Position numbers and translations under genes: made by a program
In this document: positions 1 through 64,000 of the stretch, one piece after another
Layout of the letters: every line of letters begins with the position of its first letter
Numbering within the stretch: position 1 is the first letter of the stretch
IMG/VR virus record: IMGVR_UViG_3300031949_000019
Origin: a virus
DNA: 64,000 nt
Reading direction: 5' to 3' (one strand)
Notes under the pieces: generated by a model
What the model saw: the letters and a program-made list of their open reading frames with translations, nothing else
Told to the model about the DNA's origin: nothing
The model's database searches: none

Positions 1-350
1 TCTCACTTGCCTATTCTCAAGACAGCGGACGGGCTGGTGACAGCGGATTAACGAATATAATCCCGCTTGACAATAGAAATAAACGCTCTGTTTGGAACGT
101 CGCCACGCAATCATTTCCTGACGCGCACTTCGCAACCTTTCCGCCCGCGCTAATCACGCCCTGTATACTCGCTGGCAGCAAAGCAGGCGACACTGTACTC
201 GATCCGTTTGCGGGAAGCGGCACAACCGGAAAGGTAGCAATCGAACTTGGAAGAAAAGCAATCCTGATTGAACCAAAAGCGGAGTACGTGGAAATGATCG
301 AACGACGCTGCAAAACAACGATAGGGCTACCTTTAAGTGTAGAAGCATGA
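1..350 (+). CDS. DNA methyltransferase (N4-C/N6-A, N6_N4_Mtase type), 3' part, runs off window start
   Basis: Not in ORF track. Frame starting at base 3 is open to TGA 348-350 and reads NKRSVWNVATQSFPDAHFATFPPALITPCILAGSKAGDTVLDPFAGSGTTGKVAIELGRKAILIE (HFATFP and DPFAGSGTT SAM-binding motifs). Confidence 0.93.
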   Translation, partial: SLAYSQDSGRAGDSGLTNIIPLDNRNKRSVWNVATQSFPDAHFATFPPALITPCILAGSKAGDTVLDPFAGSGTTGKVAIELGRKAILIEPKAEYVEMIERRCKTTIGLPLSVEA

Positions 351-568
351 AGGACAAAGCTTATTTTGCAGAAGCACAAGCCCGCTTTCGGAGAAACAGA
401 AAGTCTCTGAATGAGTGGAAGGAATCACTTGGCACGGAAGAGGCTTCTGACCAGCACGGCGTTTCGCCGGAACAACCTAGCCCGATTGATGGGGGAGGGG
501 TTGCCTTCATTTCACCATTTGAGTTTGAGAAGAAACCAACCATTCAACCAAGATGGAAAATTACATAA
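347..568 (+). CDS. hypothetical protein
   Basis: 73-aa ORF, ATGA overlap with methylase stop. Confidence 0.55.
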   Translation: MKDKAYFAEAQARFRRNRKSLNEWKESLGTEEASDQHGVSPEQPSPIDGGGVAFISPFEFEKKPTIQPRWKIT

Positions 569-726
569 ATCTGAGTTAGTCAGCCAGTAATAGATTTCAA
601 CGACTGAGAACTTAAGAATTCAGTGAAGATGAAGAACACTACTCCTATTCCGAAACTTGATCGGTTGTACCCGCTGAAGCAGCGGTGTTAGTAACTCAAG
701 TTACCAACGAAACGAAAGGACAAAAA

Positions 727-1425
727 GTGAAAGAAACGATCATCAATGCACGCTACTACATCGAAGCGGGCGCGTTCACGTCCAAAGAAATATCGCGGTA
801 CGTGCTCTCTGCTGTTCGCGTTGAACCGCACCCAGAAGGCGGCGCGGTTGTGATTGCAACAGACGGGCACACAATGGGAATCTTCCATGACAAAGAAGGT
901 AAATGCGAGGAGCCTGTAACCATTGCCTATCGCTCTGAAATTGCGCGGCTGGCTAAAGCAAAGAAAGGCTTAACGCGGCGATTAAGAGTCAACGGTGATG
1001 TGGACATTCTTGAAGATGCTAAAGGTAAGGGTCTGACGCCAACGCCGTTAGTGAGGTTCTTCGATGCAATCCTAACCAACAGTTCTCAGTTCCCAAATTG
1101 GCGCATGGTTTTGCCGAACGCCGCAGAAGCTAAACGGCGTTCGGACTTCAACGGTGAATATCTCGCACGATGCGCGCTAGCAAAACGTGAATTCCGTAAC
1201 GAAGGCATCACTATTTTTCAGAAGGATGGCGATACTCAGGCAATTGTGCGGACGCAGCGAGAGGATTTCGTGGGGATTGTGATGCCAATGAAAATTGGCA
1301 CTGAGAATCCTTACCCATCTTACGTGCAGCCGTTACTCAAACCGAAAGCTGAACCACAGCCTGAAACGACAACGACGAAGCCAACGAAGGCCACGACAAA
1401 GAAGCGGCGTAATAAAGCCGCGTAA
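727..1425 (+). CDS. DNA polymerase III beta sliding clamp-like protein with basic C-terminal tail
   Basis: SRYVLSAVRVE...VIATDGHTM resembles DnaN R..L.GV..../ATDGHRL; C-terminal GIVMPMK resembles DnaN V(L)MPMR. Start set at GTG 727 after AAAGGA (ORF track starts 685). Confidence 0.7.
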   Translation: MKETIINARYYIEAGAFTSKEISRYVLSAVRVEPHPEGGAVVIATDGHTMGIFHDKEGKCEEPVTIAYRSEIARLAKAKKGLTRRLRVNGDVDILEDAKGKGLTPTPLVRFFDAILTNSSQFPNWRMVLPNAAEAKRRSDFNGEYLARCALAKREFRNEGITIFQKDGDTQAIVRTQREDFVGIVMPMKIGTENPYPSYVQPLLKPKAEPQPETTTTKPTKATTKKRRNKAA

Positions 1426-1537
1426 GCCTTCAACCTAACAATGATCGCAAAATAACAACCGTGGAAAGCCAAGATGTTTTGGGATTGAAATTAACCTAAC
1501 TCTTATTTTTCAAGTTGACTGATGGAGAGTATCCACA

Positions 1538-1738
1538 ATGAACATCGCAGCCCAACAGAAGGTAAAGATCAAAAAACAAGCTGGCAAGATTGTCGCTGAC
1601 TTCATGGACACGATAAGTGAAGGCGACGGTGATCATAGTTGCAATGAGTGTGAGTTGGACACCTACCTTTGTCCACACCTATTCGAGCGGTTGCAAAACA
1701 TGATTGCGGACGCTTTGAACGCGAAGGAAGCAGAATGA
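1538..1738 (+). CDS. hypothetical protein
   Basis: 66-aa ORF, GGAG upstream, CxxC...C motif. Confidence 0.6.
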   Translation: MNIAAQQKVKIKKQAGKIVADFMDTISEGDGDHSCNECELDTYLCPHLFERLQNMIADALNAKEAE

Positions 1739-1776
1739 GTGAAATCGAAAAGCGTTACTACACTGAGAAGCAATGA
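1735..1776 (+). pseudogene. 13-codon remnant of an Xis-like gene start (MSEIEKRYYTEKQ*)
   Basis: Read by hand; aligns with the start of the next ORF (MSELEEKFTDQE); ATGA overlaps on both sides. Confidence 0.55.
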
Positions 1777-2120
1777 GCGAACTGGAAGAAAAATTTACTG
1801 ATCAGGAATTCTGCCGAAAGTGGAAGATCAACCGGGCAACCTCGTTTCGTTGGCGAGAACTTGGAATTATCAGCTACATACAGCTTCCAAACGGACAGAT
1901 TCGTTATAGCAAGCGGCACATAGATGAACTTGAAACAAACTTCGCCAAGATGGAAAAGTTAGGCGTGACGCTCAAGGATGTCAGCCGCGCGCTCAAGAGT
2001 GGAGTCATCAGCGTTGGCGTACCGGAATGTAGTAGTGATGTTGGAGTGCCCGAGGATGCGAGAAATTTCGGCAATGGGAAGTCCGCCTTGCACGAGGCGG
2101 GTAGCGCAGGTGTGGCGTAA
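1773..2120 (+). CDS. excisionase-like winged-HTH protein
   Basis: FTDQEFCRKWKINRATSFRWRELGIISYIQLPNGQIRYS is a MerR/Xis-type HTH plus wing; convergent with the integrase. Confidence 0.75.
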   Translation: MSELEEKFTDQEFCRKWKINRATSFRWRELGIISYIQLPNGQIRYSKRHIDELETNFAKMEKLGVTLKDVSRALKSGVISVGVPECSSDVGVPEDARNFGNGKSALHEAGSAGVA

Positions 2121-3050
2121 ATCATGGAAACGAAGATCGGAAATTCCAGCAATTCTTTTTGCGGTAGCCCAAGAACGTTTGACCGTATCAGTGACACCAA
2201 AGACTCGCGTGGCTGGATCCCGCCGGGGGAGTTTCATCAACTCAACCAGCAATCGGGACGTGATAGCAACAGAACGCGGTCGTAAGGTTTTGGTGTTCAT
2301 GGCGAGAATGTTTATGCGCTTGTTTTTCAAATCCACGTCAGACCAGCGGAGTGAAAGAATCTCCCCGCGTCTCATTCCGGTATCGAGGGCGCAGATGATG
2401 ATCGGTCGCAGCTTGGAGCGATTCTCGTCGCAGGCGTCCAGCAACAATTCTTCGTCTGCGGCAGACAGCACGCGGATGCGCTTTGTCTCGTCTGACGATG
2501 AAATGAGCGTGTCGCTACCTGAAAACGGATGCCGGAGTATCCAGCCTTCGCGAAGGGCGATTGAAAACATTCTACGCAGGACAGTGAGTTCCCTGTTGAC
2601 CGTAGCTACGGCTCTTTGTCGCGACGGAGCGATCTTGAATTTTACCTTTGTGTCGAGGCGGTGGGTTTTGAAATGAAGGATGTCGCCGTGGGTTATCGAG
2701 CGGAGTCTTTTGGAGCCAAAATGAGTTTTCAGGATTTCAACAATGCGTTTGACTTCAGCGTGAGAGCGGAGTCCGGCAACTTTTCGGCTTTCGATAAACC
2801 TGGCCGGCGTGGCGTAGCGTTCTTTGTAGTGCTTTGCGAGCTGAGCAAACGACAGGCGCGAGGAATCCAGAGACGCTTCGCCGCGGTCTTCAATTTCCCG
2901 GAGCATGTCTTTGATGAGTTGGCGCGCGTGAGTTCGCGAGAGAGCTTTGCGCCGTTTGCTCTTGCGTTTACCAAATTCGTCGGTGTAAGTGATACGGCCA
3001 TAAATGTCCTTGCCGTCCATCCAGATCGAGCCTGTTCGCGGTCTGCCCAT
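1959..3050 (-). CDS. int: tyrosine recombinase / phage integrase
   Basis: Catalytic motifs LDTGMRRGEIL (R), KT (K), FHDLRH (HxxR), LGHS...TTFRY (H, Y). Start set at MGRPRTGSIW (3050) because the longer ORF runs into the att region. Confidence 0.96.
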   Translation of the reverse strand: MGRPRTGSIWMDGKDIYGRITYTDEFGKRKSKRRKALSRTHARQLIKDMLREIEDRGEASLDSSRLSFAQLAKHYKERYATPARFIESRKVAGLRSHAEVKRIVEILKTHFGSKRLRSITHGDILHFKTHRLDTKVKFKIAPSRQRAVATVNRELTVLRRMFSIALREGWILRHPFSGSDTLISSSDETKRIRVLSAADEELLLDACDENRSKLRPIIICALDTGMRRGEILSLRWSDVDLKNKRINILAMNTKTLRPRSVAITSRLLVELMKLPRRDPATRVFGVTDTVKRSWATAKRIAGISDLRFHDLRHTCATRLVQGGLPIAEISRILGHSNITTTFRYANADDSTLERAADILERHA

Positions 3051-3107
3051 AGGTGCACGTATCCCTGTCACGAACCGAGTGGGCGGGATGCTACCCCAGG
3101 CAGCAGG

Positions 3108-3147
3108 ATGCCGCAAGATTCCCGGACAAAAAAGCACGTTGCGGCAT
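3108..3147. repeat. 9-bp perfect inverted repeat between int and att core
   Basis: ATGCCGCAA (3108-3116) and TTGCGGCAT (3139-3147), 22-nt spacer. Confidence 0.6.
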
Positions 3148-3215
3148 GTTTTATTTGCGGCGTTCGCGCAGCGTGCGACATCGGGCAACATCCTGCAATA
3201 AGTGGCAGGCACACT

Positions 3216-3257
3216 CTTTTAACCAGTGGGTCGCAGGTTCGAGTCCTGCTCGGCTCA
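3216..3257 (+). mobile_element. attP core: 3' half of tRNA-Lys(UUU)
   Basis: CTTTTAA (anticodon loop, UUU)-CCAGT-GGGTC-GCAGG TTCGAGT CCTGC (T arm)-TCGGCTC-A. No D arm or pairing 5' half upstream; adjacent to int. Confidence 0.88.
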
Positions 3258-3441
3258 AGACAATTTAGACCTTCCTGTCACGTACTCCTGACACTTTCAG
3301 TTGAAAACACTTCCAGCCGGAGGTGTGCATGAGCGGTACAGCAACCGAAATATCAGGAGCAGGTGAGATGAAGAAAACTACTCGCAACTTAACCTTGAAG
3401 GAAACAGAGTCCGCCTACGGCGAGACGGCAGATTGAATCTG

Positions 3442-3984
3442 ATGAAAGCTCTAACACTAACGCAGCCGTGGGCAACCCTGATTGCGTGTGGCGCGAAACG
3501 TATTGAGACGCGCTCATGGTCTACATCCTATCGCGGCGCACTCGCGATCCATGCGGCGAAAGGTCTTGCACCAGTTGGCGGGAAACGTGGCTTTCAAGAA
3601 CAGTGTGCCACGCCTCCATTCGAGCAAGTTCTGTCGAAGTGGTTTGAAGAGTTTGGTGCGACGAAAAGCGCATACAAGGCTGGGTGGGTTATGCCGCTTG
3701 GTGCCGTAGTCGCGGTCGGTAGATTGGTTGCGGTCAAGCCAACAAGTATGGCTCTCCGCGCTGAACTTTTAGCGCAGACAATCACGCCGCACGAGATCGA
3801 CTTTGGCGATTATTCCAACGGGCGTTTCGCATGGTACTTAGAAAACGTCTCGTTTCTTGAACAGCCAATCGAGTGTAGTGGTGCCCTGAGCATTTGGGAC
3901 TTATCGCCGGAAATTGAAGCGGCGGTTACAGCGCAACTAACAAAACTCACCAAAGGAGTTAGCGTGATCACATGGAAACCATAA
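3442..3984 (+). CDS. ASCH domain protein
   Basis: MKALTLTQPWATLIACGAKRIETRSW...RGALAIHAAK and FGDYSNGRFAWYL signature. Confidence 0.9.
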   Translation: MKALTLTQPWATLIACGAKRIETRSWSTSYRGALAIHAAKGLAPVGGKRGFQEQCATPPFEQVLSKWFEEFGATKSAYKAGWVMPLGAVVAVGRLVAVKPTSMALRAELLAQTITPHEIDFGDYSNGRFAWYLENVSFLEQPIECSGALSIWDLSPEIEAAVTAQLTKLTKGVSVITWKP

Positions 3985-4238
3985 ACGCAAAAGCAGCAGT
4001 AGAGAAGTATGGGGAAAGTCTCATCGGCAACGTCTGTGACACGACCCGTTATGGAAACTGGCGTGGAGGGCTGGCCACGATTATTCAGATTGAGCCCGAT
4101 GCGAACGCGCCCGAAATCGTCTTTCAGGTCGAGAGCGTAACACCTGAGTTTGGCGAAATCGGCGTATTTGAACACGAAGAAGTTGGACTGTTCCCTCGGG
4201 GCATGGGGTCAACTTTAATAGAACGCGAGTCGCTATGA
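3972..4238 (+). CDS. hypothetical protein
   Basis: 88-aa ORF with GGAG RBS, coupled to neighbours. Confidence 0.65.
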   Translation: METINAKAAVEKYGESLIGNVCDTTRYGNWRGGLATIIQIEPDANAPEIVFQVESVTPEFGEIGVFEHEEVGLFPRGMGSTLIERESL

Positions 4239-4528
4239 CGTTTTGCCAGGGGATACCAGGAATCCCGGCTCATAGAGTACCTAACCCTGACGACTTGATA
4301 TTCGGTCGCTGCCAAGACTGTGAGGGAAAACTTATCTCAGCAAAGTCGTGGTCTTCTGCCAATCCTACTGAAAAGAAAAGCTCTGGAAAAGGTGAAGGAA
4401 TAATTATCAATCCAAGCAAACATCACCCAAGAGTGCCGACTGGTGCAAAGCAGATACGCTCCGATGCCCTTGCAGGCGCAGCGAAAAGGAAACGAAGTAA
4501 TTGGAGGAACTATCCTAATGGGAGATGA
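4235..4528 (+). CDS. hypothetical protein
   Basis: 97 aa, ATGA overlap, CxxC motif. Confidence 0.55.
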   Translation: MTFCQGIPGIPAHRVPNPDDLIFGRCQDCEGKLISAKSWSSANPTEKKSSGKGEGIIINPSKHHPRVPTGAKQIRSDALAGAAKRKRSNWRNYPNGR

Positions 4529-4673
4529 AAAACTCGTCACATTTGATCCTATTTGTCCTGTTTGTAACGAGATGTTTGAAACAGTGGTGGAACAGGGTGT
4601 GTTTTCAACTGTCGAGTGTCCTGCTTGTGGTGCAGAACTTGAAGTGACGCTGACTATTGAGCGGAAGAAATGA
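4518..4673 (+). CDS. small CPxC zinc-ribbon protein
   Basis: CPVC...CPACG; start at ATG 4518 after GGAGG. Confidence 0.65.
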   Translation: MGDEKLVTFDPICPVCNEMFETVVEQGVFSTVECPACGAELEVTLTIERKK

Positions 4674-5335
4674 GTTTTCAACCCCCAACCTACGAAGAAG
4701 CCCTTGAGAGAACCCAAAAGCGCCAAATCGCCTCTAGGACGCGTTTTTCCGTGGGGGGTAGCCACCTTACCACTCGGAACGGGCTGAAACGCAGCCGTGG
4801 CTTAAGCAGCAAGCAGCCTATAGGGCAAAACCGGAAGGCCAAACCCCAGAAACGGTCATCTGCTATCCCTTACGCCACAAATAGCCTGAAAGCGAAGAAA
4901 AGAGGCAAGAAGACCGGGCGGAAGAAGCTCCCCTCAATCAAGAACCTCAGAAAACGTGTTTGGGCTCAATTCTCCATTTTCATCCGCACTCGCGACGCTG
5001 ATGAATTCGGAGTGGTCTCATGTTGCACTTGCCCTGCTCGCCACCATTGGAATTCAGGTGAGATACACGCCGGCCATTGGATTCACGGTCGCTTGGACTT
5101 TGACGAGAGAAATATACACGGACAGTGCCGCAACGATAACTTCTACTCCCATACAAAGGTCAACACGGCATACGCTTGCTTTATGGCAAAAACCTACGGC
5201 GCAGAAGTCATGGACGAACTAAGGCTTCTCTCAAACACGACAAGCAATAAACTGAAGCGGGATGAACTTAACGAACTGCTTGAGAAGTACGAATCGCTTA
5301 ATGCCGCCAATCCGCTGCTTGCAAAAGATCGCTGA
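4670..5335 (+). CDS. NinG/Rap-like recombination endonuclease
   Basis: FSIFIRTRD...CCTC...HAGHW...FDERNIHGQC pattern of lambda NinG family, after a basic N-terminal extension. Confidence 0.85.
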   Translation: MSFQPPTYEEALERTQKRQIASRTRFSVGGSHLTTRNGLKRSRGLSSKQPIGQNRKAKPQKRSSAIPYATNSLKAKKRGKKTGRKKLPSIKNLRKRVWAQFSIFIRTRDADEFGVVSCCTCPARHHWNSGEIHAGHWIHGRLDFDERNIHGQCRNDNFYSHTKVNTAYACFMAKTYGAEVMDELRLLSNTTSNKLKRDELNELLEKYESLNAANPLLAKDR

Positions 5336-5396
5336 AGGAGCGGGGTGTCGAGAGACATCAGCCAAACGCGCGCAAACAGGCCCGCTCCTTTCAGCG
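5330..5396 (+). other. long stem-loop after ninG (terminator or structured RNA)
   Basis: CGCTGAAGGAGCGGG (5330-5344) pairs with CCCGCTCCTTTCAGCG (5381-5396) with a one-base bulge; internal TGTC-GAGA-GACA hairpin. Confidence 0.5.
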
Positions 5397-5441
5397 AGTT
5401 GAACCTAATCGCCATTCCGCACCTTACCCACGAAATAGTGC

Positions 5442-5470
5442 TTGACAATTATTATCGCTCGCGCTAATCT
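5442..5470 (+). promoter_or_regulatory. sigma70-type promoter, leaderless
   Basis: TTGACA-17 nt-TAATCT, ATG 8 nt downstream. Confidence 0.75.
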
Positions 5471-5478
5471 TTATCGCT

Positions 5479-5667
5479 ATGAACAACGGATACACTATCC
5501 ATCAAGCGGCGGTAATTCTTGGTGTTAGCCCACAGAGAGTACGCCAGCTTGCCCAGAAACTGTCGGCAGTGCGGAGGGTTGGCAATGTAATCGTTTTGTC
5601 AATCGCGCAGATTCAACGAATGGCGAAACGCAACACGAAGCCGGGTCCAAAGAAAGGGAAGGAGTAA
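5479..5667 (+). CDS. small HTH DNA-binding protein
   Basis: YTIHQAAVILGVSPQRVRQLA HTH_17-like motif. Confidence 0.85.
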   Translation: MNNGYTIHQAAVILGVSPQRVRQLAQKLSAVRRVGNVIVLSIAQIQRMAKRNTKPGPKKGKE

Positions 5668-5670
5668 TCA

Positions 5671-6390
5671 ATGCCAACTAAAACAGATTCAGTAGTAGCA
5701 GCGAAGGAGCCAAGGTTTCACGGACGACTTACGACCTTGCATAGACAAGGACAGTGTGATCACGGAGAAGTGCTGACTGCAACTTGTGATGAATGCCAGT
5801 CGGTAAATGAGGAACAGAACCTTGCTGTTCCATCGGGCCAGCTTTCCAAAGACATTTTGGCAAAGATTACGCCGCGTCCGTGGCGTCGTTACAGCGATAA
5901 ACTGCGACCTCAATTCTCAACGCGTGTCCATGAAATACACGATGCAAGAGGATGTACGTTAGTAAGTTGGGGCGGTTTTGACGGCGTGGACTTTTCATAC
6001 GATGAAATCGCTAGTTACATTGATCTGATCGTAGCCGCCGTCAACTCTTACTCCCCTGAGCGAGAAGCAGCGTACCAGGCATCCCAAGCAGAAATAGAAG
6101 CCTTCTGGACAATGCTTGATCGTTGCTGGGAGATCGAGCCGCGCGAATACTTTGAAACCGAAGCGCCTAAGAACGGCTTTGAACATGCAACCGCGATGGC
6201 CGTTCATTATATGTGGAAGCGAGAGACGAAACCTAGCGAGGCGTACCAGGAATTAGTAACAGCAGCGCGTGAAGTGATGACCTGGGGAGTTGAGCACGAC
6301 GATGCACGGCTCGACTACATCACGGTTCAAGTGGACAGAACCGCCATATCGAATTTGCAGGCTGCTATAGATAGACTGGAAGGAAAGTAG
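5671..6390 (+). CDS. hypothetical protein
   Basis: 239-aa ORF with GGAG RBS. Confidence 0.7.
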   Translation: MPTKTDSVVAAKEPRFHGRLTTLHRQGQCDHGEVLTATCDECQSVNEEQNLAVPSGQLSKDILAKITPRPWRRYSDKLRPQFSTRVHEIHDARGCTLVSWGGFDGVDFSYDEIASYIDLIVAAVNSYSPEREAAYQASQAEIEAFWTMLDRCWEIEPREYFETEAPKNGFEHATAMAVHYMWKRETKPSEAYQELVTAAREVMTWGVEHDDARLDYITVQVDRTAISNLQAAIDRLEGK

Positions 6391-6392
6391 TT

Positions 6393-6578
6393 ATGCCAAA
6401 TTGTACGAGTTGCGGATCGTCTATTCCAGAGGGGCAAGGCAAGTCTTGTTCGATGTGTTACGGCGACATCGACTACGGCAAAGACGGTTACTATCGTGCT
6501 GAGATGGAACGCGCAGAACAAGAACAGCGAGACATAGAGCAGGACTACTACGAGCATCAACCGGAGCAAACCAAATGA
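6393..6578 (+). CDS. small zinc-finger-like protein with acidic tail
   Basis: CTSCG...CSMCYG. Confidence 0.65.
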   Translation: MPNCTSCGSSIPEGQGKSCSMCYGDIDYGKDGYYRAEMERAEQEQRDIEQDYYEHQPEQTK

Positions 6579-6949
6579 ATCAGGATGACATTCGTAAATT
6601 GTATGGGCCTTTCTGGAAAGCTAACTCCCAATTCGTAAGTGATGAAGCCGTCGCGCTGATTGCTAAATTATCCGTAGAGTCTATTTCAGGACTTGAAGGC
6701 GCAGACTTCATCGCATTAACGCCAATACTCAGTGATGCTCTCACTGCTGCCAGAGAAGCACAGAGGGAAGCGTTGGCGGGAATTCAATTCGCTAAAGTCA
6801 TTCCGGTTGATCAAGGATGGACGGTAAGCATCGATTCGTTGGGAATCAAACTGTACGGGACTGAGAGCGCGGCACAACAAGTCTGTAGCGCAATCAACGT
6901 CAATGTCGCTGCTGCTATTCGGCAGGGGGTAAAGAACCAAAGTCCGTAA
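6575..6949 (+). CDS. hypothetical protein
   Basis: 124 aa, ATGA coupling. Confidence 0.65.
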   Translation: MNQDDIRKLYGPFWKANSQFVSDEAVALIAKLSVESISGLEGADFIALTPILSDALTAAREAQREALAGIQFAKVIPVDQGWTVSIDSLGIKLYGTESAAQQVCSAINVNVAAAIRQGVKNQSP

Positions 6950-6989
6950 AAGGAACGTGGGGTGATTCGTAATGAAGGGAGAGGGTAAA

Positions 6990-7247
6990 ATGGCTGAATC
7001 TGATAAAGACCGGGCTGACAGACTCGACGCTCAAGATCGCTTGATTGCTCGCGGCTATAAACGAGAGGAATGCCGCGCGTGCAAGGGCATCGGTACGCAC
7101 CCGCCAACTGATAGACCATGCTTGTCTTGTGATGGTCGTGGGTTTCATTGGCAAGCGCCAATAACAAAGTGCATCGTTGAAGAGCCTTTGGCTGTCGTAC
7201 CAACGCCTGAGAGTGATATGGACGATTTTTGGGGATTTGGAGGCTGA
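6990..7247 (+). CDS. small protein with DnaJ-type CxxCxGxG zinc-finger repeats
   Basis: CRACKGIG...CLSCDGRG; start chosen after GAGGG. Confidence 0.65.
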   Translation: MAESDKDRADRLDAQDRLIARGYKREECRACKGIGTHPPTDRPCLSCDGRGFHWQAPITKCIVEEPLAVVPTPESDMDDFWGFGG

Positions 7248-7937
7248 GTGATGATTGAACCAACAGAGAAGACAGTAGCAGGGGAGCAGGATTCTGGAAA
7301 TGAAAACAACCCCTCTCAACTTTCAACTATCGAGTCGGAAAGACATTCAGTTGAGGCTTGGCCGCCGGAGCGCGTATGGCTGCCAGAGGGTACGGCGGAG
7401 CTAGCCGCCGTTTCGCCGGAGTTACAAAACATCGAGGGTGCGTGGTGGGTAAAAGAAGGTGGCACCCGCCATCACCCCGAAGGCCAGCAGGGAGCAAAAC
7501 GCATCTTAGGAATCCCAACTGACGTGAACACCGTTGCATGGGCAGAAGAAGCAATTCAATTGCGAACCGCGTTAGAAGATTTGATGAACGTAATTCGTGT
7601 CGATGAATTGCTACCTGAAAGTGTCAGCTATATGCGGCAGGCCCAAGATGCGATTGATGCTGTACCGCCCGCTCTCCCCTCTCAGAGCGTAGTAGTTGGG
7701 GAACAGTGGCAGGATATTTCAACTGCGCCAAAAACCGGCGAGCACTTCTTAGCAACGGGCGGCAGTTTTGGGATTTGTGGAGGCAAAGAACAGCCGTGGG
7801 TAGACGTAGTTCACTATTGGGACGTTAAAGGCGAGGAAGGTTTCTATCCGAGCAACGGGCCTGACGAGCCGTATCTACACCTGACAGGATGGATGCCTTT
7901 CCCTTCAGTAGCAGAGGAAAAGGAGTTGGAGAAATGA
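7248..7937 (+). CDS. phage protein with C-terminal DUF551-like domain
   Basis: WQDISTAPKTG...VVHYW...LTGWMPFP pattern. Confidence 0.65.
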   Translation: MMIEPTEKTVAGEQDSGNENNPSQLSTIESERHSVEAWPPERVWLPEGTAELAAVSPELQNIEGAWWVKEGGTRHHPEGQQGAKRILGIPTDVNTVAWAEEAIQLRTALEDLMNVIRVDELLPESVSYMRQAQDAIDAVPPALPSQSVVVGEQWQDISTAPKTGEHFLATGGSFGICGGKEQPWVDVVHYWDVKGEEGFYPSNGPDEPYLHLTGWMPFPSVAEEKELEK

Positions 7938-8023
7938 GCAAAATCAATTTTCAATTTGGGTACGGGCATGCGATTTTCGTTGTGATAATCGTAGTCCTTA
8001 TTGCTCTAGCACAGAGATGTTAG
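7934..8023 (+). CDS. 29-aa hydrophobic mini-ORF
   Basis: Hand translation MSKINFQFGYGHAIFVVIIVVLIALAQRC*; ATGA overlap and AGGAG RBS. Confidence 0.4.
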   Translation: MSKINFQFGYGHAIFVVIIVVLIALAQRC

Positions 8024-8056
8024 GCTTTCAAATAAAGCGATTCAGGAGCAATCCAA

Positions 8057-8716
8057 ATGAGCGAAATCAATTCAGCACAAGCACCTTGTCCACATCTTCA
8101 TACAGACTTCTTCAGCAAGTTACTGGACAGGTGTTCGGACTGTGGATCGTTCATTGCTTCCTTTCAGGGTGGTGGAGAGCAGGAACTATTATCGGCATCA
8201 GAAATGATTGACCGTGAACTGGTAGAACTTGCGTTAGAGAGCCACGCACGAGCGTTAATGTACCCGGACAGCAAGATTCAGCACGACCGCGCTAACGAGT
8301 GCCGAAATGAATTGCTGAAACGTCTCACCCGCTATCAACCCAACCAAGCCGCAGCCAAAACACATCCAGAGGATTTCTGCCATCGCTGTGGAGGCCGCAA
8401 CGCTACATGGTTTGCGCCGTCGCCTTTATGGAATTTAGCTGTTCGGGCAAAAGGCGAACCAGAGATTCTTTGTCCCGTTTGTTTCATTCAACTTGCAGAA
8501 GAAGCCGGAATCAACGGAATGGCATGGAAGGTTGCACCCGAATCTTATGAATGGGCCTCCGCAGATATAAAACGGCTGGCAAGAGAAGTGATGGACAAGC
8601 TAAGAGCGCCGGGGTACTTCGACGAAGAATTATTCGACCACCCTGCTTTCAGTGATGAGGATGTTATTTCTATTATTGAATCAGTCCTTACTGGAGAAAA
8701 GAAAGAGGAAGGTTAA
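8057..8716 (+). CDS. hypothetical protein with CxxC motifs
   Basis: 219 aa, AGGAG RBS, CHRCG and CPVC. Confidence 0.7.
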   Translation: MSEINSAQAPCPHLHTDFFSKLLDRCSDCGSFIASFQGGGEQELLSASEMIDRELVELALESHARALMYPDSKIQHDRANECRNELLKRLTRYQPNQAAAKTHPEDFCHRCGGRNATWFAPSPLWNLAVRAKGEPEILCPVCFIQLAEEAGINGMAWKVAPESYEWASADIKRLAREVMDKLRAPGYFDEELFDHPAFSDEDVISIIESVLTGEKKEEG

Positions 8717-9570
8717 TGGAGAACAAAGATCAGAAATCGGTTAATGAAGAAACAGATACTAGTCTCCCAGACGTTGTTATTTCCAAAGACAACTTGGAGA
8801 GTGCTGATTTGCGACTAGCAAGAGAGGATCACGCCTATGCGGTGGGATTTGCTGAAGGGCTAAGGCTCGCTACAGCAGAAGAACAGTCTCGCATTCACCT
8901 GATGGGTGATGGTCTACATTTTGATGATTATTCAGAGGACTATAAAAACAGATTAGCGGCGGTGGAACGACAAAGAGCGGAGGCGTTGCGAGCGATGCGT
9001 CAAGAATCCGAGTCGAGCGAAGCGAGCTACACCCCTGACGATACGCCCGCGAGTTCTGTTCCGCATGATCCCAAATCTTCTGAATCTTCATCTATTCCCC
9101 TGCCTGCGGAGCGACCACAACTTGTCCACACGGCGCGGCAAATGTTTGAGACGCGATTGGCGAAGTACAACGATCCACACAATCTCGAATGGGATTTTGA
9201 TGACGTTACTGATAAGTGGGAGCGCCGCGCTTTCAGCGCGTTCATGGACTTAGTTGCAACCGAGGCGCGGTTAGCTGAAGCTCAACAGCAACTCAACCAA
9301 TTGCAAATCGTAAACAAACAGCTATCAGAAGGTTTAAGTGTTCGAGACGCGCAATATCAGACTCTACGCGCGCAACTCACTGGCTCAGACCGATTCGTGG
9401 CGGGAGTTGAAGCAGCAGCAAAATGTGCCGAATCCTTCATCTCAGTCAAGTACGAAAAGTTTACGGAATTGCGTGGAGAGGATTGGTTAATCGCAAATGT
9501 TGCAAATGGAATCCGTAGCGAACTCCTTCCTGCTGGCTACCAAGCACTACAACAAGAGAAGGAGAACTGA
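8716..9570 (+). CDS. hypothetical coiled-coil protein
   Basis: 284 aa, coupled on both sides. Confidence 0.7.
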   Translation: MENKDQKSVNEETDTSLPDVVISKDNLESADLRLAREDHAYAVGFAEGLRLATAEEQSRIHLMGDGLHFDDYSEDYKNRLAAVERQRAEALRAMRQESESSEASYTPDDTPASSVPHDPKSSESSSIPLPAERPQLVHTARQMFETRLAKYNDPHNLEWDFDDVTDKWERRAFSAFMDLVATEARLAEAQQQLNQLQIVNKQLSEGLSVRDAQYQTLRAQLTGSDRFVAGVEAAAKCAESFISVKYEKFTELRGEDWLIANVANGIRSELLPAGYQALQQEKEN

Positions 9571-9815
9571 TGCCTGATTACTCAGACGATCCAGAACGCG
9601 CGGCGGAAGAGCATGAAGACTGCGCTCGTAAGTTTGCAACTCTGAAACGCGAACTCGCGGATGCGATGTTTGTAGTCAATCTTGCTCGACGGTGGCGGGA
9701 TGATCCTACAAAGTTCAACTTACAATTACGAGACGTAGTAGATATTTACGAACATTGTGTCTTGACTACTTCAATGCCCCAATCAATGCTACGGCAATCA
9801 CGGTCAACCCGCTAA
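9570..9815 (+). CDS. hypothetical protein
   Basis: 81 aa, TGATG coupling; 3' end overlaps convergent gene. Confidence 0.55.
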   Translation: MPDYSDDPERAAEEHEDCARKFATLKRELADAMFVVNLARRWRDDPTKFNLQLRDVVDIYEHCVLTTSMPQSMLRQSRSTR

Positions 9816-10125
9816 TGACCGCCAAGATAATCTGGAGTATCTGATGGGCCGTGAAAGTCTTGCTTGGAGGCCGGTTGATCGAACGTTCGCGCGTTAGCCA
9901 ACCATCCCAAAAGATCGCAATCCCATATACCAAAAGCAAGACTGCTGTGGAGAAGGCCATTGGGGTATGGCCGAATATGATTAACCCAGACTCACCCTCC
10001 CAAGCATAACGTAGCGCAGTAATGAAGGAAAAAGAACTGCCGATTACGCCTGAGATCATGCAGCCTGTGCCAATCCACTTGGGTTGGAGGAAAAACCAGC
10101 GGTGGGGTGAGTTTGGATCGGTCAT
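9766..10125 (-). CDS. membrane protein with three predicted TM segments (holin- or Sie-like)
   Basis: Three hydrophobic stretches; last gene of the - strand structural arm. Confidence 0.6.
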   Translation of the reverse strand: MTDPNSPHRWFFLQPKWIGTGCMISGVIGSSFSFITALRYAWEGESGLIIFGHTPMAFSTAVLLLVYGIAIFWDGWLTRERSINRPPSKTFTAHQILQIILAVISGLTVIAVALIGALK

Positions 10126-10154
10126 TCACTATTGCGCCCGTCTTTCAGTGAGTC

Positions 10155-10535
10155 TCAAAAACCGTTGAAAACTAGATCGGCAGTAGTAGCTCCACCTGGC
10201 GCGTACAGCCAAATCTTCGCAGGATCGACAATCCCTCGGCAGAAATCTTCAAGGTTAAACTTGACCGTCCCTGACGCTAAGACACCCTTATACAATCGCG
10301 GTGGCCCTGCCGCTGCGGCGTTGCGGACAAACTCATCATGGCCCACATACACATCAGCGGCAGGTAACAGACTCCCGCTATTTCCAGTGAACGAATCGAG
10401 CGATGGTACGGTGCTGATTGCGTTGTTAGCATCCGATTGGAATCCCCAGCCTGCTGTTTTCATTATTGTTTCCATTGAAGTAACAGTGCCGGGAATCGCC
10501 ACGTTCTCACTGAAAAGTTTTCTACTCGTTGTCAT
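10155..10535 (-). CDS. putative virion structural protein
   Basis: 126 aa, AAAGGAG RBS, in tail cluster. Confidence 0.6.
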   Translation of the reverse strand: MTTSRKLFSENVAIPGTVTSMETIMKTAGWGFQSDANNAISTVPSLDSFTGNSGSLLPAADVYVGHDEFVRNAAAAGPPRLYKGVLASGTVKFNLEDFCRGIVDPAKIWLYAPGGATTADLVFNGF

Positions 10536-10544
10536 ATTTCTCCT

Positions 10545-11168
10545 TTATGCGCCTGACGCTCCGCTTGCGCCGGATTTGCCGCTAGATCCGCTTGCCCCAC
10601 TAAATCCAGATGCTCCAGAAAACCCACTGACGCCTGAGTAACCTGAGATGCCGCTGTAACCCGAATACCCCGAATCGCCCTTCGGAATACTTTGAATCAA
10701 AGCAACCGTCGCGCTTGCTGTCAAATAGAAGGGATATGTTGCCCCAAACTGCGCGGCGCCCTGATTGAAAACATCAAGTTGATCCCATGTTGTTGTTGCT
10801 CCCAAACTCGCTGGGATCATCCATCCTGCATTGGCTTGCGGAAACCCAAAGATTATTACGCTTGCAACATCGTCCACATATAGCTGTCCGGTGAACCGTG
10901 ATGTTTGAACGTCTACTCCATCGTCCGTGGTACGGATAGTAAATTGTGGGATCGTAAGGAAACCATCGACATCAACTGAGCACTGAACGTCGTAAAAAAA
11001 TCCGGTCTGCCCGTTTCCCGGCATGATCGGCGTCACGCCATCGCTGTCCAAGAATCGCTGCGAATAATATCCTCGGATATGAGGATCGCCTTCGCCTATC
11101 CATATAGGCGGTTCCGGCACTGTCTGGAAAATTAGAATCTCAGCCATAAGAACTAAGGCGACCCGCAC
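10545..11168 (-). CDS. virion protein with C-terminal (Gly-X-Ser)n tail
   Basis: Ends GDSGYSGYSGISGYSGVSGFSGASGFSGASGSSGKSGASGASGA*; true start may be MAEIL at 11147. Confidence 0.8.
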   Translation of the reverse strand: MRVALVLMAEILIFQTVPEPPIWIGEGDPHIRGYYSQRFLDSDGVTPIMPGNGQTGFFYDVQCSVDVDGFLTIPQFTIRTTDDGVDVQTSRFTGQLYVDDVASVIIFGFPQANAGWMIPASLGATTTWDQLDVFNQGAAQFGATYPFYLTASATVALIQSIPKGDSGYSGYSGISGYSGVSGFSGASGFSGASGSSGKSGASGASGA

Positions 11169-11219
11169 GGGAGCAGGCCGCCTAATGGTGGAAAGGCGCA
11201 GCCAAGCAGCCCTTCTCAG

Positions 11220-11531
11220 TTACACCTTCGATCCGGTGATGTACCACTGTGATAAGCCGTCCGATTCCGCGTAGCCTACATTCCCGTCTTCAATGACCGT
11301 GGTGGCGTCGGCAGTAGCGAGTGTATCCGGGCTTGTCGGCCCAACTGTAGCGTCGCCTCCTGAGCCAACTATTCGGATGACATTGTTTCCCTGCTCAAGT
11401 GTGCAGAGACGCGCGAGGGGTAAAGTGATAGCTTTCGCCGCCGTAACCTTCACCGCGTCTACTGGCTCAGTCAGCACCAAGTCATCAGCAGTGGTGACTA
11501 TCTGTTGAAAAGGACTCCCAAATAACGGCAT
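11220..11531 (-). CDS. small virion protein, stand-alone copy of a ~100-aa TLPxA domain
   Basis: ITLPLARLC...W; paralogous to N-termini of 11601-12308 and 19380-20693. Confidence 0.7.
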   Translation of the reverse strand: MPLFGSPFQQIVTTADDLVLTEPVDAVKVTAAKAITLPLARLCTLEQGNNVIRIVGSGGDATVGPTSPDTLATADATTVIEDGNVGYAESDGLSQWYITGSKV

Positions 11532-11555
11532 AGCAATTCTCCTTGAAAATAGGCT

Positions 11556-11584
11556 AGAGGGGCGACCGCAAGCATCGCCCTTCT
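11556..11584 (-). terminator. intergenic hairpin, possible weak terminator
   Basis: AGAGGGGCGA / TCGCCCTTCT arms around CCGCAAGCA. Confidence 0.4.
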
Positions 11585-11600
11585 ATCCATTAACTCAGCG

Positions 11601-12308
11601 TTACGCTGCTGCGCCAGATACGCCTGAGAATCCAGAAGCTCCGCTGGCTCCAGATGCGCCTGACTCACCCGAAGCTCCAGAGAAGCCCGAGGTTCCGCTG
11701 AACCCAGAGGCTCCAGAGGCTCCAGACTCGCCTGAAACACCCGAGAACCCAGAGGTTCCGCTGAACCCTGAGATTCCGCTTGCTCCGCTTGCGCCTGACT
11801 CGCCAGATACTCCACTGAATCCTGACGTTCCGCTGAATCCACTGGTTCCGCTGGTTCCGCTGGTGCCAGAGGTTCCACTAGCTCCGCTAGCTCCACTGAA
11901 CCCTGAGATACCAGAGAATCCGCTGACCCCGCTGAATCCAGACGTACCGGAAGTACCAGAGAATCCTGAAACGCCAGCCGCGCCTGTTCCGCCAACGCCA
12001 GTCCATACCCCAGCTCCGTTACTGGTCATTAACGCCGTTTCACCCGGAAGCAATGAGCCAATGCCAATCAACGCGTCCGAGCCTTGAACTAAAATCGTCA
12101 CGGCCTGATCTGCCGTTGAGCTAGCACTGTTGATGATCTCTTTTTGGAATTGACTTTGGCCGATCATTCCCGGTAGGCAGGTTGCGGCTAATGGCAATGT
12201 AGCGTTCTTGCCAGACGTAATCGTGAAAGTCGCTACATCGTCAGACACGGTTAGCGTGTATGAGTCAGTCTTAGTGACCATCTTTGTGTAAGTTGAATAA
12301 AGCGGCAT
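11601..12308 (-). CDS. TLPxA-domain protein with C-terminal (Gly-X-Ser)n repeat
   Basis: About 105-aa globular N-terminus followed by about 40 G-X-S triplets to the stop. Confidence 0.85.
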   Translation of the reverse strand: MPLYSTYTKMVTKTDSYTLTVSDDVATFTITSGKNATLPLAATCLPGMIGQSQFQKEIINSASSTADQAVTILVQGSDALIGIGSLLPGETALMTSNGAGVWTGVGGTGAAGVSGFSGTSGTSGFSGVSGFSGISGFSGASGASGTSGTSGTSGTSGFSGTSGFSGVSGESGASGASGISGFSGTSGFSGVSGESGASGASGFSGTSGFSGASGESGASGASGASGFSGVSGAAA

Positions 12309-12320
12309 AATTTGTTTCTC

Positions 12321-12767
12321 CTAAAGCGACAAAGGTGCGGCGGCTCCGGCTATACCAGCCGCAGTCTTCCACGGGCTTTCGCTTTGCGTGACTGTGCCCT
12401 GACCTGAAGAACTCATTGTTTCGTTAGTACCGCGGGTGAGTCCTGCAAGTGCTAGATTCTTGGATTGATTTAATCGGTTTACGTCGTATGCGCCTTCGCG
12501 GGTTTGCTGTCCCGCCTGTTGCATTAACTCGCGTTGGCCGGAACGACGAATAGCATCCCGGATTTGCGGGGTCACGTAGCCCCCTGTCGGACTAGCTAGA
12601 GATTCATCTAATTGTCTTTCTTTTTCGCCTAAGCGATAACCAATGGAAGGATCAATCTGGGCTTTACCAGCGCGAGCGGCAATAATATCGGGTGTGTCTG
12701 GAACGGTCTGCGAGGAAGTCCCTGTTGAGGACTGCGTGGATTTCTGTTTTGTGTCGGACATTCCCAA
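12321..12767 (-). CDS. putative ejection / DNA transfer protein
   Basis: S/T/Q-rich N-terminus, helical middle, C-terminal SPWKTAAGIAGAAAP; follows a GNAT-like gene as in podovirus internal-protein modules. Confidence 0.55.
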   Translation of the reverse strand: MGMSDTKQKSTQSSTGTSSQTVPDTPDIIAARAGKAQIDPSIGYRLGEKERQLDESLASPTGGYVTPQIRDAIRRSGQRELMQQAGQQTREGAYDVNRLNQSKNLALAGLTRGTNETMSSSGQGTVTQSESPWKTAAGIAGAAAPLSL

Positions 12768-12863
12768 GTAGGGCGTTACCTTTGGGTTGCATATTTCACG
12801 AAATTCCGCTCGTCAGACACGGAGTTTAGTATCATATTGTCCTGAGTGCAAGGGAAATCTGCG

Positions 12864-13331
12864 TCAGGATGACCCGCTACTGGGTTGGCGTGTTATTTGG
12901 TAACGAATGAATGGCTTTTGCTGGAATTCCTTTTCTTCGCCGGGTGAGAATCCCAACGCTTCCAAGTATCCCTTTAGTGCGATGTTTCTTTTTGTCACCC
13001 ATGCACACAGTTCCTGCGCTCCGTTTTCAAAGAAGGCATCGCGTATCAGTTTGCCGCCTTCAATCAATATCTCACGCGATGTGCCCCGTTTTGATGTGAA
13101 GTGGGCCTCAAAATGCTGCTCTTTCCACTCGTACAAAAGGAACGCCGCACAGAACTGACCATTAAATACTCCAACTACAATTTGGTGGGGATCGTCAGCA
13201 ATAAAAGCTTCAAAGGACGCGCGGTCGGGCTGTACATGTTTCTTTGCCGCTCGCCACTTGTACGCCTCTTGGAAAAGATCGAGGTCAGCGGTCGGATCAA
13301 GCAGTTGTAATTCTAACTTAGACAAGGGCAA
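12864..13331 (-). CDS. GNAT-fold protein (T7 gp13-like)
   Basis: EAHF...AWVTKRNIALKGYLEALGF..GEE resembles GNAT motifs A/B. Confidence 0.65.
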   Translation of the reverse strand: MPLSKLELQLLDPTADLDLFQEAYKWRAAKKHVQPDRASFEAFIADDPHQIVVGVFNGQFCAAFLLYEWKEQHFEAHFTSKRGTSREILIEGGKLIRDAFFENGAQELCAWVTKRNIALKGYLEALGFSPGEEKEFQQKPFIRYQITRQPSSGSS

Positions 13332-13812
13332 GCCTTCGCGTTAGCGGTAAGGGAGCGAGTTTGTAGACGTGCGGCACTATGTTCTCGGCGTACACAAAAG
13401 CCGTTGCGTCATAGTTGATTTCTTCCCACGTCTGGTACTGGTGCTGCCTTAGATAGTCTCTCCCGCGAATCAAATTGATATTTTCAGGATAGCCCCAAAC
13501 TGTAGGGTCACTCGGCCCCCACAGAACGATGCCGGGTTTCAATTTCTCGCAATGGCAGAAGTGGGCGAAGAAATTATCCACTGCGATCCACGTCGAACAG
13601 CCGTTCACCAAAGCTCGCAGGTCTACATAGGACAAGTTCAGGTAACAGTCCATTACACCTTCGATGCGATCCTCGCCGGCGACTCCAATCTGAATTACTT
13701 CGTAGCCATCGCGCTTCAGCAATGAGACAAGTTTTGGGAAGTAGGGATAATTCTTCGGGTTCTGATTTCCTGACCGGAGCTTTGAGCTGTAAGGGGAGAT
13801 AATGATGGTCAT
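13318..13812 (-). CDS. glycosyltransferase family 9-like, C-terminal Rossmann domain only
   Basis: IIISPYS...KNYP...VIQIG...LRALVNGCSTWIAVDNFFAH...GIVLWGPSDP..WGYP; start ATG 13812 overlaps upstream stop (ATGA). Confidence 0.8.
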   Translation of the reverse strand: MTIIISPYSSKLRSGNQNPKNYPYFPKLVSLLKRDGYEVIQIGVAGEDRIEGVMDCYLNLSYVDLRALVNGCSTWIAVDNFFAHFCHCEKLKPGIVLWGPSDPTVWGYPENINLIRGRDYLRQHQYQTWEEINYDATAFVYAENIVPHVYKLAPLPLTRRLALV

Positions 13813-15512
13813 TTCCAGAACGCCAACATGGCTTCCGTCATCGGCCGCTTCCAATTATTCCGCGCCATCCAAGCGTACAAATTTGAGTCAGAAAATCTTG
13901 CCCCAAGTCTTTGTTGGGCTTCAGCAATCGAGATGATCGGAATATCCTGATCGTCAAAGATTCCTTCATGGCTAACAGCGAGAACTAGACCACGTTCTTT
14001 ATGAATCTCTTTGAGTTGCGGCAAGATACTGAGGGCTGCAAAATGGTCGCCAATTCCTGCGTCCAAAACAACGAGCTTCGGTGAGTTATCTTCAACCCCA
14101 CACGATGCCAGCCATTCTCTAAATTTGGCGTCGTCTTGCGCCCACAAACTGCCATCGTTGAACGTTCTTACTCCACCCGTGCTTTGCTGGAGATGCCAAA
14201 CCGTAATCGTAGGATCAACAATCAACTTGTATCCGGCGCGCTTCAGTTTCATACTGAACCAACTGTCTTCGCGGAAACTAACATTGGTGAGCTTTGGATA
14301 GCCGCCAACTTCGCGGCCAGCCTTTACTCTGAAAAGATAGCAACTGTAAAGATGTTCCACGTCTCGTAGTCGATCACCATCAACAAACCACTGCAAGTTT
14401 GTTCCGTTGAAAATGTCTTCAACTTTCCCCTCAACGCCTTTTGGTAACGGAGCGATATGTCCCGGTTGCAGAACGAGCGGAGCAACCGCGCCTACCGTTT
14501 CATCCTCCATTACCTTCAACAGTTTCTCGATAATGTCAGGCTCAAGGATATGATCGTCATCGACACGGAGTAAAAAGTCGGTCGTACAATTCTCAAGGGC
14601 ATGTTGATGGTTTGCGGCAAGACCTAATCTCGGAGTCTTGAATGTCTCGAACGGAATTCCCGCGTCTTGGAGTAGGTGAAATAGTTCCGTATAAGGTGAG
14701 ACTCCTCGCAGTTCGTTTTGCTCACCATCGTCATAGAGAACTAGCTTGTCAGGCTTGCGAGTTTGAGTTGCAACCGAGGCGATGGCCATTGGAAGCGTGG
14801 TGAAGTAGCGATTGAGAGTTGAAATTTCAACCGTAACCGTTCGCGACTTTGTGACACGCTTCGCTGGTTCGTACTGGAATCGGACGCCCCGCTCCGTGAA
14901 TTCAGTTGCATTAGACGCAATCTCATTCATGGCCGCGAGGTTTTCACTCACATATTCCCTGTATTTACTTTCTATGGCTGACTGCACGGTGCCTGCTTGC
15001 TTGATTCCCGCAAAGTACAAATCAGCATGATCATTTCGGTAGCCGAGATAAGACTTGGAAAACAGTGTCGCGGGTAAGGCTGAGGCAAAATCTTCGGTTG
15101 AAATGTTCCGATAGTAATCAGAGGTAGACGGACTGGCCCATCCCCCATCTGTGCGGATTGTGCCGTGCTCTGCGCGCGTTGGGCCAGCACAGGTGATAAG
15201 CAATAGCCCCCCGGGCTTCAGTAGAGCGTGCATCTGCTTCAGCGACTCGTCCCATCGGCTATCGTGCTCCAATGCCTCGGTACTGATAACCACGTCCCAA
15301 AGGCCGTCTCCCCGAACTTGTGTGACGTGCTTTACCGCGTCAACGCCCGGGCCTTCGCCTAAGTCGATTCCGTGGTACGTGCAATCAGCGAAGTACTGGC
15401 GCACACTTCCGTTAATATCCAGCGAGCCGACTTCAAGAACCTTCTTGCCTGAAAAGAATTCAGGATATTCTCGCTTTACGCTGATAACGAATTGGTTTGC
15501 TTCTCGATGCAA
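13809..15512 (-). CDS. three-domain fusion: class I SAM methyltransferase + GT2 glycosyltransferase + GT9 N-terminal domain
   Basis: KVLEVGSLDING...DVVISTEALEHD (MTase); TVEISTLNR...LYDDG...FLLRVDDD (GT-A DxD); LDAGIGDHFAALSILPQLK (GT9 GIGD motif). Confidence 0.88.
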   Translation of the reverse strand: MHREANQFVISVKREYPEFFSGKKVLEVGSLDINGSVRQYFADCTYHGIDLGEGPGVDAVKHVTQVRGDGLWDVVISTEALEHDSRWDESLKQMHALLKPGGLLLITCAGPTRAEHGTIRTDGGWASPSTSDYYRNISTEDFASALPATLFSKSYLGYRNDHADLYFAGIKQAGTVQSAIESKYREYVSENLAAMNEIASNATEFTERGVRFQYEPAKRVTKSRTVTVEISTLNRYFTTLPMAIASVATQTRKPDKLVLYDDGEQNELRGVSPYTELFHLLQDAGIPFETFKTPRLGLAANHQHALENCTTDFLLRVDDDHILEPDIIEKLLKVMEDETVGAVAPLVLQPGHIAPLPKGVEGKVEDIFNGTNLQWFVDGDRLRDVEHLYSCYLFRVKAGREVGGYPKLTNVSFREDSWFSMKLKRAGYKLIVDPTITVWHLQQSTGGVRTFNDGSLWAQDDAKFREWLASCGVEDNSPKLVVLDAGIGDHFAALSILPQLKEIHKERGLVLAVSHEGIFDDQDIPIISIAEAQQRLGARFSDSNLYAWMARNNWKRPMTEAMLAFWK

Positions 15513-16822
15513 AAGAACCCTCCGAATCCTTCTACTGACTCAGTGATATTTGGTTTGTCTAATGCTTCCCAGATGCCTGTTTTGTCTGGTACGCGACTAA
15601 CCAGTAATTCGTTCACAGCTTGAACGACACCAGGATAGTCGGAACTGTAGTCGTGACCGCATAGTAATCCGCCTTCCACAAGCACTTGTTGCCAATTGAG
15701 AATATCTGCCCTGATCGCGTCGTAGTGATGATCGCCGTCTATGAAGATCATCGAAACGCCAATACCCTTTAGGAATTCCGCCGCATTCGCACTGCTTGTT
15801 CTTAGTGGGACAACCCTGCCTTCCAGTATGTGATCGGAAAGATTTCCGCAGAACTGAAGGTAAGCCGCATCCCCGTCACGTTCTTTTGCGGACTCAAACG
15901 CCGGATCGCCATTTGCTGCCCATGCGTCTACCGCAAACAACCTGCCACCTTCGGGAAGATTATCCGCGAGTGCTCGCGTGCTGCGTCCGTACCACGAACC
16001 AATTTCACAGATTATAGGGTGAAGTCTTGCTTGCGTTGCCAGCCAAATCAATTCATCGTGGCCCATCCAACCTTCAATTTGTTCTGCTCGCGCAATATTC
16101 ACGGGGCCATACCTCGCTCTTAGTTTTGCTTTATTTCGTTCAACTACTTCTACATGGTTCGGGAGTTGAGATAACGTGGTTTCCGCGTCATGCATCACCG
16201 GAAAGTTGCCAACCCATCGGTGACGCTTCCACTCTGGTAGATGTTCGCTGTCTGGAACTTCAACTAACTTGCATTCTTCACCAACTGGAACTTGTACCCA
16301 CTTCCATCCCGCTCGTTCAGCTCTGATAGTGAGGTCGATATCTTCCCCGTAGAACGGCGAGAGGTCTTCGTCCAATACCCCGACTTTATCCAGCATTGTT
16401 CGCCGGAGCATTGCGCAGAAAAAGATAATAAATTCATGTTGAGTATCGTTATCCCACAGTTTATGTGAGCCTGTGATTCCTACTTGTGGATCGGAGAATG
16501 GCCCAGAGAGTAAGTCGAGCCAATGGTTCTTTGGTTGGTCTAAAAGAACGCAGTCGTCGTTAAGTAGGCAAATTAAGTCGCAATGGCTCTCCTTGATTCC
16601 GGCGTTTACTGCTTTTGAAAATCCGATGGGCTTCTCAAACCAGAGCGTTATTCCATCCAGCCCTAAGTCCTGAAGGACGTTGCGAGTCTCAGGAGGTGCA
16701 CCGTTGGCCACAATGACTATTTCGCACTGCTCAAGGTCGGTATGCTGTTTGAGTGATTCGAGACAGGTGCGGAGGCCAGAGGAATTCAAAAACGAGGGGA
16801 TTACGATCGAGAAGCGCGGCAT
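15476..16822 (-). CDS. GT2 glycosyltransferase fused to class I SAM methyltransferase (Methyltransf_24-like)
   Basis: FSIVIPS...VIVANG...GFSKAVNAGI...LLNDD...YGEDIDL; C-terminal EIGSWYGRST...IFIDGDHHY...GGLLCGHDY. Confidence 0.9.
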   Translation of the reverse strand: MPRFSIVIPSFLNSSGLRTCLESLKQHTDLEQCEIVIVANGAPPETRNVLQDLGLDGITLWFEKPIGFSKAVNAGIKESHCDLICLLNDDCVLLDQPKNHWLDLLSGPFSDPQVGITGSHKLWDNDTQHEFIIFFCAMLRRTMLDKVGVLDEDLSPFYGEDIDLTIRAERAGWKWVQVPVGEECKLVEVPDSEHLPEWKRHRWVGNFPVMHDAETTLSQLPNHVEVVERNKAKLRARYGPVNIARAEQIEGWMGHDELIWLATQARLHPIICEIGSWYGRSTRALADNLPEGGRLFAVDAWAANGDPAFESAKERDGDAAYLQFCGNLSDHILEGRVVPLRTSSANAAEFLKGIGVSMIFIDGDHHYDAIRADILNWQQVLVEGGLLCGHDYSSDYPGVVQAVNELLVSRVPDKTGIWEALDKPNITESVEGFGGFFCIEKQTNSLSA

Positions 16823-17015
16823 CCTGCGTACTTTATCATTGGAATAACGTGGAAGTCACGCGGAATGTCGTGCTTCTAACTTGTTGGCAAACTGAATCCA
16901 TAAGTATTTGTTCAAGTAGGTGTTCACGATTGGCCCACGCTCTGTTGCTTGATCCAGCACACGGCTGGTACATAATTGGGGCTTCCACAACCCTTATCTA
17001 CTAATTGAAGTTCAC

Positions 17016-17156
17016 CTAGAGAGGCTTGTGTAACTTTCCATCCTGTATCTTCTGCGCGACAGCAAAGATCGCAATCTTGATGATTGATTCACAACAGGGA
17101 ATAAGACAGTCTATCAAATGACGGTAGGTGGGAATTACAATACTGAATTTAGACAT
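17016..17156 (-). pseudogene. truncated GT2 N-terminus fused to unrelated tail (46 aa)
   Basis: Hand translation MSKFSIVIPTYRHLIDCLIPCCESIIK-IAIFAVAQKIQDGKLHKPL*; first 27 aa parallel the downstream GT2 start MPRFSIVIPSF...LRTCLESLK. Confidence 0.75.
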
Positions 17157-17162
17157 GACTCT

Positions 17163-19022
17163 CTAACGCATCCGAATGTTAGTAAAACCGTGGCTCAGGC
17201 CACGGGCAGCAGTGGTGCGCGTTTCAACCTCAAAATAATAATCCCCTATCGATCCTGTTGGTAAGTTGGTTGTATGAGTTGCCACCAATGAAAAGCTAAC
17301 CCCAACATCGGTAGAAATATAAAACTTGATGGAGGATGTACTTTCTACGACTATCACAAGAATATAAGCTGTGCTAAGTGAAACCGTAATACCTGTATCG
17401 GTAATAGTTCCACCTCCTGAGTTATCGTTAGTAAATGCCTGCCAAGTGGTGTCGCTCGCAACGGTACTGAAACGAAATCCCATCCCATCTAATGTTGGAT
17501 CATCTGAACCTGCCGGATTGCTGCTAAAACTGCCAACCCATATTCGCGTTGATGTAATGTCAGTAAAGGTCATCAACTTAGTAAATATCTGAGGTAGCCA
17601 GTCCACCCAGATAAACGCACCATTGTTAAAATTAAATCCCGCCGTGTTACCAACTGAGGCTCCCGTATTGCGCCGAAGCCAAGGCCCACTTGCGTTATCT
17701 ATATTGGCAGAAACATCAAAAAAAGCAGTGATAGCGCAACCATAAGCGTCAGTGGCGGTACTGTTAGGCCGAGCGTTGACACCCATTAGACGATAGGTTT
17801 CAAACTGCCCACCAATGAACGTACTGCTTGCACCTGTACCGCTAAAACCACTAAAGCCGGATGTTCCTATACCTGAGAATCCAGAGTACCCACTGATTCC
17901 GGAATCACCAGAGAAGCCAGAGACGCCGCTGTACCCGCTTTCACCAGAAGCCCCGCTAGCCCCGGATGCGCCACTCGATCCCGGCCCTCCGGCCTCTGCG
18001 GAAAAACCAGAAGTGCCGGAGAACCCTGATACGCCGCTAAATCCTGAAATACCCGAGTAGCCTGACTCTCCCGATGCTCCGCTGAATCCGCTGGTGCCTG
18101 TTCCAGAAGCACCACTCGCCCCGGAGAAGCCTGACTCTCCACTAAAACCTGAAGCTCCTGAAACCCCAGACTCGCCGGAGAATCCAGAAACGCCAGAGGT
18201 TCCTGAAGTTCCCACTGCTCCGCTAGTTCCAGAAAACCCACTGACGCCGGACGCTCCACTCGCCCCACTTGCCCCTGAAGCGGCTATAGCTCCCGCTGCG
18301 CCTGAAACACCTGAGTATCCACTCTGGCCCGAAGCCCCAGATGCGCCAGAAAACCCACTCTTACCCGGCTTGTTTCCTGAGAATCCAGAGAATCCACTTT
18401 TACCAGAAGTCCCTGAATAGCCACTGAAGCCTGATTTACCAGATGCCCCGCTCGCTCCGCTTGCGCCTGATGCGCCCGACGTTCCCGAGAATCCGCTTGT
18501 ACCCGAGAAACCGGAAGTTCCTGAAAATCCGCTAACCCCAGAAAACCCGGATATTCCACTCGCGCCTGACGCCCCACTTTCACCGGGGGTAGCCCCGGAA
18601 ACACCTGAAGCCCCTGATGCGCCTGACGATCCAACATTGTCGCCGGAGAAACCACTAACACCTGAGAAGCCTGAAGTTCCTGTGGCCCCACTAACCCCGG
18701 AGGTGCCAACTCCTGACGTACCAGACGCCCCAGAGGCGCCTGATTCTCCCGACGTGCCTGAGAAGCCGGACACCCCGCTAAATCCGCTTGTGCCGGGGTT
18801 GTCGCCACTGAAGCCTGAGACTCCAGAGTATCCTGAAACGCCACTCTCACCGGAGAAGCCAACACCGCTTGCACCACTAAATCCAGATGCGCCAGAGTAG
18901 CCGGACGTACCAGGATTGTCGCCGCTAAATCCTGAAACACCTGACGCACCACTTGCGCCGTCGCTGCCCGGAATGCCGACTTCAACTATCCGAATATTGG
19001 TGTCGTCAGAAATTATCGTCAA
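17163..19022 (-). CDS. long (Gly-X-Ser)n collagen-like fibre protein with C-terminal globular (possibly lectin-like) domain
   Basis: About 120 G-X-S triplets with short interruptions, then about 220-aa beta-rich domain. Confidence 0.85.
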   Translation of the reverse strand: MTIISDDTNIRIVEVGIPGSDGASGASGVSGFSGDNPGTSGYSGASGFSGASGVGFSGESGVSGYSGVSGFSGDNPGTSGFSGVSGFSGTSGESGASGASGTSGVGTSGVSGATGTSGFSGVSGFSGDNVGSSGASGASGVSGATPGESGASGASGISGFSGVSGFSGTSGFSGTSGFSGTSGASGASGASGASGKSGFSGYSGTSGKSGFSGFSGNKPGKSGFSGASGASGQSGYSGVSGAAGAIAASGASGASGASGVSGFSGTSGAVGTSGTSGVSGFSGESGVSGASGFSGESGFSGASGASGTGTSGFSGASGESGYSGISGFSGVSGFSGTSGFSAEAGGPGSSGASGASGASGESGYSGVSGFSGDSGISGYSGFSGIGTSGFSGFSGTGASSTFIGGQFETYRLMGVNARPNSTATDAYGCAITAFFDVSANIDNASGPWLRRNTGASVGNTAGFNFNNGAFIWVDWLPQIFTKLMTFTDITSTRIWVGSFSSNPAGSDDPTLDGMGFRFSTVASDTTWQAFTNDNSGGGTITDTGITVSLSTAYILVIVVESTSSIKFYISTDVGVSFSLVATHTTNLPTGSIGDYYFEVETRTTAARGLSHGFTNIRMR

Positions 19023-19025
19023 ATT

Positions 19026-19361
19026 TCAACAGTCCTTTGCGAACATCAATCCTGAGATAATGCAGGGGATCGTAAAGCCACTCGTATCAACTACGCTGAC
19101 GTGGTAATGTCCCGCGTCCCACGTCAATGCCGTAGTGGCAGCTTCATCCAGATTAAACCGCCAAACACCGGGGCTTGCCTCGACGAACAAGTTGTTGCCT
19201 GTGTTCCAAGTAAACGCTGAAGCACCGTTAGGCTCACCAATAAATTCGGCTGAGAGCACGGGGATGACAACACCGTCAGCATCGGTGAACGTAATTGTGG
19301 GTTGATAAATCCCGCCTCGGGTAATTACCACGGTGAAACTAGCAATGAATACATCGGCCAT
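19026..19361 (-). CDS. putative fibre-anchoring / BppU-like beta-sandwich protein
   Basis: ITRGG...TITFTDADG...WRFNL..A.T..L.W..G.Y pattern; precedes fibre gene. Confidence 0.5.
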   Translation of the reverse strand: MADVFIASFTVVITRGGIYQPTITFTDADGVVIPVLSAEFIGEPNGASAFTWNTGNNLFVEASPGVWRFNLDEAATTALTWDAGHYHVSVVDTSGFTIPCIISGLMFAKDC

Positions 19362-19379
19362 ATTTAAGGTTCTCTTAAG

Positions 19380-20693
19380 CTATTGTGCTTCCCAGACGAA
19401 GTTCTGCGCGGCGGCAGTCCCGGTCTCCGTCCATACTATATCGAATGTTGTAGCCCCCACGTTCTGAATTATTCCCGACACCGTGTTTCCGCTTGAAGTT
19501 GCAAGGAACACCGCAAAGGTCGATGATGTTTGGCTTGCCTGTGCTGCCGTTCCCGCCGAGGTCATATACACACATCTGTTTCCACTTGAATTCCAGATGC
19601 CCATAGAAAACGGAGTCGGAGTAGCAGAGTTGCTATTTACAAACGCCCCAATACCGTAGATGCGAACAATTACGGGTGTCTTGCCCAAACCATGGGTGAT
19701 TGTCTGCGTGCCCGTGGCCGTGGGTGATGCTTCTACGCCAGCAGTCGATAAGGGAGTACCAGAGAGTCCACTCGTTCCACTGAAGCCTGATGTACCACTT
19801 GCGCCCGCTGCCCCGGAAGTGCCTGATGTTCCGGCACCCGTCGCACCTGAAACTCCCGATGTCCCCTGACTACCTGTTTCACCACTGAATCCGCTAATCC
19901 CTGAAAATCCACTTATTCCCGATGCGCCCGTTGCGCCAGATGTCCCGCTCGTTCCTGCTCCTGTCGCTCCCGACACTCCCGAAGCACCCGCAACACCACT
20001 GTCCCCAGAGAACCCTGATTCTCCACTAAAACCTGAAACCCCACTTGTTCCTGAGAATCCAGACGTGCCAGAATCGCCAGAAGCACCACTCGCTCCGTCA
20101 ATTCCTGTGGCCCCTGAAATACCGCTCATCCCCGAATAGCCACTTTGTCCGCTAGTTCCCGACGCTCCATCGGCACCGGCGCCCCCAGCCTCACCTGAAA
20201 TACCTGATTCCCCGCTGAAACCAGATGTTCCACTCGTACCCGCTCCTGTAGCCCCACTTGTTCCAGAAGTACCCGATGTACCTTGCGTACCCATCGCCCC
20301 TGACGTGCCGCTTGCGCCGATAGCACCTGAAACCCCAGACTCGCCTTGAGTTCCAGTCGCTCCGCTAACACCCGAAAATCCTGACTCCCCACCCACACCA
20401 GTACTGAGTGTGGTAATTATCGCCGTCCATGTATTAACCTCGTCACTTGACAGAGCCATGGTTTGGTTAGGCTGTAGTGTTGGTGTGCCAACAAAAATAT
20501 CTCCACCCTGAATTTCAAGGGTTAACACATCAAGAGATTGCGCACTATTGACAACGGTTTTTTGGGCTTGAGCACCTATGCAGGCTGAGGCCGCAGGCAA
20601 CGTGCCAGTCGCAGCAATCGAAAGAACGAAGCCTATGTAATCGTTATCTGGCACGATTGTATAGTCAGCAGTTTCGATTACGCGAGATGCCAT
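19380..20693 (-). CDS. TLPxA domain + (Gly-X-Ser)n repeat + C-terminal tail-fibre tip domain
   Basis: N-terminal TLPAASAC domain, about 70 triplets, C-terminal TQTITHGLGKTP typical of fibre tips. Confidence 0.85.
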   Translation of the reverse strand: MASRVIETADYTIVPDNDYIGFVLSIAATGTLPAASACIGAQAQKTVVNSAQSLDVLTLEIQGGDIFVGTPTLQPNQTMALSSDEVNTWTAIITTLSTGVGGESGFSGVSGATGTQGESGVSGAIGASGTSGAMGTQGTSGTSGTSGATGAGTSGTSGFSGESGISGEAGGAGADGASGTSGQSGYSGMSGISGATGIDGASGASGDSGTSGFSGTSGVSGFSGESGFSGDSGVAGASGVSGATGAGTSGTSGATGASGISGFSGISGFSGETGSQGTSGVSGATGAGTSGTSGAAGASGTSGFSGTSGLSGTPLSTAGVEASPTATGTQTITHGLGKTPVIVRIYGIGAFVNSNSATPTPFSMGIWNSSGNRCVYMTSAGTAAQASQTSSTFAVFLATSSGNTVSGIIQNVGATTFDIVWTETGTAAAQNFVWEAQ

Positions 20694-20695
20694 CT

Positions 20696-21532
20696 TTAAC
20701 CTTTCGGGAAAATGTCAACAATCATTGCGTAAACAACAATGTGATTGTCAACAATCTGATTTTGGTCGATACTGATGGCTTGAATAGAAGTCCAATCAAA
20801 TCCAGCGACATTTACCGCTGCAATCGCAAGATCAAGACTTCCGCCAGCCATCGCAATAATGTTTGCGTGAGTTGAGTCAATATAATGCAGCCATGCCTCA
20901 GTAATTTGCAGACTTGCTGCGCCAGAGTCTGTAGTTGCTGCTACCGTGACCCCGTTTACTATAGTTGTGCCGGTGATAGGCGATCCAGTATCACCCTTCC
21001 AGTAGGATCGCACCCTAAGACGATCATCAACTTGTGTTAAAGTATTAGCGGGCAGATTCGCGGAAACTACAACTTGGGCTGTGTTGTCTACGCCCGCCGT
21101 GCCTGTGCCGCTAATGTAGGTAGCCGATGAGCTAAGGTGAACACCGATAGGAAGAACTCCAGAGAACCCACTGGCCCCGCTGAAACCACTTGTCCCGGAA
21201 TCCCCACTTGCTCCTGAATACCCTGAAACACCGCTTGTTCCAGAAAAACCAGATATACCTGAAAATCCGCTAGCCCCAGAAAAACCTGATGCACCCGAAA
21301 ATCCAGATACACCAGAAAATCCAGATGTGCCCTCTGCACCAACTGCCCCGCTAACGCCTGAAAATCCAGACTGCCCAGAAAATCCGCTTGTGCCGGAGGT
21401 TCCGCTTGCGCCTGAAGCACCCGGATTAGCACCAGAGAAACCAGATTTACCAGAGGCTCCTGAAGTTCCAGAAGTACCTACCCCAGATGCGCCACTCAGA
21501 CCGATATTGATTTCTATTATGCGAATCGGCAT
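20696..21532 (-). CDS. (Gly-X-Ser)n repeat protein with C-terminal globular domain
   Basis: About 37 triplets after MPIRIIEINIG. Confidence 0.82.
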   Translation of the reverse strand: MPIRIIEINIGLSGASGVGTSGTSGASGKSGFSGANPGASGASGTSGTSGFSGQSGFSGVSGAVGAEGTSGFSGVSGFSGASGFSGASGFSGISGFSGTSGVSGYSGASGDSGTSGFSGASGFSGVLPIGVHLSSSATYISGTGTAGVDNTAQVVVSANLPANTLTQVDDRLRVRSYWKGDTGSPITGTTIVNGVTVAATTDSGAASLQITEAWLHYIDSTHANIIAMAGGSLDLAIAAVNVAGFDWTSIQAISIDQNQIVDNHIVVYAMIVDIFPKG

Positions 21533-22039
21533 TTAGGTTTCGACGATTCCCGGCGCAAGTAGCGCGGCGACCAAAAACATCATAAATTCCGTCACGTCTT
21601 GCATCTTGTCCATTAGCCCCTGCATCTCGGCCTGAACATATCCAACTGAAGCAACCGTAGCAGGGTAGGTTGATTGCGCGCTTCCGTTTGGCGTCCCTGT
21701 CCACGGATTTACGCTGCCGTTTCCCGTCAGCGCGGTGAATGAGGTAATGTCAGAATTTGTGCCGCTCTGTGCCGCACTGATGCTTGCCCGCACCGTGGCC
21801 GCATTGGCAACAGCCAGCGTTACAAGCCCCATCCCTGCGATAAACTCATAGCCCGTAGCTCCTCCACTTAAGGTAATCGTCGGGCCTGTGGCTTGCCCAG
21901 AGTTTCCATTGATTGTGTTGATAACCGTAGTTGTATCGCCCGCGATATTGGTAATCGAGGCGGTGATTAGGGGAGGCGAATACTGCTGATAAGTATAGTC
22001 AGACACCAAGCCAAAGTTCTCGTCACCTATGTATGCCAT
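21533..22039 (-). CDS. putative tail fibre/needle protein
   Basis: AAQSGTNSDITSFTAL resembles the GANSDITSL fibre motif; C-terminal helix. Confidence 0.55.
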   Translation of the reverse strand: MAYIGDENFGLVSDYTYQQYSPPLITASITNIAGDTTTVINTINGNSGQATGPTITLSGGATGYEFIAGMGLVTLAVANAATVRASISAAQSGTNSDITSFTALTGNGSVNPWTGTPNGSAQSTYPATVASVGYVQAEMQGLMDKMQDVTEFMMFLVAALLAPGIVET

Positions 22040-22359
22040 TAGATTTCTACCTCCGTGATGTCCGCGCCTTTGAACTGCTCTTTGATCTGAATCAGAGCCT
22101 TGGCTTTCTCGTTTTCCATCAACAGTTTACTATACATCGTTGTCTCTCCGAGCTTTATTGTGTAGCGGTACATTGGGACTTTGTTAGGCACTTTTGAGTC
22201 TCCGGTGCGTTCGATTCGATAGGCGTAATTTCCGCCCATGCGTTTGCGAATGTCAGCTAAAGCGTCCGGCGCACAGTTGCGTGTTGTTTCTGGAACCCAT
22301 TCTCCGATGTGGATAAGGTTGTTACCGTCGTAAACTGAGAAGCGAATTTGATTGCTCAT
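22039..22359 (-). CDS. hypothetical protein
   Basis: 106 aa, coupled to neighbours. Confidence 0.65.
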   Translation of the reverse strand: MSNQIRFSVYDGNNLIHIGEWVPETTRNCAPDALADIRKRMGGNYAYRIERTGDSKVPNKVPMYRYTIKLGETTMYSKLLMENEKAKALIQIKEQFKGADITEVEI

Positions 22360-22826
22360 CTTCTAACACCTTGATCTGAAATTTCCATACAAATCTGATC
22401 GAGACGATCTCTCGCTGCGTTCCCTGTATCGTCACCAGAGACACGGCAAGTTTGTAACGTCCCTACGATGTTAATAGGCTTGCGCTTCGTCTGTGTTACG
22501 TGCGTGGTATCAGGAAACGACTGAGGTCGTGTAATGTTCGTAGTGTTCGTTCTTACTCCATCTTCTAAGTCGGCAACGACAATAGGTTGCTCCACGTCAT
22601 ACGCATATCCCATTGCCTCACAGTTAGTCACACGGCCAACCAAGTAGATTGACTTTGTGTTTTTCGTGGTCAACTCATTGCCGCTGTCTGACAACTGAGG
22701 GACAATCCACCACGCACTGCCTTCGCCTGCGTCAAACGTAAGTGTGTCTGCCGTTCCCGCTGTGGTTGTATCCACAAACGGAACCATAATTTCGGCAACT
22801 ACTTGTGTGACGTTTACCTGACTCAT
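22356..22826 (-). CDS. putative tail protein (may be a detached C-terminal part of the nozzle protein)
   Basis: 156 aa, beta-rich; WWIVPQLSDSGNE...K.I...GR pattern. Confidence 0.5.
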   Translation of the reverse strand: MSQVNVTQVVAEIMVPFVDTTTAGTADTLTFDAGEGSAWWIVPQLSDSGNELTTKNTKSIYLVGRVTNCEAMGYAYDVEQPIVVADLEDGVRTNTTNITRPQSFPDTTHVTQTKRKPINIVGTLQTCRVSGDDTGNAARDRLDQICMEISDQGVRR

Positions 22827-25423
22827 ATTCCAAACCGAGTAATTAGCGCGGATTCTATGCTGGCTAAATCCGCTGGTTGCAACTCAATCGACCAAATCTT
22901 TGTGAATGGTACTTGCCCCTGCGGTGCGTCGTTTCCATCCCCTCCGTCAAACCCTGCTCCGCTCTGAAGGAAATTCAACTGATTGTTTATTATCGGCTCA
23001 GTGCCAACCGCGTAGGTGTCCGAAGCCTCTTCCACGCTATTGATGCGTATTGAAACTGTGGCACCGTCGCAAATAACCGTCACTAAATAGGTGGTATTCT
23101 CAGCGATCACTGTAACGGCTTGAGCGACGCAGATAGTCGAGCCAACCGAGTTGACTCGCTGAAAATAAATGAGTCCCGTGCCACCCGGATCTCCGCTGCC
23201 CCCCAAAGCCAATAGCCAACCCGTTAAATCTCCTCCTGTATTTCCTTTGCGGTCAATAATCTTCGGCTCGCCGTTCTGCCAACAGCCTTGGAATTGCGTG
23301 AGATTAAACACGCACATTAAAGTAAAGGCGCTGGGTAGAAACAAGTCGCTGGCAGTTCCCGTCCCCGTGTTCAGGTAGCCCGCGTTGCGAGTTGTTGGTA
23401 GACAGTCCAGCGGTTCAGTAAACCCAACGATACTAGGCTCGTTGTTGACGGCAGGTGAGCTGGTATCAAACGTCTGTTCTACCCAGTCTCCCGAAATCAC
23501 ATGGGCCAGAGAGAGCGTGTACCCGTGAATTCCGGTTTCCACGATTGAGGTAATTGGATCACCGTCACCATAAGTTCCGGTATAATTCGCCGCGTCTACC
23601 TCAAAGATTACAGCTTCTTCAGGTGGTGGTGGAGGTGGCGGAGGCACTGGTGCGTCGAGTGCATAGCCAAACTCGCTTCCGTTGAACTTCGCTGTTGACC
23701 ACACACCTGTATCCGGGGCAGTTTCATAAGGGAACTGATAGATCAAGTAATCTGTTGACGGCGTAATTCCGTCGCTTTCACTGTCAGTAGAACTTTGTCT
23801 CGCCACCGCTCCTACTGTATGACCTGCTTCGTCTACCTTTGTGCAAAGATTGACCACCACGGCATCAACACTGGCCGATGTTGTATCCTGCGTGGCAAAC
23901 GTATCCTTACCCCCAGTCACAATCTGCGCCCGCGCTTTTACCGACACGCAGGATGTACCCCAAGTATCCGGCGCTGCCATCGTTGTACTGGGAGGGATTT
24001 CACCGCCAGTGGTAGCCTTCAATTTCGATGAGACGTTGATTAGACCACTTGAGTGACGGTTGATATAACCAGACGGGGTTGCAGGCGCCTGGGATTCAGT
24101 CATTTCAATAGCGATGATCAGATCATTGTCTGTAAGGCTGTTTACCTGCGCAAAAGTAATGGTATCGGTTGGAGGCGGCTGTGTTGTTAGTGCCCCTCCC
24201 ACGCTGGCAGAACTGCCCTCAATAGGGATAGCCTGATTCACTCCAGTAAAGCAGAGCACGACAATTTCATTGACTTGTTCTAATGGCTCCCCGTTATGAG
24301 GCAGAGAAGTTAGAAACGTCCAACTCGCTGGTTCGGACGCTCCAGCCAATTTCATAACCACAGTAGAACACCAAAGAATCGCGCTATAAGAACCGGGGAC
24401 AACAAATGGATCGAACAAAAATAGGCCGCCAACCCCTCCTCCTTCACTTGATGTGGGTATTGGGGTGCCAGTAGTGGTAAAGGGTGATGCGTCGGGAACG
24501 ACGTTGCTGCTTTCCGAACTCCCGCTAGTGCGAATGATCAGCACCATTAAATCGCCTTCGGTAATTCCTGCTGGAGCGGAGACAGTGGGCGAGAGGGTAG
24601 AACTGGACACGCTAACAAATGTTGGCGCGGAACTTGGATCGGTATCAGGAGCAAAGTTGTATGACGTATCGCCATCAGGCGGGTTTTCATCTACGTTACC
24701 GTAGTTTGGAATTCCCGGCACGGGCACCCAGTTGGTGTAAAAACCTGCCCCATTGGGAAAATAGGCTCGGAGGTGTTTATTCCCCTGAAAGTCGTTAAAA
24801 GCCGAGCCTGTGTCATCACAGGTATAGAAGTCATCCCAACTCGCGGTCGGCGGTACCGCGTCTGTAAGCGTATTGCCATCTGCCCCGTAGCCTACAACGG
24901 AGAGCAATCCTGTGCCGCCATTTTGTGTGTCCCCAGTGAAGTCAATAATGGTAGTGACGGTTGTAGAATCCAACCAGAGTTTTATTACAACGCGGCCAGC
25001 AACATCGTCGATAAAACCTTGAACCTCAATATAGTAGTACGTTCCAACTTCAACAGGGTCAATAGCGCTCGCTAATAATGCTCCCGCCTGTGTGCCCAAA
25101 TACGCCTCAATAATTCCAATGCTATCGACCGTGATAGCAATATGAGGCGTAAAGTCCGATTCCATAAACTGAAGAATCGTCGCTCGTCCTGATGGTGGAA
25201 GTGCCCCAAGTCGGAATGCGATCCCCTTGAATAAAGTGAGTGATTCCACCGTCTCGCCAAAGAGTTTAAGTTCTTCCAGGAAGTAAGTTGTCCCGTAAAA
25301 AGTGACTGCTCCCGAACTGCTATTGCGACCCGCGCCCGCACTGATTATCGCCGTCGATGCAGCCGCGTACTTCTGCGTGATGTCGTTATAGTAATCAAAA
25401 CTGTCAGTGCTAATTAGTGCCAT
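22823..25423 (-). CDS. multi-domain tail spike/adhesin with poly-Pro linker and C-terminal LamG/ConA-like domain
   Basis: 866 aa; PVPPPPPPPPEE linker; FTLMCVFNL...YLVTVICDGATVSIRINSVE LamG-like strands. Confidence 0.7.
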   Translation of the reverse strand: MALISTDSFDYYNDITQKYAAASTAIISAGAGRNSSSGAVTFYGTTYFLEELKLFGETVESLTLFKGIAFRLGALPPSGRATILQFMESDFTPHIAITVDSIGIIEAYLGTQAGALLASAIDPVEVGTYYYIEVQGFIDDVAGRVVIKLWLDSTTVTTIIDFTGDTQNGGTGLLSVVGYGADGNTLTDAVPPTASWDDFYTCDDTGSAFNDFQGNKHLRAYFPNGAGFYTNWVPVPGIPNYGNVDENPPDGDTSYNFAPDTDPSSAPTFVSVSSSTLSPTVSAPAGITEGDLMVLIIRTSGSSESSNVVPDASPFTTTGTPIPTSSEGGGVGGLFLFDPFVVPGSYSAILWCSTVVMKLAGASEPASWTFLTSLPHNGEPLEQVNEIVVLCFTGVNQAIPIEGSSASVGGALTTQPPPTDTITFAQVNSLTDNDLIIAIEMTESQAPATPSGYINRHSSGLINVSSKLKATTGGEIPPSTTMAAPDTWGTSCVSVKARAQIVTGGKDTFATQDTTSASVDAVVVNLCTKVDEAGHTVGAVARQSSTDSESDGITPSTDYLIYQFPYETAPDTGVWSTAKFNGSEFGYALDAPVPPPPPPPPEEAVIFEVDAANYTGTYGDGDPITSIVETGIHGYTLSLAHVISGDWVEQTFDTSSPAVNNEPSIVGFTEPLDCLPTTRNAGYLNTGTGTASDLFLPSAFTLMCVFNLTQFQGCWQNGEPKIIDRKGNTGGDLTGWLLALGGSGDPGGTGLIYFQRVNSVGSTICVAQAVTVIAENTTYLVTVICDGATVSIRINSVEEASDTYAVGTEPIINNQLNFLQSGAGFDGGDGNDAPQGQVPFTKIWSIELQPADLASIESALITRFGI

Positions 25424-27139
25424 TTAAGTTCTTCGCCCACTTACCAGTAATTTCAGAGAATCACCTACGGTTGCCACACCGCACACGATCATGTCTTTAG
25501 TGTCATTTGTTATTACCCTGCTAAAACACCAAAAGTTTTGCGATAGTCCAAACCCCAACATTCTCGTTGTCCAGAATCCCGCGTCATTCAAATGGTCGGC
25601 AATGTGAAATAACACAATCAGGTTGTTCTTCGGATCGTGAGCAATCAGCGACTGGCCCGGATTCCAGTTTCTAGTTATCTCATAAACATCTGCCGCCCAG
25701 TCGTGCTCGATATAACTTTCATCTCCATCTCCTGCTGAACGTGTTGGCCCGGCTACCGGAATCATGTAGAGAACGCCGTTGACGAAAACCACTTGTTCCC
25801 ACGTCGCAAACCCACTGTGGTATAAAGGTCGAATAATGATCGGAACTAAATCACTTGGGGTTGACTGAGCAATCTGCAAGTGATTCGTAGTTTCAAGATA
25901 GATGCGTCCTTGTGCTCCAGCTATCGTGCCGATGATCGTTTCAGGCGGTGAGGAGCTAATCGCTAATTCCAACGGAGCAGCTTCAATGTTATTTGGTTTC
26001 GCCGGAGAGAGAAACGGCCCCGGTGACGTAGCTTCTGGATTAGTAGCAAACCCTTGTCCCTGAACGCTTGTCCAGATGAGATTCGTATTCATGGACTCGA
26101 CGCCCATTGCATCTGTAGGGGCATCGTTGTTGAATGAGACGAGAATGTTGTTTTCAACTTCTGCGTCGTAGTATTCAATGTTGACCGTACCCCCGGCGGA
26201 TGAGACTTCCGTGTCGTCAATCATTCGCAGTCGATGCCACGGGCCATTGAGGTAATTCAGGTCGGCGCCGAGAGTGTCCGTGAAAGTCGTTACCCAGACG
26301 ATCCAAGCATTCTGCCCGTTCGCTGTGTCCATCGCCGGGAACAAACATGCAATCAGATCGTTGGTGGCGATCGTGACATCAGCCCGATCAGATGGATTGT
26401 TATAGCCTACGGTTTCTTTTCTTGCGGGAGTAATGACAAATGAATAATTCCCTCCCTGCATCTTCGATCCACCGCCCACTGCTGAGAGTGTCGGAGGCGC
26501 AGAAGTATTCATTCCCAACTCAAACACCGTGTAGGTATTAGTGACCGGATCGTAAAGAGCAATCGTGGGACGGCGGGTAAGAGTTAAAGACGTTCCAGGC
26601 AACGTTTGACCATCAAGATAAAATGGCCCTAATCCCGCTCCGACGATTGAACCACGATCAAGTTTGTTGACGTTGCCCCATATCGAGACGCCAAGCTGTT
26701 CGTTCACCGCATAGGCGCGCGGCATCAACCATCCAATGAGTCCTAAAACCGTAGCAGTTTGGTCAGCCCACACAGTCATATGTTCATTGTCTATAACGCG
26801 CCGGACAAAGATTGGATAGTTGGCTGAATTGTCTGTTGGAATACAAGAAATCCGCATTCCAATGTAAGGGCATTCGGTGAGGAATAAAGTCCCTGAACCA
26901 ATTACCGCATTTGAACCTTCAGTGAGAGTGATGGTTCCGGTCATCTGAACCATTGGGGCAGACTGTCCGGTGTCGCCTTCGCCTGAATAAGTTTCCCAGT
27001 AATATTGATCTTCAATACGGCCACGGACAATCAGGCTGTCCATACGAAAAGAGCCGCGATCACCTGTGTTTCCGGTGTGGGCTACGGTAGGCCGATATGG
27101 GCCAGCTTTTATTGTCCGAGGCGGAAGTCGTTCGCCCAC
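25424..27139 (-). CDS. putative tail nozzle / tubular protein B-like
   Basis: 571 aa, beta-propeller-like repeats, position after adaptor-like genes. Confidence 0.55.
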   Translation of the reverse strand: MGERLPPRTIKAGPYRPTVAHTGNTGDRGSFRMDSLIVRGRIEDQYYWETYSGEGDTGQSAPMVQMTGTITLTEGSNAVIGSGTLFLTECPYIGMRISCIPTDNSANYPIFVRRVIDNEHMTVWADQTATVLGLIGWLMPRAYAVNEQLGVSIWGNVNKLDRGSIVGAGLGPFYLDGQTLPGTSLTLTRRPTIALYDPVTNTYTVFELGMNTSAPPTLSAVGGGSKMQGGNYSFVITPARKETVGYNNPSDRADVTIATNDLIACLFPAMDTANGQNAWIVWVTTFTDTLGADLNYLNGPWHRLRMIDDTEVSSAGGTVNIEYYDAEVENNILVSFNNDAPTDAMGVESMNTNLIWTSVQGQGFATNPEATSPGPFLSPAKPNNIEAAPLELAISSSPPETIIGTIAGAQGRIYLETTNHLQIAQSTPSDLVPIIIRPLYHSGFATWEQVVFVNGVLYMIPVAGPTRSAGDGDESYIEHDWAADVYEITRNWNPGQSLIAHDPKNNLIVLFHIADHLNDAGFWTTRMLGFGLSQNFWCFSRVITNDTKDMIVCGVATVGDSLKLLVSGRRT

Positions 27140-27711
27140 TACACTTTTTCTCCTGCAACAGTAGCTAATTGACCTTTCAGAGCTTCTGACAATGCCTCAG
27201 TTAAATCACTGATAATCACATCAGGCGCATCCACATCGGTTGTGGCTAACGCTGGTTTGGTGACCACGCATGGAGTAATGAGTGTTCTCGCTCCCGTCGC
27301 TGTCAGAGGTACAACGAATTGCTGATTAGGCTCCCGCACCAGCAACTCCATACCACCCTGAATCGTAAACACTCCTAAGCGCGGATCGCTTCGTCGAACA
27401 AACTGAGGATAGTCGCGCCATGCATATTTCTTGCTTAGGGAAGCGGGGTCAAACAACGTCGCATCAGCTATGTATCGTACAAGCACATCATCAGCAAGAG
27501 TTGCTGCTCCGGCCACTAAAACAAGAGACTTCTCACGTCGCAGAAATGAACGTTTGAATTCATCCGCCGCCGCGCCCTCACTAACCGCTTGCGCCACCTC
27601 TGGAAACAAGGTGTCGGCAATTCCAATCGCATCTACCGCCGCAGACTGTTCTGGTAATACGCCTTGTAGAGCGTTGTTGACCGCCGCTAACAATAAATCC
27701 GTGTAGATCAT
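27139..27711 (-). CDS. putative head-tail adaptor / tail tubular protein A-like
   Basis: 190 aa, helical termini; position. Confidence 0.5.
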   Translation of the reverse strand: MIYTDLLLAAVNNALQGVLPEQSAAVDAIGIADTLFPEVAQAVSEGAAADEFKRSFLRREKSLVLVAGAATLADDVLVRYIADATLFDPASLSKKYAWRDYPQFVRRSDPRLGVFTIQGGMELLVREPNQQFVVPLTATGARTLITPCVVTKPALATTDVDAPDVIISDLTEALSEALKGQLATVAGEKV

Positions 27712-27713
27712 AA

Positions 27714-28403
27714 TTATGCGGCCTGCCCTTCCATCTTAGCAGGCGGAATGCTCGCTAAGGTTGTTCCAAAATATGTCGCCCACCTGCCCGACTGTTCAAC
27801 GAATTCATCGTCTCTAACCAACATCGCGCAACCGCCACAAATCACTGCTTCAGCTAAAGAGTCTGCCAACGTAAAGGTTCCATTATGGTCATAGACTTCT
27901 GTTTGTGCGTCCGCATCCCACACACAACACTCTAAGATTGCCGTTGTGCGAGTGTGGAGTATCTGTCCACTTGCTAGTGCAAAGTAATATGCAGGAGCGA
28001 GAAAGATTCCAGTTGAAAGCAAGCGATTGCGAACTACGGCAACCGGCATACGAGTGAGAATCTTTGTTTGGTCTGTACCGTCTAATACCGCTCCGAAATT
28101 ACCAATAATCGGTGCGCCTGCTAAGTCTACCGACGGTAAGTCAGCGCCACTGACAAGCGGATCGGTTTCACTTCGGAGATATGCGCGCAACACTCGGTTG
28201 TCAGACAACGCAATGGTCTCTGCCAGCTTTCCTGTCGCCCAAACTAAACTGTCTCGAATTGCATTCATTGGGAGAATGCTGGACTGGAATACCTCGTCCG
28301 TGAGCGGACGTTGTGAGTAAGTAATCTGCAACTCTACCGGGTCTGTGCCCTGTAGAGCATTGATTCGGATACTAGCTCCAGCGAGCAAGTCGTGAACGTT
28401 CAT
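27714..28403 (-). CDS. putative virion protein
   Basis: 229 aa, coupled in tail operon. Confidence 0.6.
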   Translation of the reverse strand: MNVHDLLAGASIRINALQGTDPVELQITYSQRPLTDEVFQSSILPMNAIRDSLVWATGKLAETIALSDNRVLRAYLRSETDPLVSGADLPSVDLAGAPIIGNFGAVLDGTDQTKILTRMPVAVVRNRLLSTGIFLAPAYYFALASGQILHTRTTAILECCVWDADAQTEVYDHNGTFTLADSLAEAVICGGCAMLVRDDEFVEQSGRWATYFGTTLASIPPAKMEGQAA

Positions 28404-28672
28404 AAGCTCTGCATTCCCCCACCTGATCCTTCACCCGATCCCCCGCTCATTCCTGTAGTACGCGGCCTCACTGCCCTTGTTCCTCCCGGTGTGTACGTGC
28501 TCCCGCCACCTAAGTCAGCCGCTTTATTGCCCATCATTCGCTTTTTCAATAAGTCCACGAAGGAGCCTGTGGCTTGCGCTGTTTGATCCTCTTGATCATC
28601 GTCGCCCATCGGCACCCACTGGGGAAGTTGGACTTGAAAGTCGGGTCGAAGTCTTCTGTTATCGTCGTACAT
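28400..28672 (-). CDS. Gly-rich small protein (putative ejection protein)
   Basis: SFVDLLKKR and RPRT motifs shared with 35992-37476. Confidence 0.55.
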   Translation of the reverse strand: MYDDNRRLRPDFQVQLPQWVPMGDDDQEDQTAQATGSFVDLLKKRMMGNKAADLGGGSTYTPGGTRAVRPRTTGMSGGSGEGSGGGMQSL

Positions 28673-28764
28673 TAGAGTTTCCTTTTGACTGCTTCGTTCA
28701 TAATTCCGTGCGCGGGACTCGAATTTCCGTCTCTGTGAGAATAGCTAATTAGTAAACTAAGGGC

Positions 28765-28770
28765 TAGCAT
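28765..28770 (+). promoter_or_regulatory. -10 box of leaderless antisense promoter
   Basis: TAGCAT, ATG 7 nt downstream; no good -35. Confidence 0.4.
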
Positions 28771-28777
28771 TTCGGAC

Positions 28778-28990
28778 ATGAAGGAAGAAAAGAACCCTCC
28801 GTCAGACTTTAATGGAGCCAGTTACGCTCTGTGGCTGGAAACGCAGCAGACTGATGCGTTAGCCGAAAAGCGTGCTACTTCTCGCGGGGTAGACCGGATG
28901 GTCTCTACATCGAACGCCGTTCTATTCCTGATTTTCATACTGGGAGTTGGCGGGCTGCTCTGTTATATCGGCTACCGCCTTCTGTTCTAA
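28778..28990 (+). CDS. small single-TM membrane protein, antisense moron
   Basis: 70 aa with C-terminal hydrophobic helix AVLFLIFILGVGGLLCYIGY; opposite to the structural operon. Confidence 0.6.
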   Translation: MKEEKNPPSDFNGASYALWLETQQTDALAEKRATSRGVDRMVSTSNAVLFLIFILGVGGLLCYIGYRLLF

Positions 28991-31900
28991 AACGGACTCG
29001 CAAAAGCTCCCTGTCGTCGTGGGCGACCAAATGCAGCCTTGAAGCCAGTTGGTTTATCTCTGGCAATGCCCAGTTTGTCGCGGAGCTTATTCATCTCGTC
29101 TTTCGTAATTACCCCTGATTGCTTAGAAAGCTCGTCTTGTGCGTCGTCCTCTGTCATTGTGTCCAGCTTTTGCTGGTTATCCTTGATCCATTGCTTCATG
29201 CGTGGCCCCGTCTTGGAGAGCAAATCGTAGTATTCTTCCGGTGTAATTCGTCGTCCCTTCGAAACCTCGCCAGTCTTGCTTGGCACTGGCACGCGTAAAC
29301 CTTTACTGATTACGAATCGCCACGATGGGTCACTCGTCAGTACGTCAAAAAATCTCTGCCGCTGAAGTCTTACTGGTTCACCAAAGGCATTGAGAGTTGG
29401 CTTTAGGTAAATAGACGCGAAAGGCGTGCTGCGCACCAAGTCCTCCATCAGGGTGTTGGACTGGTAACTCTTATTGTCAAACAGTCGGTAGATATCTCTG
29501 GCGATGTTTGGGGTTGTTGCCGCTGCGGCGGTCGAACTGAGCGTCTGCTTTACGGCCGTGATAGATTTAGCGGGTTCATTTGAGAGAGCGTCAAACAGTC
29601 GGCTCAATCCAGAAAGGAAACTCTGACTGAATACTGTGCTGCCGAGTCTAGCGATCGCGTAAGCTCCGCGCGTGGCTGCGTCCTTTTGCTCTAACTCGTG
29701 ATACCGCTGAGAATCAGTCATATTCCCCACCACGGAAAGTCCCAAACTGAGCGGCGTGTAAACATAGGAAATGTATTTATCGCCAATTTGAATGCTGTAA
29801 GGGCGCCAGCCCGCACCTTGTAACTGTCGGCGTTTTTCTCGATCACTTGGCCCGTTGCCATGAATTTGAATTAGCCCTGCAGCTTGCAGCGTCCCAAGGC
29901 CCACTAAGCCGACCGTTCCCATTGTCGCTCTGGTAATCATCAGCCGACGCGCTTCAGGCGTAAGAACCTCACCATGACTGTAGCCCATGAAAGCTCGTTT
30001 ATAGCCGTAGGGCGTATAATTCAACCCTCTGTTCGTTACGTTCGCGACGATTCGGGTAAATGGGACAAATAATTTCAAGGCTTTGTATTTCTGAGCCCAG
30101 TTGCCGATAACCTCTGAGGCGTAACCGAGCGCGCCATGCGGCGTATGGTTGTAGGTGGCTTCCCCCGCAAACTCTGCAGCGTCACTCGAAATATCTTTGT
30201 CGCGAACCATCTCGACAAGTTCCGCGGCCCGCACTTTAGCCTCGGCGCCTGTGAACCCTTCCCTCTCTGCTTGCTTGAGAAAGTCAGCGCGACGGTCAAG
30301 CGCAAGTATGTCCCGAACGCGAGCGTCCAGCTCGTCGCCACGTAGCCCCTCGTTGCGCGCCATACGATCTGCCAGCAGAGACGCGCGCGCCTCCTTGGCT
30401 GAACGGAAGAACACAGCGTCACTGGCTGCCAGCAATCGCGTAACGTACTTATAAGCGTTTAGCGGAGTGCCGATGGGAGACTCGGCTATCAGTTTTGTGG
30501 CGCGGCCTACTCGGGTGTCCGTCCTGATCGGCACTCCGCCTTTCTTCCCAAACTTGGAGATGTCCATAAGGCGCGGGACTTCCAGCCATTTTCCGTCCGT
30601 AACCATGCGGCCTTGTGTCAGTGCGAGTAGTGCGTCCAACTTGCCATCGGAGAAGCCACGCAGCATTCCTCCGTAAATCTTCGCAGCGGCGCGCGGGTTA
30701 TTCATCGCCAGCCCGTTGACTTCTGAGATCACATTAAACGCCGTGTCTATCGTGTTGACGATGTGAGTGTTGTACCCGGAAAGAATGTTGCCGTAGTAAA
30801 TACCTATCGGAAGATCCTCGGCCCCAAACCCTTTCTGTTGAGCGATGAACTTATTCAACTCCAGAACGGCTTTGTCCTTTGGCATGCCTTCGGGAGCCTG
30901 CTCGATCAAGTCGGCCAGTTCAGTGATTCGCCGTGCAATCTCCTTGCTGTAGCCCGGAAGACCCAACCTATCCCCCACAATGTCATAGAACAATGTGTCC
31001 GTGAGCTTTCCGTCCTTGGCTGCCTCGATCAGCTTTTGCCACGATGGCCGGGCTTTTCTAACGGTTGCGTTCTTCTTGAATAGTTTGTTCAGTTCTGCCA
31101 AGCGTTCTTCGTCAGTCAAGCCTTTCTTGTTCAACGTGTCTACCGCCTCACGCACCTCCGGCTCGGCAAACTTCATGTGGCGCTGACGTGCTTTATCTAC
31201 AGCCCGCTTATAAGAGAGCAGCTTTCCTTGGGGGGTTAGTTTTGCCCACATTGCGAATGACTGAACTCCTTGACCCAACCTCGTTCCATAGTCCATTTGC
31301 CACTCAGCGAGATCGGTAGCCTGATCCAGTACGAATTCAGCTTCCTTTGGATTGCTCGTTTTCAGGTTGCGATAGGTTTGGTTGAGTCGCTGGATGACGA
31401 TCTGCCCCATTGTGGAGCGCACGTGGGGGGCAAGTGCGTTGTTCTCGTCCTTGATGATTTTTATGCTGTCACCGATTCCGCGAGATTCAACTAACTTCGA
31501 GGCTTCTTCGGCAGTGACTTTATTAGGGATTGGCTCATAGTATTTTGCTGTCCCGATAGAGTCACGCAGTTCTTGAACCATGCGCTCATCTTCAACAAAC
31601 CGAGTACCAAACTTTCGCTCTTTTACTTCAGGAAAGGGTTCTTTAGCGGATGCTGCACCAGGGCCAAACTTACCAGGACGTTCTTCAGTAAAAGGCGCGG
31701 GCATGTCCCCCACACCCGCACCTTTGCTTGATTCAGGAACAGTTATTTGAGTTTTCGCCAGTTCTACTTTAGTAGTAGTGGCACGTTGTTCTCCTTTCTG
31801 TGCGCGAGATTCTTCGATCAATTTTGTCCAATAGGGGATCGAGCCGCGCCTGTTAATGGTAAATCCTTCAGCGCGCGCCATATCGTGTGCTTCTTTTAAT

Positions 31901-34900
31901 GTACGTGGTAGCGGTTCTAGTGCTTTCGACTTAGTGGATAAAGGTAATTCAGAACTATACACACCAGTAGCACGACTAGAAGTGTCTGCATTAGGCGCTC
32001 CTTTCAAATCAGGATAGTCTGCTAATACTTCAGGGGGCACAGGTTTCCCTTCGCGCAGTGCTTGTTCGACAGATTGTCGATGGTTGCGGAACCGAGCTTC
32101 AGAGGTGCCGCTTCCCCACTTGCCTCGAATGTAAAGCGAGACTGGAACTTGCCAATCTTCTTTGCTGCGCTGGGCAGCCATCGCTTTCACTTCCGACGGA
32201 TATTCTGTACGTCCTCGCTTAAGAGCCGCTTGAAATGTAGTCGGTTCTTTAGCGGTACTCTCCGAAACTGATTCAGAAACTTTTACTTCAGGAGCGGCGG
32301 TTTTCCGTTCGGTGGCGGCGGAGTCTCGTGGTAGAATGCGCGGTGTGCCCGACTTGAGATCAGGCACACCCGACACATTGCTTTCAACCAAAGGAGCAGC
32401 AACATGCCGTTGATTGATTGTATCTGCCTGAACTGCGGGATTCAATTTAGCCGCTACCCCACCAACATCGCCAAAAGCGGAAGAACCTTTTGCAGCAGAC
32501 CCTGCCACTGCGCGTACGAGCGTGTCGGCTACGTCAATGGGAATGGATATCGTATGGTCAGGATTGACGGTCACGCCGTCAGGGAGCACCGACTTATCAT
32601 GGAGCGACACGTCGGACGCAGACTTGACGCGCATGAGATTGTCCACCACATCGACGGGGACAGACTCAACAACAGCGTCTCGAATCTTCGGATCACGGAT
32701 TTCGCGGAGCACCAGCGCCATCACCGCCCGTTGACTTGGGACATCGAGGCCGCGAAGGCCATGCTCGCGGAAGGGCTGACTCTCCGTCAAGTCGGCAAGC
32801 GCCTGAGGCTTGATATCTCCCACATCCGAACCGCGTTCAAAAGCAGGGGGCTGCCCCTGTGATGGACTAAATACTTTTGGTTCTCCTTTAGGGGAAGGCT
32901 TGACCGTGAGAGACGGTTCGCTTTCTAAAACCGGCGCTCCAAATGAAACACCCTTTTGCGTTTGTTCGCGTTTCCAGTCTCTAATAGCATTGATGTCCTC
33001 AATTAACTGCCTGCCTCGTGTAATCTGTTCGGGCGAAGCCTCTCCCACAACCGCCGCACGTCGAATGTTCATTAAATCTTTCCGCATCGAGCCTTCAAGC
33101 ATGTTAACTGCTTTAGTTTGAGGCGTTGTCGGCTCGTAGCCAAGATGAGAAAGCGATTTCGCTAGCGACTCGTCAAGGTTTTGTTGTCGAGCAAGTTCAG
33201 CTAACCCTTCAGCGGAGATTTCAATACCTGCACGTTGGGGGAGAAGCGCCGCAAGATTTTCTCCTACAGAAGGCTCAACAGGTTGGGAAGGCGCGATTTG
33301 TTTTGGTTGTGGCCTTGTTGGCGTGGTTTCCTTCTTAATAAAGCGATCAAGCATGAATGCGGCGTCTTCAGGGTCGCTAAACCGTTGACCCGCTGCTTTT
33401 ATCGCCTCGCGTGAGATTGCCTGCGTGTCCCAACCGTTCTCATGTGCGATTCTTGCGGCTTCTCGAAGTGTCCCATACGCAACTTGCTGATCGTGGTTCA
33501 TCTTTACCGGATCAGTTTCGTTGCCAACTCGACTCACTGCCCAGCGCATACTTTCAGCAAGAGATTGCGGACTGGAATCATCAAGGTTTCCAAGGGACTG
33601 CCGATAGCTGCGGAGTTCATCAACCTGTGGGCCGGTTTCACCAATACCGTAGAGACGGTTGCGATCCGTTTCCGATAATGCGGCCTCGATCTTCTCGACT
33701 TCCTTGTAGGCAGCATCCGCTTTCTCCGTGTCCCATCCGTTTGCCGTGCGCTGAAGTCGTGCATAACGCTTCGCTAGTTCAGGGCCAAGAATGCTCGCCT
33801 CAAGGTTGTTGTCCTCGGCCTTCTTGCGTTGAAACTCTTCTTCGATCTGGGGACGAGTCATCTCCCACGGTTTTACAACTTCTGCTTCTCGGGCAGGTTC
33901 AACAGAAGTCTGTGCAGCATTAACCTGTTCGGGTTGGGAAGGCGTACTTACTTTCGCTTGTACGCCTTCTACTGGTATGGTTTCAGCAGGTGGAATAGCA
34001 GCTTCCAGCGGAGGTGTTGGTTCCGCTTTGCGGGCTTCAACGGCAGGAACTTCTGGCTTGATTGGGAGTAGTTGAGCGTTTCCCCTTCCTTGTAAATCAG
34101 CTTTCTTCACGTAGTGAATAGCTTCGGGATTATTTACTTCTGCAACTCGTAGTTTTCCAGCACGCGCACCTTCTTGAGACGCAGTTACTTCAACGTCACC
34201 GAAGCGGAGGGAATGAAATCGCTGCGGTGCTGTCCTTTCCGCAATAACATCAGCAGCCAATTCTGGCCCACCTGTTTCGATTTTGGCTTCAGGGTATTGT
34301 TCGGCCATCACCTCAGCTTGCTTACCAACATTCTCAGGTGAAACAGCCGATGATTGAATTTCATTGCCTTGTGCGTCTCGCGCCACAACAGCCTCAGTTG
34401 TTGCTGCCGACTTGGGTTGAACGTGGCCTAATAGTTCAGTGGTTGGCGTATTTCTTATCGTTTCTCGGCTGATACGATTAGGATCGTAATAGACAACTCC
34501 ATCGGGAGTTTTCTCGGTACGATAGCCACGCGGAATAGACGGACGCGGAGTATTATTAGGAATCAACGAATAACCACGTACCTGTAATTGTGCGAAAATT
34601 GTTTCAGGACGTTCGGGTACACTGTCTCTCCCTCTTATTGTTTCTGGGTTAAACTTTGGTGTCGGTCGCCACTTAGCTCCACTGGTCAACGCAAATCCCA
34701 AAGTAGTTAAGGCATTTGGTATCGCTTGTTCTAGCGGCGTTCCCCTCCCTACGTCTACAGCGACTTGCGGAGCAAGGAAAGCGACTATCTGCCGTTTCAT
34801 GCTCGGATTCACCCCAGCAATACCGCCCATTGCCGCTCCCATTGCTGTTGACACAGCAATATCTGTGGGGCTCATCGGTTCGCCCGTCTTGGCCGCTTTA

Positions 34901-35991
34901 ATCGCTTCTCTCGCCGTCTCAACTCCACCAAAGGTCAAGGCGGTACGAACAATGTGTGCTCCCCTAGTAGCTCTCGCTAAAGCAGGAATCTTGCTTAATA
35001 GTTTTCCTGCCCCAATGTAAGGTGCGACACCAGCTATTGTTTCCCCTGCGCCCATCGCAAGATTTTGCTGCGCTTCAGCATTAGGATTAACAAGACGTTC
35101 TTCAGGCGTAATCTCCCGTTCCGCGTCCACGGCCCCCAAAGTTAGCCCGCGTATCGCTCCACGTATCGGGTCGGTCTTAATTCCCATTGGAGCATCAAGA
35201 CTTGTCAAACCGGGAACATAAGGCTTAATCGCCTCTGTTGCTCGCTCAATAATTCCCGGACGGCGAGCTTGCATCGCAGGTCCACGATCACGTGGTATTC
35301 CCGGTTGGCCCCGTTCTGTCTCGGTAAACCCACCAGGGGCTTCAATAGTCTGCGGAGAAACGCCTTTTACTCCTGCTCTTGCTCTTGCAAAAGGATTAAC
35401 TCGTTTGGTAGGCGCTGTCGGTGCGGCGGTATCCAGCGAATCTAACAATGCATCGTAAGGGTCTACTTGTGTGGCCTTGGAGGTTTCGCCAATACTATCC
35501 AACAACTGGTCGTACTTGTCACCCTTTGGCGCAATCTTCTGTACATATCCTCTCGTTTCAGGAATACGTTGGGCAGACCGTCTCGCTTGCTCTGAAGTTT
35601 TGTTGTGACCTGAATTATAAGCCGCTAACGCTAACGTTGCATCGCCATGCTTGGCGATCAAGTCCTTCATCATGCGCGCTTGAGCATCCGCAGCTAACCG
35701 AGGGTTATAACGGTCATCGCGGCCCTTCCCCACGTAGAGTCCATACTGTCTCGCGGTATTCGGCATAAACTGACTGAGACCAGCCGCACCTTTTGACGAC
35801 TTTCCCGGCCCAAATACATAATGAGGACTAAAGTTTACTGATTCTTGTTTGGCTTGGTTATAGAGAAGATCGGGATCAACGCCATGCTTTTTGCCGACCT
35901 CCTGATAGAGCGCACGATAGTCCATCGGAGGCTTCGCTTTTTTGGCTGGACTTCCGAGATTATCTATCAGGTCATCGTAAGCATCTGGCAT
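28987..35991 (-). CDS. giant internal virion/ejection protein: N-terminal lytic transglycosylase (SLT), C-terminal LPD38-like domain
   Basis: GVDPDLLYNQAKQES...GAAGLSQFMPNTARQYG...ALAAYNSG (SLT); ALREGKPVPPEVLADYPDL motif; GWRPYSIQIGDKYISYVYTPL (LPD38-like). Confidence 0.88.
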   Translation of the reverse strand: MPDAYDDLIDNLGSPAKKAKPPMDYRALYQEVGKKHGVDPDLLYNQAKQESVNFSPHYVFGPGKSSKGAAGLSQFMPNTARQYGLYVGKGRDDRYNPRLAADAQARMMKDLIAKHGDATLALAAYNSGHNKTSEQARRSAQRIPETRGYVQKIAPKGDKYDQLLDSIGETSKATQVDPYDALLDSLDTAAPTAPTKRVNPFARARAGVKGVSPQTIEAPGGFTETERGQPGIPRDRGPAMQARRPGIIERATEAIKPYVPGLTSLDAPMGIKTDPIRGAIRGLTLGAVDAEREITPEERLVNPNAEAQQNLAMGAGETIAGVAPYIGAGKLLSKIPALARATRGAHIVRTALTFGGVETAREAIKAAKTGEPMSPTDIAVSTAMGAAMGGIAGVNPSMKRQIVAFLAPQVAVDVGRGTPLEQAIPNALTTLGFALTSGAKWRPTPKFNPETIRGRDSVPERPETIFAQLQVRGYSLIPNNTPRPSIPRGYRTEKTPDGVVYYDPNRISRETIRNTPTTELLGHVQPKSAATTEAVVARDAQGNEIQSSAVSPENVGKQAEVMAEQYPEAKIETGGPELAADVIAERTAPQRFHSLRFGDVEVTASQEGARAGKLRVAEVNNPEAIHYVKKADLQGRGNAQLLPIKPEVPAVEARKAEPTPPLEAAIPPAETIPVEGVQAKVSTPSQPEQVNAAQTSVEPAREAEVVKPWEMTRPQIEEEFQRKKAEDNNLEASILGPELAKRYARLQRTANGWDTEKADAAYKEVEKIEAALSETDRNRLYGIGETGPQVDELRSYRQSLGNLDDSSPQSLAESMRWAVSRVGNETDPVKMNHDQQVAYGTLREAARIAHENGWDTQAISREAIKAAGQRFSDPEDAAFMLDRFIKKETTPTRPQPKQIAPSQPVEPSVGENLAALLPQRAGIEISAEGLAELARQQNLDESLAKSLSHLGYEPTTPQTKAVNMLEGSMRKDLMNIRRAAVVGEASPEQITRGRQLIEDINAIRDWKREQTQKGVSFGAPVLESEPSLTVKPSPKGEPKVFSPSQGQPPAFERGSDVGDIKPQALADLTESQPFREHGLRGLDVPSQRAVMALVLREIRDPKIRDAVVESVPVDVVDNLMRVKSASDVSLHDKSVLPDGVTVNPDHTISIPIDVADTLVRAVAGSAAKGSSAFGDVGGVAAKLNPAVQADTINQRHVAAPLVESNVSGVPDLKSGTPRILPRDSAATERKTAAPEVKVSESVSESTAKEPTTFQAALKRGRTEYPSEVKAMAAQRSKEDWQVPVSLYIRGKWGSGTSEARFRNHRQSVEQALREGKPVPPEVLADYPDLKGAPNADTSSRATGVYSSELPLSTKSKALEPLPRTLKEAHDMARAEGFTINRRGSIPYWTKLIEESRAQKGEQRATTTKVELAKTQITVPESSKGAGVGDMPAPFTEERPGKFGPGAASAKEPFPEVKERKFGTRFVEDERMVQELRDSIGTAKYYEPIPNKVTAEEASKLVESRGIGDSIKIIKDENNALAPHVRSTMGQIVIQRLNQTYRNLKTSNPKEAEFVLDQATDLAEWQMDYGTRLGQGVQSFAMWAKLTPQGKLLSYKRAVDKARQRHMKFAEPEVREAVDTLNKKGLTDEERLAELNKLFKKNATVRKARPSWQKLIEAAKDGKLTDTLFYDIVGDRLGLPGYSKEIARRITELADLIEQAPEGMPKDKAVLELNKFIAQQKGFGAEDLPIGIYYGNILSGYNTHIVNTIDTAFNVISEVNGLAMNNPRAAAKIYGGMLRGFSDGKLDALLALTQGRMVTDGKWLEVPRLMDISKFGKKGGVPIRTDTRVGRATKLIAESPIGTPLNAYKYVTRLLAASDAVFFRSAKEARASLLADRMARNEGLRGDELDARVRDILALDRRADFLKQAEREGFTGAEAKVRAAELVEMVRDKDISSDAAEFAGEATYNHTPHGALGYASEVIGNWAQKYKALKLFVPFTRIVANVTNRGLNYTPYGYKRAFMGYSHGEVLTPEARRLMITRATMGTVGLVGLGTLQAAGLIQIHGNGPSDREKRRQLQGAGWRPYSIQIGDKYISYVYTPLSLGLSVVGNMTDSQRYHELEQKDAATRGAYAIARLGSTVFSQSFLSGLSRLFDALSNEPAKSITAVKQTLSSTAAAATTPNIARDIYRLFDNKSYQSNTLMEDLVRSTPFASIYLKPTLNAFGEPVRLQRQRFFDVLTSDPSWRFVISKGLRVPVPSKTGEVSKGRRITPEEYYDLLSKTGPRMKQWIKDNQQKLDTMTEDDAQDELSKQSGVITKDEMNKLRDKLGIARDKPTGFKAAFGRPRRQGAFASPF
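32329..32396 (+). promoter_or_regulatory. extended -10 promoter, hairpin and RBS of the nested HNH gene
   Basis: TG-g-TAGAAT (32329-32337), GGTGTGCC/GGCACACC stem (32342-32370), AAGGAG (32391-32396), ATG 32404. Confidence 0.7.
32404..32862 (+). CDS. HNH homing endonuclease nested antisense inside the 2334-aa gene
   Basis: CxxC...FCSRPC zinc module, GYRMV...REHRLIMERHVGRRL...EIVHHIDGDRLNNSVSNL (HNH_3), C-terminal HTH; strong RBS. Confidence 0.9.
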   Translation: MPLIDCICLNCGIQFSRYPTNIAKSGRTFCSRPCHCAYERVGYVNGNGYRMVRIDGHAVREHRLIMERHVGRRLDAHEIVHHIDGDRLNNSVSNLRITDFAEHQRHHRPLTWDIEAAKAMLAEGLTLRQVGKRLRLDISHIRTAFKSRGLPL

Positions 35992-37476
35992 TTAGAGTCT
36001 GCCTTTGGCCTTAGCACGTCGTACTGCTTCATCAGGATCAAGGCCCGCATCAATGGCAGCTTGTCGAACTGTCCCTTCACTTAACTTCAGCTTGTTACCA
36101 ACGGGCTTCCCGTAAATAGGTTTGTCTAAATCGCTTCCACCCATCTGCACTTTTGGTTTGCTGTAGGGATAGCCACCTTCGCCTGAACCCCATTCATTAT
36201 CCGGGTCAATCCTGTTCAACTTGTCAGCCTGCAATGCGCCTTGCGCTACCAATTCTTTGCGCTTGCGCCCCAACACTGGCAATTCTGGATCGGAAGGATT
36301 ACCTCGCTTGTTAACTTCCCCAATCTGCGCGTCAATGTCTGTTAATTGCCGATGAACTTGGTTGATTATAGCTGCCGTCTCCGCAATGTCTTTTCTCTCC
36401 CCTGCGGTTATCTTCCGCCCTTGACCTGTTGTTCCACGTAATCCTGCACGATAATTTGCGCCTGCCTGAGCATTCGCCGCCCGCGTATTTGCCGCTCCTA
36501 ATTGCGTTTTAGCAAAAGAGCCTTGTGGTACGCCTTCCGCAGTTGTTACTGGAGTTGCTATCCCTGTTTGCTGGTTTATCTGAATCTGATTGCCATTCTC
36601 ATCAATCGCGCCGCGCATCCGGCCTGCAATAAACTTCTCCCTTATTGGCCCACTGAGTCCCAATTCATCTGCTGCGTATTCCAGTAACTCGGGGCTATTC
36701 AATGCGCCAGAATTGTATTCCGAGAGAATCAACCGTTTCCGCCTATCGGTATCCATGCTACCCCAGTGAGCAACCCGTGCTTCATCCATCTTTTTACGGC
36801 GCGCACCTTCTGCGTTCTGCTGACGGATTCGCTGTTGTTGGCTCTGAAGCGGCCCCGCACTTCTAGCCGGAGTTTGCACTATCGTTCCATCCTCAAGTTG
36901 AACAGGAACCATCTGAGTTAAAGCCTGCTTTTGTAAATCTACATCTAATCCTAGATTCTGTTCCGCACGTTGTAACTCTCGTTCTCTTTTAGTAAGGGTC
37001 GTTCGCGGCTTATTTCCAAACCCTGCATTCACTGCGTCAATAATGCTCATTGCGATGTCTTTTTTGCCGCGAGGTTGGTTCTGTAAATCGCGAAGATACT
37101 GAGCATCGTCTGCAACCATATCTCTCGGTTGCGTTCTTCGTTGGCGAGTCGATCCGAACGGTTCATCACTTGAACCAAAACCTTCTTGTTGTGGTTGAGA
37201 TTGGAAACGACGTTTCAGAGCATCGGTAAATGAAGGTTGCGCAGCCTTCCCTTCAATCACTTCAGGCTGTGGGGTTACTGTGCGTGGGCGTGTAATGGGC
37301 TGTTGGTTTTGCGGGGTCAGTATTTGACCGTTCGGACTCTGCGCTAACGCGCCTTGGTTGAGTGGAACACGCGGAGCATTTATATCACCAGAGGGAAATA
37401 GTTGTTCTTCCAGCGTTCCACCAGCATAACCGGGGGTCTGTCGAAATCTTCGTCTCAATTCATCAAGAAACGCCAT
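35992..37476 (-). CDS. putative ejection / DNA transfer protein
   Basis: 494 aa, Q/R/G-rich, helical, between portal and giant ejection protein. Confidence 0.6.
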   Translation of the reverse strand: MAFLDELRRRFRQTPGYAGGTLEEQLFPSGDINAPRVPLNQGALAQSPNGQILTPQNQQPITRPRTVTPQPEVIEGKAAQPSFTDALKRRFQSQPQQEGFGSSDEPFGSTRQRRTQPRDMVADDAQYLRDLQNQPRGKKDIAMSIIDAVNAGFGNKPRTTLTKRERELQRAEQNLGLDVDLQKQALTQMVPVQLEDGTIVQTPARSAGPLQSQQQRIRQQNAEGARRKKMDEARVAHWGSMDTDRRKRLILSEYNSGALNSPELLEYAADELGLSGPIREKFIAGRMRGAIDENGNQIQINQQTGIATPVTTAEGVPQGSFAKTQLGAANTRAANAQAGANYRAGLRGTTGQGRKITAGERKDIAETAAIINQVHRQLTDIDAQIGEVNKRGNPSDPELPVLGRKRKELVAQGALQADKLNRIDPDNEWGSGEGGYPYSKPKVQMGGSDLDKPIYGKPVGNKLKLSEGTVRQAAIDAGLDPDEAVRRAKAKGRL

Positions 37477-40073
37477 TACGCTACCTTCTTTGCTGCTGGC
37501 TTAGGTTTAGGTTTTGCTTTTTGCACACGCACGGCATTGTCGCCCGCTATCCGGGTCGTTTTCTCCGCGTTTTCACCCTGAATGCGAGTCACTGATTCTT
37601 GTCCAGCAATCTCTTTGTCTTTCATTTTCGACTCATGCTCTTGCTCGCTATCCTGCATCGCCTTTTCGGCTTCCAGTTCCAACTGTTGATCGTCACCCTG
37701 CTCCTGTGGCTGTTGTTGTTGAAGCATTGCGCCACCGATTGCCGCTGGCGCGGCTCCCACAGCCTGAATAATTCCCGCATTCACAGCCTGTGGTAGCTGG
37801 CTCTGCGTCTCAAGGTTCATGTGGAGATTCACCATCGCCTCCGCAGTTTGTCGTAACACCAACGGGGATTTCTGCGCCGAATCAAGATCCAGCCAATCTC
37901 GCCACCATTGCTGTTTCTCGGGCTGCTTGGGTTCGTACATACTGACAGGCGGTTGAAGCATCTGTGTAAGCATGGCCGGATCATCCACGCCACCTTCTAG
38001 CTGTTCTTTCATCTGTTGCAAGCGAGAGAGACACAATGTTGAAATGTCGTCGTCTGACTCGTTACCCCAATCGATATTATAGGGCCGCGAGGTAGCACGG
38101 AAGAATTCCGGGTCTTGTTTCTTAATTCCCAGCGCAACTTCAGCCCCACCGTATGCAAGAAACATATTTTGCACATCACTCTGTTGGCTAAACGGAGTAA
38201 CGGGCAACTGCGAGTTTTGCACAAGCTCGAAAATTACCTTCCCTCTCAAGTCTTGCCCTGACACTGAGCGGCCCCGCGCATTACCTTTGCCGGGGAAAAA
38301 TCTTGCTGCTACTCCATACCTGCCCAAAAGACGGACGATCTTCTTTGCAATCTCAACCCGCGATTCACCCTTGCTTATCAGCATAGGGCCATAAAGGGAG
38401 TTTGCAAGTTGGGCTGTAATCTGCGCTCCTGTTGCCGTCCGGTTGTCTACAGGCAGCACGTTCTCGGAGAAGTCTACGGACAGCGCAGACATAGTGAGCA
38501 TCTGCATCAGGAACTGCCCGCCGTATTGAATGTACTGTTGAGACACCGCACCGGGAGCAGGCATGTAGATGGCATCTGGCAACTTCATTCCCACCGGCAA
38601 CATGGAAAGATTTACCGCGTGGTTTACTCCCGGCTTGAATAGGTACTGTCCGTTGTCCTCTTGCAGCATTCGCGTATCAACAAACACTGGAGGAGTAGCT
38701 GTCGTTGCCAACCCTTTGTAGATATGGCCATCGACGGCGTTGAATCGCTTTTGAACCCCAGCCGTATCTTCCATCCCTCTGCCAGCGCCAGACTCGGCAT
38801 CCATGAACCATTGCGCGGTGACTACTTCATCCTGATGCGATTCGCCTGCGTAAACTCCGACAATGAGCGACATATCGTTCAGACCAACAATGCAAACGGG
38901 CGCACCTTTGAACACATCAGAGAGTCGGCCTTTCGGCATCTTCACTCCCGCAACGGTGTCGCCCTCATCCACTTCAATTTCTGCTTGGTCTTCTGCGGAT
39001 AGCCAGAACTCTGCCATCGTTGGTCGTTTATCAATCAGGCTTTGATTACCACGATATTGGGTAGCCGAATTTCCTTGAAATGCTTGGCCCGCATAGGCGA
39101 GCGCGTGAAGAATGTCCAACCCATAGTCCCCGCTGCTTTGGCTGTCTGGAATAGTGACGTTTCCAAGCATGAGATTGATAGCACCTTGAGAGATTCTCTG
39201 ACGTTTAATCGCCCACGGAGACTCTTCCAACTGCTTTGAAAGTTCCCATCGCCATGAAGCGAAGGCTGATGAAATTAGCTCCGGCTCACCAACAGGCTTT
39301 GGTTGGCCCATGCCTATCTGTGCCATACTCTGTGTCTGCGCTGGCCTTACATCTACAGCCTCGCTTCCACACTGAGGACATTTATTACCGTAGTCGGTTG
39401 GCTCAAACTCCTCTGCTTCTCCCTGGTGCTGGCAATCCGCACAAGTACCTTCGCCCGGATCAATTTGCTGATCACGTCGTGAGACGGTGCGCTCTGCTAC
39501 TTGCGCTTCACCTTTGAAGGGATTCCAGCGCACTTGATGAATGAACATTCCGTCAGTAAGGAGTCGGATAGCTTCGCGGCGAGAAAACTTTGCTGTGTAC
39601 CAATCACTTTCGTAACAGTCTACGGTAGGACGACATGCCTGAGCACTTGCAATGGCTTCAGGGGTATCGTCACCTGGCCGCATGTTCACATTCGGATTTG
39701 AGGCAATGACCTTCGCTTCGCACACCTGCGCGTGGAAAGTCATTAGGTTCATCGCTGTCATGCGATCTGTAGTGTCGTTTGGAAAGGGGCGAACGTAGTA
39801 GCCAATACCAGATGGATTGCGCTGAAGTAACTGCTGGCCTTTTCGGAACAAGCTGACCAGCGACGCCATAGAAATCATTTCAGCCCATGCAAGTTTCTCG
39901 TAGTTCAGTTTGGCTTGATAGACCTTGCGAACGGCGTCTTCAAATTTCGAAGGGTTCTTTAGGTCTACTTTCTTGTTCTTGATTGTTTCCGCGATTGGAC
40001 GTGCGGGGGCAAAGTTGGGACTCGTTCTAGCGAGTGGAATGGATAACTGCGTGAAGTATTCTTGAGGCTGCAT
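37476..40073 (-). CDS. portal protein (P22-like, long C-terminal helical tail)
   Basis: 865 aa downstream of TerL; typical GRG...ED...Q...N...D..TATGAQI layout and Q/E-rich barrel tail. Confidence 0.72.
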   Translation of the reverse strand: MQPQEYFTQLSIPLARTSPNFAPARPIAETIKNKKVDLKNPSKFEDAVRKVYQAKLNYEKLAWAEMISMASLVSLFRKGQQLLQRNPSGIGYYVRPFPNDTTDRMTAMNLMTFHAQVCEAKVIASNPNVNMRPGDDTPEAIASAQACRPTVDCYESDWYTAKFSRREAIRLLTDGMFIHQVRWNPFKGEAQVAERTVSRRDQQIDPGEGTCADCQHQGEAEEFEPTDYGNKCPQCGSEAVDVRPAQTQSMAQIGMGQPKPVGEPELISSAFASWRWELSKQLEESPWAIKRQRISQGAINLMLGNVTIPDSQSSGDYGLDILHALAYAGQAFQGNSATQYRGNQSLIDKRPTMAEFWLSAEDQAEIEVDEGDTVAGVKMPKGRLSDVFKGAPVCIVGLNDMSLIVGVYAGESHQDEVVTAQWFMDAESGAGRGMEDTAGVQKRFNAVDGHIYKGLATTATPPVFVDTRMLQEDNGQYLFKPGVNHAVNLSMLPVGMKLPDAIYMPAPGAVSQQYIQYGGQFLMQMLTMSALSVDFSENVLPVDNRTATGAQITAQLANSLYGPMLISKGESRVEIAKKIVRLLGRYGVAARFFPGKGNARGRSVSGQDLRGKVIFELVQNSQLPVTPFSQQSDVQNMFLAYGGAEVALGIKKQDPEFFRATSRPYNIDWGNESDDDISTLCLSRLQQMKEQLEGGVDDPAMLTQMLQPPVSMYEPKQPEKQQWWRDWLDLDSAQKSPLVLRQTAEAMVNLHMNLETQSQLPQAVNAGIIQAVGAAPAAIGGAMLQQQQPQEQGDDQQLELEAEKAMQDSEQEHESKMKDKEIAGQESVTRIQGENAEKTTRIAGDNAVRVQKAKPKPKPAAKKVA

Positions 40074-40079
40074 TCATTC

Positions 40080-40484
40080 TCAATTTGAATACGGATCGTC
40101 CTGTAATGGCTGACGCCGGGGGAGTATTACCTCACTAAGGAATCTTTGTTTTTGTTGTTGAGCCGTTACTATTCCAGCATCTACCTCGGGCTTCCACATC
40201 AAGTCGTACTCTTGCCTGTCTGCCCACGTCAAGGTTTCCCACGGATCGGTCGCCGCATTTAATGAGGGCCGCTGATTGATCTGCTTGACTGGCGGAGCCG
40301 GAGCCTCGCGCGCTGGCATCCCCCACAAACCAGCCATTCTCATTGGCACTGTTACCAAAGTGTCTTCGCGTTCAAGATTACGATAACGCTCGGCTTCGAG
40401 TTGCCCTTCTGCTTTCAATGCGCGGCCACGCCAAAACTTTGCTCGCGCTCGCCAGTGTCGCCATCTGAAGAACCGTCTGATCAA
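40080..40484 (-). CDS. hypothetical protein
   Basis: 134 aa, coupled. Confidence 0.6.
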   Translation of the reverse strand: MIRRFFRWRHWRARAKFWRGRALKAEGQLEAERYRNLEREDTLVTVPMRMAGLWGMPAREAPAPPVKQINQRPSLNAATDPWETLTWADRQEYDLMWKPEVDAGIVTAQQQKQRFLSEVILPRRQPLQDDPYSN

Positions 40485-40666
40485 CGCTTCTTTGCTCCTT
40501 TCTTCGTTGACTTCACAGCTTTCTTTCGAGGTGCGCGTTTTAGTTTCACTTCAGCAACTACCTCAGCTACCAACTCGGCTTTTACTTCAGGAGGCGTCGA
40601 AACTGATAACGCAAACGGTCTCGTTATCTTCTGCCACGCATCTCTACAGATTCCAACGATGTTCAT
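40481..40666 (-). CDS. small basic protein
   Basis: Lys-rich C-terminus, coupled. Confidence 0.5.
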   Translation of the reverse strand: MNIVGICRDAWQKITRPFALSVSTPPEVKAELVAEVVAEVKLKRAPRKKAVKSTKKGAKKR

Positions 40667-41011
40667 TTATCCAAACAGCGTCGGCCCGAGATAGCCTGTT
40701 GGAAATTCCGAGGCCCAGGTGTCCTGCACCAAACCCTCTACCGTGGTGGCGGCTTGGATTCTGCTGTCAGACAGATCGCCAAGACGCGCACCCTCACGAA
40801 TTGCAGCGATGATGTTCTGCCGTTGGGCTTCGGCTTCTGCGCCTGCTGAAACAACCGCTCCCTGCACGTCAGTCACAAGGTCTTCCGCAGTTGTCGCTGC
40901 GGCAACTTGTACGTCAGTCAAGTAGCCAGCAACGTCTGCCTGCCGTAGCGCAAAGCCAACAAGCTGTGATGGAACGCGATTCCCTGCTGTGTAGGTCAAA
41001 AGTCCAGACAT
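40667..41011 (-). CDS. hypothetical protein
   Basis: 114 aa with internal repeat AAT(T)AEDLV / AATTVEGLV; GGAGG RBS. Confidence 0.7.
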   Translation of the reverse strand: MSGLLTYTAGNRVPSQLVGFALRQADVAGYLTDVQVAAATTAEDLVTDVQGAVVSAGAEAEAQRQNIIAAIREGARLGDLSDSRIQAATTVEGLVQDTWASEFPTGYLGPTLFG

Positions 41012-41013
41012 CG

Positions 41014-41211
41014 TTATTTTCCTCCAATATGTTTCAGACCGCGCTTTTTCTTGGGCGCAGATTCGGGAAGTCCTTTGCGCGGAGTCGCAGCAAAGTCGTG
41101 TAATTGCCCGCGCGACATCTTCCGCAACCCTTTGTTGCGAGCAAACAGTTTACTTGGCGCGTGCTCGGCAATCGCCATCGCAATCTGTTGCTTCTTAGAT
41201 ACCGCGGGCAT
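41014..41211 (-). CDS. DUF3008-like small basic protein
   Basis: MPAVSKKQQ...MS..QLHDFAATPRKGLPE pattern. Confidence 0.65.
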   Translation of the reverse strand: MPAVSKKQQIAMAIAEHAPSKLFARNKGLRKMSRGQLHDFAATPRKGLPESAPKKKRGLKHIGGK

Positions 41212-41257
41212 GTCGGTGCACAGTATGGCGCATTATTCCGTTCTATGGCAACGCTTT

Positions 41258-43249
41258 TTAGCGTGGGAGTGGCTGGCCGTAGTCATCAAGCGGTGGTGGC
41301 TTCTTCAAATTCAGGGTTCTCTTGGCAAGCCATGTGGCTATCTCGCCTGTCATTGCGGCTACATCTGGAGGAATGTTTCGCTGCGCTAATTCTTGGCGCG
41401 TATAGCCAGACGGTATCAAGGCGTTGAGCTTTTGCTCTTGAGTTAAGGGCATGTCTGTAGGGCCGAACGTGCCGCCCGCAAGCAACATGCGAGTGCTGTC
41501 GTTCTCATCATCATCGCGCTTTATTGGCTCATCTACTGTCAGACCGCCTTCTGTGTGTTTCACTGGACGACGTCGCCAGTTGAACGCCCCGTCACGATGT
41601 CGCCTCAAGCCATAGTCATCTATTGGAGAAAAGAATTGATCGTCGGCAACAACATCAAACCATGCTGGACAGCCAATCTTCCACAGTCCAGTATTCGTGT
41701 TTTTTTCGTCACGATGGAAAGGATGTGGTTTGTTGTGATCGCAGGTTAGAAGGTGTCTCCATTGGGCGAGTCCTGCGGTTTTTGCTGAATCGCATGGTTG
41801 GAAGTGCCATGCGTGCTTGGAATTCAAAACCATCCTCTCACCCAGCTTTTCGTGGCTCATAAAGTGGCGTTCTATCATTTCCCCTGGCCAGATTGCCGCT
41901 CTTATCGCAATTGACTGCTCGTCAATTCCTACTGCCTGAAAGCTACGACCACGATAGCGAAACACCGAACCTGATAGTTCAGCAACTTGCGGCGCACGCG
42001 CGAGAAACGTCCACGCGCTTCGATGTCCAGTGGAATAACCAATATCTAACCCAACATCACACGGCCAATCAGAGGGAATGCGTCTCATGCCGTACTTTGC
42101 GTCGAACTGTGACCATGAAATAACGTTCGCGCGAGTAACGCGATCATCATATTCAGGTAAAACTCGTTCTTCTTCGGTCGCGGTGAGGTCATGCATGTAC
42201 TCCGCTTGGAACGCTTCAAGACCCGAGCGATCAAGAAATACCTGGCACTTCTTGATATCCATGTCTGCCCATGTTGGGGTACCCTTTTTGATGATATGCC
42301 GAGGGCCGTGCTCGGTCTGCTCAAACTCGATTTGAAGGTCTTCCTTGAAGGCTGGCACAGGGCCACCCCCGATAACACGTCTTACGGCCAGAACCGAGCT
42401 GATTCGAGTAATAATGCGGTTCATCACTGAGTTTGAGTGAATCGGGTTCTGATCGAAGATGATTCGCGTCGAAGCATTGCCCATTGGGAGGATCGAACGC
42501 GCAATCATCATCTCCTTGCCTTCAACTATTACAATCGAGTCTCCAATTTCATCTACATCGGAAAAGACAATAAGCGTCGGGCGCATGTCGAGCACCTTGC
42601 CGCCGCGCAAGGCGACGTTCAGGCCAGCAGGTCGCACCGCCCATCCGCCACCCCGAGGATCGCCAGTCATCAGGAACTCTCTGCCCCATCCAAACTTATT
42701 CCCATGCGCACCGAGCTTTGGTTTGCTCATCCACGGGTAAACTTTGCCGATTTGCTCCGACTCAATACGATCTCTAATGGAAATGACGTGTTCTTCAGCT
42801 TGCTCCTGCTTGCCTGATACCCAGAGGACGTAGCCCCGACGCACCAAACATCCTTCTGCTATCGCGCTCCACTCGCTATGGCTCGATTTTCCCGTGTCCC
42901 GTGCCCACGGTAGCAGCGCAACCAGATCATCAGAATTCAACTCTTTCCCTTCGCGTAGTCGCATGGCTATAGGCCAATACCAAGCCCAAAACTCGTGGTG
43001 AAAGAAAGAGAACGAACCTGTGAAGGTATGCGGGCCAAACTTCCGTAGCCACCATTCGTAGCCTTTGGCTTCATCCAGCATCCCTTTGTTAGCTTGGGCG
43101 TACTGATTGAGCTTTTTGTAGCCTTCGGGATTGTTCTTTTCCAGCCAGTCGAGACGTTTCTGAATTTCTTCAGGCGAACGCGAGAAAAACTCACGAGCTA
43201 TTTCATGGAATGTTGGGGTTGGGGTGTCAGACAATAGGAGCCTCCACAC
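41258..43249 (-). CDS. terL: terminase large subunit
   Basis: PWARDTGKS (Walker A-like), LIVFSDVDE (Walker B-like), GLDIGY...SAW (RNase H/RuvC-like nuclease), DDENDSTR. Confidence 0.85.
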   Translation of the reverse strand: MWRLLLSDTPTPTFHEIAREFFSRSPEEIQKRLDWLEKNNPEGYKKLNQYAQANKGMLDEAKGYEWWLRKFGPHTFTGSFSFFHHEFWAWYWPIAMRLREGKELNSDDLVALLPWARDTGKSSHSEWSAIAEGCLVRRGYVLWVSGKQEQAEEHVISIRDRIESEQIGKVYPWMSKPKLGAHGNKFGWGREFLMTGDPRGGGWAVRPAGLNVALRGGKVLDMRPTLIVFSDVDEIGDSIVIVEGKEMMIARSILPMGNASTRIIFDQNPIHSNSVMNRIITRISSVLAVRRVIGGGPVPAFKEDLQIEFEQTEHGPRHIIKKGTPTWADMDIKKCQVFLDRSGLEAFQAEYMHDLTATEEERVLPEYDDRVTRANVISWSQFDAKYGMRRIPSDWPCDVGLDIGYSTGHRSAWTFLARAPQVAELSGSVFRYRGRSFQAVGIDEQSIAIRAAIWPGEMIERHFMSHEKLGERMVLNSKHAWHFQPCDSAKTAGLAQWRHLLTCDHNKPHPFHRDEKNTNTGLWKIGCPAWFDVVADDQFFSPIDDYGLRRHRDGAFNWRRRPVKHTEGGLTVDEPIKRDDDENDSTRMLLAGGTFGPTDMPLTQEQKLNALIPSGYTRQELAQRNIPPDVAAMTGEIATWLAKRTLNLKKPPPLDDYGQPLPR

Positions 43250-43514
43250 ATCTCACGTCAATCGTAACCAAACGGCGGGTATGGAAGATTTTCTTGTCCC
43301 TGAGCACGTAGAGATATAAATGGCCGAGTCCACCTACTTCACCATTCATCAACATCCTGATTTCGTTTTCGTGAAGTTTTCCAGTTTCGAGTGGACGGCC
43401 GTCGCCATCATCAAAGACTTTTCCGAATTCAATGATTCGCAGAGCGGTAGTGTTGGCAGGATGGTCGGGGAGTGCGGCGCCGTTCGGTAAAGGTTCGGTT
43501 GTTTCTTCGATCAT
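43227..43514 (-). CDS. hypothetical protein
   Basis: 95 aa, ATGA coupling. Confidence 0.6.
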   Translation of the reverse strand: MIEETTEPLPNGAALPDHPANTTALRIIEFGKVFDDGDGRPLETGKLHENEIRMLMNGEVGGLGHLYLYVLRDKKIFHTRRLVTIDVRCVEAPIV

Positions 43515-44272
43515 CCTGAGTTCATCGTGGGGTCGTAACGATTGTAAATTCTTGGGCCTGAGAAATTCAGCGCGGCCGCTTCGAACTGGCGCGAAAGTTC
43601 CCCTTCCTCTGCGCTCAGACTTACAGCCAGATCGCGACGCCGTTCAGCGTTGTACGCTCGCCCTTCCTTGGTTGTTGGATCATTCCATTCAGTTTGCCAT
43701 ACTAGAGCGATGGCACTACGCACTTCGATTAGATCGCAGTCTTCACCCCACGCTGGCGAGCTTGCTAACGCAGCATCGTATGTGTTCAGGGAATTCTGAA
43801 GGTATTTCACCTTGTAGGACGCTTGATACATCGGAGTTGGTTGAAACTCGATGTATGGCGTGTTATCGCGCCAGTAGAATGCACAACGCTGGGCTGTACA
43901 AAAACTTCCATCACCGGGCAGATAGCCATACGCTGCGAGATTATTTGGCAGTCCCCAGTTGTAGGGCATATTCTGTGGCAGAAAGAATGGAATTAGTCGC
44001 GCAATCCAAGTGGGCAATGTCGGAGCATAGGAAATAACCGCCAAGGGAGTTCCAAAGTCTGTTTCATTGATCGTGTAAACCGAAAGATTTGGCTGGACGC
44101 TCACTACCAGATCGTTGAAGTTCCACGGGAGCGAAGTGTTGTGCTTGTGACGAAGTACGGTCCTTGTCTGAGTGCAGACCTGATTGAGAAGTTGGGAGTA
44201 GCCTGGGCGATTCGCGCGCGGATCACCCAATCGCAAGGCCACGTTGTCCATCATCTCAGTTATGCTGGGCAC
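43511..44272 (-). CDS. putative head-tail adaptor / head completion protein
   Basis: Helical N-terminus (ITEMMDNVALRLGD), beta middle, helical C-terminus as in adaptor proteins. Confidence 0.55.
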   Translation of the reverse strand: MPSITEMMDNVALRLGDPRANRPGYSQLLNQVCTQTRTVLRHKHNTSLPWNFNDLVVSVQPNLSVYTINETDFGTPLAVISYAPTLPTWIARLIPFFLPQNMPYNWGLPNNLAAYGYLPGDGSFCTAQRCAFYWRDNTPYIEFQPTPMYQASYKVKYLQNSLNTYDAALASSPAWGEDCDLIEVRSAIALVWQTEWNDPTTKEGRAYNAERRRDLAVSLSAEEGELSRQFEAAALNFSGPRIYNRYDPTMNSG

Positions 44273-44443
44273 TTAATGCGTCTCCCAATACCTTACGAAA
44301 TACTGAATTACTGCTTCCTTCCCGTCGATTTTTACCCACAGGGGATCAAGTTTAATACGTCCCTGTTCCACATATTTTCTAACGGTGTGATCTGCGCCGT
44401 TGACAGCTAGACTAAGCCTGAATCTTAACCAAGAATATGTCAC
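44273..44443 (-). CDS. 56-aa cargo ORF
   Basis: GTG start behind the AAGGAG carried by the duplicated gene end; MTYSWLRF...YWETH*. Confidence 0.5.
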   Translation of the reverse strand: MTYSWLRFRLSLAVNGADHTVRKYVEQGRIKLDPLWVKIDGKEAVIQYFVRYWETH

Positions 44444-44448
44444 GGCAA

Positions 44449-44598
44449 TTACTCTCCTTGCTGCGCAGCCTGTGCTTCGCGCTCGCGTTTGGCTTTTGTA
44501 CAAACGGTATTTAAGGCTTGGGCATAGCCGGGGCGATTCGCGCGCGAATCGCCCAATCGCAAGGCCACGTTGTCCATCATTTCAGTGATAGTTGGCAT
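44449..44598 (-). pseudogene. 49-aa chimeric mini-ORF: adaptor-gene start fused in frame to end of 45319-46569
   Basis: MPTITEMMDNVALRLGDSRANRPGYAQALNTVCT-KAKREREAQAAQQGE*; 44449-44499 matches 45319-45369 at 49/51 nt. Confidence 0.85.
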
Positions 44599-44604
44599 TT
44601 AGAT

Positions 44605-44817
44605 TCACCAGCGAATCATAAGACCTCCAATTGGCTGGACATCACACTCGAAACCACGCCGTTGAAGTTCGTTGACCACGCCTTCCTGAACCGCCAGGAC
44701 TCGGCAACTATTTAAGGTGCGTGCGCACCCGGCTATCAATCTTAAAGTTTCTTCAAGAGAGCATATAGGGGGTTCGTACAACTCTCGTGCTTTGGCCGCC
44801 GTCATATCCTCTAACAT
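44605..44817 (-). CDS. hypothetical cargo protein
   Basis: 70 aa, AAAGGAGG RBS. Confidence 0.65.
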   Translation of the reverse strand: MLEDMTAAKARELYEPPICSLEETLRLIAGCARTLNSCRVLAVQEGVVNELQRRGFECDVQPIGGLMIRW

Positions 44818-44932
44818 TGTCCCCTCCTTTCAAGATAGGCCGCGTCTCCGGCTTTTACGGAGTAGCGGGATGTGTAAATCAAAAAAGCGTCCACCCTTCG
44901 GTTCTGTCCAAAACGCCCTCCGACACGATTCG

Positions 44933-45319
44933 TTACCTACTCGCCATCCCGCACGACTGCTCGTCACGGCCCGCAAACATTTTCAACCGACGTTGGTGTA
45001 TCGGCGTTCGGAATTGAAATCCCATTGAACCCTGAGCGCGGATCGTCATACAGCAATTACCCGGCTCACTCCCACACGTCGGGCACTTCGTTGTTGCCAC
45101 TACCTGATCGTCGGCAATTATCACTTCAGGTTTGGGTGCGGGAGAGGCAAGCACATCGTCGCGCGTCCACGGAACATCGTTAGCTCTTAGCCATTCCGTG
45201 ACCAGTTTTATCACATCTTCCGCGCACGTTACCTTTGTATCACGCGAGGCCGCACGGCCAAGTTCAATAGAGAGAATCGTGCGAGTCACGCCGCCATGCT
45301 CAAATAGCCCGATCTTCAT
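44933..45319 (-). CDS. hypothetical cargo protein with CPTCG zinc ribbon
   Basis: Start MKIGLFE overlapping upstream TAA (TAATG); CPTCGSEPG..C...H. Confidence 0.65.
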   Translation of the reverse strand: MKIGLFEHGGVTRTILSIELGRAASRDTKVTCAEDVIKLVTEWLRANDVPWTRDDVLASPAPKPEVIIADDQVVATTKCPTCGSEPGNCCMTIRAQGSMGFQFRTPIHQRRLKMFAGRDEQSCGMASR

Positions 45320-46569
45320 TACTCTCCTTGCTGTGCAGCCTGTGCTTCGCGCTCGCGCTTGGCTTTTGTGGCCCAATGCTCCTTTGCTGGAATCACTGGA
45401 TTAGGTAACGGATCATCAATCACCGGGATTTCACCGGCCATGAACGCCCCACTTGCCCCGCTCGCTCCTGACGCACCGGATGCGCCTGACGCTCCGGCTT
45501 GGCCGGGAGCACCTGTCTCAGCCTTCATCGTGTCTTCGTCGATTTGCACTCCAGTCGCGGTGCGGTTGTCAAACACTGGCTCCAACACCGCTGCGGCGCG
45601 GCGGTCGGCTTCGATACGTGCTTGTTTTTCCTCGATTGTCGTTTGCATCCATGCCTTGAACATCTCGCGGAGTTCCGGATCAGTTCCCGCACTTGCAGCC
45701 TTCTGAATCTCGCGATCCTGTCGCGCCATGCCCAGCTGTTCGAGTAATACAAGGTCGGTCGCGGTATAGCGCGGAATGTAGCCTTGTGTCTTTGAACCGA
45801 TCTCTCTCATTTTTGCGTGAGAGTTTTGAATAGTTGCTGAGGCGTAGTCGCGAAATGCCGTGAACGATTCCATGAACTTGTCTACGATTCCCCGGATCAT
45901 CGTGTGAGCAGTGGCATCATCAAGCAACTGTCCGATGTCATCGAGCAGAACCGGGACAAACGGGTACTGCGGGAAGATCGTTCGCTGGATTTCCCAGACG
46001 GTTGGGTCAACGTCAACCCTCAATCCTCCGCCTACGTCTATCGAGCGAGGAACGTAATTCTGAGCTTTCAGGTCTGAGAGTTCAACGATGCCAAGCCGTG
46101 TGTTCTCCATGATGTTGTGATGGTCGAGAATCCAGCGGATTTGGTCGCCGGGATAAGCGAGTTTACCCATCATGCTGCCCACCGGGGAAGGTGTGGTGCT
46201 GATTCCTGTACCGCGCGCCGGAGGTAACATGGGCGGAACATAGCCGGGAGGTATCGGTGTTGGGAAATAACTGCCATCACCCTCACTGGCTTTCTTTACC
46301 CAGTCTGCCGGTCGTGGATCGTGGGTATCCTTCAGGAGTGGAGTAATGCGCCCTTTACGCAGGAAGTTCTTCACGTAGCGAAGGCAGGGATTTGTGACTT
46401 CCAGCCCTCCCGCTTTTGTCCACGGGCGATCTGAAGCCGTTTGCGGATCGATTAAACTCCCGACAAACGTCAGATAGCGTGGTGCCTCGTTGTCGAGGTT
46501 GGATTGAGGTGGCTCAAATATCCGGCCCTCAGTTGCAATACCTTCAGAAACTTCCATTACTTGACTCAC
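45319..46569 (-). CDS. conserved head-region hypothetical protein with short GASGASG tract
   Basis: 416 aa in capsid operon. Confidence 0.75.
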   Translation of the reverse strand: MSQVMEVSEGIATEGRIFEPPQSNLDNEAPRYLTFVGSLIDPQTASDRPWTKAGGLEVTNPCLRYVKNFLRKGRITPLLKDTHDPRPADWVKKASEGDGSYFPTPIPPGYVPPMLPPARGTGISTTPSPVGSMMGKLAYPGDQIRWILDHHNIMENTRLGIVELSDLKAQNYVPRSIDVGGGLRVDVDPTVWEIQRTIFPQYPFVPVLLDDIGQLLDDATAHTMIRGIVDKFMESFTAFRDYASATIQNSHAKMREIGSKTQGYIPRYTATDLVLLEQLGMARQDREIQKAASAGTDPELREMFKAWMQTTIEEKQARIEADRRAAAVLEPVFDNRTATGVQIDEDTMKAETGAPGQAGASGASGASGASGASGAFMAGEIPVIDDPLPNPVIPAKEHWATKAKREREAQAAQQGE

Positions 46570-46868
46570 GAATTATCTCCTTTGTTGTCGCTAAAACTGG
46601 CTGTTAACCGTGGAATCGCGTTAATGGACACACGGCGCAAATGGATGTCTATATTTTCGCGCCCCGGCACATTGCTCATTAGCTCAATCAGCATGTTGAG
46701 GCTTGACTGAGTAAGGCAGGCTCCTGCAAAATCCATCTCGACACTTGGGTTCCTGATCGTAGCCCACGCGAACTCTTTGTTAAGTTGCTCTCGCCTGCGA
46801 AGGTAGTGTTTCAAATAGAACGCAGGCGTCCTAAATCTTGGAAACCATTCTTGAAAAGTCGCAATCAT
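46566..46868 (-). CDS. hypothetical protein
   Basis: 100 aa, AAGGAG RBS. Confidence 0.6.
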   Translation of the reverse strand: MIATFQEWFPRFRTPAFYLKHYLRRREQLNKEFAWATIRNPSVEMDFAGACLTQSSLNMLIELMSNVPGRENIDIHLRRVSINAIPRLTASFSDNKGDNS

Positions 46869-46880
46869 TTCACTCCTTTA

Positions 46881-47648
46881 CTAGTTCAAAAGATACAAGC
46901 CTGATTCGGTCCTTCGAAGTCCACTTGTTGTCACTGGCTTTCTGGCCCAGAACTCGGCCATCTGCCGCGTGAAATCATCAACGTCCGCTACTTGCCGATC
47001 TGCTCGATACTGTTGCGCGTTCACCGCATCTCGTTGCGCTTGCGGGGCACTGAAAAACCTAATGTCGCGTGTCGGCTGAACGTCCGTGTCATTTCGCGCC
47101 TCGTATACCGTTTTGCGAACCCAGTCCAACAGCCTCTCATTCGGATCGAGATACTTACCCCAACAATGCGCGTATTGCTCGCCGCACTCACAAGTATCAC
47201 CATTACAGGGACAACACTCGCCATCGTGATAACTGTGCGCTCGGAGTTCGATGTAGCGTTCAGATGGACATGGGCCTTTCCAGTCCCAAACTGTCCCGTC
47301 ATAAACGCTGTACCGGCCCATCTCCCATGTCGATGCGTACTGCTCTGGCTCAAGCCGTTCCAGCAGCACCCAGCGAGGAGCAGCTACCTTTTCTCCGTTG
47401 GCATCGTTACCGTATACAAAGATCGGAAGTGTGTATCCAATCGGATCTTCGGTCATCCGGTGCGGATACCACCGTAGTTCATCCGGCGCCCACGCAAGTT
47501 TGATTAACGGTCGCTCATCGCGTGTTCCGGTAATGCTGTCAATGCGCTTCTGAAACGCTGTTGCGTCCAGCCGAGAATAGCTGGCAGGTGGCCCCATTCG
47601 CGGCGACCACCTACTAGCATTATCCAAAGAGTCGTCAAGCTCGCTCAT
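46881..47648 (-). CDS. hypothetical protein with Cys/His cluster
   Basis: Start set at MSELDD (TAATG overlap); H..ECCPC...CECG...HCWG. Confidence 0.7.
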   Translation of the reverse strand: MSELDDSLDNASRWSPRMGPPASYSRLDATAFQKRIDSITGTRDERPLIKLAWAPDELRWYPHRMTEDPIGYTLPIFVYGNDANGEKVAAPRWVLLERLEPEQYASTWEMGRYSVYDGTVWDWKGPCPSERYIELRAHSYHDGECCPCNGDTCECGEQYAHCWGKYLDPNERLLDWVRKTVYEARNDTDVQPTRDIRFFSAPQAQRDAVNAQQYRADRQVADVDDFTRQMAEFWARKPVTTSGLRRTESGLYLLN

Positions 47649-47896
47649 TAGGCGTAACCGAAAATCCGAGCCATTGATACGCCTGTAAACGCGGCACTCG
47701 TCAGCGTCACTACTTGCCCGCTGATTGAATACTCGCCTGCCCACAGCACCCGCTGTGGCTGCTTGACGAATTTGGTTGTGTAAGCCCCTGTCGTACCAGC
47801 CGTGCCAGTAACTAACACGTCCTCGAAAATCAGACCGCTATCGTCTGGTGATGGGCCACCCAGAGGGGTTGCTAAAGCTATTGCGTGATCTGCCAT
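47648..47896 (-). CDS. putative capsid decoration protein
   Basis: Small beta-rich protein directly after the capsid gene; GGAGG RBS. Confidence 0.5.
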   Translation of the reverse strand: MADHAIALATPLGGPSPDDSGLIFEDVLVTGTAGTTGAYTTKFVKQPQRVLWAGEYSISGQVVTLTSAAFTGVSMARIFGYA

Positions 47897-47911
47897 TTCG
47901 ACCTCCAAGTT

Positions 47912-47988
47912 TGCTATAATGCAAAGCGAGCGAGAGAAAAGTTCAAGGCTTCTCTCCCGCTCTAAACACCGAATCCCAGATTAAGGAG
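47912..47988 (+). promoter_or_regulatory. extended -10 promoter, hairpin and RBS of HNH gene
   Basis: TG-c-TATAAT (47912-47920), GAGCGAGAGAA/TTCTCTCCCGCTC stem around AAGTTCAAGGC, AAGGAG 47983-47988. Confidence 0.75.
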
Positions 47989-47995
47989 ATATTCG

Positions 47996-48682
47996 ATGCC
48001 TGAGCTGAATCTTACCATCCTGTCAAAACTTCGTCGCCCAACTTCTAAACACGTCAAACGAGTTAGCCTTGCGAGGCAAAAGTTTCATCGTCTTACTGTG
48101 TTCGGTCTTATGGGCTATCACGTTAAGACCCTCCATCCGTACTGGCTCTGCCGATGCAGATGCGGCAACTGGAGCATCGTGCTCGGCCAGAAACTAAAGA
48201 ACGGTAAAACCAAGTCTTGCGGCTGCTACAAGGATGAAAACACAGGCAACAGAAACCGCACTCATGGTATGTCAAAGACCTTGGCGTATAGCCGATGGTC
48301 GGACATGCACAGTCGCTGCTACAACGCTAAAGTAAAACATTTCCCCGATTACGGTGGTCGCGGAATCACTATCGAAACCCGATGGCACAGTTTTGAAAAT
48401 TTCTATGCCGACATGAACGAGCCACCTAATCCGTCCTACGAAATAGAGCGCAGAAACAACGATGGAAACTACGGCCCTGCTAACTGTTATTGGGCTACCA
48501 AAAAGCAGCAGGCTCGAAACAAGCGCGGTACTCGATGGATTACCATTAACGGCATTACAAAATGCATGGCCGAATGGTTAGATTCCTCCAGCGTCAAGCA
48601 ACCCGTCGCTTGGAAGCGCCTAGATCGTGGCTGGACGCCGGAGGAAGCCCTTGGTTTCAAAGAACGTGTAAACCGTTCGTGA
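47996..48682 (+). CDS. free-standing HNH-type homing endonuclease, antisense in capsid operon
   Basis: WLCRCRCG...KSCGC...HGMS...RC...YGGRGI...W..FENF..DM...IERRNNDGNY.P.NC.WAT..QQARN family signature. Confidence 0.92.
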   Translation: MPELNLTILSKLRRPTSKHVKRVSLARQKFHRLTVFGLMGYHVKTLHPYWLCRCRCGNWSIVLGQKLKNGKTKSCGCYKDENTGNRNRTHGMSKTLAYSRWSDMHSRCYNAKVKHFPDYGGRGITIETRWHSFENFYADMNEPPNPSYEIERRNNDGNYGPANCYWATKKQQARNKRGTRWITINGITKCMAEWLDSSSVKQPVAWKRLDRGWTPEEALGFKERVNRS

Positions 48683-48697
48683 TAAACGGGTTACGGG

Positions 48698-49984
48698 TTA
48701 ATTCCCAGCGCCCGTGCTGACCTGGGTAATAATCCCGGAAAGCGATGCCCGCTTGCAGGTGCTTGCCGCCAGCGTGTTATCAATCGCCAACGTCCAAGAA
48801 GTTCCAAAAAACCTGTAGAAGTTGCGCGATCCGGTTGCGTTCACACCCGGCAGGTTTCTCCACTGAAGATCGTCAGGAGCAATGTCTCCAAACGGGAGTT
48901 CAGTGTGCTTCTGGAGATTCTGTTGGAACATCGTTACCCGATCTTCATCGAAGTTTGCGATCTCCATTGTGCGGGTTCCCCCGCTATCCTTGTAGATTGG
49001 GGAAATACCCACAACCGCATCGTCTCCCTGAGTGCGATGGAAACCGTAGCCCTGTTTACGAATGTCAGACATCAGACCGGGAGTAGTGATCATGGTTAGA
49101 CCGCTACGCGCGCCTTTGTCCAAGTTCAAAACCACAAGCATGGTTCTAATCGTTTCCAAGTCAGAAACGGTGAACTTGTTGCCGTTCAAATCAATGGTCG
49201 GGCAATTAAGGATCGTGTCAACAGCCGTATCACGCCCTTGCATGATGCGATTCGTGTCGTCGATCAGTCCGGTGATACCCATTGGCACGGCGTTGTAGGA
49301 ACCAACGTCAGTGATAATGTTTCCCGAAGTGATCACGCCGGAAAGCAATGTGATCGTTGCTGTCGTCTTGTTGTTAGACGAGGTGACGAGGAATGTGCCT
49401 TCAGGCAGTCCAGATGCCCAACTCTGGTAATACTGGTTCTGCTTCAGTCTAACCGCGCCTTTGGTGTGACCAGGATCGGCTGCCGCTGCGGTTGAGCAGG
49501 TTAGTGTCAGCCCCGCGCCAACAACAGCATGGCTGCTCGCCGCGTAAGCAAGTCCTCCATTGCCAGGACCGCAAGCGTAGAATTCCTGACGTTGTGCGGC
49601 TGCATCCGTGGTTTCGCGAATGATTCTCTGAGCAGAGAACATCGCATTGGCTTTCTTCGGTCCCTTGGCGCCGCCGGCGTCAAGAAGCAGAAGATAGTCA
49701 ATCTCAAGTGGGATGGTGTAGAGCTGGGGAACCGCAAACATGGAATCAGATTGCGGGGGAATGGCGCGGTTGTTGTCCGGCTGTGAAAGGGTCGGGTTGC
49801 CGTGACCGCCGGCCTGGGTTTTCATAAAGTACATTCTGACGCCGCGCTGCGAAACTACCTCTGCGGAAGTGATCTCATCGATCGCGTTCCAGAGCGGGGC
49901 TTTCAGAACGTACCAGTCTTTTGCTTCGATTAACTGCTGGGAATAGAAGTCCAGCCAGTTAGTTACAGTCTCAACTTCTGGCAT
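48698..49984 (-). CDS. major capsid protein
   Basis: 428 aa after scaffold-like gene, AAGGAG RBS, HK97-like size and layout. Confidence 0.7.
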   Translation of the reverse strand: MPEVETVTNWLDFYSQQLIEAKDWYVLKAPLWNAIDEITSAEVVSQRGVRMYFMKTQAGGHGNPTLSQPDNNRAIPPQSDSMFAVPQLYTIPLEIDYLLLLDAGGAKGPKKANAMFSAQRIIRETTDAAAQRQEFYACGPGNGGLAYAASSHAVVGAGLTLTCSTAAAADPGHTKGAVRLKQNQYYQSWASGLPEGTFLVTSSNNKTTATITLLSGVITSGNIITDVGSYNAVPMGITGLIDDTNRIMQGRDTAVDTILNCPTIDLNGNKFTVSDLETIRTMLVVLNLDKGARSGLTMITTPGLMSDIRKQGYGFHRTQGDDAVVGISPIYKDSGGTRTMEIANFDEDRVTMFQQNLQKHTELPFGDIAPDDLQWRNLPGVNATGSRNFYRFFGTSWTLAIDNTLAASTCKRASLSGIITQVSTGAGN

Positions 49985-49999
49985 ATTAGCTCCTTAGCC

Positions 50000-51562
50000 T
50001 TAGTAGGCTTGTCGCTCAATGGCGCTGCGATCCCATATTTCACTGGGTTGTCGAGCGGGCCGTTGAGTGGCTTCCCTAGTCGGGTCGAAAGCTGATCCAG
50101 TTATCGAGGGTCTGACTGAGGGGGTGCCGTTCAAGGTTGCATTGTAGTTGCCAGCTTTCATCTCAAAATACTTACTCATCAACTCAAACAGCGGCTTGGA
50201 GATAATGTTAGCAAAGCCCTTCATGTCTTTCATCGCCCTAGTGGCATTGGACTGTGGGGTCCCTATGTCGGCACGAGGCTGTGCGTTTTCGTTTCCATTT
50301 GGCTGTTGTGCTGAATAGTTCAGTTCGCCGTACATTCGAGCGTTGTTGGCATATTCAATGCGAGCCTTGTCGTATTTCTGAAGCATTTGGTCGTCTACTC
50401 CAACCGACTTCAAAAACGGCTCCATCATCCAGCGTGTGTCTGGATGCGAGATCGCCGCCGTGATAGCGGCGATCATCTTGCCAACTCCCGTGTTTATTTG
50501 TTCGGCTTGCTGGTTGTATTGTTGCAAGACCTGCGGCTCCATTTGCCTTGCGGCATCGGATTGCGGGTCGAGCGGCTGGATGAACTTGCTTCTTTCTACA
50601 ATAGATTTTTCGAACTCGGTCATTGCCTGTCGAAAACCCTGCTCGACATACTGATTGCCAGCCTGCTCAGCTTGTTGTCGCTGATATTGCTGGCGCACTT
50701 GTTCCTGTCGAGTCTCGCGCTCCTGAGCAACACGATTCTGCTCCATTAGGCTCTGCTGAAATTGTTCTTTCTTCAGATAGTTCCTAATAAAGTCAGGGTC
50801 GTTTAGTTTCAGGGATTCGGCTTCATCGTAGGGCAGTTTCTTATAGACTTCCTGCAAGGCCAATTCTTCTGTCGTTGGTTTGCTGGGGTCTCGTAAAATT
50901 GCCTCAAGGTCTTCGGCAGAGCGTTGCCAAGTAGGTGCAATCGAACTCGGCTCAACCCCTCCCAGTATTTTTAGAGCTTTCGCACGCTCTACCGGATCAT
51001 CCCGCATACCTTCCAAAGCTACATCTATTCGTGGAACCATTTGGCCCGTTTCAGGATGTTGCGTTAGTCCTTCAGCCATATCGGCCCAAAGGAAATTGGC
51101 ATGTTGGGGATATTTTTCGGTTAGATACTGAGCAGCACTTTCGGTAGAAGGTACGAGCTGATTTCGATCATCTCGACTCCAACCGAAAAGTTTGTCCTTC
51201 AAATCAACGATTTCCTGAACTTCTTCCGGCGAGCTGAAGCGATCCGCGTAGTTCGCAAATTTGGAATAGTTCTGGGTAAGTTCGTCGAGCTGGGGTTTTA
51301 CCTTGTCATACACACCGCGCAAATTAACAAACGCTTCCTTGGATACCGTGTCGCCTGTGATTTCCTCGATTGAGGGAATACCAGCAAGCGGATCGGCTTC
51401 TTGGGTTGTTTGTTGACTTGCGCCTTCTTGAATCGGCGGAGTGGTTGTTACGTTGTCCGACGAGCTTGACTCCGTACCTTGTGTCGATGGCGAATCGACC
51501 GCTGTGGAAGCGCCAGCGTCAGGCATCGCGCTGGGTACGCCTATAGAGGCTTGGTCTTGCAC
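50000..51562 (-). CDS. putative capsid scaffolding protein
   Basis: 520 aa, disordered acidic N-terminus, Q-rich coiled coil, directly upstream of capsid. Confidence 0.6.
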   Translation of the reverse strand: MQDQASIGVPSAMPDAGASTAVDSPSTQGTESSSSDNVTTTPPIQEGASQQTTQEADPLAGIPSIEEITGDTVSKEAFVNLRGVYDKVKPQLDELTQNYSKFANYADRFSSPEEVQEIVDLKDKLFGWSRDDRNQLVPSTESAAQYLTEKYPQHANFLWADMAEGLTQHPETGQMVPRIDVALEGMRDDPVERAKALKILGGVEPSSIAPTWQRSAEDLEAILRDPSKPTTEELALQEVYKKLPYDEAESLKLNDPDFIRNYLKKEQFQQSLMEQNRVAQERETRQEQVRQQYQRQQAEQAGNQYVEQGFRQAMTEFEKSIVERSKFIQPLDPQSDAARQMEPQVLQQYNQQAEQINTGVGKMIAAITAAISHPDTRWMMEPFLKSVGVDDQMLQKYDKARIEYANNARMYGELNYSAQQPNGNENAQPRADIGTPQSNATRAMKDMKGFANIISKPLFELMSKYFEMKAGNYNATLNGTPSVRPSITGSAFDPTREATQRPARQPSEIWDRSAIERQAY

Positions 51563-51568
51563 GGCGGG

Positions 51569-51598
51569 AGTGTAGTCCCACTACTCAGCCGAATGCAA
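51569..51598 (-). promoter_or_regulatory. sigma70-type promoter, leaderless, for scaffold/capsid operon
   Basis: TTGCAT-18 nt-TACACT, GTG 6 nt downstream. Confidence 0.65.
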
Positions 51599-51637
51599 GC
51601 GAAATCGTGTCGAAGTGACGCGGAATAACGTGCGGCG

Positions 51638-51719
51638 TGTTAGAATGAGGCGAGTTAAAGCCCCTCCAGACTCTTGAGAAGCCTAGAGGGGCAACACAAC
51701 ATGAAGCCGTATTAAGGAG
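51638..51719 (+). promoter_or_regulatory. extended -10 promoter, hairpin and RBS of HNH gene
   Basis: TG-t-TAGAAT (51638-51646), GCCCCTC/GAGGGGC stem (51660-51692) with CTTGAGA in loop, AAGGAG 51714-51719. Confidence 0.72.
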
Positions 51720-51727
51720 ATCATGTC

Positions 51728-52258
51728 ATGTCTAACCCCTATCTTATCGTCTGTCCAATCTGCGAGACAACTTTTGAAAGTTTGCATTCCTTTCAAAAAT
51801 ATTGCAGTTCAATTTGCAGACATAAATCAATTAACCGTCGATACAAGGTACGGAATGGCATAACACGCGCTACATCATCTCGGAAGAAAAATCGTGCGAA
51901 GGGGTTGTGCCACTGTGGAAATGCTGTTTTAGCGGGGCGCGCTCGATGTGTGAAGTGTGCTGAACAAACCAAAACAATGCTCCGCATTTTGAGACAAAGC
52001 GTAATCAACGGCTACGGGAGACTGTGTGAGTGCTGCGGAGAAGATCAGTGTGAATTTTTAACCATTGATCACGTTAACAACGACGGAAAAGACGAACGAA
52101 AGAAATCGAACTTTGCCGCCGCGAGCCTGCATAGACAAATCAAAGCCGAGAACTTTCCTCCTCGCTATCGACTCCTTTGTTACAACTGCAATATTGGGCG
52201 ATACAAAAACGGCGGCGTCTGCCCTCACGAAGAAGCCCGATTGGCATTGGTGGCGTAG
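51728..52258 (+). CDS. free-standing HNH endonuclease, antisense
   Basis: CPIC...YCSSIC; CECCGE...FLTIDHVNNDG...RLLCYNCN. Confidence 0.88.
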   Translation: MSNPYLIVCPICETTFESLHSFQKYCSSICRHKSINRRYKVRNGITRATSSRKKNRAKGLCHCGNAVLAGRARCVKCAEQTKTMLRILRQSVINGYGRLCECCGEDQCEFLTIDHVNNDGKDERKKSNFAAASLHRQIKAENFPPRYRLLCYNCNIGRYKNGGVCPHEEARLALVA

Positions 52259-52320
52259 CGTGTGTCAGAATGTCAGAATGGGCCGAATTTTACCGCTGGG
52301 GGAACACGGAATAGCGCGGT

Positions 52321-52548
52321 CTATCTTAGCCGTTCGTAGACGCTTGGGACGTTCCGGTGCTTGGCGCATCGACTGACTTCGTACTTTTCGGTAACAGTCC
52401 CGTCCTTGTCCACCGAGACTCCGTGTGAGTCGTGGCAAGCGCAAGCGCGCACGAGCATCGCGGTAGGACGGACGGCGGGTTCCTTGCTTCTGCGTTCCAA
52501 GTCGGCGACCTGCAACCCAATCAGGGCAGCTACCGTTTTCTCGCTCAT
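52321..52548 (-). CDS. hypothetical protein
   Basis: Start set at MSEKTV after AAGGAG (ATGA overlap with upstream mini-ORF). Confidence 0.55.
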   Translation of the reverse strand: MSEKTVAALIGLQVADLERRSKEPAVRPTAMLVRACACHDSHGVSVDKDGTVTEKYEVSRCAKHRNVPSVYERLR

Positions 52549-52721
52549 AGGCTCCTTATCCAGTGTGAGAGTCGATTCAAAAGGCGACGCCAACGGGATG
52601 GATGCCGAATCAGATCGCCTTTATGGAAAGTGTAGTATGGACGCTCCCGCTCATATTGCCCGACGACTTCATCGACACATTGAGTTATGCGATCCATCAA
52701 GTTTTCTTTTATCTCAGCCAT
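52545..52721 (-). CDS. 58-aa hypothetical protein (below ORF-track cutoff)
   Basis: MAEIKENL...SHWIRSL*, GGAGG RBS, coupled both sides. Confidence 0.5.
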   Translation of the reverse strand: MAEIKENLMDRITQCVDEVVGQYERERPYYTFHKGDLIRHPSRWRRLLNRLSHWIRSL

Positions 52722-52890
52722 CTATTACCTCCGCATCCAGAATGTCTTCGTAGATGATTTCAGCGTCCAAGGGGTCGGACTGCTTAACATGTTGGGCGCT
52801 TAGTTCCGCCATGCTTAATTCCGCCATTCGTTCGGCATAGTACCGCAGCCAAGCGTCAAACTTCTCTTGATTAGGCGTTATACAAGCCAT
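52714..52890 (-). CDS. 58-aa acidic protein (below ORF-track cutoff)
   Basis: MACITPNQ...EVIDG*, AAGGAG RBS, internal MAELS-MAELS tandem duplication. Confidence 0.55.
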   Translation of the reverse strand: MACITPNQEKFDAWLRYYAERMAELSMAELSAQHVKQSDPLDAEIIYEDILDAEVIDG

Positions 52891-52914
52891 CAATCCTGCT
52901 CCTTCTCTACCTGC

Positions 52915-53229
52915 TCACGAGGGACACTTGCAAAACTTAAACGGCTTGTGAAACCAATCGTCACAAACGGGGCAAATATAATGCGGAAAGGGAACGTCTG
53001 GACGCGAATGTTCTACTTTCTCTCTTGCTGCAATAAGAGCGTCAACTGCTTTTCCCCACGCTTCACACAGCGGCAATAATGAAGGCCAGTCAGTGTCCAG
53101 CTTATTTGCCATCGCGTTGGCTGCTTCTCGATACGCGACGCTGGCAGAAACCACTCTTTCTTCTAAATTAGAGATTTCAGAGTTGCGGTCCATGTGGGAA
53201 TTGGGAGCGATGTCAATTCGGGCACTCAT
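52915..53229 (-). CDS. hypothetical protein with C-terminal CPVC zinc motif
   Basis: Start set at MSARID (TGATG overlap). Confidence 0.55.
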   Translation of the reverse strand: MSARIDIAPNSHMDRNSEISNLEERVVSASVAYREAANAMANKLDTDWPSLLPLCEAWGKAVDALIAAREKVEHSRPDVPFPHYICPVCDDWFHKPFKFCKCPS

Positions 53230-53372
53230 CAAAATACTCCGTTCGGTAAAATCTTGGTCACAAATCGGCGTAGAAGCGGTTCGGCTGTAAATAAGAGTCG
53301 CTCCCACCAACTAAGACGTGGCTGAGTATTTAGAATGTCAATGCACTTTTGAATAACCGTTCTCTCACTCAT
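53229..53372 (-). CDS. 47-aa hypothetical protein
   Basis: MSERTVIQ...PNGVF*, GAGG RBS in junction repeat. Confidence 0.45.
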   Translation of the reverse strand: MSERTVIQKCIDILNTQPRLSWWERLLFTAEPLLRRFVTKILPNGVF

Positions 53373-53599
53373 TGGTCAACCTCACGAATGAATTCATCAC
53401 ACAACCACGAAAAACTAGCGCGGTCAAATTTCTCACAAGTCTCGGGCAAGAATTCGTAAGTAGTATCAACAACAGCGGGAACATAAAACACACACACACC
53501 ACAACAGTCTGGGAAGTCGATCTCCCGATAATTTGGCGGACTAGCTTTTTGTTCCATTTTCAGCACCTTGCCGCGCTGTTTCAGCAATCGAGCCGGCAA
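53369..53599 (-). CDS. small Cys-rich protein
   Basis: DCCGVC...CEKF...WLCDEF; true start probably internal. Confidence 0.55.
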   Translation of the reverse strand: MPARLLKQRGKVLKMEQKASPPNYREIDFPDCCGVCVFYVPAVVDTTYEFLPETCEKFDRASFSWLCDEFIREVDQ

Positions 53600-53777
53600 T
53601 AAAAGATCGTAGCGCGATAAGTCTTACTAGATTCTTGCGCCCCGTAGAAAATTCCACCAAGCAAGACTTCCCTTGTTTGGAAGATTCCCACGCGCCGAAG
53701 TATTTAACAAATGTTGTTATAAGGAGTTGCTCTCGCTGCTCATTCGTAAAGTTGTTTATTCGTTCCATGCCACTCAT
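53541..53777 (-). CDS. hypothetical protein
   Basis: 78 aa, GAGG RBS in junction repeat. Confidence 0.5.
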   Translation of the reverse strand: MSGMERINNFTNEQREQLLITTFVKYFGAWESSKQGKSCLVEFSTGRKNLVRLIALRSFIAGSIAETARQGAENGTKS

Positions 53778-53786
53778 TGGTTAACC

Positions 53787-53951
53787 TCAACCGTCTATAA
53801 ATTCTTCGTCAATCACTTCGAACATTTTGCAGGGCTGAGAGCCATCTTTGATAACATCACAGAGCCAAGGGCGGTCACAGTCTTGGCAGTGCCCGTGACA
53901 CTCTATTGTGGCATGGCGTTGCTGCTCATTGATGTCTGCTTCAGTTATCAC
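53787..53951 (-). CDS. 54-aa Cys-rich protein (below ORF-track cutoff)
   Basis: MITEAD...CHGHCQDC...WLCD...PCKMF...EFIDG*. Confidence 0.5.
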   Translation of the reverse strand: MITEADINEQQRHATIECHGHCQDCDRPWLCDVIKDGSQPCKMFEVIDEEFIDG

Positions 53952-53978
53952 GGAATAGTATTACTCCCTCAATCAATT

Positions 53979-54176
53979 CTACTGCTCCTCTGCTGAAGTA
54001 GATGGAGTGGAAAATAGTTCGGGAAATAAATCTACCGCTTTCATTTTGACGGTGTACCGATAGGTACGCTTCGGGAAAAAGTAGTCGATTTCAATTTCAT
54101 CTTCCACTACATCATCATCGACGTAAATTTCCACGGCGTCTATAATTCGAGTACTGTAAACTAATTCCTTTCCCAT
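53979..54176 (-). CDS. small acidic protein
   Basis: 65 aa, purine-rich RBS. Confidence 0.55.
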   Translation of the reverse strand: MGKELVYSTRIIDAVEIYVDDDVVEDEIEIDYFFPKRTYRYTVKMKAVDLFPELFSTPSTSAEEQ

Positions 54177-54239
54177 TTCCCCTCTCCCCTTGAATTCCTG
54201 AATTCTGATTGACTACTCACGCCTTCGCTTCGCCTCGAT

Positions 54240-55058
54240 CTAAGCATTCGTCAAAGCGGCCTGATTAGATTGAATCAATTGCTTGCAGTATTCAGTCTTT
54301 CGGTCCCATACTTGAAATTCCCAAGTGCGTTGCGCTTCAGCGTCAGCCTTTGAGTGAAATAGGCAGTTACCTAATTGATGTGGGTCAATCGTCTCGATCT
54401 TGTTGTGGTGTCCCTCAAAGGCCCAGTCTTTTGCGGTCTTGGCAATCAGCCTGACTGGGTAACCTCTACTCAAGTCACGGTTGATGCTGCCCCAAAGCAC
54501 GTACATTTCCGCGCCAATTTCAGGCTCCGACTTGTCGATTTCAGGCGTGTCTTCCTGAAACATATTTTCCAAGCTGTGGTAAATGTCCGACGATAACGAA
54601 GCCTCGCGAGTGCACTCCGTTTCAACGATAGTGGTCAAGATTCCGTCAACAAAGGTGGCCTCGTAAGTAACGCCTTCGTGGTCGCACCCGTCCGGGGTGA
54701 ACGTCATTCCATAAGACATCGAACTCCAATTGCTGTGATAGAACTCCAGCACGCCGTGGAATCGCTGCTGCACCCATCGCTTATTAACGCGTGACATGCA
54801 GCCAACAAATCCCGACAAGGGGTTATCCGCTAACTCCTGCGGCAGTTCTTCGTTAGGGTGTTCGGCTTTCCACTTAGCGCGCTCGCTGTGGTCTTCAGTG
54901 TCATATTCTTCAATCCATAGTGTGCCGTCATCTCGGATTTCATATAAATCCATCCGACAGCCCAAGCTTTTGGTCTGATACTGATAGTCAGGCGTGGCCC
55001 ACGCTGGCGGCACAGTCGGCAGCGGATACCGACAGACGATATGATCGTACATTCCCAT
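54240..55058 (-). CDS. conserved phage hypothetical protein
   Basis: MGMYD.I.C..PLP...YQTKSLGC.MDLYEI..DGTL pattern common in uncharacterised phage proteins. Confidence 0.7.
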   Translation of the reverse strand: MGMYDHIVCRYPLPTVPPAWATPDYQYQTKSLGCRMDLYEIRDDGTLWIEEYDTEDHSERAKWKAEHPNEELPQELADNPLSGFVGCMSRVNKRWVQQRFHGVLEFYHSNWSSMSYGMTFTPDGCDHEGVTYEATFVDGILTTIVETECTREASLSSDIYHSLENMFQEDTPEIDKSEPEIGAEMYVLWGSINRDLSRGYPVRLIAKTAKDWAFEGHHNKIETIDPHQLGNCLFHSKADAEAQRTWEFQVWDRKTEYCKQLIQSNQAALTNA

Positions 55059-55088
55059 CTACTCCACCTTCTTCCCTTTCTCCTCCAG

Positions 55089-55370
55089 TCAGTGATTCAA
55101 ATTCGCCAACTTGCGCCAGATCGCGCACACGTCCTCAAATAGTTCCCAAGTACGCTCGTAGTAACGCCACATCGCCGCCAAGTTCTCTTCGGTCGGATTC
55201 GCGTGATAACGTTGGCAGGCAGTTTTATGTTCTGCCAGCGCGACTTCGTGGCGACTGTCAGCGTCTTTCCAATCTCGTTCAAGTTGCGCCTTTCGCAACC
55301 GTTGATTCTCCGCCACGCTTGCCCGATCCCGTACGCGCTGGATAAATTTACTAACGTATGGAATGTTCAT
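55089..55370 (-). CDS. hypothetical coiled-coil protein
   Basis: 93 aa, GGAG RBS. Confidence 0.6.
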   Translation of the reverse strand: MNIPYVSKFIQRVRDRASVAENQRLRKAQLERDWKDADSRHEVALAEHKTACQRYHANPTEENLAAMWRYYERTWELFEDVCAIWRKLANLNH

Positions 55371-55532
55371 TTCTTACCCCGCTCCTTCAGCTTCAATAAA
55401 ATCTTCCACCACAACACCAACGGAAGCAGAAAAGCATACCAGCCATTAACCCAGTCTCCTCGCAGAAAAATGTAACGCGGTCGTTCGCCCATCGCGTCTT
55501 ATCCCCTTTCTCCTTCTGTGGTAAAGTATCAG

Positions 55533-55742
55533 TCAGTTATTTGACACCTCGGATGCAGGCGCAAGTAGGTTGTGATCAAGAATTGATTCTAACCTCTCTA
55601 TCCAGAAATGCGCCGGATCGTCAACCGAAAGCGGATCGGAAGAGAACAATTTCCAGATTCGTAGGGCACATTGCTGGTATCGCTCAACCAAGTTCGGAAC
55701 CCTATCCGCCTCTGGCGGCAGAAAAGATTTATCAGCGCTCAC
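55533..55742 (-). CDS. hypothetical protein
   Basis: 69 aa, GTGA overlap. Confidence 0.5.
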   Translation of the reverse strand: MSADKSFLPPEADRVPNLVERYQQCALRIWKLFSSDPLSVDDPAHFWIERLESILDHNLLAPASEVSNN

Positions 55743-56083
55743 CGTGTCTTATCTCCCTCTACAGCAGTGTTTAGCTTACGTACTATGCCCTCGCATTCAT
55801 CGCCGCCCACGATAACTCTCCATTTATCGCCCTTGCTCCAACGCCGGATGTTCCATTTTAAGGTAGAGAGGAACGCTTCGTCAGGAATATATGTCGGAAT
55901 GTCCAAATTTTTACAGTGAACACAAGTCCAGTTACCGTTCTTGCCGCGATGTACATCCGGCTCCGCTAAGGTGAGATGGTCAATACACTCAGGAAGTACC
56001 CACATATCAGGATATTCGTCCGACTCTCCGTAGAAAATCGCCACAGTATTTGTTCCATCCCAACCATATTTTGAAACTGGCAT
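55739..56083 (-). CDS. hypothetical protein
   Basis: 114 aa, TAATG coupling. Confidence 0.6.
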   Translation of the reverse strand: MPVSKYGWDGTNTVAIFYGESDEYPDMWVLPECIDHLTLAEPDVHRGKNGNWTCVHCKNLDIPTYIPDEAFLSTLKWNIRRWSKGDKWRVIVGGDECEGIVRKLNTAVEGDKTR

Positions 56084-56631
56084 TATCTGGACTTATCTCC
56101 CTTCTCCCGAACGCCCCCAGTATTACCGGCGCCCCCACTCTTCGACAGGTCGTCGGCCAGCGCCTTCTCATCTTCATAACGGCTCATCGGCAGCCCCTTA
56201 TCAACCCGCATCCGACTCCCCGCCTGGTACTCCGGCGTCGTCTTGTAAATCCGTGCGCGCGCTACACCCAAAGCCGAAACCTGATCTCGATCTCCAACCC
56301 GCCCCGACGACTCCCGTATCACACTCGTAATCGCGTCCGCCAGCTCGTCCCGACTCTTTGGTGTCGGAATTTGTATTACACTTTGCGCCCCAGATTGTAT
56401 TTCACCTGCCCTTTGTATTTCACCGCTCGACGAATTTGTAATACGTTTCTCGTCCCCAGCAGCCTCCCGCACGCAAGTTGTAATACAACCCGCAATGCTC
56501 TTCTGCCCCGTTTCCTCTTTCCACCGCTCCAGTATCTCAATCACATCCACCGGAAGCCGCACACTCGTTGCCTTTGTCTCTATTTGTTCAAGATTTTCCA
56601 TGTACCACACCCTATCAGAAATGTATTTCAC
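56083..56631 (-). CDS. ribbon-helix-helix (CopG/Arc-like) DNA-binding protein with disordered tail
   Basis: TKATSVRLPVDVIEILERWKEETGQKSIAGCITTCVREA. Confidence 0.6.
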   Translation of the reverse strand: MKYISDRVWYMENLEQIETKATSVRLPVDVIEILERWKEETGQKSIAGCITTCVREAAGDEKRITNSSSGEIQRAGEIQSGAQSVIQIPTPKSRDELADAITSVIRESSGRVGDRDQVSALGVARARIYKTTPEYQAGSRMRVDKGLPMSRYEDEKALADDLSKSGGAGNTGGVREKGDKSR

Positions 56632-56901
56632 GCGTCAACATAATTCCGCACTCCCTTAACGAAATTCTAAAATTTGCGAAATTTATTTTTAGGATGACGT
56701 CCGTCTGGAATAGCTGTGCAGCGATGTATAGCCGAGCCGTGGAAAGCCGCCGGCCTCGCGAAAGGGCCGGGGTCAAACTCCGTTCGCCAGGGAACGATCA
56801 AGGCCGGGGAGGGGTCGCCAAGCGCAAGCGAGCACCTAACCGGTTGCTCACCTAAGCGCATGGTGCGCAGTAAGATAGCGCGTTATAACGTGTGCGATGT
56901 G

Positions 56902-56910
56902 TGGTATAAT
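56902..56910 (+). promoter_or_regulatory. extended -10 promoter, leaderless
   Basis: TG-g-TATAAT, ATG 7 nt downstream. Confidence 0.65.
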
Positions 56911-56917
56911 GTGCGCC

Positions 56918-57433
56918 ATGAGTCGATACTTCCGGGCAGCAATGATCATGTGTGAAGGATGTAAGGAATGGATACCTAAGCGGCGTAGGCCGTGCCACAG
57001 GTGCGGTGTAATACCGCTCATTCCCGGCCCTCAGCGCCCAGTCAAAACCCGACAGACACACACGGCTAAGCCTCGAATCATGCTCCCCACGCTGACAGAT
57101 AGGTCACTGACGTTCGTTTACCTGATAACGGATGGTAAGTTCTGCAAGATAGGGTTTGCAAAGGATTTAGCGCGACGATTCCAAGCGCTTCAGAATGCAA
57201 CCCCTTACGAGCTGCGTCTCGTTGACTCCGTAGAGACGAACGATCCGCGGGCGCTGGAGGCTTTCCTGCATGGACTCTTTGCGGCCAAGCATCACCGGAA
57301 CGAACGGTTCAGACTGATTGGGATTGACGAATGGAAGGTAAAACTCGGTGAGGCGCAATCACTACTCACGACCACAATATCTAGTGCAATTTCATCCGCG
57401 CAACAAGACTCGTTAAACACTGGCTCAATCTAA
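56918..57433 (+). CDS. GIY-YIG (T5orf172/MUG113-like) protein with N-terminal zinc ribbon
   Basis: FVYLITDGKFCKIGFAKDLARRFQALQ...LEAFLH..F; CEGC...CHRCG. Confidence 0.85.
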   Translation: MSRYFRAAMIMCEGCKEWIPKRRRPCHRCGVIPLIPGPQRPVKTRQTHTAKPRIMLPTLTDRSLTFVYLITDGKFCKIGFAKDLARRFQALQNATPYELRLVDSVETNDPRALEAFLHGLFAAKHHRNERFRLIGIDEWKVKLGEAQSLLTTTISSAISSAQQDSLNTGSI

Positions 57434-57485
57434 ACAGCTTACCTCGATAACGCCTTACATAATAACAATTATCAGCCACCAGACG

Positions 57486-57971
57486 TTAAACCGTGCCGTC
57501 CGTGATACACCTCGGATCCGGTTCTGGCGTCACATCGATCACTTCCCCTTCCAAGCCGGCTGCCAGTGCTGATTGCAGGATAATTACCAGCTCCTGGCGC
57601 TCTACTTCCGCGCTGATTGAGGTCGGAAGGCCCAATATAAGCTGCCTTTTCTCGATACTTTGCCCCATTGCCCCAACGACTTCGCGCACAGACGCGGACG
57701 GAAGCATCGCAGGAAGCATATCAGCGCATTGGTGAGCGATATTATGGAGCTTTTCAGCGAGGTCTATTTGTTTACTCTGCCGAATTTTAGCAAATCGGTC
57801 CGAGTTGGCTAACCAGTATTGGATAGTGGCGTGATGGATGCCGGTTTCTTTGGATGTCTGCAGAACGTTGCCGCCATTGGCTTCTACAAGGGCGAGAACT
57901 TCGGCTTTGCGGTCCAGTGAATAATCCTGGTAGATAGTTTGAGAGGGGCTGGATTCCAGAACTGCGCTCAT
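57486..57971 (-). CDS. terminase small subunit-like HTH protein
   Basis: YSLDRKAEVLAL...GNVLQTSKETGIHHATIQYW HTH, then helices ending EKRQLILGLPT. Confidence 0.55.
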   Translation of the reverse strand: MSAVLESSPSQTIYQDYSLDRKAEVLALVEANGGNVLQTSKETGIHHATIQYWLANSDRFAKIRQSKQIDLAEKLHNIAHQCADMLPAMLPSASVREVVGAMGQSIEKRQLILGLPTSISAEVERQELVIILQSALAAGLEGEVIDVTPEPDPRCITDGTV

Positions 57972-57978
57972 GGGCGAG

Positions 57979-57987
57979 AGAATAACA
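57979..57987 (-). promoter_or_regulatory. extended -10 promoter, leaderless, head of the late arm
   Basis: TG-t-TATTCT, ATG 7 nt downstream. Confidence 0.55.
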
Positions 57988-58229
57988 TAAGAGAGATTCT
58001 GGGCGATATAGCAATGTTTTGGGATTGTAGATTGACCTGTGCGGGGTTTTTAGGAAGTGAGTAAGGGGTTAGTATGGCCTAATTCTACCTGTTTGTAACA
58101 ACTTACGAGCGTTTAGGTTTCAGGACGAGCACACATTCCACGTTCAGGTACGCCGCGAGACTTGACGCGCTCGCTTTCCGCTCGCAAAGACCTTTAAGTA
58201 GATTCTTAGATTTATTTCGCCTTACCCTA

Positions 58230-58259
58230 TTGACAGACCGATATACCTTCCTGTAGATT
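58230..58259 (+). promoter_or_regulatory. sigma70-type promoter, leaderless
   Basis: TTGACA-18 nt-TAGATT, ATG 7 nt downstream. Confidence 0.7.
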
Positions 58260-58266
58260 GCTTGAC

Positions 58267-58491
58267 ATGGCAAAGCGAACAAAGATTGAAGCGGAAATCA
58301 AAGGGCTAACGGCGATTGTCCGCGAAGTCTACGTTGATTCAGGCCGCACAAAGCGCGTGATAGCAAAGCTTGATTGCCGTAATGATTCAGTCGAAGATTT
58401 CCAAATGCAGCTGGAAGGTTTCCTGAAGGCCGCGAATGAAACCGAAATAGGCCGGACATTGGATTTAGTCTTAGGCCGCATTTACAACTAA
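58267..58491 (+). CDS. hypothetical protein
   Basis: Start set at ATG 58267 behind promoter. Confidence 0.65.
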   Translation: MAKRTKIEAEIKGLTAIVREVYVDSGRTKRVIAKLDCRNDSVEDFQMQLEGFLKAANETEIGRTLDLVLGRIYN

Positions 58492-58502
58492 AGGAGATAA
58501 CA

Positions 58503-58718
58503 ATGCATTACTGGAACGATAACAATCACGTAACCGCGCAAGGCCCTGAAACACAAATGGATCTCTACCTCGGTGACAGTCTCATTCTTGACGGTGATGA
58601 GTATAAAATCATTGAGATCGGCGACGAGGGTATCAACTTGCAAGCCGTTCGTGATTGTATTTACCCGGCCCGCACGCGCCGTCTGTCACCTAATCAGGTT
58701 GACGCTCTACAGTTCTGA
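58503..58718 (+). CDS. hypothetical protein
   Basis: 71 aa, AAAGGAG RBS. Confidence 0.7.
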   Translation: MHYWNDNNHVTAQGPETQMDLYLGDSLILDGDEYKIIEIGDEGINLQAVRDCIYPARTRRLSPNQVDALQF

Positions 58719-58825
58719 CTGGAATCAAAGCACCTGAACGTGTCTACCGTGGCCGAGTTTCAGCTTATGGCGACTGGGCAATAATCGCTAAAATCAACCA
58801 CATTCGTTAAAGGAGCGTTTTACTT

Positions 58826-59104
58826 ATGGACACGCAAACAATCGAGATAGTAAGCGTAAGAGACGGAAAGTTTCACCGGCCTGACAGCACGTCATTTACC
58901 GGACGCGGCAACGACTTAAGAGACGCAAGGCTGATGCGTTGTGGCCGCTCGCTAGTGCCAGACAATTTCTTTGAAACGGTTGCCGATGCCGATAGGTATA
59001 CCGGCGGGCGATTAGAGAACCATATCTGTCAGCAGTGCGAGAGGAAAGTCAGCCATTTGTGGCGAGTGCCCGCAGTGCTGAAGAGCGGAATCCCCATGTT
59101 CTAA
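58826..59104 (+). CDS. hypothetical protein
   Basis: 92 aa, AAAGGAG RBS. Confidence 0.7.
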   Translation: MDTQTIEIVSVRDGKFHRPDSTSFTGRGNDLRDARLMRCGRSLVPDNFFETVADADRYTGGRLENHICQQCERKVSHLWRVPAVLKSGIPMF

Positions 59105-59149
59105 TCCGTTACTCCAATTCACGGCCAAACTCACTAGGGAGCAAATAAA

Positions 59150-59428
59150 ATGAATCGCACAACCAGGGCACAGAGAATCAACAAACGATATGATGCTATT
59201 TGGGAGCATTACGATAAACAGCGAAACGAGCATTTTACTTGTGACTGTAATAGCGGCGCGACTCGCATCCTGTCCGCTGATCGGGTTGAGCATAAATGCG
59301 GGTTTCGGCCAAGTGCCAACTATGGAACACTAGGCAGTTGGGTGCCTTATCGTCGCGTGCAAATCAATGGTACTGACCGCTTCAACTGGTTTGTTGACTA
59401 CCAGTCTACTCCGAAGGTGCAAGTATGA
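59150..59428 (+). CDS. hypothetical protein
   Basis: 92 aa, GGGAG RBS. Confidence 0.65.
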   Translation: MNRTTRAQRINKRYDAIWEHYDKQRNEHFTCDCNSGATRILSADRVEHKCGFRPSANYGTLGSWVPYRRVQINGTDRFNWFVDYQSTPKVQV

Positions 59429-59619
59429 AACGCGAAAATTCTCAAAACGACGCGATCGCCAACGGCATACTTAAAGCCATTGAGATGCGAGCGATTGTGC
59501 TAGTGCATCCGCGATACTTGCCGCAGGTTCTTGCGCTTCAGGTGCAGGGGTTAGTCGATCAACAAATAGGTAGTCTGAAACTGATTGAGGTTCGCAAGAC
59601 GAACGCAAAAAGACAGTAA
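59425..59619 (+). CDS. hypothetical protein
   Basis: 64 aa, ATGA overlap. Confidence 0.55.
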   Translation: MKRENSQNDAIANGILKAIEMRAIVLVHPRYLPQVLALQVQGLVDQQIGSLKLIEVRKTNAKRQ

Positions 59620-59630
59620 AGGAAAGACAG

Positions 59631-59996
59631 GTGTTTCGGAGCGTGAATAACCTAACCGTCGAACTTGGCCCCAAAGATAACGTAATCAGCATTGAGGTTA
59701 AGCGCAAGCATAGATTCCAGCGCAATGCTTGTCAGCACCACAGAGTTGACGTTGACGAAACTTTAGCCAACGTAATGTGCCGAGACTGTGGAAAAGAAGT
59801 AAACGCTATCGCGTGGATCGTGATGATGACAACAGAATGGTGGCGAGTAAAAGACCTCTATCAGTTGTATAAGGATGCCGCTGAGGTGTGGGAGGCAAAG
59901 CAGCGAACGCAATGCCAGCATTGCAAGAAACTAACGCCCGTCAATGCACCGTCAGAGTTTAGCCAGAAAATGAGAGAGCGAGGACACGTCGTATGA
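59631..59996 (+). CDS. conserved phage zinc-binding protein
   Basis: CQH..V.VDE....V.CRDCGKEVN...CQHC. Confidence 0.7.
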   Translation: MFRSVNNLTVELGPKDNVISIEVKRKHRFQRNACQHHRVDVDETLANVMCRDCGKEVNAIAWIVMMTTEWWRVKDLYQLYKDAAEVWEAKQRTQCQHCKKLTPVNAPSEFSQKMRERGHVV

Positions 59997-60217
59997 AAAT
60001 AATTGAAGCAAATTCCGCATCCGAACTGTACTCGACACTTGAAAACCTCTACGGCGATTTGTTTTTACTGGGCCTTGCCGAAATTACCCTAGAGTCCATT
60101 TACGAAGGCTCATTCCGAGACGCGGGGAAGGCTCTCAAGCGGTTACAGTCTCACCGTTCCGATACGTTAATAGAACATGCTATCGGTTGCGCAAGACGCG
60201 ACGGCCAACGAGTTTGA
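59993..60217 (+). CDS. hypothetical protein
   Basis: 74 aa, ATGA overlap. Confidence 0.55.
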   Translation: MKIIEANSASELYSTLENLYGDLFLLGLAEITLESIYEGSFRDAGKALKRLQSHRSDTLIEHAIGCARRDGQRV

Positions 60218-60220
60218 GAA

Positions 60221-60595
60221 ATGCAAAAATTGAGGGATCGGCTGCCCAAACTCCGGCCAACGATTGATACCGGCGAGGTTTACGTGCTAAAGCGTGGCGA
60301 TGCTTACAAGATAGGTTTCTCGCGATCAGACGTGGACAGACGCGCGCGCGCTAATCAGGGCGAGCTACTTTTCACTATTCCGACCGGCCAGCAGCCCGGA
60401 CAGCTAGAGTGCATCATAAACCATCGCTTTGCGGCCAAGCGAATGAGAGGTGGCAAACGAGCATGGTTCGCGCTCGATACCTCAGACCTTGAATGGTTGC
60501 AGGGATTAGCGCATTTCATGGCTGACACGGTTAGCTATCTACCTGACAAAATAAAGGCAAACCGCATAGCAAACAAAGGAGTGGATCATGACTAA
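60221..60595 (+). CDS. GIY-YIG (T5orf172-like) protein
   Basis: GEVYVLK...YKIGFSR...RR...LE..I.H.FAAKR...WFAL. Confidence 0.8.
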   Translation: MQKLRDRLPKLRPTIDTGEVYVLKRGDAYKIGFSRSDVDRRARANQGELLFTIPTGQQPGQLECIINHRFAAKRMRGGKRAWFALDTSDLEWLQGLAHFMADTVSYLPDKIKANRIANKGVDHD

Positions 60596-60767
60596 CGAGA
60601 TAGAGCAAATAATTAAGATTGAGCACGAAATCTTAATCGCCGTGTTCTGCGATTCCTGCCAGAAGCCCGTCGGCGTTTCAAATGTTGTTCAGTTCATAAC
60701 CACGGACACCGGGAAGAAAGACGGGATGGAGCTACACGTCCAGCCTTGCGAGTGTAAAACAAAATGA
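60588..60767 (+). CDS. 59-aa Cys-containing protein (below ORF-track cutoff)
   Basis: MTNEIEQ...FCDSCQK...PCECKTK*, AAAGGAG RBS. Confidence 0.55.
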   Translation: MTNEIEQIIKIEHEILIAVFCDSCQKPVGVSNVVQFITTDTGKKDGMELHVQPCECKTK

Positions 60768-60940
60768 CTGAAACTCTCAAACAACTCCTCTGCCTCCGCT
60801 GTGGTCATAAATGGTGGCCCAAGTCACCAGCTAAACCACGAACGTGCGCGAGTTGTAATTCACCTTACTTTTCAACGCCCGCGAAGCATACAAACAGGGC
60901 AACTTGTAAGTGTGCTGCCTGTAAGAAAAAGATTGCGTAA
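60764..60940 (+). CDS. 58-aa zinc-ribbon protein (below ORF-track cutoff)
   Basis: CLRCGHKWWPKSPAKPRTCASCNSPYF...CKCAAC; ATGA overlap. Confidence 0.65.
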   Translation: MTETLKQLLCLRCGHKWWPKSPAKPRTCASCNSPYFSTPAKHTNRATCKCAACKKKIA

Positions 60941-60961
60941 CTATATCGCTTGCCCTACAAT
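60933..60961 (+). promoter_or_regulatory. sigma70-type promoter, leaderless
   Basis: TTGCGT-17 nt-TACAAT, in-frame GTG 7 nt downstream. Confidence 0.65.
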
Positions 60962-60968
60962 GTTGGGC

Positions 60969-61592
60969 GTGAACAAAGAACGTGAATTACTAAGTTACCT
61001 AGCTGGGCTTTTAGATGCTGACGGGAGTTTTAGCATTATCTTGAACACTTCAATTCAAAAGAAGTTCGGTCGGCCTAACCCACAGTGGTATGAGTCTATA
61101 GCATTCAAACAGGTCACTGCGGTTGGGACAAAACTCCTGAAACGGACATTCGGGGGCTGTGCCTACTCGGAAAAACCTAGTATCGCGGGAGGTAAGCCGC
61201 TTTTTTGTTGGCGAGCTAATGGGCGGACGGGCGCTAAAGCATGCGAGCGTCTTATTCCATTCTTGCGCATCAAAAAACGCCAAGCGCGGCTTCTGCTTTT
61301 ATTGTCAGTACGCAAGGCCGCGAACGGCACTAAGCGTCTCAGTGTGCGAGAGGTGGCAGCAAGACAACGATTGCGCAACCAAGTGCGAAAGCTCAATTCC
61401 ACCGGAACCGCACCCCGCATCCAGAGACAAAGGAAGTTCAAAGAAGGCAGCATCCACCGGGTAGTAGAATTTCAGGGAACCAAAAAGACCGTTGAGCAAT
61501 GGGCACACTTGAAGGGAATGAAGCCGCACACCTTGGTTACGCGATTGCGCAGAATGTCCTCAGAACGCGCGCTCATTATGAAAGCGGCTTAA
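60969..61592 (+). CDS. free-standing LAGLIDADG homing endonuclease
   Basis: LSYLAGLLDADGSFSI motif, FGG...PFLRIKKRQA; start set at GTG 60969 (track ORF starts 60801). Confidence 0.9.
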   Translation: MNKERELLSYLAGLLDADGSFSIILNTSIQKKFGRPNPQWYESIAFKQVTAVGTKLLKRTFGGCAYSEKPSIAGGKPLFCWRANGRTGAKACERLIPFLRIKKRQARLLLLLSVRKAANGTKRLSVREVAARQRLRNQVRKLNSTGTAPRIQRQRKFKEGSIHRVVEFQGTKKTVEQWAHLKGMKPHTLVTRLRRMSSERALIMKAA

Positions 61593-61676
61593 AGGCTATT
61601 GGGACCTTCCCAAACGAGCAAAGAAGTTTAAACAATAAGTCCCTACTGGGGATATACCGAAGAAGGAGAAGAAGCA

Positions 61677-62054
61677 ATGACATTCCAGACGCAAACCGAT
61701 AAGAACCGCGCATGGAAAAAGGTGCTAATCGCTATCGACAAAATGATTGACCTTGAGGATATGGGCGCAGGATGCGATGCGGTAGCTCGTTTGCTGGATT
61801 CACTTCGCGGCCTTGAGTCAACTATTGCAGCAGCCGATGTTCACCTTCAGGAGAATGTGATGCGCAAGCAAGATGTTATCGGACGAAAAATCGTGGGCAT
61901 TAAGCGAGAAGGTCTACATACAACCGCAGGCTATGAGAACTGCGTTGTGTCGCTAATCCTAGACAACGGCAACATGATTTATGCGCGGGCTCACGAAATG
62001 CAGGATGTTGCTGCGGCGTCACTAGAACTCGTAGATACTAAACCTAAAAGCTAA
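61677..62054 (+). CDS. hypothetical protein
   Basis: 125 aa, AAGGAG RBS. Confidence 0.65.
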   Translation: MTFQTQTDKNRAWKKVLIAIDKMIDLEDMGAGCDAVARLLDSLRGLESTIAAADVHLQENVMRKQDVIGRKIVGIKREGLHTTAGYENCVVSLILDNGNMIYARAHEMQDVAAASLELVDTKPKS

Positions 62055-62079
62055 GGCCCGATGCCTTAAAGGAGATGAA

Positions 62080-62271
62080 ATGAAATACGAAGAAACACCT
62101 ATTGGCGAAGTTACAACCCGCGCCAAAAACGATATGGCTTTGATTCAGCAAGACGTTGAGCAAAAACGCTGGTCCTCAGTTATTGAAGGCGTGAAGTATC
62201 AAGTCAGTGCTTTCACCGAATTGCTGGCAGACTTAGAAACGCTGCAAAAGCGCGGAGTCCTTCGCGGCTAA
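62080..62271 (+). CDS. hypothetical protein
   Basis: 63 aa, AAAGGAG RBS. Confidence 0.65.
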   Translation: MKYEETPIGEVTTRAKNDMALIQQDVEQKRWSSVIEGVKYQVSAFTELLADLETLQKRGVLRG

Positions 62272-62399
62272 ACAATAAAGGCCCTGGAAACCTCCAAGTA
62301 AAGTGATTAAGATACTTATTTTGTGCGCAATAGCTTGGATTAGTGGATTGCTTTTCGGAATTGGCACCGGAATAAAGTGGGCAAACCGACGGCGCGAGG

Positions 62400-62660
62400 C
62401 TAACAGTTCCGAAATGCCTTGCATTGATCTGGAAACAGCAAAACATCATGGCGGCGAGGATTGATTTTATCATCAAGGAACAGGAAACAGTCTTCAGTTC
62501 CCTCTGGAACTTTGTCCATAGTGACCCAAGCCCCATCGTCTTGTATGCGTAAGTTGGATACAGTTCCAGTCACACCGTATAACACATGCTTGCTTTCGCC
62601 CACTTGAATCCGTTGGTTATTTTGAAAACATTTCATTGGCCGCCTTCCCTCAACTCCCAA
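62400..62660 (-). CDS. small SH3/KOW-like hypothetical protein
   Basis: IQVG...GVTGTV...AWV pattern; likely start MKCF. Confidence 0.5.
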   Translation of the reverse strand: MGVEGRRPMKCFQNNQRIQVGESKHVLYGVTGTVSNLRIQDDGAWVTMDKVPEGTEDCFLFLDDKINPRRHDVLLFPDQCKAFRNC

Positions 62661-62664
62661 TTTC

Positions 62665-62928
62665 TCAAAGAGCTTTTATTTCCTCAACTGTCATCAAACA
62701 GAGCGGCCAGCCGTGCTCCCCGTGATAGCCCATTCCTTCAATCACCGCTCGCTGGAATTCAAACGCCGCATTCTCGGCTACGATTAGTTTCTCAATGATC
62801 GTCCCAACATTTTCCAGTGTGCCGCCATTGTCCTGAAACCGCTCGATTGATTCGCAGGTAGAAGTAAAAAGACTCGCAACCAAGTCGCCGTCCAACACGA
62901 CCTTACACTCTGGGCATGGTTTAGGCAT
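62665..62928 (-). CDS. hypothetical protein
   Basis: 87 aa, AAAGGAG RBS, CPEC. Confidence 0.65.
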   Translation of the reverse strand: MPKPCPECKVVLDGDLVASLFTSTCESIERFQDNGGTLENVGTIIEKLIVAENAAFEFQRAVIEGMGYHGEHGWPLCLMTVEEIKAL

Positions 62929-62938
62929 TGAAACTCCT

Positions 62939-63427
62939 TTACTGAGATAGTCGAATTCCTTTTTGACTCATTGCGGCTTTCACGTCGCGCATCTCGTCTC
63001 TCTGCTTCTCACGCTGAAGCTCTGCAACTCTGCGCTCAGTAGCAAGATCATTCTTAATTTCGGCCTGCTGTTCCTTGAATGTTTGGGTACGTTCATTTAG
63101 CAGCGTTTTCATCTCGATTATGGCGTCCCGCGTGTCACGCTGATCCGAGGTGTTTGATTTGTAAGCCCAGCCAACCGCGCCGATAAATGCTGCTAACAGC
63201 ACCGCCGCGATAGTGGGCGTCAATACAAAACCCTTCTCTAGGTTTCTGCCTGCCACGGTGAGGTTCTCCCATTGGAAATACTTGCGCCACCATTCTGTTG
63301 ACGCAGTAAGGATTGGGATAGAATGCAAAGGACGTTGCCCATTGCTACTAGCACGCGCTCTTTCTGTCGCTCGAATAGAGTGTCGTGTTGCATCCACGTT
63401 TTCTACCAGATCGTCTTCTGCTCGCAT
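62939..63427 (-). CDS. single-TM protein with C-terminal coiled coil
   Basis: TIAAVLLAAFIGAVGWAY then heptads; TATGAT 6 nt before ATG. Confidence 0.7.
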   Translation of the reverse strand: MRAEDDLVENVDATRHSIRATERARASSNGQRPLHSIPILTASTEWWRKYFQWENLTVAGRNLEKGFVLTPTIAAVLLAAFIGAVGWAYKSNTSDQRDTRDAIIEMKTLLNERTQTFKEQQAEIKNDLATERRVAELQREKQRDEMRDVKAAMSQKGIRLSQ

Positions 63428-63608
63428 AAGCCTATCATAAACTGTTTATTCTGCCAGCGAGGTTTCAATTGTCTTTCATTTCGCTTATTTAAGCGGGCCA
63501 ACCAGTTCGTGCCAGTCGGCCCGCCCCTCATGAAGTTCCCCAACACGGCTATTCACCTGTCAAAGAACTATCTGCATCACGTAGATGCTCCTTGGTTTTA
63601 GCCACTTG

Positions 63609-63785
63609 TCAAATGTTTGGCTCCTCTGCATGGACTGGGGACGCCAACTCCTCGATAACTTCTGAATAATCTATGATGCTTTGCACTATTTTCCAGCCAC
63701 AGAAGGGACAAAGGATCTCAACATCGGGATAGTCCGACACGTCTACCGTGGGCATTTGACAGCGAGGACAAAAGTATTCAGCCAT
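63609..63785 (-). CDS. small zinc-ribbon protein
   Basis: CPRC...CPFCG; start MAEYF after GGTGAG. Confidence 0.6.
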   Translation of the reverse strand: MAEYFCPRCQMPTVDVSDYPDVEILCPFCGWKIVQSIIDYSEVIEELASPVHAEEPNI

Positions 63786-63806
63786 AAAACACACTCACCA
63801 AATTAT

Positions 63807-63971
63807 TCATGTCCTTCGGTTAATATAAACAGCCCACAGAATTAGACCCGCAGGCAGCGTTGCTGCTATCAAAACAATATTAAGAATTGGCTGGACAGAA
63901 CCCGACCACAAGATAGCGACATTCGCGAATGCGATTAAAACCAACAGAAGCGCCAACATTTTCATTAACAT
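63807..63971 (-). CDS. 54-aa two-TM membrane protein (below ORF-track cutoff; holin-like candidate)
   Basis: MLMKMLALLLVLIAFANVAILWSG...ILNIVLIAATLPAGLILWAVYINRRT*, GAGG RBS. Confidence 0.55.
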   Translation of the reverse strand: MLMKMLALLLVLIAFANVAILWSGSVQPILNIVLIAATLPAGLILWAVYINRRT

Positions 63972-64000
63972 ACTGGACCTCACATAAACACACTCACCAT

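Follow-up and report, generated by a model that had tools for sequence, protein, structure and literature searches.

Phage genomes are mosaics, and new genes are thought to arrive in them via rare illegitimate joins. To our knowledge, the illegitimate joins themselves are almost never preserved.

A survey of the literature on described equivalents gave no precedent closer than the PeSL cassettes of the T4-type phages RB49 and phi1, in which copies of a short expression module lie on either side of small ORFans (Arbiol et al. 2010, PMC2839356). The proposal made there is that, through recombination between the repeats, ORFans are inserted, lost, and shuffled at sites that tolerate them, and the cassettes were compared with integrons by the authors themselves (PMC2839356). 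With respect to the exchange of diverged sequences by phage enzymes, Martinsohn et al. (2008, PMC2327257) report that lambda Red recombines genes of 22% divergence.

Here we describe stacked inserts in a soil phage, located between two virion genes that normally touch each other and separated by a 49-codon scar. The window, that is, the whole stretch of 64,000 nucleotides analysed (IMG/VR record IMGVR_UViG_3300031949_000019), contains a joint that is intact and readable; its partners appear to be alleles of the same boundary, brought together by a crossover with few bases of homology, and the product would keep every gene translatable by re-using the ribosome-binding end of the upstream gene.

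Anatomy of the A-B junction

The order of genes on the minus strand is gene A, cargo 1 (two ORFs), an ORF of 49 aa, cargo 2, and gene B. The gene order and the parts that the initial annotation had placed at 44172-45369 on the minus strand are all present there. The features are as follows.

45319..46569, minus strand: gene A, an ORF of 416 aa in the virion module
45318..45369, minus strand: resident copy of the A-end, comprising the final 16 codons and the stop codon, with the AAGGAG that acts as Shine-Dalgarno for cargo 1a
44933..45319, minus strand: cargo 1a, 128 aa, its ATG overlapping the TAA of gene A
44605..44817, minus strand: cargo 1b, 70 aa, a strong AAGGAGG of its own preceding the ATG by 6 nt
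44449..44598, minus strand: chimeric mini-ORF, 49 aa, codons 1-34 of B fused in frame to the last 16 codons of A
44598..44497, minus strand: B-start copy within the mini-ORF, codons 1-34
44499..44449, minus strand: A-end copy within the mini-ORF, Thr34 being common to both parts
44442..44448, minus strand: TTGCCGT remnant, 7 nt from around a B start codon, immediately following the stop of the A-end copy
44273..44443, minus strand: cargo 2, 56 aa, with a GTG start
43511..44272, minus strand: gene B, 253 aa, with a GTG start directly after the TAA of cargo 2
44192..44275, minus strand: resident copy of the B-start, a repeat with a self-BLAST E of 7e-22

Gene A encodes a conserved protein of 390-430 aa with a Gly-x-Ser linker and a C-terminal tail that is variable in the alignment, here a basic helix ending in AAQQGE directly before the stop. 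Its homologues are located directly upstream of B in all relatives. Neither Pfam nor PHROGs nor PDB gave a match to gene A, including a search of PDB sequences with the A profile, and its AlphaFold model was poor (pLDDT 48) and unsuited to structure search. Gene B has about 85 homologues; PHROGs and Pfam gave no match, and a search of genome contigs with the B profile gave no relative, and thus no copy in a host or prophage. With the AlphaFold model of gene B (pLDDT 77), 14 PDB matches were obtained at E <= 1e-3 (best 2e-5) and a Foldseek probability of 0.96-1.0, with a TM of only 0.25-0.32 and an rmsd of 10-20 A. Nearly all of them are portal-adaptor or neck chains of tail, neck, or portal complexes, the best being portal-adaptor chains of the podoviruses KHP30, VP1, A4, SU10, N4, and crAss001. 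Based on this model, gene B is a putative head-to-tail adaptor (neck) protein. The genes flanking the array are virion genes and TerL.

The two B-start copies are 87% identical over 84 nt (44192-44275 versus 44518-44601), and across all 34 codons 80 of 102 nt and 29 of 34 aa are identical. The A-end copies are 96% identical over 52 nt (44448-44499 versus 45318-45369), corresponding to 49 of 51 nt for the 16 codons plus stop. These two pairs, the latter with an E of 5e-17, are the two best matches in self-BLAST of the whole 64-kb window, and the remaining repeats in the window are confined to collagen-like fibre genes. The motif AAGGAGAGTAR is found in the genome at the two A-end copies only. 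These measurements agree with the first description of the 49-aa ORF as a diverged copy of the start of B joined to a nearly perfect copy of the end of A.

The joint in the mini-ORF lies within ACAAA at 44499..44495, at a depth of 48 nt in A and 102 nt in B, away from the core of the junction. At the point of fusion a Thr codon, ACA, is common to both sides, and the shared stretch would extend to 5 nt (ACAAA) at most, if the donor B allele had Asn35 as L006-type alleles do; the homology of a few nucleotides claimed in the initial annotation was thus recovered. Likewise, the AAGGAG that the A-end copy was said to provide for cargo 2 is located at 44459-44454, 10 nt before its GTG. The mini-ORF was also predicted by the gene caller of Logan on a separately assembled contig. 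We infer from the sequence that the mini-ORF may be translated and that its translation may be coupled to that of cargo 2.

Cargo 1a matched only itself among 5.8 billion proteins, and cargo 1b only itself in 1.84 billion representatives, both being ORFans. Searches of PHROGs and Pfam gave no match for the mini-ORF or the cargo ORFs, save for a sub-threshold match of cargo 1a to PF24623, a phage zinc-finger DNA-binding domain (E 5.8e-4, under the curated cut-off); the same lead was given by Atlas at 0.81, and the resemblance is weak. Cargo 1b has a small alpha/beta fold with an Atlas match (TM 0.75) to uncharacterised phage protein clusters. Altogether, Atlas look-ups of the cargo proteins gave weak leads only. 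For cargo 2 no homologue was found in protein databases, in which the search is a weak one, since cargo 2 is skipped by public gene callers and, never having been called as a gene, is missing from these databases. Scans of IMG/VR with the three cargo proteins gave nothing besides a single match of 17 residues (L009), which falls in the wrong frame of a 2,513-aa gene from a high-GC phage and was rejected as spurious. In the cargo ORFs of the window, Pfam and PHROGs revealed neither a nuclease nor a recombinase domain, and Atlas look-ups gave none for the cargo 1 proteins; in the repeat search and self-BLAST, cargo 1 and cargo 2 do not resemble each other. The codon usage of the cargo ORFs is phage-like in the proper frame alone, the codon-usage score of cargo 1a and cargo 2 being positive in this frame only and that of cargo 1b also being positive. 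All ORFs of the array are co-oriented on the minus strand and promoterless by consensus scan, in which no promoter-like or terminator-like site was found on this strand in 43200-46700.

Exact identity between the repeat copies extends over 29 nt and 23 nt at most. Every 31-mer in 44150-45450 is unique, and a de Bruijn graph therefore does not branch at the array; since the B-start and A-end share at most 5 nt at their joint, this joint must exist in reads. A separate assembly by Logan, a contig of 20,973 bp with the same gene order, is identical over 4 kb (0 differences), with a uniform k-mer depth of 28 and no alternative joint. The Logan contig is probably derived from the window's own sample, and therefore represents an independent assembler, not independent DNA, and it is uninformative on rare deletion variants.

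The A-B junction in relatives

In 18 of the 23 lineages of this phage family, the stop of A abuts the start of B with a gap of -8 to +3 nt. The empty junction reads GGAGAGTAG directly followed by TTGCCGAC in L027, and TAA directly followed by TTGCCGTCC in L002. Both L027 and L030 carry the same A tail, ending in AAQQGE, as the window, and their junction is empty. Occupied junctions were found in five of the 23 lineages (the window, L006, L012, L028, and L031), involving seven unrelated gene families, and the left ends of the inserts cluster 0-9 nt from the first base of B in five lineages.

The order in L028 is A, an ORF of 79 aa, a remnant of 18 nt, an ORF of 80 aa, and B. The remnant consists of AAGGAGAGTAG plus TTGCCGA, the exact native junction, and is identical to the junction of L027. 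Judging from its sequence, L028 is a second, independent two-cassette array split by a remnant of the native junction. A direct repeat of 7 nt (TTGCCGA) flanks one of its inserts, cargo Y, and 10 nt of the A-end are repeated around the other, cargo X. In L006 a gene for HNH endonuclease (PHROG 374, E 1e-54), preceded by 9 nt of a B start, is located at the A-B junction, and a homologue of this endonuclease is located elsewhere in the window. The L028 array together with the seven gene families points to a concrete, testable hot spot of accessory genes inside a structural operon; the genes accumulated there are possibly host-interaction or anti-defence genes.

Relatives with cargo 1 alone or cargo 2 alone, for which the initial annotation had suggested a search, were not found in protein searches (the cargo 2 search being weak), because the cargo proteins are ORFans, and thus neither parent was observed. 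In addition, blastn gave no match to the region among 50,697 phage records, and the exact A-end pattern gave 0 matches in IMG/VR.

Origin of the array

The differences between the B-start copy and the resident B number 6, 2, and 14 per 34-nt third (28, 32, and 20 matches; chi-square p = 0.0015). In the first third, the copy matches L027 at 31 of 34 nt. In the last third, it matches the L006 lineage at 30 of 34 nt versus its own B at 20 of 34. The middle third is near-identical to the resident B (32 of 34, 94%), for which a mosaic donor or later gene conversion is needed. These comparisons show that the B-start copy represents another allele, itself a mosaic, and not a local duplicate. After the A-end copy stands TTGCCGT, the 7 nt with which B begins at empty junctions, so that this copy must once have ended an A gene in direct contact with B; TTGCCGT preserves the native A-B abutment.

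The array probably arose by an unequal, microhomology-level crossover between two related phages carrying different inserts at the same hot spot. The A-B boundary appears to be a recurrent landing place for small accessory genes in this phage family, and in its normal state the stop of A, with a Shine-Dalgarno in the last codons of A, directly abuts the start of B. Out-of-register recombination would have taken place between two related phages whose inserts at this boundary differed, the crossover leaving parent 1 at codon 34 of B and entering parent 2 sixteen codons before the end of A, at a microhomology of 3-5 nt (ACA or ACAAA). Upon such an out-of-register crossover, the stretch between the crossover points should be present twice, one copy per parent: parent 1 would have contributed an A-end, cargo 1, and a B-start, and parent 2 an A-end, TTGCCGT, cargo 2, and B. 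The retention of the joint as an in-frame chimera implies that the two partners were allelic forms of one junction.

Under the crossover model, the 49-aa ORF would be the scar of the joint and not a gene selected for its product. It may be tolerated, and perhaps useful, because it ends in the AAGGAG-plus-stop module of A itself, which would put ribosomes 10 nt before the weak GTG of cargo 2. All ORFs of the array would be read from the late-operon transcript, none having its own promoter. Later loss of either cassette through the 52-nt or 84-nt repeats is plausible from the sequence. The proposal of the initial annotation, that two junction alleles from different phages were stacked by illegitimate recombination, gains from the allelic B-start copy, the TTGCCGT remnant, the empty junctions of L027 and L030, and the L028 array, whereas the single-cassette parents were not found.

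Two other origins would require different events. In a site-specific cassette system, an enzyme (a recombinase, or a homing endonuclease plus repair) would recognise a core at the A stop/B start and insert cassettes serially, leaving the junction copies as regenerated targets, as in integrons. The clustering of insert ends near the first base of B, the short repeats flanking cargo Y and cargo X in L028, and the HNH endonuclease gene at the L006 junction, with its homologue in the window, are all in line with such a system, but the clustering is expected from selection alone, because A and B must both remain whole. Moreover, the joint in the window lies off the core, well within both genes, no domain of a nuclease or recombinase was found in its cargo ORFs, the sole tyrosine recombinase (the PF00589 protein at 1959-3212, 41 kb from the array) is an ordinary phage integrase, and the cassette ends have no attC-like inverted structure, with no Rfam match in 43000-47000. 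This origin is considered unlikely.

It is equally improbable that the array was formed by local tandem duplication in one genome, through which the A-end, an old insert, and the B-start were duplicated in place, one insert was later replaced, and the copies diverged. The high identity of the A-end copies (96%) and of the middle of the B-start copy with the resident B would be explained in this way, but cargo 1 and cargo 2 are dissimilar, the differences in the B-start are strongly non-uniform and point to other alleles, and replacement of the insert itself requires a second exchange with another phage. The merging by the assembler of two strains with different inserts into one contig is hardly credible even for a sequence from a short-read soil metagenome found in one run only, because no 31-mer is repeated at the array and two assemblers agree.

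An unequal crossover between related phages thus remains the likely origin of the array. As a more tentative and rather doubtful extension, the A-end (Shine-Dalgarno plus stop) and the B-start could serve as a portable linker throughout the family, by which any two co-infecting relatives swap, stack, or shed accessory genes through short or homeologous recombination; the junction would then be a recombinase-free cassette array in an essential late operon, perhaps kept active by double-strand breaks made by the HNH endonuclease that in some lineages homes to this junction, with mini-ORFs as translational relays. For annotation, it should be noted that short ORFs resembling the starts or ends of genes can be scars of recombination.

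Comparison with known systems

Integrons, including those reported in phages (Qi et al. 2023, PMC9892861), share with the window promoterless, co-oriented cassettes and an array that is able in principle to grow and shrink. The window differs from integrons in that an adjacent integron integrase, attI, attC, and the Pc promoter are all absent and that its repeats are coding ends of genes, and it is not a member of this class. The bounds of the cassettes are direct copies of the A-end and B-start in place of attC sites, and the only palindrome lies inside the B-start copy. Since neither an integrase beside the array nor attC was found, the term "integron-like" used in the initial annotation holds as an analogy only.

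The PeSLs are intergenic stem-loops with a promoter (sigma-70) plus terminator, scattered in hyperplastic early regions (PMC2839356), whereas the repeats in the window are pieces of two essential late genes, with no promoter or terminator, and are located at one genomic site only. The mini-ORF resembles a MIRU-like relay ORF in its in-frame fusion of a downstream gene's start (34 codons, from B) with an upstream gene's end (16 codons, from A, Thr34 being shared) and in retaining the linkage of stop to start. Plain MIRU-like duplications arise within one genome as head-to-tail copies that adjoin each other directly, whereas in the window unrelated genes lie between the copies and the B-start copy is another allele. 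A nuclease gene inside the insert, as in homing endonuclease elements, is found only in the relative L006 and not in the window.

Moron accretion (Hendrix and colleagues, as outlined in PMC2839356) resembles the window in that extra genes lie between genes adjacent in relatives, apparently gained by non-homologous joining and retained because the core genes are left intact. Classical morons in that outline have their own promoter and terminator, and their joints are usually invisible, whereas the inserts in the window are promoterless and co-oriented. By the definition of morons (Hendrix, Juhala), an extra gene is indeed placed between genes that abut in 18 of 23 lineages, and no promoter and terminator of its own were found on the minus strand. 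Homeologous recombination by phage recombinases, as reported in PMC2327257, offers an established mechanism for a later exchange or deletion of cassettes through the 87% and 96% repeats. The substrates reported for lambda Red are homeologous sequences of gene length, whereas the repeats in the window are 52 and 84 nt and the homology at its founding joint is 3-5 nt. Taken together, the window is a clear snapshot of phage gene pile-up by sloppy recombination, the process itself being already known.

Organization and integrity of the array

The array lies on the minus strand between gene A, which encodes a conserved virion-module protein, and gene B, which encodes a putative head-to-tail adaptor, two genes that normally touch each other. 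Small ORFs, referred to as cargo 1 (1a and 1b) and cargo 2, are inserted between them.

Features of the array, from gene A to gene B
46569..45319, minus: gene A, 416 aa
45319..44933, minus: cargo 1a, 128 aa; its ATG overlaps the TAA of gene A
spacer between cargo 1a and cargo 1b: 115 nt
44817..44605, minus: cargo 1b, 70 aa; own AAGGAGG
44598..44449, minus: chimeric mini-ORF, 49 aa
44443..44273, minus: cargo 2, 56 aa; GTG start
44272..43511, minus: gene B, 253 aa

The mini-ORF begins with 34 codons similar to the start of the resident gene B (80/102 nt; 29/34 aa), followed in frame by a copy of the last 16 codons plus stop of gene A (49/51 nt), the Thr codon ACA being common to both parts. Repeats of 52 nt (96%) bracket cargo 1 and repeats of 84 nt (87%) bracket cargo 2. 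Upon self-BLAST of the whole 64-kb window, these two pairs rank first (E 7e-22 and 5e-17), and the remaining repeats are all located within collagen-like fibre genes. ORF coordinates, repeat comparison and self-BLAST altogether bear out, in all details, the tandem cassettes described in the initial annotation.

A mis-join of two strains during assembly was considered as the alternative to an array on a single molecule. The sequence was found in one public run, a soil metagenome, for which the Logan assembly includes a contig of 20,973 bp whose genes follow the order seen in the window, the 49-aa gene being called there too. This contig is identical to the window across 4 kb at a k-mer depth of 28, without an alternative joint, and represents a second assembler rather than second DNA, since the window probably derives from this same run. 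Exact matches between the repeat copies extend to 29 and 23 nt at most, and every 31-mer of 44150-45450 occurs only once, so that a de Bruijn assembler had no branch to mis-join. Because B-start and A-end have no more than 5 nt in common at their joint, the reads must contain it. These observations argue against the mis-join and for the single molecule.

Downstream of gene B lie an ORF of 95 aa and the large terminase gene (PHROG 38). The terminase is 663 aa in the window, 941 aa in the related contig L027 (L027:2295-5120) and 1,344 aa in another, L001 (L001:6999-11033). From its weak intein and Hint matches, the L027 protein probably carries inteins, adding, if so, one more kind of selfish element to the phage family. 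A second gene-start stub is located elsewhere in the genome (16836-17156, minus), where a 46-aa ORF (17016-17156) begins with MSKFSIVIP, against MPRFSIVIP in the downstream glycosyltransferase, and then diverges; a 50-aa ORF and the real glycosyltransferase gene follow. The phage is probably temperate, as judged from its tyrosine integrase gene (1959-3212, minus; PF00589, E 1e-29).

The A-B boundary among relatives and the origin of the copies

The boundary was compared among 22 relatives, 21 with DNA and one by gene table only. The distance from A stop to B start is -8 to +3 nt in 18 lineages. In the sub-lineage closest to the window, the 3' end of A reads CAA GGA GAG TAR, and B starts at once with TTG, GTG or ATG followed by CC. 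This holds for contigs L027 and L030, which carry the same tail type as the window (...AAQQGE before the stop) at an empty junction. Five junctions are occupied, those of the window and of contigs L006/L007, L012, L031 and L028. The insert in L006/L007 runs on the opposite strand and encodes an HNH endonuclease (PHROG 374, E 1e-54; 37% identity to the window's gene at 47996-48682), those in L012 and L031 are homologous ORFs of 65-69 aa (57% identity), and L028 carries two ORFs, one of 79 aa and one of 80 aa. A total of seven unrelated gene families are inserted at this one boundary.

The B-start copy differs from the resident B at 6, 2 and 14 positions in successive 34-nt thirds (heterogeneity p = 0.0015). 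Its first third is nearest to L027 (31/34) and its last third to the L006 allele (30/34), with which it shares the LNTVCT motif. A decayed local duplicate was therefore rejected as its source. The stop of the A-end copy is followed immediately by TTGCCGT, a B gene beginning exactly as at the empty junctions (TAA followed by TTGCCGTCC in contig L002; TAG followed by TTGCCGAC in L027), indicating that this copy was formerly the genuine end of an A gene adjoining B, and that cargo 2 was inserted behind approximately base 7 of that B gene. In L006, the A stop is followed by GTGCCTACG, which agrees with the L006 B start at 8/9 positions, and then by the HNH gene. L028 is an independent second array, in which the first cargo and 75 nt are followed by 18 nt that reproduce the native junction exactly as it stands in L027 (L028:1038-1055), and then by the second cargo and B.

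The allelic B-start copy, the TTGCCGT remnant, the L006 pattern and the L028 array all fit one process, in which two genomes differing by an insert at the A-B boundary would recombine out of register and everything between the two crossover points would be doubled, one copy per parent. For the window, this would place one crossover point at B codon 34 and the other 16 codons short of the A end, with a homology of ACA, or of ACAAA if the donor B had Asn35 like L006-type alleles. This evidence, indirect but convergent, supports the earlier proposal of stacking by illegitimate recombination, which we regard as the probable origin of the array. A family-wide exchange of cassettes mediated by linkers, possibly driven by a junction-homing HNH gene, seems unlikely.

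Reverse-strand genes are located at differing boundaries of the virion module from relative to relative (window 47996-48682, plus; L006:4229-4921, minus; L008:5704-6495, minus; L031:1170-1745, minus). Those of the window and L006 belong to the one PHROG 374 family, and those of L031 and the related contig L008 are known from gene tables only. Placement at varied gene boundaries is expected of free-standing homing genes, and recombination at these boundaries could be triggered by double-strand breaks due to the HNH family. In a JGI contig carrying the protein P0019 (gene table only), a 72-aa gene with the Acb2/Tad1 hairpin domain, of an anti-defence sponge family, is located just upstream of A, so that accessory and anti-defence genes lie at adjacent boundaries within this module. 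At the corresponding position of the window, an unrelated ORF of 100 aa (46566-46868) is present.

Flanking genes and probable expression of the cassettes

Public metagenomes yielded 85 homologues of gene B, the longest of their contigs being about 77 kb. Its AlphaFold model (pLDDT 77) matches portal-adaptor proteins of podoviruses KHP30, VP1, A4, SU10, N4 and crAss001 (E 2e-5 to 1e-3); the assignment as head-to-tail adaptor is likely but not firm, because the TM is only about 0.3. Gene A, of which the structure model was too poor for use, is conserved, with a Gly-x-Ser linker and a highly variable tail of either CxCG...H...C zinc-finger or basic-helix type. The 11-residue piece FDNRTATGVQI (45540-45575, minus) is absent at this place in other relatives and has its L006 homologue immediately before the zinc-finger tail; given this differing placement, gene A seems to be pieced together in its 3' part from different tail alleles, and to contain the scar of an earlier recombination. 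In L006 (L006:4060-4230; also L007:100-270), gene A stops at TGG TTT TGA C, and the usual zinc-finger tail (...FVCSGCG...QGE, stop) carries on in the +1 frame. The stop sequence, found in contigs of two runs, resembles an RF2-type +1 frameshift signal (xUU UGA C), and may reflect programmed frameshifting, decay to a pseudogene or another recombination joint, here out of frame.

A consensus scan of the minus strand of 43200-46700 revealed neither promoter-like nor terminator-like sites, indicating that the inserts are passengers on the late transcript and not classical morons. Every ORF has a Shine-Dalgarno sequence within the end of the preceding ORF, that of cargo 2 being the copied AAGGAG, 10 nt ahead of its GTG, and that of gene B being GGGAGA in the end of cargo 2. 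The three cargo ORFs follow the codon usage of the phage in their own frame only (0.10-0.13 per codon; controls, 0.19 +/- 0.08 for in-frame and -0.33 +/- 0.15 for off-frame chunks). Cargo 1a matches a zinc-finger DNA-binding domain of phages, though below threshold, and cargo 1b has a small fold in common with unnamed phage proteins.

The mini-ORF is most plausibly a scar that would incidentally maintain the passage of ribosomes, its translation and coupling being presumed. Its B-start copy includes a perfect 24-nt palindrome (44531-44554; as RNA, a 10-bp hairpin of -19.5 kcal/mol), which has two mismatches in the resident B; one of the two perfecting changes converts the family-invariant Pro18 to Ser. 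The palindrome looks like a quasi-palindrome correction under relaxed selection, as fits a scar. Since phage recombinases can recombine diverged sequences, as indicated in PMC2327257, and repeats bracket each cargo, loss of either cassette is a fair prediction.

Comparison with known systems

The initial annotation called the array integron-like, a label that holds as an analogy only. No integrase adjoins the array, the only PF00589 protein of the window being 41 kb away, no attC-like structure was found at the array, and the joint is located deep within genes A and B, not at a core site. The inserts differ from morons, and the repeats from PeSL cassettes, in lacking the promoter and terminator by which these are recognized. 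In its working, the array is similar to the PeSL + ORFan cassettes of T4-type phages, likened to integrons by their authors (PMC2839356), but is different with respect to its repeats, which are pieces of coding genes. The mini-ORF is similar in form to MIRU-like junction duplications, but the window has foreign genes between the allelic copies. The array is well preserved and exemplifies, in a new form, the known mosaicism of phages.
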